From Candidatus Poribacteria bacterium (GTDB taxonomy: Bacteria > Poribacteria > WGA-4E > WGA-3G), in contig JAJECD010000236.1 in the NCBI GenBank assembly GCA_022822215.1, forward strand, positions 1 to 35,788: DNA of 35,788 nt. Reading direction: 5' to 3'. Below are positions 1-35,788 of the stretch, piece after piece (the stretch's first letter is position 1; each line of letters starts with the position of its first letter). Below the pieces are notes generated by a model. The model saw only the letters and a program-made list of their open reading frames with translations, was not told where the DNA came from and did not search any database. The translations under genes and the position numbers were made by a program.

Positions 1-734
1 AGGTGATTTCAGAAGAGACGGGTATCCGATTAGAGAATATCGTCGTCGGTATGCTTGGCACAGCGCGCCGCGTCGTCGTTGACAAAGATAACACAACGAT
101 TGTTGGAGGTAGTGGTGCGAAAGAGGCAGTTGAAGGACGAGTTGCACAGATTCGGACGCAAATAGAGGAGACGACTTCCGAATACGACCGCGAGAAGTTA
201 GAAGAACGGCTCGCTAAACTTGCGGGTGGTGTCGCTGTTGTTAACGTCGGTGCTGCTACGGAAGTCGAGATGAAAGAGAAGAAGGCTCGGTTTGAAGATG
301 CGCTCGCCGCAACGCGCGCCGCTGTTGAGGAAGGCATCGTTCCGGGGGGTGGGACCGCACTCTTACGCGCCTCAGCATCTCTCAGCCAACTGGAATTGGA
401 TGGCGATCAAAATACGGGGCTTGATATTGTTCGGCGCAGTTTACTCTCACCGGTGCGTGCGATCGCAGAGAATGCTGGGTTGGAAGGTTCAGTTGTGCTC
501 GCGAAAGTACAGGATGGTGTAGGCAATTACGGTTTCAACGCAGCGACGGATGAATACGGCGACATGCTCGAAGCAGGGATCGTCGATCCAACAAAAGTTG
601 TCCGTTCAGCACTTCAGAACGCCTCCAGCATTGCTGGCTTGCTCTTAACGACAGAAACCCTTGTTACAGAGATTGAAGAGCCACCCGATGCTGCTCCTGC
701 CGCAGCCGATCCGCATGCTGGGCACTTCCATTAG
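1..734 (+). CDS. groEL: Chaperonin GroEL (Cpn60), 5'-truncated by the window edge
   Basis: Hallmark motifs [43 protein letters not shown] and [17 protein letters not shown]-terminus is DPHAGHFH rather than GGM repeats. Confidence 0.97.
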
Positions 735-771
735 GAGATTTATCGGTAGGTGTGCTGCCCAAGCGCACCTA

Positions 772-1299
772 TCACCTTTGTATGTGATAGCGGGGTTCCA
801 TCCCGCTGTCCCAATCACAATCCAAGCAGAACATCACTTTGGGTCCCAAATACTGGATGTTCTCGTTCCCACATTCTGGACACACCGTTACAGGCTTCTC
901 GATTTCGACCCCTTCTCCTTGAAAGATACTCAGATAATACACCTTCAATTCGCCTTGGTAACGGTGCCCCATTGGGCAGCGTATCGAATGTGAGGCGTCA
1001 TTTTCAAAGCGTTCAATTGTCTCTCGAAGGAACGTCAAACGGTGGTGGCAAATTGGACACGGATTCGGGATTAATTCCTTGAGGATAACCAAATCCGTAT
1101 TGTTTTGTTCAATAGAGAGCGGCAAAGCGAGATGATGTGCTACCTGCAAGTGAGATAGCCCTTGCGTGCCGAGTTTTTCCGAAAGTTCTGTAACAATTTG
1201 CGAATAACTTCCCGCACTCAGCACGATCTCTGTCGGGACCATTGTTCCACCCTTTAAGCTGGAAAGAAGCCGATAAATGCGTTCTAAAATGGGTGCCAT
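772..1299 (-). CDS. Hypothetical protein with two Zn-ribbon-like motifs
   Basis: 175-aa ORF with CPIC...CPMGH and CPEC...CLDC; AAAGG upstream of the ATG; converges on groEL. Confidence 0.75.
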   Translation of the reverse strand: MAPILERIYRLLSSLKGGTMVPTEIVLSAGSYSQIVTELSEKLGTQGLSHLQVAHHLALPLSIEQNNTDLVILKELIPNPCPICHHRLTFLRETIERFENDASHSIRCPMGHRYQGELKVYYLSIFQGEGVEIEKPVTVCPECGNENIQYLGPKVMFCLDCDWDSGMEPRYHIQR

Positions 1300-1325
1300 C
1301 CGCTATACCTTTCTACGAAAAAGAA

Positions 1326-1700
1326 TTAAACTGTCTTACCTTCGGTTGATTGGGAAGCAAGCACTTGGCTGTTGCTTCGTGCCAGAGATGATACACTCCG
1401 CTGCGAACGGTAGGCATCTGTCGGTTGATTGCGAAGCAGAATTAGGTCGTCTCCGTCCCGCTCAATCACATCGTTTGCCATCAGTGTTGTTTCAATTTTT
1501 CGCATACTCGTCATGAAACTGATAGTGACACGGGCTGTCGCTTCTAATTTGATTTGCCAACCCGTCGTTGTTTTCGTCCGCGTAAACCCTTCGTTAATAT
1601 CAAGCGACTGCATCTGTGCGGCGTTGATGATAACACCACTCTTTGCTTGTATTGCGTCTTGGGTTTTAACCGTGCTATCGTTATTATTTTCCGCTGCCAT
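1326..1700 (-). CDS. Hypothetical protein
   Basis: ORF under a near-consensus sigma70 promoter; GGAG RBS precedes ATG 1700 (alternative ATG 1712); co-oriented with 772..1299. Confidence 0.65.
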   Translation of the reverse strand: MAAENNNDSTVKTQDAIQAKSGVIINAAQMQSLDINEGFTRTKTTTGWQIKLEATARVTISFMTSMRKIETTLMANDVIERDGDDLILLRNQPTDAYRSQRSVSSLARSNSQVLASQSTEGKTV

Positions 1701-1739
1701 AGTATACTCCATGTCTATAATGGAATTTGAGTTGAACGT

Positions 1740-1768
1740 ATTTTATCATGCATATTTCGGATTGTCAA
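1740..1768 (-). promoter_or_regulatory. Sigma70-type promoter for the two hypothetical genes
   Basis: Minus strand TTGACA-17 nt-TAAAAT, with TG upstream of the -10. Confidence 0.7.
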
Positions 1769-1789
1769 CATAGTTTTTATTCTTTTAGG

Positions 1790-1857
1790 GGTCATCGATT
1801 ATCGGTTCCGCTGACCGATTCCTACCGCGACAACCGACAGCCGGCAACTGATAACCA
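1790..1857. repeat. Degenerate heptamer repeats in inverted arrangement
   Basis: cgacaac cgacagc cggcaac tgataac on the right; reverse-complement-like ggtcatc gattatc ggtt on the left. Confidence 0.5.
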
Positions 1858-1865
1858 AATTCCGT

Positions 1866-1895
1866 TTGACATCTGTCTTCCAATTAGACTATAAT
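1866..1895 (+). promoter_or_regulatory. Consensus sigma70 promoter of the VWA/DUF4159/DUF4175 operon
   Basis: TTGACA-18 nt-TATAAT. This places the TSS near 1902, so GTG 1898 is unlikely to be the start. Confidence 0.8.
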
Positions 1896-1921
1896 ATGTG
1901 GAGAAAGGAATTAGAAGAGGT

Positions 1922-4309
1922 ATGCGATTCACCTATTTTTGGCCCGGATGGGCAATTGCACTCGGCATTGGCATTGCCATCGGTATAACCGTGTTCGTCT
2001 ACTTCAGGGTAGCACGTCCGATGCGTCCGAGATATAGGGTTTTGCTGGTTGCGCTGCGAATCTTCGCAGCATCAATCTTGCTTGCTTGTCTCTTAGCCCC
2101 GGTCGTTATTGAGAAAAAGGATATTACACCACCGACACACCTCTCCATTCTGGTAGATACCTCTCGAAGTATGGAACTCGTGGGTGAACCCACTGATGAA
2201 ATGCACGCGTCGAGACTGAGTCAGGTAAATCAACTCTTGTTTAATGTGCCGAGCGGTTTCCTGCAGGCGTTACAGACTCGATTTGAGGTCCACCTCTATC
2301 CTTTCGATACCGGACTCCATCAAAGTGTTCCGTTTGCCCAAAGTCTTGATTCTGAAATGCCTCAGTTTGAACCTGAAGGGGCACTTACTGATATTAGTGG
2401 TGCGATACAAGAAGCAGCAGCGACATGGAAAGGGCAGCAGGCTGCAGGTATTGTGCTCATAACGGATGGTGGACACAATTCTGGGCAATTTCCTTTTGCA
2501 GCTATTGCTGGATTAGAGATGCCAATCTATGCGGTAGGGGTCGGGGCAGTTGAACCCTCAAAGGACGTTCAGATTCAACACATTGATTATGCACCGATTG
2601 CCTACACCGGTCATGAAAGCACTATCCGTGTGAATGTAACGCAAACCGGCTATACTGGTAAGACAACCCGACTGACGCTGCGTGAAGTGAACGGAAATAC
2701 CCTCGTAGATGCTGAAACGTTGACCTTTGGACCTGAGTCGCAGACTTCGACCAAACCCGTAGTGGAAGACATTCGGGCAAGTGCCACTACACAACAGGTG
2801 GTTGAGCTGAAGTTGACACCACAGACCGAAGGCAACTTCCAGTATACCGTCACACTTCCGGCACTTGACGGTGAACTGACGGAGGCGAACAATCAAAAGA
2901 CGTTTTCGGTGAAGGTGGTGAAGGCGAAACTCAACGTTTTCTATCTCGAAGGGAGACCCCGATGGGATTACACTTTCTTGAAACGGGCGTTAGCGCGCGA
3001 TCCAGATGTTGAAGCGACGTGTGCGATCTTGTCGCGTGGCAGGGCAAGGCGGGTGGCTACTGATGCAGCGATCGAACGTTTAGATGGTTATTATCCGCAA
3101 TCTACACTGGCATCCGAAGCACCGAGATTTCCAGAAACTCCCGCAGTGCTCTCTAAATACGATGTGCTGATTTTAGGAGATTTAGAGGACGCACATCTTA
3201 CTGAGGCGCAGCAACTCGCGATCGTTGATTTTGTTGAAGTCCAAGGCAAACCTATTATTTTTTTACCATCTCGGAATATGCTCGGTGTGAACGGGTTGAG
3301 AAACACGGAATTAACGCACTTATTACCGATTGATATACCCGCAAATGGATGTCGTGTACACGACGCAGCGTTCACCGTGCAGCTGACGCAATCTGGGCTG
3401 TTTCATCCGATGCTCCAAATGGCGGACAGCGAAAGTACACTGGGAAATAACGCTACGCTATGGCGAAACGTTCCTGTTTCCTTATCGCGGTTTTTTACCG
3501 GATTTCAGCTCAGAGGCGGTGCGACTGTCCTTATGGAGAACGGAGGCGGGACACCCGTTTTGGTGCTTCAGAGAGTGGGGTTGGGCAAAAGCCTGCTGAT
3601 CGCGGCGGAAGGACTCTGGAATTGGGATTTCGCTGTTAAGACTTTTAAAGACAATCGCTATCGGACAATCTATCCACGTTTCTGGGCACAGGTTATCCGA
3701 TGGATGGCGACGCATACTGAGGACGAGAAACTCTATCTCACTACGGATGCCACAACCTATACGATAGGGGACGTCGCTGAAGTTAGGGCGTATCTGTATT
3801 CTGAGACCTATCAGCAACAAACAGACGCAACGGTTCAGATTGAGGTGACTCCACCTGAGGGAACGCCGTTCCAACTCCGAATTCGCAGCGCGACTGGAAA
3901 CACGGACGGATCGGCATCGCAGCAGCGCATAACGTCCGACATCGGAAATCTCTATACTGCTAAATTCGAGCTCCTACAGAAGGGAACTTACCGGATTCGA
4001 GCCGTCGGCAGCAGCCGGGACTTAACGCTCGGTGAAGATCAAATTGATATTTATGCCCATCCGCAGCTTGCGGAATTGGAAGCTCCTCAACTCAATGAGG
4101 TTTTGCTGAAGGAACTCGCTGAACAGACGGGCGGTGCTTATTTTACAATAGCGGACGCGGCATCGCTTCCGGATAACATTCCGAATGTCCAAAATCCTGT
4201 GTTCGTTGATGCTGAACGTGAGCTCTGGGCACATCCGTTAATTCTCCTCGCTGTGGTCGGGTTGTTAGGTGCTGAATGGTTCTTACGTAAGCGGATTGGA
4301 TTGGTTTGA
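1922..4309 (+). CDS. Membrane-anchored VWA domain + Ig/CARDB-like + class I glutamine-amidotransferase-like protein
   Basis: Two N-terminal TM helices; MIDAS DTSRSM...TD...ITDG; EGRPRWDYTFLKRAL; YDVLILGD; YPRFWAQVIRW; C-terminal TM ending EWFLRKRIGL. ATG 1922 follows AGAGG. Confidence 0.85.
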   Translation: MRFTYFWPGWAIALGIGIAIGITVFVYFRVARPMRPRYRVLLVALRIFAASILLACLLAPVVIEKKDITPPTHLSILVDTSRSMELVGEPTDEMHASRLSQVNQLLFNVPSGFLQALQTRFEVHLYPFDTGLHQSVPFAQSLDSEMPQFEPEGALTDISGAIQEAAATWKGQQAAGIVLITDGGHNSGQFPFAAIAGLEMPIYAVGVGAVEPSKDVQIQHIDYAPIAYTGHESTIRVNVTQTGYTGKTTRLTLREVNGNTLVDAETLTFGPESQTSTKPVVEDIRASATTQQVVELKLTPQTEGNFQYTVTLPALDGELTEANNQKTFSVKVVKAKLNVFYLEGRPRWDYTFLKRALARDPDVEATCAILSRGRARRVATDAAIERLDGYYPQSTLASEAPRFPETPAVLSKYDVLILGDLEDAHLTEAQQLAIVDFVEVQGKPIIFLPSRNMLGVNGLRNTELTHLLPIDIPANGCRVHDAAFTVQLTQSGLFHPMLQMADSESTLGNNATLWRNVPVSLSRFFTGFQLRGGATVLMENGGGTPVLVLQRVGLGKSLLIAAEGLWNWDFAVKTFKDNRYRTIYPRFWAQVIRWMATHTEDEKLYLTTDATTYTIGDVAEVRAYLYSETYQQQTDATVQIEVTPPEGTPFQLRIRSATGNTDGSASQQRITSDIGNLYTAKFELLQKGTYRIRAVGSSRDLTLGEDQIDIYAHPQLAELEAPQLNEVLLKELAEQTGGAYFTIADAASLPDNIPNVQNPVFVDAERELWAHPLILLAVVGLLGAEWFLRKRIGLV

Positions 4310-4342
4310 GGTGTTCAAGGGACAGAAAAGTGAGACATTATT

Positions 4343-5020
4343 ATGGGACGATTAATGAAGTGGCGACCCTCTTTTTTTCTCTGTTGCCTCCTATTTTCCG
4401 CAGCGATTGGCACGCCAGAAGCGGGTGAGAAGTTCACGATCGCCCAAGTCCACTATGGCGGTGGCGGCGATTGGTATGGAGACGCGACGACAATTAAGAA
4501 TTGGCTCCATCTCCTCCGCACCCGAACGGATATTGAAACAGACGAAGAGAGAGTAATTCTCAAGTTGACGGATCACATTCTTTACCACTACCCGATGCTC
4601 TACCTTGTAGGACACGGAAATGTCCGGTTGACTGAGAGCGAAGTTGAGATTTTGAGGGACTATCTCATGAACGGTGGGTTTCTGTTTGCCAACGATGATT
4701 ATGGACTTGACGAAAGTTTCCGCCGTGAAATGCGTCGTGTGTTTCCTAATCAGGAATTACAGCCTATACCGAACACACACCTGATTTACCGATGCTTCTA
4801 TGAACTGGAGGGGTTACCCAAGATTCATGAGCACGACGGCGAACCCGCACAAGGGTTTGGACTCTTTCACGATGGAAGAATGGTCGTTTACTACGTTTAC
4901 AGTGCTGACATCGGTGATGGACTTGAGGATGCCGATGTACATCCAGAGGATACGCCGCGGGTTCGCGAACTCGCAGCGAAAATGGCGGTGAATATTGCTG
5001 TTTATGCCCTAACGCACTAA
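4343..5020 (+). CDS. DUF4159 domain protein with signal peptide
   Basis: YGGGGDWY, YPMLYLVGHG, LRDYLMNGGFLFANDDYG, GLPKIHEHDG, DIGDGLED and NIAVYALTH are typical of DUF4159. Confidence 0.88.
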   Translation: MGRLMKWRPSFFLCCLLFSAAIGTPEAGEKFTIAQVHYGGGGDWYGDATTIKNWLHLLRTRTDIETDEERVILKLTDHILYHYPMLYLVGHGNVRLTESEVEILRDYLMNGGFLFANDDYGLDESFRREMRRVFPNQELQPIPNTHLIYRCFYELEGLPKIHEHDGEPAQGFGLFHDGRMVVYYVYSADIGDGLEDADVHPEDTPRVRELAAKMAVNIAVYALTH

Positions 5021-5034
5021 TAACCATATACACT

Positions 5035-8000
5035 ATGAACACACAAGATGTAAATCGATCTTATGAAAACTTGATTAATCAGCTGCGTGCGATTCGGCGG
5101 CAGTGGCGATGGCTGATTTTCTCGGAAGGATTGTTGAAGTGTATCGGCATTCTGGCACTTGTCGGGACGGGTGTCCTCATCGTTTTTGCGTTGAGTTTAC
5201 GCATGTGGCAACTCCCATTCTCGCACTGGATGCGTATGGGTATGCTGTTGCTGTCAATAGGTGTTGCTGTCTATGCGGTTGTCCGCGCACTTGTGCTGCC
5301 GCTCCGTCGGAGATTGACGGATGCAGCGGTCGCAGCGCGCCTTGAATCGACGCAAGCAGAAAGCGGGTTTGCATCCGAAAATCGAATCTTGAGTGCCGTC
5401 CAACTCTGGAGTGCGTTAGCAGATAACCGACTCGGGTATGCCCCGGAATTCATTGAGCACCTGATTCTTCAAACCAGCAGAGATATGGAACAGGTACAGT
5501 CCAAACAGGTGTTTCAGTCCGAGTTTCGGAAAATCAGGCGGAATGCGGGGGTCGCTGTTGCGGGTATAGGACTTCTTCTAATCACATTCTTTTTCTTACC
5601 GACTGCTTTCGTGGACTTCGCACACTCGTTTCGGGCATTACCCACAACGCTCCAGGCGGACGCCGAAGGTCTAAAAAATCTCATTCAGATTACAGAAATT
5701 CAGCCGGGTAACACTGGCATCGAACGAGGCAGTGACGTTAACATCACTGCCCAAGTAAACGGACACTTCGGCGCGCCTGTTGAGCTCTATTACCGCGTCG
5801 GAGAAGCAGATGCAGCAGCGTCAACGACAAAATGGGAATCTGTGCTGATGCAAAGAACCGCCGCCCCTATAGATCGTAACGAGCAGGTTTCCGCCCTTTC
5901 CTTGTTATACCGTGTGACGCTTGAGAAGGTGAGTCGTCCGCTCCAGTACTACGTTTCTGTGGAAGCGGCAGTGTCCGAGCGGTATCAACTGACAATCAGC
6001 GATGAGCCGGTTGTCACACAATTTCAGTATCGACTCAACTATCCACCTTACACGCAGCTCCAACCGCAGACGCTACCGACAAACACGGGTGATATTCAGG
6101 TGCTTTTCGGCACAGAGGTCGTCTTCACAGGGGAGAGCAACAAACCGCTTGAGAAAGCGTCCCTTGTATTTGAGGTATCTGACGCTGCGCCGTTAGCGGT
6201 TAAAGCGGCAGCGACAGGTCAGTCCAGCGAAGAATCGGTGGAAGAAGGGCAGGTCCCAGAAACGACTCAAATGTCCCGTGGCATCCAAGGTGCTTTTATC
6301 GCGCAACAGAGCCAGAGATACCAGATCCGTATCACCGATGTTGAAGGTTTCATGAATCGTGCCCCAATTAACTATACACTCACCGTTTTTGAAGATGCCG
6401 TCCCCGATGTCGCTATCGTCGCCCCGGCGCGGGATACTGTCTTAGATAATAGCATGTTGGTGGAGCTGAAAGTGGAGGCAACAGACGACTACGGGATACA
6501 GGAGCTCCAACTCGTCTATCGTGTTGAGGTCGAGGGTGCTGAAGCAGTGAATGTCCCATTAAAACGTTGGGGAATTGAGGGGGCAGATGTCCGCAGAGCT
6601 GTCTTTCTGAGTTATACTTGGGATGTGGATCGGATTGGTATCTTTCCGGGTGAGGTGCTCGCCTATTACGTTCAAGCCTTGGACAACGATGCTGTCTCTG
6701 GACCCAATATTGGTAAGTCGCCTACCTACACGCTTCGTTTCCCATCGCTCTCAGAAATGTACGATTCGGTTGCTGCCGAACAGGAAGCGGAACAGCGTGG
6801 ACTCGATGAACTCTTTGACGAACAAGCAGATGCTACAGGGTTGGTCGATAGTCTCCTTGATACGATGAAACGGATGGGCAGAAGCAATCAAGAACTTACG
6901 CGCAACGATGAAAATCTCATGCAGCAGGTGCTTGAAAACCAGAAACAGATTGAGGAAGCAGCACAGCAATTAATCGAAGATATGAAGCAGACGGCGGAGG
7001 AGATGGAGCAGAATCAGCTCTTTGACACTGAGACGATCCAGAAATATCAGGAACTCCAAGACCTGATGGAGAAAGCCCTCTCTGAAGAGCATCAAGAGAT
7101 TTTGCAGAAATTATCTGAGGCGTTGGCGAACCCGCAGCTGACTGAACGACAAGGGGCAATGCGGGAAGCGAATCTCAGTCAGGAACAGTTTTTACAGCAA
7201 TTGGAACGCGCGAAATCGCTCTATGAACAGATCCTGCTTGAGCAGGAATTAGAAGCCGCTGCGAAACAGGCAACCGCACTCGCTGAACAACAGAAAGAAT
7301 TGATGGATACATTGGAGGCGAAGACTGAATCCGCACCTTTGAATGATCTCGCGCAAAAAGAGGATCGCGTGGGTGAGGAGTTCGGACAGCTCAGTGAGAA
7401 ATTAGAGGAACTCGGCACCGATATGAAGGTGCTCGCGAAAGACAACGAAAACGCGCCACCGCAGATAGAACGGCTCGGAGATGAAATTCTCCGCCTCAAT
7501 CGGTTTGCGCATGAATATCAGCTGCCCGAAATGCTTGATGCTACCAGTGCCAACCTGCGAAGTGGACAGAACAGCGAGGCACTCGAATCGGGACGTGGCG
7601 CACAACAGACCCTGATGGAACTCGCACAAGGCTTGGATAACGCTTTGGCGTTTATGGAAGGTGCGAACGCAAACGAGTCTCTAACCGTGATGCGTGAAGC
7701 CATTGAAAGTGGGCTTCATCTCTCGCATCTCCATGAAAAGGTTATTAACCAAACAAACGACATTCTCGTCGCCGCGCAATCGAATGCCTATATCCAGAGT
7801 GAAATCTTGAAATTGCAAGAACTCGCAGCGGATGAAATTACCACGGCAGAAGGGCTTACACAACTTTCAAGTAAACTCTGGGAATTAGGGGGGCGACAGA
7901 TACAGGTGCCACCTGAAGTCGTCTTACATCTCAATGCTTCAAACGATGCGCTTTCTCGTGCTGCACGCGCTTTAGAGGATAGGCAACCGAGCCTCGCGCT

Positions 8001-8652
8001 CCCGATTCAGAAAGCCGCACTTGCCGATCTCAATCAAGCGATCTTTGAACTCCTTGAGGCGATGGCACAGATGAACCAGCAGATGGGTGCTGGTGGATTT
8101 GAGGATATGATGCAGCAGCTCGAACAACTCGCCGAGGGTCAGGAGCAGTTAAACCAGATGGCTGAGCGTCTCAGTCAACAGATGCGTGAGCAGGGGCAAA
8201 CCCCTGGGCTACAACAGATGATGCAGCAACTCGCTGCGCAACAGCAGCTGATCCGAGAGGCAACACAACGTCTCGCAGAGCGTGCTGAACAGATGGCGCA
8301 AATGCTTGGCAGCCTTGAAGAGGTGGCTCAGGAGATGAATGCGGTTGAGAAATCGCTCCAGCAAGGGAGCCTTGATGATGAAGTGCTTGATAGACAAGCG
8401 CGGATTTTGACTCGGATGCTTGATAGTTTAAAATCGCTGCAGAAACGGGATGTCGGCAAGCAGCGGAAGGCGGAAGTCGCGAGAACTGCTGCGACCCCTG
8501 CACAGGAAGTTCCGCCTTTGCACCCCGACTTACTCGAAATCGTTCGGGAGTTAGAAGCTGCGCCGAATGCCAAGGAATTTGAGGATATTCCGTTTCAGTA
8601 TCGTGAACAATTGAGACAATACTTTAAGGCACTTTCGCAAAAGACTCAGTAG
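5035..8652 (+). CDS. DUF4175-like membrane protein with long Q/E-rich coiled coil
   Basis: N-terminal TMs, YPPYTQL, ATDDYGIQEL, YYVQALDNDAVSGP, about 600 aa of coiled coil, C-terminal PFQYREQLRQYFKAL. Confidence 0.85.
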   Translation: MNTQDVNRSYENLINQLRAIRRQWRWLIFSEGLLKCIGILALVGTGVLIVFALSLRMWQLPFSHWMRMGMLLLSIGVAVYAVVRALVLPLRRRLTDAAVAARLESTQAESGFASENRILSAVQLWSALADNRLGYAPEFIEHLILQTSRDMEQVQSKQVFQSEFRKIRRNAGVAVAGIGLLLITFFFLPTAFVDFAHSFRALPTTLQADAEGLKNLIQITEIQPGNTGIERGSDVNITAQVNGHFGAPVELYYRVGEADAAASTTKWESVLMQRTAAPIDRNEQVSALSLLYRVTLEKVSRPLQYYVSVEAAVSERYQLTISDEPVVTQFQYRLNYPPYTQLQPQTLPTNTGDIQVLFGTEVVFTGESNKPLEKASLVFEVSDAAPLAVKAAATGQSSEESVEEGQVPETTQMSRGIQGAFIAQQSQRYQIRITDVEGFMNRAPINYTLTVFEDAVPDVAIVAPARDTVLDNSMLVELKVEATDDYGIQELQLVYRVEVEGAEAVNVPLKRWGIEGADVRRAVFLSYTWDVDRIGIFPGEVLAYYVQALDNDAVSGPNIGKSPTYTLRFPSLSEMYDSVAAEQEAEQRGLDELFDEQADATGLVDSLLDTMKRMGRSNQELTRNDENLMQQVLENQKQIEEAAQQLIEDMKQTAEEMEQNQLFDTETIQKYQELQDLMEKALSEEHQEILQKLSEALANPQLTERQGAMREANLSQEQFLQQLERAKSLYEQILLEQELEAAAKQATALAEQQKELMDTLEAKTESAPLNDLAQKEDRVGEEFGQLSEKLEELGTDMKVLAKDNENAPPQIERLGDEILRLNRFAHEYQLPEMLDATSANLRSGQNSEALESGRGAQQTLMELAQGLDNALAFMEGANANESLTVMREAIESGLHLSHLHEKVINQTNDILVAAQSNAYIQSEILKLQELAADEITTAEGLTQLSSKLWELGGRQIQVPPEVVLHLNASNDALSRAARALEDRQPSLALPIQKAALADLNQAIFELLEAMAQMNQQMGAGGFEDMMQQLEQLAEGQEQLNQMAERLSQQMREQGQTPGLQQMMQQLAAQQQLIREATQRLAERAEQMAQMLGSLEEVAQEMNAVEKSLQQGSLDDEVLDRQARILTRMLDSLKSLQKRDVGKQRKAEVARTAATPAQEVPPLHPDLLEIVRELEAAPNAKEFEDIPFQYREQLRQYFKALSQKTQ

Positions 8653-8705
8653 TTGCTGTCAAGGTTTTGTGGCACACTCGATGCTTGATTGTGGGGAGTT
8701 AACGT

Positions 8706-9902
8706 ATGCCTGATAAAGTCGAAGGACAACAAGCGCACATCTCGAGACGGCGTTTCTTGAAGAAGGCAACTACTGCCGCTGTTACAGCGACCGTTGCACC
8801 AGAGGTTTTAAATGCCTTTGGTGCGCAAACGAACAATGCGATTCGTAAAAATGTTCAAATCAATACGAAGGAGAAGAAAATGAAAACAGCAGTTAGCATC
8901 GTTGAAGATGCTTTCTACATTAATGGTGAAATTACCTATCCGGGACGTTTCTACGAAGATAATAAAATCGAAGGATTGCTTATCAACACCCGCATGGTGC
9001 AGGGCATCTTCGATGATAGGAACCCAGAAACCATTCATCTGTGGGAATATCCAGATACAGGCGAATGGGACGCTGAGCGTAATACGCGTGAATTCTTAGC
9101 GGCGATGCCGACGTGGCGCGCTCACGGGGTGCTGGCGTTCACTATTAACCTCCAGGGGGGGAGTCCCGAAGGTTACTCTAAAGCACAACCGTGGCATAAC
9201 TCCGGTATAGAAGTCGATGGGAGTCTCAGGGATGATTATCTCTCGCGGCTTGAACGCATTATCGACTTTGCTGATGACCTCGGTATGGTTGTCATTCTCG
9301 GTTATTTCTATTTTGGGCAGGACCACCGACTCACCGACGAAAACGCCGTTATACGGGCTGTAGATGACGCAACTGGGTGGCTCTTTGACAAGGGATATAC
9401 CAATGTGATCATTGAGGTTAACAACGAATGTAATGTGAGATATTCACACGAAATTTTACAACCGCATCGTGTGCATGAATTGATTGAACGGGTGAAAGCA
9501 ACGACACGCAATGGCAATAGATTCCTCACGGGAACGAGCTATGGTGGTGGTCGAGTGCCACTTGAGAATGTTGTCCGATCTTCCGATTTCTTGCTTGTTC
9601 ATGGAAACGGTGTGAAGGATCCAAACCGTATTATCTCTATGGTTCAGGAAACACGCCAGGTGCCGGGTTACCGTCCGATGCCGATTCTGTTTAATGAAGA
9701 TGACCATTTTGATTTCGATAAACCGCTGAATAATTTTGTCGCTGCTGTGAGTCAATACGCTTCATGGGGCTACTTCGATCCGGGTGAAAACAACTACCAT
9801 GACGGTTACCAATCCGTGCCGGTGCAATGGCAGCTCAACACGCCGCGGAAACGTGCCTTTTTTCAGAAGGCTCGCGACATCACTGGCGGCTCTTCTGGAT
9901 AA
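8706..9902 (+). CDS. Putative clan-A (TIM-barrel) glycoside hydrolase with twin-arginine-like leader
   Basis: SRRRFLKK leader; EVNNEC (candidate acid/base Glu); ILFNEDD (candidate nucleophile); WGYFD. A second RBS/ATG lies at 8880. Confidence 0.7.
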   Translation: MPDKVEGQQAHISRRRFLKKATTAAVTATVAPEVLNAFGAQTNNAIRKNVQINTKEKKMKTAVSIVEDAFYINGEITYPGRFYEDNKIEGLLINTRMVQGIFDDRNPETIHLWEYPDTGEWDAERNTREFLAAMPTWRAHGVLAFTINLQGGSPEGYSKAQPWHNSGIEVDGSLRDDYLSRLERIIDFADDLGMVVILGYFYFGQDHRLTDENAVIRAVDDATGWLFDKGYTNVIIEVNNECNVRYSHEILQPHRVHELIERVKATTRNGNRFLTGTSYGGGRVPLENVVRSSDFLLVHGNGVKDPNRIISMVQETRQVPGYRPMPILFNEDDHFDFDKPLNNFVAAVSQYASWGYFDPGENNYHDGYQSVPVQWQLNTPRKRAFFQKARDITGGSSG

Positions 9903-9956
9903 TATCGGAAGCCGAATTTAAACCTACCTGAACGAATCGCAAGGAAAATTAAAAAT

Positions 9957-10727
9957 ATGCCACAAATTGATCCAACCTATTTTGCCATTGTTGTTGCTGT
10001 CGTCATTATGTTGGGGACGAGCATCCGAATTCTTAAAGAATATGAGCGTGCTGTTATCTTTCGCCTCGGACGTTTAACTGGGACCCGCGGTCCGGGACTC
10101 GTGCTTATGATACCGTTCTGGATTGAGCGGATGCAAAAGATTAGTCTGCGGGTTATCGTCAACGATGTTACCCCACAAGACGTGATTACGAAGGATAACG
10201 TCTCTGTGAGTGTCAACGCTGTGCTGACTTTTAGAGTGACGGAACCCAATCGGGCGGTGATTGAAGTAGAAGACTTCGGTTTCGCGATCAGTCAAACGGC
10301 ACAGACGACGCTGCGGAGCGTCCTCGGCCGCGCGGAACTCGATGACCTCCTCTCGGAACGTGAAAAGTTAAATCAGGATTTGGAGGATATTATCAAAAAG
10401 CATTGTGAACCGTGGGGTGTTGAGGTGCTGGCGATGGAAATCAAACACGTCGATCTCCCCGTTGAGATGCAGCGTGCGATGGCGAAGCAGGCGGAAGCCG
10501 AGCGGGAACGTCGCGCCAAAGTCACACACGCCACCGGTGAGTTTGAGTCTGCAGAGGTTCTCACTAACGCTGCAGAAATCCTCAGTAAAACTCCGACAGC
10601 CGTGCAACTCCGATTCCTTCAAGCACTGGTAGAGGTCAGTGCGGAGAAGAATTCAACCGTTGTCTTCCCGATTCCGATAGACCTGCTCAGTCCGTTTCTT
10701 GAGAAGTTGCAGCCGGAGGAGAAGTGA
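9957..10727 (+). CDS. SPFH/band-7 stomatin-like (slipin) protein
   Basis: [47 protein letters not shown]. Confidence 0.95.
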
Positions 10728-10752
10728 GGAAGCCCCCTCGGTTGTCTTACGG

Positions 10753-10778
10753 GTAGTAGGCACACGCCGCTGTGCCGT
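10753..10778 (+). repeat. GTAG-headed REP-like palindrome
   Basis: GTAGTA-GGCACA-cgccgc-TGTGCC between convergent genes. Confidence 0.55.
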
Positions 10779-11425
10779 CACACCAAATCAAGTGAGCCTG
10801 CGACCAAGACGAGATCCCGTACATCTACGATGCCGTCTTTGTTGACATCCGCGGGATGCTCTCCTTTCTGTCCAAAGTTTGCGGCAACAAAAACTAAATC
10901 AGAAATGTTTATGATGCCGTCTCCGTTGATGTCCTCTGGGCGTTTTTCGGGTTCGGGCATCGCATCCGTGAGTTGCCACAATAGCACCGTGCTGTCCCAA
11001 CTCCCAGTAGCGAGCGTTCCGCCATCCGGACTGAAGGCGACGCTGTTGACACCATCCGTATGCCTGGTGAGCGTGTGAAGTGTTCTGCCGGTTTCCACGT
11101 CCCATAAACGAATGGTATTGTCCGAACTGCCGCTTGCGCGTGTTTTTCCATCAGGGCTGAAGGAAATGCTATTGATCGTATCCGTATGCCCAATGAATAG
11201 GTCAAGTTCTTCACCGGTTTGTGTGTCGTATATCCAAACACCGATACGACTCGCGACTGCCAGACGTGTCCCATCTGCGGAATATTTTATCTCATGTATC
11301 GTCCCTTTATCGAGACGTATTATGGCACCTTCAGGGAGACCCCATTGGGTGTAGTCTTGGGCGAATGCACTTGGGATAGAGATTATTATAGTAAAGCCTA
11401 CAATTACTAAACTTTGGACAATTTT
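10778..11425 (-). pseudogene. WD40-repeat + dockerin-like protein lacking a canonical start codon (probable remnant)
   Basis: The frame is open from 11425: signal-peptide-like VIVGFTIIISIPSAFAQ, then TQWGLPEGA, about 3 WD40 repeats (GHTDTINSISFSPDG...IRLWD) and two Ca-binding loops (DINGDGIINISDL, DVNKDGIVDVRDL). An in-frame TAA at 11426-11428 precedes it, and the first standard start is GTG 11098. Confidence 0.75.
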
Positions 11426-11435
11426 TTAGTGGATC

Positions 11436-11508
11436 CTACATTTCGCCCCGCTGGGGCTTGCCTCTTGGGGATGTAGCATTTCTATAGACATTCCGCCCCG
11501 CTGGGGCT
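11436..11508. repeat. Tandem REP-like palindromes
   Basis: Identical CGCCCCGCTGGGGCT at 11444-11458 and 11494-11508 (50-bp period), with CTAC/CTAT motifs upstream. Confidence 0.75.
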
Positions 11509-11620
11509 GCGCTTGGGGGCATCTAAGTTTGTTTTTCTCTGAGTTGGGTTTGCGTAGGAAACTCACAGAGAAATCCGAAAACTCTTAAAATTGCTAAGTG
11601 AAACATCGGATCATCTAAGC

Positions 11621-12418
11621 ATGAACACACAACGGACAAGCAAGCAGATTCAATTTTACCGTGAAAATGGATTTCTGATTATTGACGATTTCCTGAACGG
11701 TGCCGAGTTGGCATCGTGGCAGGATACTGTTGACCAGGCTATCGCAGCACACGTAAGCCGTCTGGATACCCATCACAATCAGAGAGGCGAAGACGGTTAC
11801 TACAAGAATGTCTTCGTTCAATGCGTCAATTTGTGGAAGACGAGCGCGAAGGTTAAACAGTTGATTCTTGACCCCGAGTTGGGTAAACTGGCGGCAGATC
11901 TCGCCGGCACTTCAGGCGTGCGATTGTATCACGACCACGCCATGGTTAAACAACCGTGGGCAAATCCAACGAACTTTCATGTCGATAATCCGTATGACCC
12001 GTTTTATTCACATCAGGCGATTATGTTCTGGGTGGCACTTGATGATACAACAGTTCAGAACGGTTGTCTGTATTTTCTCCCCGGCACCCATAAGACAAGC
12101 GGCTTTGATATCGGTGGGAGTCTCGGAGAGGTCGGAATTGGTGAACTGTTTCGCGAGTATCCAGAGTGGTCAGAGATTGAACCCTATGCTGCTGAGATGA
12201 AAGCGGGAGCCGGTGTATTCATCAGCGGGATGGTCGCCCATGCAGCGGGTCCAAATATGACGACGCACCCCCGTCGGGCATTTGCTATGCTCTTTATGCC
12301 AGCAGATGCTACGTTCAATGGGAAGAAAAGCGCGTTGCCCGATGAAGTGTTTGCGAAGTTGGAAACCGGCGATGTGTTGGCGGATGATAAGCATCTGCCA
12401 TTGGTTTTTTCGTATTGA
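11621..12418 (+). CDS. Phytanoyl-CoA dioxygenase (PhyH) family Fe(II)/2OG oxygenase
   Basis: FYRENGFL, HVD, WVALDD, NGCLYFLPGTH, AHAAGPN (HxD...H triad). Confidence 0.92.
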   Translation: MNTQRTSKQIQFYRENGFLIIDDFLNGAELASWQDTVDQAIAAHVSRLDTHHNQRGEDGYYKNVFVQCVNLWKTSAKVKQLILDPELGKLAADLAGTSGVRLYHDHAMVKQPWANPTNFHVDNPYDPFYSHQAIMFWVALDDTTVQNGCLYFLPGTHKTSGFDIGGSLGEVGIGELFREYPEWSEIEPYAAEMKAGAGVFISGMVAHAAGPNMTTHPRRAFAMLFMPADATFNGKKSALPDEVFAKLETGDVLADDKHLPLVFSY

Positions 12419-12775
12419 GATGGTCGTACATCGTCAGATCAGTCTTATTGGATAGAAAGTCAGCTCCCTTCGAGTTGAGAAACACTCGGTTCTGCAGTAT
12501 ATCTGGTGGACACCGTGTGCAGATTGCACGGAACGCACCCCGAGCGAAAAAGGAGCGAATGATGAGATACCGAATGACGGCCTCGAGGATGTCTTGGTGG
12601 ATGAGGGACATTGGGTGACACAAGGTACATACAATGCTTATGGAATTATCGTCTTGACGCGAAAATCGATGACGGGCGAGTTTGAAGTTGCCCGACCTTT
12701 GGATCCCAGGGCGTCTCCATATTTCTTTGATTGAGCGTTTGAATAAAATGGCAGTCCTTTTCACCTATGGTTCCA

Positions 12776-13705
12776 CTACGTCGCGTTCACGACCCCTTTG
12801 ATGTAACTACCATCTCCATTCGTTGCTTCTTTGAGAAGTGAGGGATAATCTTCAAGCTGGACGATGTGCGTTACAAGCGGTCTTAAGTCGATGTGACCAC
12901 GCGCAAGCATCCGGATCGCTGGTGGGAATGTATCCCGTATCTTTGCGCCCGGTGATGAGCTCACCAAATTAAACGCGGCACCGTGCCACTCTTGACCGTT
13001 GATTGTCACTTCTTCTCGAACACAACCGAAGAGATTAATGTGCCCACCTCTGCGAACAATTTTAGTGGCGAGGTTTAACCCGGCACCCTTGCCAGAACAG
13101 TCGAACACCACGTCAATTGGACGTGCCTTCAATGCTGGTACCAGTTCGGACACCTCAATTTCCTTAGGGTTATAGGTGATTTCAGCACCGAGCGACTTCG
13201 CCAGATTTAGCCGTTTCTCAACGAGGTCTATGGCGATGAGGTCATTCGTGTAGAATCGGCTCAGCGCTTGGATGAACATAAGTCCCATAAAACCACACCC
13301 AATGACTACGACGTTGTCAGCCGGTAGCAGCGGTGCCGTGTCAAGTCCTGTTACAACACACGAGACTGGTTCAACTAACCAGTATTCGTCTGCAATGTCC
13401 GATTCTGGAAGGACATATACGTTATCGGCAAGGCAGTTCTTAATACCGTCGAACCCCAACCCTGTGCCTGTCACACGCGTTCCCTCTTCAATCCCTTGAA
13501 CATTGCTCCCGACTTTTGTGACATAGCCGACCCCTTCATGACCCGGCGGCGCGTAACCGCCGTCCTGAAAGGTTGCTAAATCCCAAGCGCAGACCCCACA
13601 GGCGGCGCGCTGCACCTGTACTTCACCCGCCTGCGGATCAGAGACATCAATATCAATAATCTCGACGCCACCGTTTTCTCCATATCTAATCGTTTGCGTT
13701 TTCAT
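12776..13705 (-). CDS. Zn-dependent MDR alcohol/sugar dehydrogenase
   Basis: GVCAWD, GHEGVG, VEPVSC, GCGFMG, VFDCSG; GGAGG RBS before ATG 13705. Confidence 0.9.
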   Translation of the reverse strand: MKTQTIRYGENGGVEIIDIDVSDPQAGEVQVQRAACGVCAWDLATFQDGGYAPPGHEGVGYVTKVGSNVQGIEEGTRVTGTGLGFDGIKNCLADNVYVLPESDIADEYWLVEPVSCVVTGLDTAPLLPADNVVVIGCGFMGLMFIQALSRFYTNDLIAIDLVEKRLNLAKSLGAEITYNPKEIEVSELVPALKARPIDVVFDCSGKGAGLNLATKIVRRGGHINLFGCVREEVTINGQEWHGAAFNLVSSSPGAKIRDTFPPAIRMLARGHIDLRPLVTHIVQLEDYPSLLKEATNGDGSYIKGVVNAT

Positions 13706-14009
13706 TTGATGTGCCTCCCTGTCTGTTTGCTTCCATGTATGACCGGAGCACGGTGTTAATTTGTGCTTCGTAATCAACGTTACGGGCTTTGAACCACTTT
13801 AAGATATCCTGATCGATACTTGTAAAGTGTGAAGGGAGAGGGGCGGTTTTCCAAAAAGTTTCATCGGTAGGTTGGACATCTTTATCATTAAGCGCGTCCT
13901 GATAAACTTCCGCATCGCTCATTGCATCGACCTTCTCCCAATCCGTTTCATCAGGAACGTGTGCCAGTTCTTCACGCGTATATTTGACTAAAGTAGATTT
14001 GTCTTTCAT
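13686..14009 (-). CDS. brnA: BrnA-family antitoxin
   Basis: TDWEKVDAMSD and IDQDILKWFK...YEAQINTVLRSYM (RHH-like); overlaps the brnT 3' end; ATG 14009. Confidence 0.85.
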   Translation of the reverse strand: MKDKSTLVKYTREELAHVPDETDWEKVDAMSDAEVYQDALNDKDVQPTDETFWKTAPLPSHFTSIDQDILKWFKARNVDYEAQINTVLRSYMEANRQGGTSNENAND

Positions 14010-14250
14010 TTTTAGTTGCCTTCCTTGCTGAAATAATACGACGCGTGTAGCCGCGCCACGTATAAACCACATACAAGAGACGACCCGCGCTTCGGCCAAG
14101 GACAACGATCCTTTCTTCGCCGTAGTCGTATCGAACATCTACGCGCTCTATCCGATCAGGATCATCAAAGACGAGGGCAGCGCGTTTGAAACTAATTCCA
14201 CGTTTTTGGATACATTCTTGATTCTTCTGTTCGTCCCATTCAAATTCCAT
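13972..14250 (-). CDS. brnT: BrnT-family toxin (RNase)
   Basis: MEFEWDEQKN, GISF, YGEER, RIISARKAT. Confidence 0.93.
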   Translation of the reverse strand: MEFEWDEQKNQECIQKRGISFKRAALVFDDPDRIERVDVRYDYGEERIVVLGRSAGRLLYVVYTWRGYTRRIISARKATKNERQIYFSQIYA

Positions 14251-14342
14251 TATGGCTGGTTTGAGGCGTGTCTTATCCTAATTCTTACCAAGTTGTGTAC
14301 AGTATAACATACTTTGTGTGAATAGTTAAGGGAAATCTAATT

Positions 14343-15233
14343 CTACAAATTGTTAGAAGGTTCGATGAGATAGGGAACCTGCCAGTCGGTGTTCCGAATA
14401 TAGTGCCTCCAGAAGTAGATAGCACAAGGTATGAGAATCACAAACCCTATAAGCCCTATCCACCACAATTCTTGAAACCCTTCGATTGTCAGTTGTGACG
14501 AGGAATCGTCAGACTGTATCTCAAGCCACTCCATAATTGATGGGATACTATTATTTGCTATATGGATCACCGTTGGAATAAAGAGCGACTTCGTTCGGAT
14601 ATAAAAAATAGCCATCATACAACCGAAACAGAAACTACTAATAGGATCCGGATGTAGGATGGCAAAGATCAAAGACGACGCGAAGATACTTTTTGACACA
14701 CCCCACTTGAAACTCCATCGCGTCAACAAGATACCGCGGAAGAAGAACTCCTCGATAACTGGAGCAAGTAAGATAATTGTGAAGGAATCCAACAAATTCG
14801 CAAGAATATGTTTGTTACCGCTCGGCATAGCCCTGGCCGCACCACTTTCAATAAACTGCTCTTTGAAAAAATCAGGCATGAAGATGGATACAGGGAAGTA
14901 AAGCAGAAAAAGGCATGAAAGGGAAAGGATCACAAGTGGTACTGCCCACAGACTGTAACGCCCAAGCGTACGCCACGGCGGAAGCGTTCCGCACAATCGA
15001 CTGTAAGACAAGCCTGTGCCAGACAGCATACCGAGGGTAAAAAGAAGAAAGAAAACGTACAGCAGGAGATTGATTAAAGCCTCTCGAAGTGGAGACGACT
15101 CCCCTTTGAACCAGGCAGGCAAGAGTTCTCCAAGGATAAAAATACTAAGCATAGTCGCGATAAACGCTAAGATAGCATAGCCGACTAATGCTCTAAATCG
15201 GATGCTTTCAAAGGGATTTGAATCAATTTGCAT
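14343..15233 (-). CDS. CPBP/Abi (type II CAAX) intramembrane metalloprotease
   Basis: Multiple TM helices; APVIEEFFFRG, FAILH, IHIANN. Confidence 0.92.
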   Translation of the reverse strand: MQIDSNPFESIRFRALVGYAILAFIATMLSIFILGELLPAWFKGESSPLREALINLLLYVFFLLFTLGMLSGTGLSYSRLCGTLPPWRTLGRYSLWAVPLVILSLSCLFLLYFPVSIFMPDFFKEQFIESGAARAMPSGNKHILANLLDSFTIILLAPVIEEFFFRGILLTRWSFKWGVSKSIFASSLIFAILHPDPISSFCFGCMMAIFYIRTKSLFIPTVIHIANNSIPSIMEWLEIQSDDSSSQLTIEGFQELWWIGLIGFVILIPCAIYFWRHYIRNTDWQVPYLIEPSNNL

Positions 15234-15272
15234 ACTAATGTTTGCATCCCCACTGTTCTTGTGCTTTATCTA

Positions 15273-16433
15273 CTACCAGTTCGTATGGGATCCGTCCCGT
15301 CGGCGAAGATGTGGCGGTTCTGAGAATTTGAAGGTCTGGGACCTTACGAGTTCTTCATTAACTTCAACGCCCAAGCCGGGCCCGTCCGGGACGGGTATCG
15401 CTGCGCCTTCCAGCTTATGTTGCACGGGAAACAGATCTTCATCATAGTGCCCAGATGCCTCTGTTGGAGAAACCCGGATTTCTAACCAAGCGAAGTTCGG
15501 AACTGCTGCTGCGAGATGAACCGTCGCAGCCGTGCATATAGGACCTAACGGGTTATGGGGCATTAAGTCAATATAGTGTGTCTCCGCTAAACTCGCGACT
15601 TTCATTGCTTCTGTCAAACCACCGACGTTACAGACATCAAGGCGTGCAAAGTTCGTGATACCGCGCGCCAGATAGGGGAGAAACTGCCATTTACTGGAAA
15701 ATTCCTCACCAATCGCGAATGGAATATCGGTCATTGTCCGTAGAGACTCATACGCCTCTGGCGTTTCGTCTCGGATGGGTTCTTCCAGAAAATCAAGCGT
15801 ACCAGACGGCATACGCTGACAAAAGGACGCGGCTTCCGCAACGCTGAGTCGGTGATGGTAGTCGATACCGAGAACGGGTTCAGAGCCGATGGCTTCTCGT
15901 AGTGCGGTTAACCACTCCGCTGCGAGACTAATGGACTCACGCGGTTCAAAGATGTTTTCCTCACCCGGTTTTGCACGATGCAGTACGTTTGTGCGGATGA
16001 CGTTCCAACCGTTATCAAGCAATAATTGGGCATTTTCGATCAACTGCTCAACCGATGCTGCACCCGTTGTGGCGAAACACGGCACACGGTCTCGCTGTTT
16101 CCCGCCCAGCAGTTGATAAACCGGTACGTTCAACGCCTTTCCTACAATATCGTGGAGTGCGATGTCAATTGCTGAGATCGCGCCTGTTAAGGCACGACCG
16201 CCCTCGAAGTATTGGCTCCGATACATCTCTTGCCATAAGCCACCGATCCGCATCGGGTCACATCCGATGAGGAATTCGCGGTAGTGTCTGACTGCACCCG
16301 CAACAGCCAATTCTCGACTCGAAAGCCCTGATTCACCCCACCCGTAAATGCCTTCGTCGGTCTCTACTTTAACGATGTGTTGATTCCGATGTCCTACCCA
16401 AACAGGGAACGGTTTGATGTCCGTAATTTTCAT
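15273..16433 (-). CDS. Mandelate racemase/galactonate dehydratase-like enolase superfamily protein
   Basis: VETDEGIYGWGE, AIDIALHDIVGK, IDYH, FLEEP, GEEF, MPHNPLGP. Confidence 0.92.
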   Translation of the reverse strand: MKITDIKPFPVWVGHRNQHIVKVETDEGIYGWGESGLSSRELAVAGAVRHYREFLIGCDPMRIGGLWQEMYRSQYFEGGRALTGAISAIDIALHDIVGKALNVPVYQLLGGKQRDRVPCFATTGAASVEQLIENAQLLLDNGWNVIRTNVLHRAKPGEENIFEPRESISLAAEWLTALREAIGSEPVLGIDYHHRLSVAEAASFCQRMPSGTLDFLEEPIRDETPEAYESLRTMTDIPFAIGEEFSSKWQFLPYLARGITNFARLDVCNVGGLTEAMKVASLAETHYIDLMPHNPLGPICTAATVHLAAAVPNFAWLEIRVSPTEASGHYDEDLFPVQHKLEGAAIPVPDGPGLGVEVNEELVRSQTFKFSEPPHLRRRDGSHTNW

Positions 16434-16615
16434 AGTGCATTTCTCCTTAAAATTTATCCTGAGTTTCTAATCCTTATACCAAATCGGTTGGTAGTTGTCA
16501 ATCGGTTTTTGTGTCTGCTGCCCGCTACTGACTGCTGATCGCCAAAAATCCTATCGCACTTGAATTGAATCAACAAGTCTGATACAATGCCAAAAAAGCA
16601 AAGGAGGACATTCAG

Positions 16616-17458
16616 ATGGCTGAAAACCAGATTAAAGTGGCAGCATGCCAATTACTCACAAGTGAGGATGTTTCTGCCAACACTGTCAAGGTATTGGAAC
16701 AAATCGAAGCGTGTGCAGAGATCGGGGTTCAGATTGCGGCATTCCCAGAAGGGTGTCTGTTCGGTTACTGCTGCCGTACAGATTATTGGAAACGTATCTC
16801 ACCACAGGTTTTTAAAGAGGCTGAAGCAGAAATCGCTGAAGCAGCACGTCGGCACGCGATGGCTGTTGTTGTTGGTTCAGCGCATCACGATGGCGCAAAT
16901 TGGCATAACGACCTCGCCGTATTCGATCAGCAAGGACTCCTCAAATACCGTTACGGTAAGACCTTTCTTGCAGGAGAAAAATGGTGCATCAATAACCGTG
17001 GCAAACTACCGATCGTTGAACTTGCGGGTGTTGGTTGTTGTTTTATTATCTGCCACGATGTCCGCTACCCTGAGTTAGTCAAGCTTCCAGCAGCGATGGG
17101 TGCACAACTCTGTATTTTTTGCTCGTGCGAATCGGGGCTGCTCTCGGAATATAAACTTTCTGCTTATCGCGCCATGCCGATTTCACGTGCGACGGAGAAC
17201 GGGGTCTATCTCCTGATGGCGAATACACCGGCGAATCCTGAGGACATCCGCTCCCCCGGATCATCGCACGGCAACTCGAAGATTATCCATCCTGATGGCA
17301 ACGTCATCAAAGAGGCGGGATTTTTTGGAGACACCATCATTGCTGAAACAATAGACATTTCACAAGCAACTGGCTCACAAGCGAAACGGACTTATGATGA
17401 GGATACCATCCTTCGAGAATGGTTCCGACAAGGCTGTGAGTTTGTTGTGAAGGTTTAG
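16616..17458 (+). CDS. Carbon-nitrogen hydrolase (nitrilase superfamily)
   Basis: E-K-C triad: FPEG, YGKTFL, ICHDVRYPE. Confidence 0.92.
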   Translation: MAENQIKVAACQLLTSEDVSANTVKVLEQIEACAEIGVQIAAFPEGCLFGYCCRTDYWKRISPQVFKEAEAEIAEAARRHAMAVVVGSAHHDGANWHNDLAVFDQQGLLKYRYGKTFLAGEKWCINNRGKLPIVELAGVGCCFIICHDVRYPELVKLPAAMGAQLCIFCSCESGLLSEYKLSAYRAMPISRATENGVYLLMANTPANPEDIRSPGSSHGNSKIIHPDGNVIKEAGFFGDTIIAETIDISQATGSQAKRTYDEDTILREWFRQGCEFVVKV

Positions 17459-17484
17459 CACAAAACATTTAAGGAAGAAGATTC

Positions 17485-18738
17485 ATGTCAGATCAAATCG
17501 TTTGTATCCGCGCTAATTCGCTCGTTGATGGGATCAGCACGTCTGCCAAAACGCATCAGGCAATCCTTGTGACCAACGGACGCATTGACGCTGTTGGTCC
17601 TCAAGAAGAGATTGCCAAAAAAACACCGCCTGACGCACAAGTTATTGACCTCGGTGCCGCGTGTCTCGCCTCGGGTCTCATCGACGGACATACACACCTG
17701 AGCCTTGCAGGTGACGGGCGGAACTATGTGCAGATGTTCTCTGAAACCGATGAGATGATGGTGTTGACTGGTGCGATGAACCTGCAATGCCATCTCGCCG
17801 CGGGGATTACGACAATCCGTGAGCACGGCGCGCGGAACAAAGTCGGATTTACGCTCAAAGAGGGGCTTGAACGCGGTTACATTCCTGGTCCACGTGCCTT
17901 AGTCAGTGGACGACCCATCACTTGCACAGGCGGACATTTCCATGTATGTAACGAGACAGCGGATGGTGAGGCGGAGATGCGCCGTTCCGTCCGCCGCTTG
18001 GTTCACGAAGGCGCGGATTATATCAAGATTATGGCATCAGGTGGTGGGACTGCCGGAACGATTCCGGGACGCGCCAGCTACTCTGTTGCTGAGTTGCACG
18101 CCGCTGTCCATGAAGCGCACCACTTCCACCGGCTCACAGTGGCACACTGCCGCGCGAAGGAATCGATGGTGCGAGCGGTTGAAGCGGGTATTGACCTGAT
18201 GGAGCATGCGGAATTTCTCGATCCGGACGGTGAACTCCGATTCGATCCTAAAATTGCGGAGATGATGGCGGAATCTGGTATCTGGATCAGTCCAACACTT
18301 CAAGCGTGGACAGGGTATCCGCGCATCGTTGAACTTCGCAAAAAACGGGACAGTGGAACAATTTCTGCCGGTGAAACGACTGAATTAAAACAAAGCGAAG
18401 CGCGGGCAGAAGTCCGATTGGACGTGATGCGGCGTATGCTCGACTATGACCTCCGGGATAGGATTGTGCCAGGGACTGATTCAGGTGTTGGCAATCTCGC
18501 ATTCGGGCATCTTGATTACGATTTGCAACTGCTTGTCGAAGTCGGATTTACACCGGCAGAGGCACTCATTTCAGCGACCCGTATCTCCGCCGAGGCAATC
18601 GGCATGGCAGATGAGATTGGGACGATTGCCCCGGGCAAAATTGCTGACCTCGTCGCTTTTGAGACTGATCCGACGAACGATGTGGGTACGTTTAGCCGAG
18701 TGGTTGCGGTGTTTCAAGCGGGGAAGCGGGTGAAATGA
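17485..18738 (+). CDS. Metal-dependent amidohydrolase (prolidase-like subgroup)
   Basis: GLIDGHTHL, YIKIMASGG, VAHC, MEHA, GTDSG, GKIADLV. Confidence 0.92.
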   Translation: MSDQIVCIRANSLVDGISTSAKTHQAILVTNGRIDAVGPQEEIAKKTPPDAQVIDLGAACLASGLIDGHTHLSLAGDGRNYVQMFSETDEMMVLTGAMNLQCHLAAGITTIREHGARNKVGFTLKEGLERGYIPGPRALVSGRPITCTGGHFHVCNETADGEAEMRRSVRRLVHEGADYIKIMASGGGTAGTIPGRASYSVAELHAAVHEAHHFHRLTVAHCRAKESMVRAVEAGIDLMEHAEFLDPDGELRFDPKIAEMMAESGIWISPTLQAWTGYPRIVELRKKRDSGTISAGETTELKQSEARAEVRLDVMRRMLDYDLRDRIVPGTDSGVGNLAFGHLDYDLQLLVEVGFTPAEALISATRISAEAIGMADEIGTIAPGKIADLVAFETDPTNDVGTFSRVVAVFQAGKRVK

Positions 18739-18752
18739 GGCACAGTATGCAG

Positions 18753-19505
18753 TCAAAACTCATAGATGTCTTCACGCCGTTTTGCGACCTTATGTCGGAC
18801 GAGTGCTTGTAGGTCTTCCGGCATTTTTGCGAAGGTTTCAGGAAAAACGGGTTGGTGTCCGCCCTCGCGCATGAGATTCCACCAAGCAGGATAGTAAGCA
18901 ATATTCAGTGCCATACGGTGTTGATCGTCGGTTGTGTTCGCCCCCTGTCCGTGCCATGTCCCACCGTGCCATAACAACACAGAGCCACGCCGTCCGCAGA
19001 CAGGCACTGGATGACTCTCTGCAATATCGGATTGCGAGGGTCTACGCCGTGCGCGATGACTGAATGGCACAACGAGCGTCGCACCGTTCTCAACTGTGAA
19101 ATCCGTTATCATCCAAATCGAATTAATCATCCACGGCGTTTCTGGGAGGCGCGCTGGCAAGTCGTGCGTCGAATCGGAGTGAATGCCACCCTGTGGTGCG
19201 CGCGGTTTGACCCATTTTGTACACGCCTCACCGAGTCTTGCGCTCTCACCGAGAAAGTGACGGATGACTTGTAGCACCTGTGGATGCGCGATGCACTCCC
19301 AGCACATCTCATCGAGGTTGACTACACCGAAAAGCGTTTGATACAGTTCAGCATCTGGATCCTGAAAAGCCTGTCGATTCGTTGAGTCTTGATGAAGTTG
19401 GAAATACTTCTTCGCCATCGCGTCGGCTTGCGTTACGGGGATTGCGTCCTCAATTAAGCAATAACCGAATGTTTCGAGATGCTCTATTGCGTTTTGTTGT
19501 CGCAT
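18753..19505 (-). CDS. PhyH family Fe(II)/2OG oxygenase
   Basis: IHSD, DFTVENGAT, PFSH, TWHGQGAN. Confidence 0.92.
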   Translation of the reverse strand: MRQQNAIEHLETFGYCLIEDAIPVTQADAMAKKYFQLHQDSTNRQAFQDPDAELYQTLFGVVNLDEMCWECIAHPQVLQVIRHFLGESARLGEACTKWVKPRAPQGGIHSDSTHDLPARLPETPWMINSIWMITDFTVENGATLVVPFSHRARRRPSQSDIAESHPVPVCGRRGSVLLWHGGTWHGQGANTTDDQHRMALNIAYYPAWWNLMREGGHQPVFPETFAKMPEDLQALVRHKVAKRREDIYEF

Positions 19506-20033
19506 TTACTGATCTCCGTTTCTCTTTTTGTTACGAAACACCAACATAAATCTGTTTTCTTCTATTTGCACAACGCGTTCTAAAAGAAAGTACTTCTCAA
19601 TAATGTGCTTAGCAAAAGGGACTGTCCAAAAGTAGGTTGGATACGCGTACGTACCTTTGTCAGGAATTGTCTTACTTCCTCCTATCAAACCCGTCTGCAC
19701 ATCATATCGCTCTGGAAGTGCTTTCTCCCCCGCTCTTTTGACTAATTCATCGTGCATAATGACAACGAACATACCCTTATCCGATAGAATCCGTTTCAGC
19801 TGGACTGATGCGAAGTCGATGCCTGTTGCTATTGCGCCCATGTCTGCCATGGCAAAGGTAAACCGTCCTGCATTGCAGCCCAAGTCTAATGCGCGCATGC
19901 CGGGTCTTACGAGTTTGCGCAAGTGGTCTTCATATCTATCAACGGCAAATTGGGATCTTGGATTGTCGGGATCGGTTGTCGGATGGACCCCTCCTGCATT
20001 GTAATGTTTTCGAGTTGCCTTGAATACGCTCAT
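19506..20033 (-). CDS. Class I SAM-dependent methyltransferase, apparently internally deleted
   Basis: ALDLGCNAG and GIDFAS run directly into QLKRILSDKG, so the central motifs appear absent. Start is ATG 20033 or TTG 20051. Confidence 0.65.
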   Translation of the reverse strand: MSVFKATRKHYNAGGVHPTTDPDNPRSQFAVDRYEDHLRKLVRPGMRALDLGCNAGRFTFAMADMGAIATGIDFASVQLKRILSDKGMFVVIMHDELVKRAGEKALPERYDVQTGLIGGSKTIPDKGTYAYPTYFWTVPFAKHIIEKYFLLERVVQIEENRFMLVFRNKKRNGDQ

Positions 20034-20164
20034 GTGTCTCTTTTCCTTCAAATATCGCTTGCATTGTCTGGTGTTATCGTGTAAATTAGCAGATAGGATG
20101 CATCATACATTTTACCATAGTTTATCATGTAGGAAAAGAAAAAATAACTGGAATACAATACACT

Positions 20165-21289
20165 ATGAAGATTACTGGATTTGAAACGATACCCATTCAA
20201 GGTCGGGCGATGATCTTGAAAATGTTCACTGACGAAGGAATCATCGGCTACGGTGAACCGATGAACTACGAGCATTGGCGCGTCGTTGCACAAGCCGTAG
20301 ATGACATGGCGGCATACCTTGTTGGCAAGGACCCACTACAGATTGAAGCACACTGGCAGGCGATGTACAGATCAAGCTATAGCCGAAGCATGCCGGCGTT
20401 GGTCGGTGCCCTGAGTGGGATTGAGATGGCGATGTGGGATGTGTTCGGTAAGGTCGTCGGGATGCCGGTGTGGAAGTTATTAGGCGGTTCGGTGCGGGAT
20501 CGGATTCGCGTTTATACCGGTATAGGTGGCACAACACCTGAGGGATGTGCGAAGCGCGCGAAAAAAGCAGTTGAAACTGGTTTTCGTGCAGTAAAGATGG
20601 GAGCTTCGCCTCAGCCTGTCCGGTTTGTTGATACCCCAAAGGCGATTGACACGATGGTAGCACGGGTGGCAGCGGTGCGCGAGGCAGTGGGTGATGAGGT
20701 CGATATTGCTGTTGATCTGCATAGACGTTTGAGTCCAACGATGGCTGTCATCTTAGTAAAGGAATTAGAACCCTTCCGTCTCTTGTTTGCCGAGGAGCCC
20801 TGCCATCCGGAAAACAATGAACCACTGTTGACGTTGTCCCGCTCTACAACGGTGCCAATCGCGACCGGTGAACGGCATTTGACGAGGTGGGGTTTCAGAG
20901 AGGTAATCGAGCGTGAGATGTGCGCAATTTTGCAACCCGATATCCGACACTGCGGTGGGATACTGGAACTGAAAAAGATCGCGGCGATGGCGGAAATCCA
21001 CAATATGGCGGTCGCACCGCACAACGCCGCCGGTCCTATCGGGGTTGCAGCATCGGTACACGCGATGGCAACAGTGCCGAATTTGTTGATATGCGAGGGC
21101 GGACATCGGCGCGGAGAAGGGGTGTTTCAGACGCCTTTGGTGTTCAAAGATGGATTCATCGAACTTCCGACAGCCCCTGGACTCGGTGTGGATATGGACG
21201 ACGCAGCTATTGAGGCAATCCGGGATGAGACGTTTCGGTTGCGTGGGATGTTCTGGCACACAGACGATGGTGCTTTTGCAGATTACTAA
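20165..21289 (+). CDS. Galactonate dehydratase (DgoD)-like enolase superfamily protein
   Basis: TDEGIIGYGE, AVKM, VDLH, FAEEP, ATGERH, LQPD, APHN. Confidence 0.92.
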   Translation: MKITGFETIPIQGRAMILKMFTDEGIIGYGEPMNYEHWRVVAQAVDDMAAYLVGKDPLQIEAHWQAMYRSSYSRSMPALVGALSGIEMAMWDVFGKVVGMPVWKLLGGSVRDRIRVYTGIGGTTPEGCAKRAKKAVETGFRAVKMGASPQPVRFVDTPKAIDTMVARVAAVREAVGDEVDIAVDLHRRLSPTMAVILVKELEPFRLLFAEEPCHPENNEPLLTLSRSTTVPIATGERHLTRWGFREVIEREMCAILQPDIRHCGGILELKKIAAMAEIHNMAVAPHNAAGPIGVAASVHAMATVPNLLICEGGHRRGEGVFQTPLVFKDGFIELPTAPGLGVDMDDAAIEAIRDETFRLRGMFWHTDDGAFADY

Positions 21290-21311
21290 TCGTGTATCTT
21301 TGCGTAACACT

Positions 21312-21602
21312 TCAGGTCATTTTATTTCGATCCGTCGGGCGCGTTGAGAGGTTCGTTTTTGGGGGGATATCCCATGAGATGTGTCCGCAGCGTGGGCATC
21401 GCATCTCAAATTCGACGAGATTTCTGACAGTGCCTGTTTTTTCCGGTTTCCGTCGGGTTTGGCATTGCGGACACCGCACAGCACGGAATTCATCGGCATC
21501 GCTTTTGCCAAAGTAAGCACTGATCTTAAAGAGAATAAGTAGCAACACAACAATGAAAAAGCAAACGAGGCTGAAGATGAGAAAAGGGACAAGCGTTGGC
21601 AT
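21312..21602 (-). CDS. Small membrane-anchored Zn-ribbon protein
   Basis: N-terminal hydrophobic helix, then CPQC...CPRC; GAGG RBS. Confidence 0.7.
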   Translation of the reverse strand: MPTLVPFLIFSLVCFFIVVLLLILFKISAYFGKSDADEFRAVRCPQCQTRRKPEKTGTVRNLVEFEMRCPRCGHISWDIPPKTNLSTRPTDRNKMT

Positions 21603-21657
21603 GTGGCTTTCCTCACAAGAGTTAAGGCTGGAAAATAAATGTGGTTGTCGGTCCGCG

Positions 21658-22227
21658 TTAATCTGTCAGCAGTATGAGCGGCTTAACAGAATTCTGACGA
21701 TATGTGGCTTCTGTGACATTGTCGGCAAAGAAAGGGGCGAAAAATGCGTCAGCGATTTCCAAGAATGCGGGTAAGTCGAGTCCCATATAGTTCCCTAAAG
21801 CATCGTCACATTCAACAATAACTTGCCGTAATTTATCCCGTCCGGCAGTAGAAAGGGTGCGCAATGGGCGCAGCATTCGCATGTGATGTTTGATGAGGGA
21901 TGCTGAAACCTGAATCAACCCTTGAAGAAAAAGACGATACGTATCCTCTGCTTGGTGCCATAATCCTTCCCACGCTTCATGTGCTTCCCACCAGTAGGCA
22001 AAGTTGTACAAATCTACGCCGTAGCGGTAATCCTCATTTTCCTGCCAGCGTTCTGGCGGTAACGGATTATCATCGTGTTCTTCTTCGAGTCCATAACTGT
22101 GTCCGCGCGGATCTCGGATGGGATGCGGTGTGATGCCCGGGATATGCCTATACGGCGGGAACGGTTTTTCTGGGCAGTATCGATGCCAATTTGCATCAAA
22201 AGGTTCGGGTTGTTTAATAGTGTCCAT
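21658..22227 (-). CDS. DUF309 family protein
   Basis: GVDLYN..YWWEAHEAWEGLW and FLQGLIQ. Confidence 0.88.
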   Translation of the reverse strand: MDTIKQPEPFDANWHRYCPEKPFPPYRHIPGITPHPIRDPRGHSYGLEEEHDDNPLPPERWQENEDYRYGVDLYNFAYWWEAHEAWEGLWHQAEDTYRLFLQGLIQVSASLIKHHMRMLRPLRTLSTAGRDKLRQVIVECDDALGNYMGLDLPAFLEIADAFFAPFFADNVTEATYRQNSVKPLILLTD

Positions 22228-22242
22228 GTCGTCAGCGGTATT

Positions 22243-23622
22243 CTATATTCTGCCGACCCCGATGTAGTGAAAACCCGCGGCTCTTGCTTCTGCCGGTGAA
22301 TAGACATTGCGTCCATCAATGAGGATGGGTGTCTTCATCTGCTTGGCGAGTTTACGGAGTTGAAGCCTGTGGTAGAGATTCCATTCAGTGACAAGCACTA
22401 ACGCGTCTGCATCGTAGGCGAGCGCGTCTATATCTTCTGTGAAGTACAGGTTAGTGTTAGCAGACGGATCCTTTCCCCTTAAAGCACGCTGCGCATTTTC
22501 AATAGCGATCGGGTCGTGTGCACGAACAGTCGCACCTGCAGCAATGAGCTCGCGAATAATGTCAAGCGATGGCGCTTCTCTCACGTCATCCGTGTTGGGC
22601 TTGAAGGCGAGACCGAGGATACCGATAGTTTTACCTTTGAGTGTCTTCAGGACCCCTCGCAATTTTTCGATGATATGCGCGCGTTGGCGAAAATTAACGG
22701 TACGTGCAGCTTCTGTGATGGGCATCTCGTATCCGGATTGCACTGCGACTCCTAACAACGCTGAAGTATCTTTAGGGTAACAACTCCCACCCCAACCGAG
22801 GCCTGCTTGGAGGAACCGCTTTCCGATGCGAGTATCGAGTCCAATACCGCGCGCGACCTCCGTCACGTCTGCATTCACCTTTTCACAGAGTCCTGCAATT
22901 TCGTTGATAAAACTGATTTTGAGCGCGAGGAATGTGTTCGCAGCGTATTTAATCATCTCAGCACTGTTTGGATCGGTTGTCATCATCGGTGGGAGGTGGT
23001 AAGCCGATGGTCGTGGAAATTCACTCGGTGGATCAAACGTCTGTTCGAGAATCGGTTTATAGAGGCGACGTAATGTATCGACAGCTTTTTCACTATTTGC
23101 ACCGACGACGATCCGATCGGGATACAGTGCGCCTTGTAAGGCTAAACCTTCTTGTAGGAACTCCGGATTTGAAGCGACAGACACATTTCCCTGAATCCCA
23201 CGTGTCGAAAAAACAGACTCGACAACCTTAGCGACACGTTGGTTGGTGCCGATGGGGACAGTGGACTTAACGACAAGCGTATAGTGTCTATCGGGCAGAC
23301 AGACTTCTGCCACTTCTCTCGCCGCCTGTTCAACGTGCTGCGTATCGGCTTCCCCGTTCTTTTTCGGGGGCGTTCCGACAGCAATCAGAATCAGCTCTGC
23401 ATCCGGCACAACTTCAGCCACACTGGGTGTAAAGCGGATAGCGTGCTGCACCATTTCAAGCAGACCTTGGATGCCGGGTTCGTGGATCGGGCTTTTCCCT
23501 TCGTGTAGGAGGTCTAACTTGCTTTCGTCTTTCTCTACTACGGCGACATCATGATTAAGGTAAGCGAGTACAACAGCCGTGGTCAACCCGACGTATCCTG
23601 CACCTATAATTGCAATTTTCAT
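22243..23622 (-). CDS. ugd: UDP-glucose 6-dehydrogenase
   Basis: MKIAIIGAGYVG, KSTVP, NPEFL, IKYAAN, GGSCYPKD, GLAFKPNTDD. Confidence 0.93.
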   Translation of the reverse strand: MKIAIIGAGYVGLTTAVVLAYLNHDVAVVEKDESKLDLLHEGKSPIHEPGIQGLLEMVQHAIRFTPSVAEVVPDAELILIAVGTPPKKNGEADTQHVEQAAREVAEVCLPDRHYTLVVKSTVPIGTNQRVAKVVESVFSTRGIQGNVSVASNPEFLQEGLALQGALYPDRIVVGANSEKAVDTLRRLYKPILEQTFDPPSEFPRPSAYHLPPMMTTDPNSAEMIKYAANTFLALKISFINEIAGLCEKVNADVTEVARGIGLDTRIGKRFLQAGLGWGGSCYPKDTSALLGVAVQSGYEMPITEAARTVNFRQRAHIIEKLRGVLKTLKGKTIGILGLAFKPNTDDVREAPSLDIIRELIAAGATVRAHDPIAIENAQRALRGKDPSANTNLYFTEDIDALAYDADALVLVTEWNLYHRLQLRKLAKQMKTPILIDGRNVYSPAEARAAGFHYIGVGRI

Positions 23623-23644
23623 TTTTTTTACTATCAAATATGGG

Positions 23645-23669
23645 CATCGTTCCACTTCGTTTCACGATG
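23645..23669. repeat. REP-like imperfect palindrome
   Basis: CATCGTtccacttcgtttcACGATG, located at the end of the nucleotidyltransferase remnant. Confidence 0.45.
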
Positions 23670-23823
23670 GTTTTGGGTTAATTCCAACCGGAATGGGAGC
23701 ATGAACAGTTATTAAGAGTCTATAACTAACAACACATCCACCGATGAGAAGATATTTAACTTGGTATGAATTTAGCAATCTCAAGAACTCTTTGAAGTCG
23801 CTCGGTAGTTGGATCGTAGCCAT
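23662..23823 (-). pseudogene. Truncated nucleotidyltransferase-family gene (N-terminal fragment, not in the ORF track)
   Basis: Translates as MATIQLPSDFKEFLRLLNSYQVKYLLIGGCVVSY..., matching the DFKEFL...VxYLLIGGxAV start of this family. It diverges before the DxD motif and stops after 53 aa. Confidence 0.7.
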
Positions 23824-23992
23824 AGTTAATCTGCCGCATCAATTCGAGGGCTGCCATACGCTCTTGGGGCGTTTTAGAATGCCAATAGGCTTTGTCAACT
23901 TCGTCCGTTTCTTCAAAGGAGGACATCACAGAAAATGCTTCCTTATCCACTCTAAAACTATCAATTGCTCGCATTGTTCTCATACCTTTCAT
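23756..23992 (-). CDS. Small protein typically encoded upstream of nucleotidyltransferases (putative TA partner)
   Basis: YWHSKTPQERMAALELMRQINYGY...RLQRVLE; overlaps the NTase fragment. Confidence 0.7.
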   Translation of the reverse strand: MKGMRTMRAIDSFRVDKEAFSVMSSFEETDEVDKAYWHSKTPQERMAALELMRQINYGYDPTTERLQRVLEIAKFIPS

Positions 23993-25012
23993 TTATTCAA
24001 TAGGTGGTGGTTCGACGTTTTCCAGCAATCTATTGATAATATCTAAACTTGTAATACCGTCAGCCTCAGCGTTGAAATTCGTCAAAATTCGGTGGCGTAG
24101 GACGGGGATCGCAACCGCCTTGATATCCTCATAAGAAACGTGATAGCGTCCGTGGAGAATGGCGCGCGCCTTCGCACCGAGCACCAGATATTGCGATGCT
24201 CGGGGCCCGGCTCCCCATTGGACCCAATCTTGAATGAAGTCGTATGCATCTGGAGCAGGACGCGTCTGCCGATTCAACTCCACGGCATACTCTACGATCG
24301 CCTCGGCAATAGGGACTTTCCGGACGACCTGCTGTATTTGTAATACCTCTTCTCCAGTGATAACAGCGTTGATTTCGGGTTCATAAGCCGCTGTTGTTGT
24401 CATCACAATCTCTTTTTCAGAAGTTTTGTCTGGATAATCAAGCGTGATATGGAACATAAAGCGATCAAGCTGCGCTTCGGGGAGTGGGTAAGTCCCTTCT
24501 TGTTCAATTGGGTTCTGTGTCGCTAAAACAAAAAACGGACGTTCCAAGAAATAGGTTCTACCGCCTGCGGTGACCTGATATTCTTGCATGGCTTGTAAAA
24601 GTGCGGCTTGTGTTTTCGGGGGTGTTCGGTTGATTTCATCGGCGAGAACGATATTGGCAAACACGGGCCCCTTAATGAATCGGAAGGCGCGCTTACCTGT
24701 TCCATCTTCTTCAATAATATCGGTCCCGATAATGTCGGATGGCATTAGGTCTGGTGTAAATTGGATGCGGTTAAATGGCAATTTGAGAATCTGTGCGAAT
24801 GTGCTAATTAACAGCGTTTTTGCCAACCCGGGCACCCCGACGAGTAAGCAGTGTCCCTGCGAAAAGAGCGCGATAAGGAGCTGCTCGATAACCTCGTTTT
24901 GTCCAATGATGCGTTTTTTGAGTTCGGTTAGGATATTTTCTTTCGCTGTTTTTAGTGTTTCAGCGACTTCTATATCGGTTGCAGCGTGCGTGTCGGGCAT
25001 GTCGTTTTTCAT
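23993..25012 (-). CDS. moxR: MoxR-family AAA+ ATPase
   Basis: GVPGLAKT, RIQFTPDLMPSD, LADEINR, ATQNPIEQEGTYPLPEAQLDRF. Confidence 0.95.
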   Translation of the reverse strand: MKNDMPDTHAATDIEVAETLKTAKENILTELKKRIIGQNEVIEQLLIALFSQGHCLLVGVPGLAKTLLISTFAQILKLPFNRIQFTPDLMPSDIIGTDIIEEDGTGKRAFRFIKGPVFANIVLADEINRTPPKTQAALLQAMQEYQVTAGGRTYFLERPFFVLATQNPIEQEGTYPLPEAQLDRFMFHITLDYPDKTSEKEIVMTTTAAYEPEINAVITGEEVLQIQQVVRKVPIAEAIVEYAVELNRQTRPAPDAYDFIQDWVQWGAGPRASQYLVLGAKARAILHGRYHVSYEDIKAVAIPVLRHRILTNFNAEADGITSLDIINRLLENVEPPPIE

Positions 25013-25030
25013 ATATTTAAGATATAAGGT

Positions 25031-26089
25031 TTAGTCGTTTGAGACTCTCCACATCTGGAGTCCATCGAAATCGAAGTTAACATCAATAACGCGTGCCCCA
25101 GCATCTTCGAGTTTCTGGCGCACACTATGTTCGCGTGTCGGTTCACAGTAGAACAGGAGACACCCTCCACCACCGGCACCACACGCTTTTCCGCCGATAG
25201 CACCGTGTGCTGTTGCGATTTTGAAAAGCTGCTCAATCTGCTCATTTGTAACAGAGGAGTGTAATTTTTTCTGATTCTGCCAATTTTGGGTGAGGAGTTC
25301 GCCGAATTCAGTTAGGCGCCCTCGCATCAGTGCCGTTTTGGTCGCCTCAGCCGTGGTTTTGAGAGTTTCCAACGCGTCGCGAACACTTGGATCCGCGCTT
25401 TTGTAGGCGGTTGTCACGTTCTGGTGGATGTTGCCCGAGAGTCTCGATTTCCCAGTATAACAGAGAACGAGGTTTTTTTCAAGTTCGTAGCGAATGGGGG
25501 GAGAGAGTCTCAACAGGGAGGTTTTGACCTCTTCTCCTTGGAATTCCATAAAGTGAATACCGCCGAGGGCACTGGCGTACTGGTCTTGTTTTCCACCGAG
25601 TATACCGAGTTCATGGCGTTCGATAGTGCTGGCGAGTTCGGCGTATTCGTAGGGGAGATAGGTGGCTTCTTTGAGCGCGCCGAGGACGCTAACGAGGGCA
25701 ACCCCCATTGCTGCCGAAGTTCCCAATCCACTTCCAGGAGGGGCGTTCGACTGTGTGATCAGGTCAAATCCACCGATCTGTATGGACATTCGCCGGACCG
25801 CTGCCTTGACTAAATCAATGTTTCCATCGTATTCGAGTTGACGTACATCGTCGGCTTCAATGAAGGTATCGAAATCTGCGGAATAGATACGAATACTTTT
25901 ATCTAAAATCCGCTGTAATTCAACGGAATCGTCCTGCATTGTCTGGCGTTCACAGCGGAGCGTTGCATAAGCATATCGATTGATCGCTCCGTTAACGACC
26001 AACCCCTTTGAATGCTCGGTGAATAAAGCTACGTCGCTCCACCCTCCAGCAAAGTCAATTCGGACTGGAGCTCTCGCTCGGATTAGCAT
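25031..26089 (-). CDS. GHMP sugar kinase, HddA-like (heptose-7-phosphate kinase family)
   Basis: RAPVRIDFAGGWSD, PPGSGLGTS, GGKQDQYA, GAGGGG. ATG 26089 preferred. Confidence 0.88.
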   Translation of the reverse strand: MLIRARAPVRIDFAGGWSDVALFTEHSKGLVVNGAINRYAYATLRCERQTMQDDSVELQRILDKSIRIYSADFDTFIEADDVRQLEYDGNIDLVKAAVRRMSIQIGGFDLITQSNAPPGSGLGTSAAMGVALVSVLGALKEATYLPYEYAELASTIERHELGILGGKQDQYASALGGIHFMEFQGEEVKTSLLRLSPPIRYELEKNLVLCYTGKSRLSGNIHQNVTTAYKSADPSVRDALETLKTTAEATKTALMRGRLTEFGELLTQNWQNQKKLHSSVTNEQIEQLFKIATAHGAIGGKACGAGGGGCLLFYCEPTREHSVRQKLEDAGARVIDVNFDFDGLQMWRVSND

Positions 26090-26330
26090 GACGAGTCTCC
26101 TGACATCGGGTTTTATGAGCACGCTTGCAAAGAATATCTATAAATAATGCGGAAGAATAAACAAGCGAAACTACAGATCCGGCAAACCGGCAATAGACAT
26201 GTTCCCCTGCAAAGGATAATGAAAGCAAAAATTGTGGTAATAGTGAGCCGATGATCGTATTGAAATATCTTGCAAAGGCAGTCTCTGTCGAGAAAGTGGT
26301 AAAAAAGCGTTGGTGATAGATGTAACGCGG

Positions 26331-26381
26331 AAAAGCCGCAGCTACCCCGATTCGGAAACGGGGCATAGCCCCGCGGCTTTT
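26331..26381. terminator. Long GC-rich hairpin downstream of hup (possible bidirectional terminator)
   Basis: AAAAGCCGC/GCGGCTTTT outer stem with inner GCTA/TAGC and CCCCG/CGGGG pairings. Confidence 0.6.
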
Positions 26382-26405
26382 CCCAGAAACTGAGCGAAAT
26401 AACCG

Positions 26406-26693
26406 CTAATCTGAGGAAGTAGCGTCGCGAAGCTTCTTACCAGCTTTGAAGACAGGGACTATCTTCTCGGGGATACTGAGCGGTTCGCCAGTCTGTGGAT
26501 TGCGACCTGTGCGAGCTGGCCGAACTTTGGCTTCAAATGTTCCGAAACCGATCAACCCAACAGAATCGCCGTTACTCAAAGCATCGCAAATAGTCGCAGC
26601 AAAAGCATCAACAGCGGCGGTTGCGTCTTTTTTGCTAAGACCGGCCTGTTCGACGATACTGCTGACGACATCGTTCTTCATTAATTTTGCCAT
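26406..26693 (-). CDS. hup: DNA-binding protein HU
   Basis: GFGTF, RTGRNPQTG, PVFKAGKKL; AGAGG RBS before ATG 26693. Confidence 0.95.
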   Translation of the reverse strand: MAKLMKNDVVSSIVEQAGLSKKDATAAVDAFAATICDALSNGDSVGLIGFGTFEAKVRPARTGRNPQTGEPLSIPEKIVPVFKAGKKLRDATSSD

Positions 26694-26808
26694 GTTAAAT
26701 GTTCCTCTAATTTTCAGCCCGAGCCAGAAAACGGGGCATCTGCCAAACAACGGTTCTCCCACATCGAGCGTAAATTGGATTTAGCAAAAAACTAATAGTA
26801 GTAATTAT

Positions 26809-26837
26809 ATTATACTATACAGATATAGATATGTCAA
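26809..26837 (-). promoter_or_regulatory. Consensus sigma70 promoter of hup
   Basis: Minus strand TTGACA-17 nt-TATAAT. Confidence 0.8.
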
Positions 26838-27199
26838 GATAAAATGCAGTTAATGTCAGAATTAGCTAGAATTATGGGGCGAAAATATCAAGAACTATCC
26901 CCGAAGCTGCCTTATAGAAACAGAAACCCAGCTAACTGGAGCCATTACAATTATCTATAGAAGCGATTTTTTGACGCTCGGAAGAGAGCTAACTGAAAAC
27001 TAAATGACTCTACCATTTAGCGAAGTTAACCTGACATAATACATAAGGTTTCTTAAAATTAATACCATAGATTGCGGAATTTGTCAAATTTTTTTGCTTT
27101 AAAGCCGTAAAGCATTTGATTAAATCAAATTTTTAGCGGAATGATTTAATTTTCAACGGATCCTTTACCTGCCTATGCGGAGTGGCTTTACCGAAATAT

Positions 27200-27229
27200 T
27201 TGCTTTAAGCGGTATGTTTGTGGTAAAAT
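27200..27229 (+). promoter_or_regulatory. Putative sigma70 promoter of asd-mtnK
   Basis: TTGCTT-18 nt-TAAAAT with a TG extension. Confidence 0.5.
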
Positions 27230-27289
27230 TATAAGATATAGTTTACTGAAGGTTCCGCTTGAATAACACAATAAAGGAAAATATCAAAA

Positions 27290-28291
27290 ATGCATGAAAG
27301 TTACCGTGTAGCGGTTGTAGGCGCGACCGGCGCTGTCGGCAACACGATGTTGCAAATTTTAGAAGAGCGAGGCTTCCCTATTGCCGCCTTGAAACTTCTG
27401 GCATCGCACCGTTCCGCTGGTGAGATTCTGTCCTTTAAAGATGCCCCGATTATCGTTGAAGAATTAACGCATGATTCCTTTGAAGATGTGGATGTTGTCT
27501 TTTCATCGGCGGGTGCGTCTGTGAGTCGCGAGTTCATGCCGACAGCTGTGGAAAAAGGAGCACTCGTTATTGACAATACAAGTGCCTTCCGTATGGACCC
27601 AGCCACCCCGTTGGTTGTCCCTGAAGTCAATATGGAGGCTGCCCGGACGCACAACGGGCTCATTGCCAATCCGAATTGTTCTACCATTCAGATGATGGTC
27701 GCACTTAAACCGATTTATGACGCTGTTGGCATCAAGAGAATCGTTGTTTCGACCTACCAGAGCGTCTCTGGCAAAAGTGGACGTGCTGTTATAGAATTAG
27801 TGCAGCAAACGAAGGACGCTCTTGAAGGCGTACCGGTTACTTTAGATAAATTTCCGCACCAAATGGCGTTCAATGTCGCGTTTGATTGGCCCTTTTTAGA
27901 TTGTGGAGACAATGAGGAAGAGGTCAAAATGATCAATGAGACTCGGAAAATACTTGAGGATAACACAATTGGTGTCTCTGCTACAACGGTTCGAGTTCCA
28001 GTTTTCTACGCACATTCTGAATCCATAAACGTCGAGACACACGGAAAACTCACCGCAGCTGAAGCGAGAGAATGTCTCGCCACAGCACCGGGGGTGAAAC
28101 TTCTGGATGATCCGAGTAATCAGCAGTACCCACTTGCTATAGATGCCGCAGGCAAAGACGATGTTTACGTAGGTAGGATCCGGGATGATGCCTCGATAGA
28201 AAACGGCTTGAATCTTTGGGTAGTCGCGGACAACCTACGGAAAGGTGCCGCCTTAAACGCTATTCAGATAGCTGAAAACCTGCTATTATAA
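27290..28291 (+). CDS. asd: Aspartate-semialdehyde dehydrogenase
   Basis: GATGAVG, ANPNCSTIQ, TYQSVSG, RVPVFYAHSE, DNLRKGAALNA. Confidence 0.96.
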   Translation: MHESYRVAVVGATGAVGNTMLQILEERGFPIAALKLLASHRSAGEILSFKDAPIIVEELTHDSFEDVDVVFSSAGASVSREFMPTAVEKGALVIDNTSAFRMDPATPLVVPEVNMEAARTHNGLIANPNCSTIQMMVALKPIYDAVGIKRIVVSTYQSVSGKSGRAVIELVQQTKDALEGVPVTLDKFPHQMAFNVAFDWPFLDCGDNEEEVKMINETRKILEDNTIGVSATTVRVPVFYAHSESINVETHGKLTAAEARECLATAPGVKLLDDPSNQQYPLAIDAAGKDDVYVGRIRDDASIENGLNLWVVADNLRKGAALNAIQIAENLLL

Positions 28292-28306
28292 TCGGTTCAA
28301 AAAGAT

Positions 28307-29443
28307 ATGGAACTCAACCTTGCGACTCTCCAAGACTATTTGCGTAGACAACGGGCGGAGATCGGCGTATTTGAACCTGACACGGAGTTCCATATAGAAG
28401 AGATCGGCGATGGCAATCTTAATACGGTCTATCGTGTCTCGGATATAACGCGCCCAGAGCATTCTCTCGTCTTGAAACACGCGCCACCCTACATTAAAAT
28501 ATTGGGTCCCGATTATCCCTTGTCCGTTGAACGCTTGACTTATGAATCCCGCGCCCTGGATGTTTACAATCGGTTGGTGAGGGGGACTGTGCCTGTGCAA
28601 TACAGCTTTGATGCAGATGTAGCGGTCATAGCGATGGAGGACCTTCGAGACGCACGTGTGCTACGAGATGATCTGATTGCTGGGACTGTGGATATCGCAA
28701 TTCCTGAACAGATTGGGCGGTTTATGGCGGTCGTGCATAGTCAGACGTATCTTGATAACCTTGATAGTGGGACCGCGCAGCGTTGTAAACAACAGTTTGC
28801 GAACACCACTATGCAGTCGATAACGACTGATTATGTGTTCACCTTTCCGTATACTGACCATGAGACGAACTTCTGGACCCCCGGGTTAGAACCTGACGTT
28901 CAGCAGTTAAAAACGGATACGGACTTTTTGGAGCGAGCCGCACATCTTAAACAGGTTTTCCTAACAGCGCAGCAAGGTGTCACCCATGGAGACCTACATA
29001 CAGGCAGTGTTCTGGTCCAAGGCGACACAGCCAAAGTTATTGATGCTGAATTTGCCTTTTACGGTCCTATAGGATTCGACCTCGGATTATTTTGGGCGAA
29101 TTATCTCTTATCTTATTTTTCGCATCAGGACGCTTTGCGTGTGCAATCGGCACTCAAAACGGCGATTGTGCAAACATGGCACGCCTATACTGCTGAATTC
29201 AAAATGATTGATGCAGATTTGAGGATGGAGACATTACAAAACGTCTTCTATGATGCTGTCGGCTTTGCAGGATTGGAAATGCTACGTCGTCTTGTGGGTG
29301 CCGCGCATGTCAAAGATATAGAAGGTATCGTTGATATGTCTCGGAAACTGCGTGTAGAAAGAGCTGCGCTTCAATTCGGAACGACCCTTGTTAAAAACCC
29401 TCAATCTTTTCAAGATGTTACAGCGATAATTGAGAGGCTTTGA
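28307..29443 (+). CDS. mtnK: S-methyl-5-thioribose kinase
   Basis: EIGDGNLN, HGDLHTGS, IDAEFAFYGP, RRLVGAAHVKD. Confidence 0.9.
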   Translation: MELNLATLQDYLRRQRAEIGVFEPDTEFHIEEIGDGNLNTVYRVSDITRPEHSLVLKHAPPYIKILGPDYPLSVERLTYESRALDVYNRLVRGTVPVQYSFDADVAVIAMEDLRDARVLRDDLIAGTVDIAIPEQIGRFMAVVHSQTYLDNLDSGTAQRCKQQFANTTMQSITTDYVFTFPYTDHETNFWTPGLEPDVQQLKTDTDFLERAAHLKQVFLTAQQGVTHGDLHTGSVLVQGDTAKVIDAEFAFYGPIGFDLGLFWANYLLSYFSHQDALRVQSALKTAIVQTWHAYTAEFKMIDADLRMETLQNVFYDAVGFAGLEMLRRLVGAAHVKDIEGIVDMSRKLRVERAALQFGTTLVKNPQSFQDVTAIIERL

Positions 29444-29547
29444 TCACAATCACAGTATCACTAAAAACTACGGATTGGAAGCCCAAAGATTTATCTTTGG
29501 TAGGAAAATCCGCCCTCTTGGAAAGGACCAAAGCGTTCATTTTTCCC

Positions 29548-29577
29548 TTGACGTTTGGTCTGAAATTGTGGTATAAT
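29548..29577 (+). promoter_or_regulatory. Strong internal promoter driving tnpB/omegaRNA
   Basis: TTGACG-18 nt-TATAAT with a TG extension. Confidence 0.7.
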
Positions 29578-29673
29578 AGTTATATCGTGTTGGCAAGCAT
29601 TATGAGCATTACCGCTTGGTAATGTGCTTGCCTCCCACTCATAAGGGGATAAAGGCACGATACACGATATACC

Positions 29674-30873
29674 ATGAAATTAACCTTTAAGTATCCTACG
29701 AAAACACAGGAAGAAACAGTGTTAGCGTGGCTTGACCATCTCTGCGAACTCCAGAACTCCGCACGCAATAACCGAAAGCATGCACACGAAGAAGAAGGTC
29801 GTTTTGTTTCGCGATATGACCAAGAGCAACTTTTGAAAGTTGCCCGTGAGAAATATGACGACTTTCGGGAAGTCCCTCAAGATTTTCAAGTTTCTATTCT
29901 CAAACGTGTTGATAAAGCATTTGATGCGTTCCGGAGACGGTGTAAAGAAGGTGCGGCGAAAAAAGGCTACCCTCGCTATAAAAAGCGTGTCCGTTCTTTG
30001 ACGTGGTGCTTGCGAAAGCACAAACTTAAAACCGGTGAACGAGTTCGTCAAAACCCGATCCGCGAAACAGGCTTTCGCCATAACCGCTTGAAAGTGCCGA
30101 AGTTGGGTGAAGTCAAGATACGGATGCACCGTCCGTTTGAAGGGGATCCGAAAGAAGTCACGCTCGTGAAAAAAGCAAGTGGCTGGTATGCTTATATTAC
30201 TTGTGAAATCCCCAACACTCCGAAAGTCGAACCGACGGATGCGATCGCTGTTGACGTTGGCACGACAAACTATCTGACGACTTCTGAAGGCGAAAAGGAA
30301 GATAACCCGCGTTGGTATCGCCAAGCAGAAGGATTGCTGCATAAACACAACCAGACGATGGCACGCCGAAAGAAAGGCTCTAAACGCTGGTATAAAGCGG
30401 GGCATGCCGTTGCGCTTCATCATGAACGAACTGCTAATAAACGCAAAGACTTCATTGGTAAACTCGTCTACAAACTTTTTCATCATTGCGAAAATAACGT
30501 GCTTATCACTGAAGACCTCAGCGTATCTAACATGGTTCAGAATAAGCACCTCAGCAAGAGCATTTCGGATGCGTCTTGGGGTAAATTTTTTGAATGGTGT
30601 GGGAACATAGCCGAAAGAGACGGTTTCCACTTCCATCAAGTTGCTCCCAAGAACACTTCGCAAACGTGCTCTGCTTGTGGTAAGAAATCGCCAAAGAAAC
30701 TCTCTTTAGCGATACGGACCTTTAATTGTAGTTTTTGTGGCACGGTTTTAGACCGAGACCACAATGCTGCGATAAACATACTCTTACGGGCGGCTTGCGC
30801 CCATCGTGGAGAGCGTTGGGTTACCACCCTCTATGAAACGAGAAACACAAACGAAGCACGGGACGCGGGCTGA
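29674..30873 (+). CDS. tnpB: RNA-guided endonuclease TnpB
   Basis: GYPRYK, LKVPKLG, RuvC-I AVDVG, RuvC-II TEDL, Zn finger CSAC...CSFC, RuvC-III DRDHNAAINI. Confidence 0.95.
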   Translation: MKLTFKYPTKTQEETVLAWLDHLCELQNSARNNRKHAHEEEGRFVSRYDQEQLLKVAREKYDDFREVPQDFQVSILKRVDKAFDAFRRRCKEGAAKKGYPRYKKRVRSLTWCLRKHKLKTGERVRQNPIRETGFRHNRLKVPKLGEVKIRMHRPFEGDPKEVTLVKKASGWYAYITCEIPNTPKVEPTDAIAVDVGTTNYLTTSEGEKEDNPRWYRQAEGLLHKHNQTMARRKKGSKRWYKAGHAVALHHERTANKRKDFIGKLVYKLFHHCENNVLITEDLSVSNMVQNKHLSKSISDASWGKFFEWCGNIAERDGFHFHQVAPKNTSQTCSACGKKSPKKLSLAIRTFNCSFCGTVLDRDHNAAINILLRAACAHRGERWVTTLYETRNTNEARDAG

Positions 30874-30963
30874 GAGACTGCTGAACAACTGTTGTTCAGC
30901 GACCTCTTAACAAGCCCAAGTCTTTAGGCTTGGGTACATTGACTTTTTGAGAAGGACCATGAG
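30780..30963 (+). ncRNA. Predicted TnpB omegaRNA (5' boundary approximate)
   Basis: Established position overlapping the tnpB 3' end and right end. Contains a perfect inverted repeat GCTGAACAAC-T-GTTGTTCAGC (30880-30900) and the right-end hairpin. The guide is predicted to start at 30944. Confidence 0.6.
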
Positions 30964-31828
30964 AGATTACTACGAGATCCTCGGTGTAGACCGAAGAGCG
31001 ACCCCAGAAGAAATTAAGAAAGCGTATCGCAAACTCGCAGTTCAGTATCATCCGGACAAAAATCCTGGTGACAAAGGGGCAGAAGAGAAATTCAAAGAAG
31101 CATCGAATGCCTATTCGGTACTCTCCGACCCAGAAAAGCGACGCGTCTATAACACACGCGGGCATGCTGGCGTGAATAACATGGGGTTTGAAGGCTATAC
31201 GACGATGGACGACATCTTCGCGAACCTGAACCTCGACGATATTTTTGGGCGCGGCGGGTTTGGTGGATTCGGTGGGTTCGGCGATGCCTTCGGCGATGCC
31301 TTTGGTCAACGGCGTACAACTGCGCCTACACGGGGACGCGACATCCGCATGAACATCAGTATCCCTTTCGGGGACGCAATATTGGGTAACAAGAAAGAGG
31401 TCACTGTCCGAGGAAAGCGGATCACCCTTACAATTCCACCCGGTATTGAGAACGGAAAAACCTTACGCATACGAGGTCAGGGCGAATCTCTTGGTATTGG
31501 CATGTCGGGTGATTTATTGGTAACGGTCTCTGTGCAGCCGCATCCGACATTGACCAGCGACGGCTTAGATTTGTTGACAGATGCAAAAATCTCTATGACG
31601 ACCGCAGCATTAGGGGGTTCGGTTCGTGTGAAAACGCTAACTGATGATGTGGATTTAAAGATCCCGCCGGGTGCGCAGCCTGGACAGCAATTACGTCTAC
31701 GTGGGCGGGGTGGAACGGATACCTCTGGACGGAAAGGGGATTTACGGGTGCGATTGGTTGTAGAGATACCGAAATCGTTGTCTCGCAAGCAGCGGAATTT
31801 GCTCAAGGAATTTGAGAAGACGCTGTGA
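30959..31828 (+). CDS. DnaJ class B (CbpA-like) co-chaperone
   Basis: [16 protein letters not shown]-rich linker, C-terminal domain, no CxxCxGxG Zn repeats; AAGGA RBS before ATG 30959. Confidence 0.92.
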
Positions 31829-31930
31829 CAAATACAAACCAGCACCAAGCCAGTGTTATGTTTCTTTTAATTCAACGCCGCGTAGTATGTGATTCAGAGA
31901 TCCTACCAAAAGTAACAAAAAATAAGAACT

Positions 31931-32161
31931 ATGCCAACCCGACTTGAACTCATTCATAGTAATATAATGGAAGCAGAAGTTGATGCTATCGTGAACCCAA
32001 CAGACCTTGTTCTCAGTGGTGGGGGCGGTCTGGACCGGGTCATTCGTCAAGCTGCTGGTGAAGAGGTGGATCTGGCATGTGAGGGGATTCGCGAAAATTA
32101 TGGTGGTTGTCAAACCGGTATTGGATTTCGTTTGTTCTGCTTTCTCGGAGAAAAAAAGTAA
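31931..32161 (+). pseudogene. Truncated macrodomain (ADP-ribose binding/hydrolase) gene
   Basis: VDAIVNPTD..LSGGGGLDRVIRQAAG...GGCQTG, after which homology is lost; only 76 aa. Confidence 0.75.
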
Positions 32162-32386
32162 AAGCCCTATAAAGTTTTTGGTATAACATAGTATTGGAAA
32201 AGAGTAAGTGCCAAATGTTCACATGGAAAAAAAAGATTCAGCAGTTTGAAGCACTCCTTAACAATCTAAAAAATGACCTGTTGGCTTGAAAACCTTGCCG
32301 CAAAACGAAGACAAAAATCTATTTTCAAAGGAGATTGAAGGAACTTAAAAAAAACGTCGTAATATGAAAACTCAGGGAGTTTAACA

Positions 32387-32749
32387 ATGGAACTGGAAGG
32401 TTATTTTGACTTCATTCAAGAAGGGGTCATCCGGATTAAAGGGAATCGCATTGACATCGAGATTGTATTAGAAGATTATCTGGAAGGCGCGAGTCCGGAA
32501 GAAATTCTGCTACGCTATCCAACCTTAAACCTTGAAAAAATACACGCAACTATCCTCTACTATCTGGCGAAAAAAGAGGAAGTGGAAGCATATCTTGAAC
32601 GGGTGAGGCAACTTGACGAGGAAGCGGAACAAGAACAACTACGGAATCCATCACCTTTCGTGGTTGAATTACGGGAACGTTTCGCAAAGGCTTCCCAAGA
32701 ATTGCTTGAGGCTGAAGGCAAACGTACCAGATCGGCAGATGTCTTATGA
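32387..32749 (+). CDS. DUF433 family putative antitoxin
   Basis: IRIKGNRIDIE...GASPEEILLRYPTLNLEKIHATILYY. Confidence 0.9.
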   Translation: MELEGYFDFIQEGVIRIKGNRIDIEIVLEDYLEGASPEEILLRYPTLNLEKIHATILYYLAKKEEVEAYLERVRQLDEEAEQEQLRNPSPFVVELRERFAKASQELLEAEGKRTRSADVL

Positions 32750-33105
32750 GACCTCGATTTCTCCTTGATGAAAACATGGATCGAGCGATTCAGCGGCAGC
32801 TCCAACGATTGAGTCCAGAAATAGACGTGAAGTTGGTGGGAGATGCGCAAGTGCCGCCACGAGGAACGTCTGATCCAGACATTTTGATGTGGATAGAAGA
32901 CAATGATTATATTTTGGTTACCAGAAACCGTAAGACGATGCCAAAGCACTTTAAGGAGCATCTGGCTGCGGGCAGGCAAGTCCCAGGAGTACTTTGCATC
33001 CGAAAATCTGTAGCGATGACAGAGCTCATCAATGTGTTATATCTGATTTGGTATGCTTCCGATGCTGAGGAGTATCGCGATAGGTTGGTATTCATCCCGC
33101 TATAA
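32746..33105 (+). CDS. DUF5615 PIN-like putative toxin
   Basis: FLLDENM, GTSDPDIL, ILVTRN; ATGA coupling to the DUF433 gene. Confidence 0.88.
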   Translation: MRPRFLLDENMDRAIQRQLQRLSPEIDVKLVGDAQVPPRGTSDPDILMWIEDNDYILVTRNRKTMPKHFKEHLAAGRQVPGVLCIRKSVAMTELINVLYLIWYASDAEEYRDRLVFIPL

Positions 33106-33239
33106 TATCCAATGGGTTCGCTAAAACACTGAGAATCTATTAAATAATTGGTGTAGAGATATTGAAGTATAGATGATCGATTCATTTTTGACATCGGATT
33201 TCATCGAAATAGACATAAATGCTGTGCAAGAAATAACCT

Positions 33240-35558
33240 TTGTCGTATTGGTTGGAAGCGGATAATAATCTCCGCCGCAATGTGGAATATACGAGAAACC
33301 AATTGAAAAAGACTAAGATTTTTCATTCATTCGCCGAGTGTAATAAAGAGGTTCAACGTCTAAAACTTTTGCAAAAGCAGCATCCGCTTTGTCCTGAAGC
33401 TATACCGCTGGAACTGGCTGACTTAGATCAGTGGATAGTTTGGTCTTACGAAGTTTGTCGGTGGCAAAATGGGATGTTCGGTGTCGGTAAAGTTCCTTAT
33501 CAAGCCAGGAATCCCAATGAAAAAGCATCGAGAACTACGTCATTGGATTGGTGTGACTTGGAAACAGCTGTACAGTGTGTGAAAAATAATCAGTATCATG
33601 TTGATGGTATCGGCTTCGTTTTTTCGCGCGAAGACGGTCTCAGTGGTGTTGATTTTGATAACTGTCGTGACCCTTTAACAGGACACATCCGTAAAGAATA
33701 CCAATTTTGGATTGACGCACTCGGCGGATACGCTGAAGTTAGTCCTTCGCGTACTGGTGTAAAGGCTTGGGTGAAAGGAACTGTATCCGATAGATATTTT
33801 AAAACTGAAAAATCAACAGGATTCAGAATTCTGAATTTCGCGGGTGGTGAAATAGAAGTCTATCGGCGAGGCCAATACTTCACAGTTACAACGCAACGCT
33901 TAAAAGACGCGTGGTGGCTTGCTCCAGCTCAGACGGAATTGGATGTTCTCAGCGAATGGTCCCTGTCAAAGGTTAGCAGAGATATATCATACTACTTCTC
34001 GTCAGCACTCTTGTCTATGCAAGAAACTATGATAAGTGAGTTATCTTTGCCCGGACCTACGGATGAAGATGCGAAGCGCGAGTTGTCCTTGTTGCAGAAG
34101 TATTGGGATGAAATAAGTTATGGATATATTGATGAATCATCAATAACACAAGGAGTGGTAGAGATGCCCACTGATTTTGATCTATATCCTATTGGAGATG
34201 TATCTTATGTTAACATTGGTCAGTCTCGATGCCACCGATGCGGTAGGAAGTGTGAACCACAATATGAATTATGTAGTGATTGCTATAGGGACGGGGAACC
34301 TGAGTATAAGGTAAAGGAGGCAGTTTTTAACTATTTCTCCAAACCCAAATTTCAGAAAGATGGTTTTTTTCCAAAGTATGAACATAAGATTCGTATTGGG
34401 ACTTATACACCTCGCCCCGATGTCGTTCTTTTTGATCAACAAGGAAATTTGGCGGCTATTGCAGAGTGCAAACGGAGTGGAGTCACAAATTATGGAATTA
34501 AACAGTTAAAATCTTATCTCACCATGAGCGATGCGCAATTTGGGGTATTTGCTAATAGTACTGAACCGGATAAATGGATCTATTTTGAGAATTTGCGTAG
34601 ATATAATTTTAAACAAGATGTATCACGTTCTCAATTTGAAACAGAGATTGTTACAGATCGATCAATAGAGTCCATTCGTGAAGAGAAAGCCAGACTCGTT
34701 AGAGAAACCGAACAAGCAAATATCCAACTAACGAAAGAAGTTTGTTCGTTAAGTGTTAAGAAAGATCAATTGCAAAATGAGATGACAACACAGAAGCAAC
34801 AGCATATACTCCTAAAGCAACAATGTATGCGTCTATTACAAAAAATAAGTTTCTTAGAGCGAGACAAGGACAGGCTTGAGAAAAATCGAAATAAAATCAA
34901 GCTTGAGCGAAAAGTCCAGCGAGAAGCACTAAAAAAAATAAGTTCTGATTTAGATGGGCGTATTAAGCATAAAACCTCCCTAATTCAAGAACTTGAATCA
35001 AAATTGGGCGAACTAGAAGTAACATTTGCCCAAAAACCTATTTATGGAGAAATTGAAAAAGAACTTAAACGATTAAATGAACTGGAATCAGAAATCACGC
35101 GGAAGCAACAAGCAGTTGGAAGATATAAGGAAAAGTATGCTGCTTATGAAAAAAATAAAGTAGAAATCAATCAAAAAATACAACGACTCGTCCAAGTTTC
35201 GGAAAAAAGGGAATCTATTCTCAAGCAACTTAGGGTAGTAGTTAATCGATTAAAAACAACGAACCTTGAACAAGAGGCACAAATTGAAAGGCATCGGGAA
35301 CAATTAGTACAAGATTTGCGAAAGCAAGGATCTATTTCCACTCAACTTACGGCAGAAATCAACCAGTTAAAAGAAACGCAATCTAGATTGGAAACGGAAA
35401 TTATGGAAAAGACACAGCAATCCCCGGACGAGGAAAAAGAAATGCGTCCTGCTTATATACAGATTCAGGTACAAATTGATAAACTGGAAGCAGAAAAATC
35501 TAAACTTGAATCAGAAATTGGGCATCGAATTTTTATGCTTCAACTTCAGAAAGATTGA
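33240..35558 (+). CDS. Multidomain fusion: phage-type prim-pol (AEP) + Zn finger + HsdR_N-like PD-(D/E)xK nuclease + coiled coil
   Basis: IPLELADLDQWIVW, GKVPY, GIGFVF, GVDFDNC, YAEVSPSRTG, IEVY..GQYFTVT; CHRC-x10-CSDC; RPDVVL...IAECKR...QLKSY; about 290 aa of heptad-rich C-terminus. Start codon uncertain. Confidence 0.8.
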   Translation: MSYWLEADNNLRRNVEYTRNQLKKTKIFHSFAECNKEVQRLKLLQKQHPLCPEAIPLELADLDQWIVWSYEVCRWQNGMFGVGKVPYQARNPNEKASRTTSLDWCDLETAVQCVKNNQYHVDGIGFVFSREDGLSGVDFDNCRDPLTGHIRKEYQFWIDALGGYAEVSPSRTGVKAWVKGTVSDRYFKTEKSTGFRILNFAGGEIEVYRRGQYFTVTTQRLKDAWWLAPAQTELDVLSEWSLSKVSRDISYYFSSALLSMQETMISELSLPGPTDEDAKRELSLLQKYWDEISYGYIDESSITQGVVEMPTDFDLYPIGDVSYVNIGQSRCHRCGRKCEPQYELCSDCYRDGEPEYKVKEAVFNYFSKPKFQKDGFFPKYEHKIRIGTYTPRPDVVLFDQQGNLAAIAECKRSGVTNYGIKQLKSYLTMSDAQFGVFANSTEPDKWIYFENLRRYNFKQDVSRSQFETEIVTDRSIESIREEKARLVRETEQANIQLTKEVCSLSVKKDQLQNEMTTQKQQHILLKQQCMRLLQKISFLERDKDRLEKNRNKIKLERKVQREALKKISSDLDGRIKHKTSLIQELESKLGELEVTFAQKPIYGEIEKELKRLNELESEITRKQQAVGRYKEKYAAYEKNKVEINQKIQRLVQVSEKRESILKQLRVVVNRLKTTNLEQEAQIERHREQLVQDLRKQGSISTQLTAEINQLKETQSRLETEIMEKTQQSPDEEKEMRPAYIQIQVQIDKLEAEKSKLESEIGHRIFMLQLQKD

Positions 35559-35763
35559 GATTTCTTATGATGTGGTATGTACTTAATAACTGGAAATCTC
35601 ATCCGTAATATTCAATGATAAACATCCGAAAGATACAGGTAGTTCTTATTGTCCTATTTGGTGGTCTGATGTATGTGGATTTCTTTATAAATCACGAAGG
35701 AAATACATGAAATAGGATATAAGTGCCTCAATTGTTTCCACACTAAAAATATAAGGAGAGCAA

Positions 35764-35788
35764 ATGATCTCATTATCACAACGGAGTC
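35764..35788 (+). CDS. Start of an unidentified gene cut by the window edge
   Basis: AAGGAGAG RBS, then ATG ATC TCA TTA TCA CAA CGG AGT. Confidence 0.4.

Follow-up and report, generated by a model that had tools for sequence, protein, structure and literature searches.

A primase-polymerase fused to a restriction-type nuclease and a coiled coil in Poribacteria: a candidate effector from a modular protein family

What might a bacterium gain by joining a phage-type primase-polymerase to a restriction-type nuclease in one polypeptide? The question is raised by a gene in a Poribacteria MAG, which we analysed together with the whole stretch of 35,788 nucleotides that contains it (hereafter, the window). 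Poribacteria are unculturable sponge symbionts, and their accessory genes are largely uncharted. The 772-aa protein consists of an NrS-1-type AEP primase-polymerase (prim-pol), a C4 zinc ribbon, a PD-(D/E)xK nuclease of the HSDR_N_2 family and a coiled coil of ~290 aa (Table 1). The start of the gene is ambiguous between TTG 33240, TTG 33252 and TTG 33303; the second is the start of a 98%-identical protein (P0002), and the third agrees with the 'MKKT/MIKS' starts of most relatives.

Table 1. The fusion gene, its domains and its surroundings (positions in the window)
Feature	Position	Strand	Remarks
TnpB gene	29674-30873		near fusion gene
DnaJ/CbpA-like core gene	30947..31828	+	left border of island
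MacroD-type Macro gene remnant	31931..32119	+	first 63 aa only; 90% identical to the intact Macro gene in the island of L091
DUF433 / DUF5615 (PIN-like) pair	32387..33105	+	4-base overlap; toxin-antitoxin-type module inside island
Fusion gene	33240..35558	+	772 aa from TTG 33240, stop included; reading frame open
AEP prim-pol, NrS-1/pRN1 'PrimPol proper' type	33312..33974	+	aa ~25-245; D138/D140, SPS 168-170, K175, E206
Linker	33975..34214	+	aa 246-325; poorly conserved, low-confidence model; semi-conserved acidic helix 'ELSLLxxYWDE'
C4 zinc ribbon	34215..34289	+	aa 326-350; C331, C334, C345, C348; opens conserved chassis
PD-(D/E)xK nuclease (Pfam HSDR_N_2)	34290..34655	+	aa 351-472; D394, E409-C-K411, Q422xxxY426
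Coiled coil, four long helices	34674..35552	+	aa 479-771; blocks conserved at the centre and C-terminus (…IGHxIF)
Class I/II aminotransferase core gene, first 8 codons (MISLSQRS)	35765..35788	+	right border of island; remainder on contig C337 (same genome)

A preliminary description of this gene had assigned the four domains from short motifs. All of these motifs are present in the translation, namely QWIVW (64-68), KVPY (84-87), GIGFVF (123-128), D138-F-D140, SPSRTG (168-173), E206-V-Y208 and YFTVT (213-217) for the AEP, C331/C334/C345/C348 for the zinc ribbon, and D394, E409-C-K411 and Q422...Y426 for the nuclease; Pfam, PHROGs and structure models agree with the assignments. For the AEP part, aa 53-223 match the PHROGs family phrog_13901 'DNA primase/helicase' (E 6.1e-29), and the NrS-1 primase chains 7rr3/6a9w/6k9a are matched at E 2e-10 by the single sequence and at 5e-18 by the family profile in a search against the PDB. 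The full-length AlphaFold model, built from a 19-row alignment, was poor in the AEP part (pLDDT <50); aa 1-330 were remodelled with 106 rows, giving pLDDT >90 across aa ~25-245. Foldseek places NrS-1 N300 at the top for this model (E 4e-14, probability 1.0, TM 0.45-0.56), followed by pRN1 ORF904 and the CAPP prim-pol. Calling the domain 'NrS-1-like', as had been done from the sequence, was unusually precise.

The presumed catalytic residues of the AEP are strongly conserved. D138 and D140 are kept in all 45 family rows and all 102 other rows of the alignment, while E206, which by its alignment to the NrS-1 'EVY' we take to be the motif-III catalytic residue, is kept in 44/45 and 93/102 rows, respectively. 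Such strict conservation argues for an active polymerase and fits poorly with the role of a sensor or decoy that was proposed initially. The position of the motif II/B His is occupied by K175; the 102 MGE relatives have Lys (82), His (17) or Arg (3) there, so Lys is probably functional. Gln212 is specific to the family, with Arg in 92 of the 102 relatives. The fold, the DxD, the SPS loop replacing the zinc knuckle, the E-x-Y strand and the Y/F before TVT are all shared with NrS-1 N300 and pRN1 ORF904. The SPS loop is among the features that PMC8718748 describes for NrS-1, and a passage of PMC5862659 places NrS-1-like enzymes in one cluster with pRN1-like PrimPols. Apart from the Lys and Gln212, the fusion protein differs from these enzymes in having a nuclease and a coiled coil instead of a helix-bundle/PriCT domain and a helicase. 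Pfam detects neither a helicase nor a PriCT domain in the protein, and aa 246-330, where the model is of low confidence and the alignment poorly conserved and rich in indels, hold no helix-bundle/PriCT domain. Since in pRN1 and NrS-1 enzymes the helix bundle is described as required for efficient priming (text on these enzymes in PMC8718748), de novo priming by the fusion protein is uncertain. Beyond the family, the AEP is closest to replicases of viruses or MGEs (26-43% identity), which, together with the missing helicase and helix bundle, supports the view of a domesticated phage replication domain.

The nuclease is recognized by Pfam HSDR_N_2 on aa 380-442 (E 2.6e-7; 31.2 bits, cut-off 25). 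In the full-length AlphaFold model aa 350-470 have pLDDT 75-91, and this part matches structures of the restriction-endonuclease fold, 3ijm (E 2.6e-4), 3ot2 and 9y1l, with Cas4 (4r5q), NucS (2vld) and HsdR (3h1t) at lower ranks. The coiled coil is modelled as helices 479-596, 601-673, 676-722 and 738-771. Its NCBIfam matches are all of the SMC type and far below threshold (SMC_prok_B 27 bits, cut-off 567), and we treat them as compositional. An ESM Atlas look-up with aa 320-772 gave no usable match.

Could such an unusual combination be an artefact? A single contig of 3606 bases from run X2, which represents another sample of the same study, covers positions 33004-35541 and crosses every domain junction unbroken, with 36 differences; an assembly chimera is thereby ruled out. 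Moreover, the order AEP, zinc ribbon, nuclease is common to 27 cluster representatives, so the fusion is no singleton. Among 19 full-length relatives D138, D140, S168-P-S170, G173, K175 and E206 are invariant in the AEP, and so are C331, C334, C345, D394, E409, C410, K411, Q422 and Y426 in the zinc ribbon and nuclease, with C348 conserved in at least 90%. The nuclease motifs are also invariant across 19 chassis proteins that have other N- or C-termini. The fusion gene belongs, as one allele, to a modular Poribacteria family, the constant chassis of which is the zinc ribbon and nuclease, with or without the coiled coil. The family signature, present here, is the C4 ribbon and then D...ECK...QLxxY...G..N/D...W, usually with a coiled coil after it in which the C-terminal block is conserved, at a site upstream of the aminotransferase core gene. 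The N-terminus is an AEP, an OB fold or absent, with the OB fold taking the place of the AEP in most relatives, and the C-terminus is a coiled coil, a coiled coil with HhH, Macro, TPR or a membrane tail. In a chassis tree of 42 rows the well-supported branches require that the AEP label changed at least four times and the OB-size label at least three times: the N-terminal modules have been swapped repeatedly. The window protein itself has an AEP 85% identical to that of P0003, yet its coiled coil is closer to OB-bearing P0029 (67%) than to AEP-bearing P0003 (53%). The family-type AEP is patchily distributed (8/176 Poribacteria genomes), and full-length matches in the genome collection come exclusively from Poribacteria chromosomes. 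Zn-nuclease matches occur in several copies per genome, and many of those listed have in-frame stops.

The genomic setting is a variable low-GC island between the DnaJ-like and aminotransferase core genes, a chromosomal hotspot of Poribacteria, and members of three genera have the fusion gene at this one site. We fetched 20 DnaJ-aminotransferase loci, 10 picked with a listed chassis match and 10 without. Chassis genes are present in the former, in five different arrangements (OB-Zn-HSDR_N-Macro, OB-HSDR_N-CC-HhH, OB-HSDR_N-CC, HSDR_N-Macro and HSDR_N-CC-HhH); of the latter, none has a chassis gene, two have only the toxin-antitoxin pair and three are nearly empty. Macro, HNH and Ser/Thr-kinase genes are present elsewhere in the 20 loci. 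In all, the analysis covered 24 of the 108 DnaJ-aminotransferase loci. By comparison of coordinates by eye for 150 of the 248 Zn-nuclease matches, 39 or more of the 108 family genomes with an identified aminotransferase gene have such a match immediately upstream of that gene. The fusion gene is 46% identical to its ortholog in locus L005, whereas the flanking core genes are 63-88% identical, and thus it evolves faster than its neighbours. In two of the four AEP-bearing loci with context (L005 and L006) its stop overlaps the aminotransferase start by 4 bases which, together with the housekeeping neighbours, looks like constitutive co-expression. A scan of the other 17 ORFs of the window revealed no gene for a helicase, a methyltransferase (HsdM), a specificity subunit (HsdS) or a phage protein, just as the preliminary description had stated.

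The same AEP lineage also occurs outside the chassis family. In AEP-WD40-DarT proteins the N-terminus is about 64% identical to the AEP of the fusion protein, and for one of them (P0050) the DarT models of Pfam (77 bits, cut-off 22.5) and of PADLOC (E 1.5e-8) both give a match. The contigs bearing genes for these proteins (L104, L105) were all short or cut. DarT, an ADP-ribosyltransferase that acts on ssDNA, belongs to the DarTG defence system named in PMC9503650. We also considered the island Macro as a DarG-like antitoxin; on the evidence at hand we rejected this, given its MacroD/YmdB type and the lack of a PADLOC DarG match.

Based on these observations, we propose that the product of the fusion gene is a DNA-targeting effector that works alone, as one polypeptide, in a Poribacteria-specific conflict (anti-mobile-element) system, a reading to which we assign a probability of roughly 0.45. 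The zinc ribbon and nuclease on a long coiled coil would be the constant working part, and the exchangeable N-terminal module would determine the DNA to which the nuclease is brought. In most relatives this module is an OB fold, which would bind ssDNA; here it is a prim-pol with its catalytic residues intact, which would derive from the replicase of a phage or plasmid. The AEP might engage single-stranded or primer-template DNA, for example that of entering or replicating foreign elements, and at that place make or extend a short complementary strand. Cutting by the neighbouring nuclease might follow, probably as an oligomer held together by the coiled coil. This interpretation is suggested by the invariant active sites, the variable island, the patchy AEP, the N-terminal swaps, the fast divergence and the low GC content. 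It is also consistent with the sister fusion to a DarT toxin domain, with what section 3.8 of PMC9503650 gives as hallmarks of conflict systems (fast evolution, modules gained by or lost from a core, displacement of equivalent domains) and with AEP domains in known defence proteins, of which PMC9226505 mentions UG10/DRT RT-AEP fusions and CRISPR-associated forms. Several points speak against it. At the loci sampled, the island showed none of the catalogued defence genes (R-M, CRISPR, PADLOC families), the neighbours are housekeeping genes, one of which (the aminotransferase gene) the gene overlaps in L005 and L006, the helix-bundle domain is missing, and the sparing of self DNA is not accounted for. 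OB, HhH, Macro and AEP are, furthermore, typical repair modules too.

It is tempting to go one step further and to picture a 'prime-and-cut' immune enzyme, in which the captured phage prim-pol would copy invading ssDNA into duplex and the fused restriction-type nuclease would destroy this duplex, although in this specific form the idea is speculative and rather unlikely to be correct. Possible targets would be ssDNA phages, conjugative transfer strands, and rolling-circle and replication-fork intermediates. The enzyme would then be one cassette of an undescribed Poribacteria-wide family of modular effectors, in which an ssDNA-targeting head (AEP or OB) is recombined with tails that would either damage DNA (PD-(D/E)xK nuclease, DarT) or process ADP-ribose (Macro). 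To our knowledge, nuclease-based defences depend for the most part on a guide or on duplex DNA, and are largely evaded by single-stranded invaders. If the effector reading proposed above is true, it would amount to a polymerase-dependent principle of restriction. It would also provide a further clear case of host effectors, here with a nuclease or a DarT ADP-ribosyltransferase, that have taken in a phage replicase domain without loss of its catalytic site, and would bring to light a compact family of recombining effectors in Poribacteria.

The main rival explanation is DNA repair or damage tolerance, which we consider unlikely. The AEP would fill gaps, reprime or join ends by microhomology, the nuclease would trim flaps or ends, and the coiled coil would tether DNA as in Rad50/SbcC or CtIP; OB, HhH and Macro would be alternative lesion- or DNA-binding modules, possibly for ADP-ribosylated DNA. 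LigD of NHEJ likewise combines an AEP polymerase with a nuclease and has an end-processing role in repair. AgaPP, a pAgo-associated PrimPol, also unites an AEP polymerase with end processing and a role in repair; MGE-derived prim-pols are presented in PMC11724360 as capable of translesion synthesis, terminal transfer, MMEJ and aid in repair. The fusion protein differs from LigD in belonging to another AEP clade (LigD Pol is a weak Foldseek match, E 0.7) and from both in having no ligase, phosphoesterase, Ku or helicase partner. Also compatible with repair are the OB (tRNA_anti_2), HhH_3 and MacroD-type Macro domains fused or adjacent to the chassis, the wide occurrence of DarT domains in Poribacteria, and the position of the gene amid housekeeping genes, with the overlaps mentioned above. 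However, a repair enzyme would hardly be expected to have a patchy distribution and an often empty locus, several copies per genome with many in-frame stops among the matches listed, a divergence faster than that of its neighbours and a repeatedly swapped N-terminus. Nor does repair sit well with the joining of the same AEP to a toxin domain, or with an island Macro of the MacroD/YmdB type that gave no DarG match in PADLOC. Even if repair is the answer, a prim-pol, a nuclease and a coiled coil in a single chain would make a new end-processing machine and a possible tool.

We regard it as improbable that the island is an integrated mobile element and the fusion protein its replication or mobility protein, whether remnant or working, with the prim-pol starting replication and the nuclease nicking or excising. 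The viral or MGE origin of the nearest outside AEPs, with PHROGs matches down to E 6e-29, would agree with this, as would the matches in viral contigs (the 80 kept of 505 cover aa ~25-295 only, at 26-38% identity), the nearby TnpB gene and toxin-antitoxin pair and the low GC content (0.39 in the fusion gene vs 0.49 in the remaining window). However, no full-length form is among those 80 viral matches, and the full-length matches in the genome collection are chromosomal. The site is fixed across three genera, and no integrase, helicase, PriCT/helix-bundle or structural gene is found among the 17 other ORFs of the window or in L005-L007. Similarly improbable is a structural or nucleoid-associated protein, in which the nuclease fold and AEP merely bind DNA and the coiled coil acts as a tether working with the CbpA-like DnaJ: the long coiled coil with its conserved blocks and weak SMC-type matches, the adjacent DnaJ/CbpA-like gene and the C-terminal membrane-type tails of some members point that way, but mere binding needs no strictly conserved catalytic residues in both enzyme domains, the DnaJ gene is also found in genomes without a chassis gene, and the distribution is patchy.

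Returning to the conflict effector, we compared it with known systems. The preliminary description did not recognize the architecture, and this still holds: PADLOC-DB 2023 gave nothing better than E 0.18, at the level of coiled-coil noise, and our literature search returned no description, its reach being the main texts, so that the supplementary domain-architecture tables of PMC5862659, PMC9226505 and PMC9503650 might list such a fusion. With the N-terminal domain of Type I HsdR (HSDR_N_2/HSDR_N) the protein shares the PD-(D/E)xK core, D...ExK and QxxxY; unlike HsdR, it has no SF2 translocase and no HsdM/HsdS in the window, and its nuclease is preceded by the C4 ribbon and followed by the coiled coil. 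The same design is seen in Shedu (SduA), a defence nuclease encoded by one gene and varying in its N-terminal domains: both are single polypeptides with a constant PD-(D/E)xK nuclease and exchangeable N-terminal modules. The nuclease of the fusion protein is, however, of the HSDR_N_2 subfamily (the only Pfam assignment) and not of the SduA/DUF4263 type, PADLOC Shedu models do not match it at E<=1, and AEP and coiled coil are not Shedu features. The pairing of a nuclease with a long coiled coil also recalls SMC-like systems of the Lamassu and Wadjet type, but ABC (SMC/Rad50-type) ATPase heads and partner genes are lacking, and the weak matches to LmuB (E 0.47) and JetC (E 0.18) are compositional. 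Finally, while it differs from DarTG in having a nuclease and no DarT, with no DarG found, the fusion protein is of common AEP lineage with the AEP-WD40-DarT proteins, and the effectors of both would act on DNA.

Every motif named in the preliminary description was found at its residue in the translation of the 772-aa open frame (33240-35558, +), which lies on a contig that is the window in its entirety and belongs to a 4.3-Mb MAG, 84% complete. The proposed NrS-1-like AEP fold of the N-terminus is borne out by profile and structure alike. The phage 'DNA primase/helicase' profile phrog_13901 matches aa 53-223 (E 6.1e-29), the solved NrS-1 primase-polymerase is matched both by the single sequence (E 2e-10) and by the family profile (5e-18), and Foldseek with a model of aa 1-330 (106-sequence alignment; pLDDT >90 across aa ~25-245) gives NrS-1 N300 as the best hit (E 4e-14, prob 1.0), followed by pRN1 ORF904 and a CRISPR-associated prim-pol. 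The restriction-type PD-(D/E)xK nuclease likewise stands: Pfam HSDR_N_2 covers aa 380-442 (31.2 bits, cut-off 25), and a structure search with its model (pLDDT 75-91) retrieves Cas4, NucS, HsdR and other restriction-endonuclease-fold proteins. The C-terminal part, aa 479-771, is modelled as four long helices. Across 19 aligned full-length members D138, D140, the SPS loop, K175, E206, D394, E409-C-K411, Q422 and Y426 are invariant, as are three of the four ribbon cysteines. Within the otherwise variable linker between AEP and zinc ribbon, RELSLLxxYWDE (aa 275-292; nt about 34062-34115) is an acidic helix with partial conservation and may be a docking motif.

Fold and motifs place the protein in the AEP PrimPol-proper clade, but the replicative accessories are missing. 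We infer that its AEP part is active as a polymerase or extender, with an uncertain capacity for priming de novo. At the motif-B His position Lys is the commonest residue in MGE relatives too (82 K, 17 H, 3 R of 102), and the SPS loop, as described in PMC8718748, stands in for the zinc knuckle in NrS-1 and touches the dNTP gamma-phosphate. Q212 is family-specific, Arg being present at this position in 92/102 relatives. The same source states that efficient priming by the pRN1 and NrS-1 enzymes requires a helix-bundle domain; since the chain beyond aa 245 shows low conservation, many indels and low model confidence, this domain is considered absent. Pfam detects no helicase domain in the protein. 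Identity to the window AEP is 46-99% for family members versus 27-43% for MGE relatives, and the best 80 of 505 hits in viral contigs align with aa ~25-295 only (26-38% identity).

The fusion is neither a singleton nor an assembly chimera, an outcome that the preliminary description had named as refuting. A word-indexed search returned 79 relatives and, at E<=1e-30, an exhaustive one returned 33 representatives. Compared by domain-wise phmmer, 27 of the stored cluster representatives, the window's own protein counted, carry AEP and then the Zn-nuclease part. Within the same study, a different sample yielded a 3606-base contig that covers 33004-35541 unbroken with 36 differences, and contigs of sequencing run X1 match the window without a difference. 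Among the best 80 of 389 hits in species-representative genomes, full-length matches come only from three Poribacteria chromosomes or contigs (loci L005-L007), the remaining hits being to the AEP part alone.

The constant part of the family is a chassis of Zn-ribbon and nuclease, to which different modules are attached. Well-supported branches of its maximum-likelihood tree (42 rows) force at least four changes of AEP label and at least three of OB-size label, rows labelled 'none' being left out of these counts because they may be contig-cut fragments. Judged from sequence, the window protein is itself a mosaic: its AEP domain is 85% identical (167/197) to that of the relative P0003, and in the coiled coil P0029, which is OB-headed, is closer (183/272) than P0003 (150/283).

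The gene lies in a variable island between DnaJ and aminotransferase core genes. The order asd - APH-type kinase - DnaJ - gene - aminotransferase - sulfatase is kept in L005 and L006, and on the downstream side in L007. Flanking genes of the window are 63-88% identical to those of L005, compared with 46% for the window-type gene, whose GC content in the window is 0.39 versus 0.49 for the rest. As previously noted, helicase, methyltransferase (HsdM), specificity subunit (HsdS) and phage structural genes are lacking among the 17 other window ORFs scanned, of which 10 further large ones are metabolic or MoxR/vWA-type. The DUF433/DUF5615 pair recurs, 78-90% identical, in the islands of four fetched loci (L091, L093, L094, L095), and DUF433 alone in L092. 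The remainder of the truncated Macro gene appears to have been lost at the present site of this pair. In L006 (genome G068) the AEP-chassis gene is preceded, at a distance of 4 bases, by a separate 179-aa HSDR_N_2 ORF (9944-10483, +); the relative P0035 has a nuclease piece and then AEP, in the same order, in a single frame.

Features of the window island, chassis architectures and sister fusions
Feature	Position or source	Strand	Length	Remark
TnpB/Cas12f-like gene (OrfB_IS605 + TNB)	29674-30873	+		inserted between APH-type kinase gene and DnaJ; L005 without gene there
DnaJ/CbpA-like gene	30947-31828			left of window gene
Truncated MacroD-type Macro gene	31931-32119	+	63 aa	first 63 aa only, 90% identical to intact island Macro of L091
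DUF433 + DUF5615 (PIN-like) pair	32387-33105	+		4-base overlap; between DnaJ and window gene
Class I/II aminotransferase gene				right of window gene; first eight codons are the contig end, remainder opens contig C337
OB(tRNA_anti_2)-Zn-HSDR_N-Macro			561-567 aa	chassis architecture
OB-HSDR_N-coiled coil-HhH_3			629 aa	chassis architecture
OB-HSDR_N-coiled coil			473-499 aa	chassis architecture
HSDR_N-Macro			426 aa	chassis architecture
HSDR_N-coiled coil-HhH_3			442 aa	chassis architecture
AEP(prim-pol)-WD40-DarT	P0050, P0046-P0058; L105 = G105:C10:738-3326; L104 = G135:C55:92808-95572		about 830-910 aa	sister fusions

The aminotransferase gene was found in 108 of the 112 genomes of the taxonomic family. 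By coordinate comparison a Zn-nuclease match lies directly upstream of it in at least 39/108, a minimum since the comparison covered 150 of the 248 such matches. Twenty loci were fetched: a chassis gene is present in 10/10 with a listed match and in 0/10 without one. Architectures were assigned by Pfam, and those of L085, L086 and L089 by their similarity to L084 (60-65% identity over the full length). None of the 19 chassis proteins compared departs from the nuclease motifs. P0034 has TPR repeats after the coiled coil, and P0016, P0021 and P0024 end in a hydrophobic tail. In genus g1 stand-alone MacroD-type Macro genes lie upstream of the chassis gene, and they are 54-57% identical to the Macro that is fused in genus g6, which indicates a fusion/fission link. 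The chassis-free loci contain the DUF433/DUF5615 pair only (2), almost nothing (3), a ~300-aa Pfam-less family or its fragment (4) or a Ser/Thr kinase (1). This ~300-aa family, without a Pfam or PADLOC match, occurs in L084 (4301-5191), L086, L097, L099 and L089 (two copies) and begins 4 bases ahead of the DnaJ stop; its 74-94-aa fragment ORFs are numerous in L085, L087, L088, L089 and L099.

Eleven relatives have only the AEP part in common with the window protein (about 57-65% identity), followed by WD40 repeats. The C-terminal DarT of P0050 scores 77 bits in Pfam (cut-off 22.5) and E 1.5e-8 in PADLOC, and for 10/11 the precomputed lists include PF14487. Such proteins combine the window AEP lineage with a beta-propeller and a toxin domain that ADP-ribosylates ssDNA, a fusion of which no description was found in the literature searched. 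DarT domains are widespread across Poribacteria, in many fusions. Family-type AEP was found in 8/176 Poribacteria genomes: with the nuclease chassis in G000 (the window's own), G099, G068 and G085, with WD40(-DarT) in G105 and G135, and on short contigs in two.

Our preferred reading, to which we assign a probability of about 0.45, is that the protein is a single-polypeptide DNA-targeting effector. Four of the conflict-system hallmarks set out in section 3.8 of PMC9503650 are matched here: evolution is rapid, close genomes differ in presence or absence, equivalent modules are displaced, and a toxin-antitoxin pair is co-resident; AEP domains, moreover, are already present in defence proteins according to PMC9226505. 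It is on these grounds that the effector reading is favoured. The exchangeable heads (AEP, OB) would share the engagement of single-stranded or primer-template DNA, and the tails (PD-(D/E)xK, DarT) DNA damage. The prim-pol would work as an enzyme, with foreign ssDNA or replication intermediates as its substrate, and the nuclease would cleave, perhaps the duplex made by AEP. Counting against an effector are the unexplained self-protection, the overlap of the window-type gene with a housekeeping gene in two loci and the lack of any catalogued defence gene seen in the island of the sampled loci. The main rival is a role in repair or damage tolerance, consistent with the repair-type modules in the family and with the MGE prim-pol with repair activities described in PMC11724360; we consider it rather unlikely. 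A remnant of MGE replication and a non-catalytic DNA tether are both improbable.

Among known systems, Type I restriction enzymes share the HsdR-type nuclease domain, yet the protein is not one of them; Shedu is alike in logic, but membership is contradicted by the absence of a PADLOC hit; the likeness to Lamassu/SMC is confined to coiled-coil composition. The architecture was indeed not recognisable from described systems: AEP + Zn + nuclease + coiled coil is without a description in the literature searched, the main survey supplements being outside its scope. We rate modular single-chain nuclease effectors as already known in kind, and the undescribed architecture and uncharted wider family as new.

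The window's genome contains a second, contig-cut chassis paralogue (L002 = G000:C329:16207-17959; match 17707-17958, minus strand) in which the nuclease domain is represented by its C-terminal half; the coiled coil is short, and a hydrophobic tail (…WGWALFLIAIILLF…) suggests a membrane-anchored form. The same HSDR_N_2 subtype lies at the N-terminus of 750-1100-aa proteins (P0139, 1116 aa; P0111, P0122, P0130), one of which also matches Tubulin_2 (PF13809, E 1.4e-38), the others HSDR_N_2 only. HSDR_N-type frames of ~361-366 aa occur in many Poribacteria genomes (e.g. G144:C59, G127:C278, G142:C1:1737407, G161:C1:1136893, G110:C7) and very often have exactly one in-frame TAG or TAA, which could mean that the frames are decaying, are recoded or belong to a repeated mobile gene.
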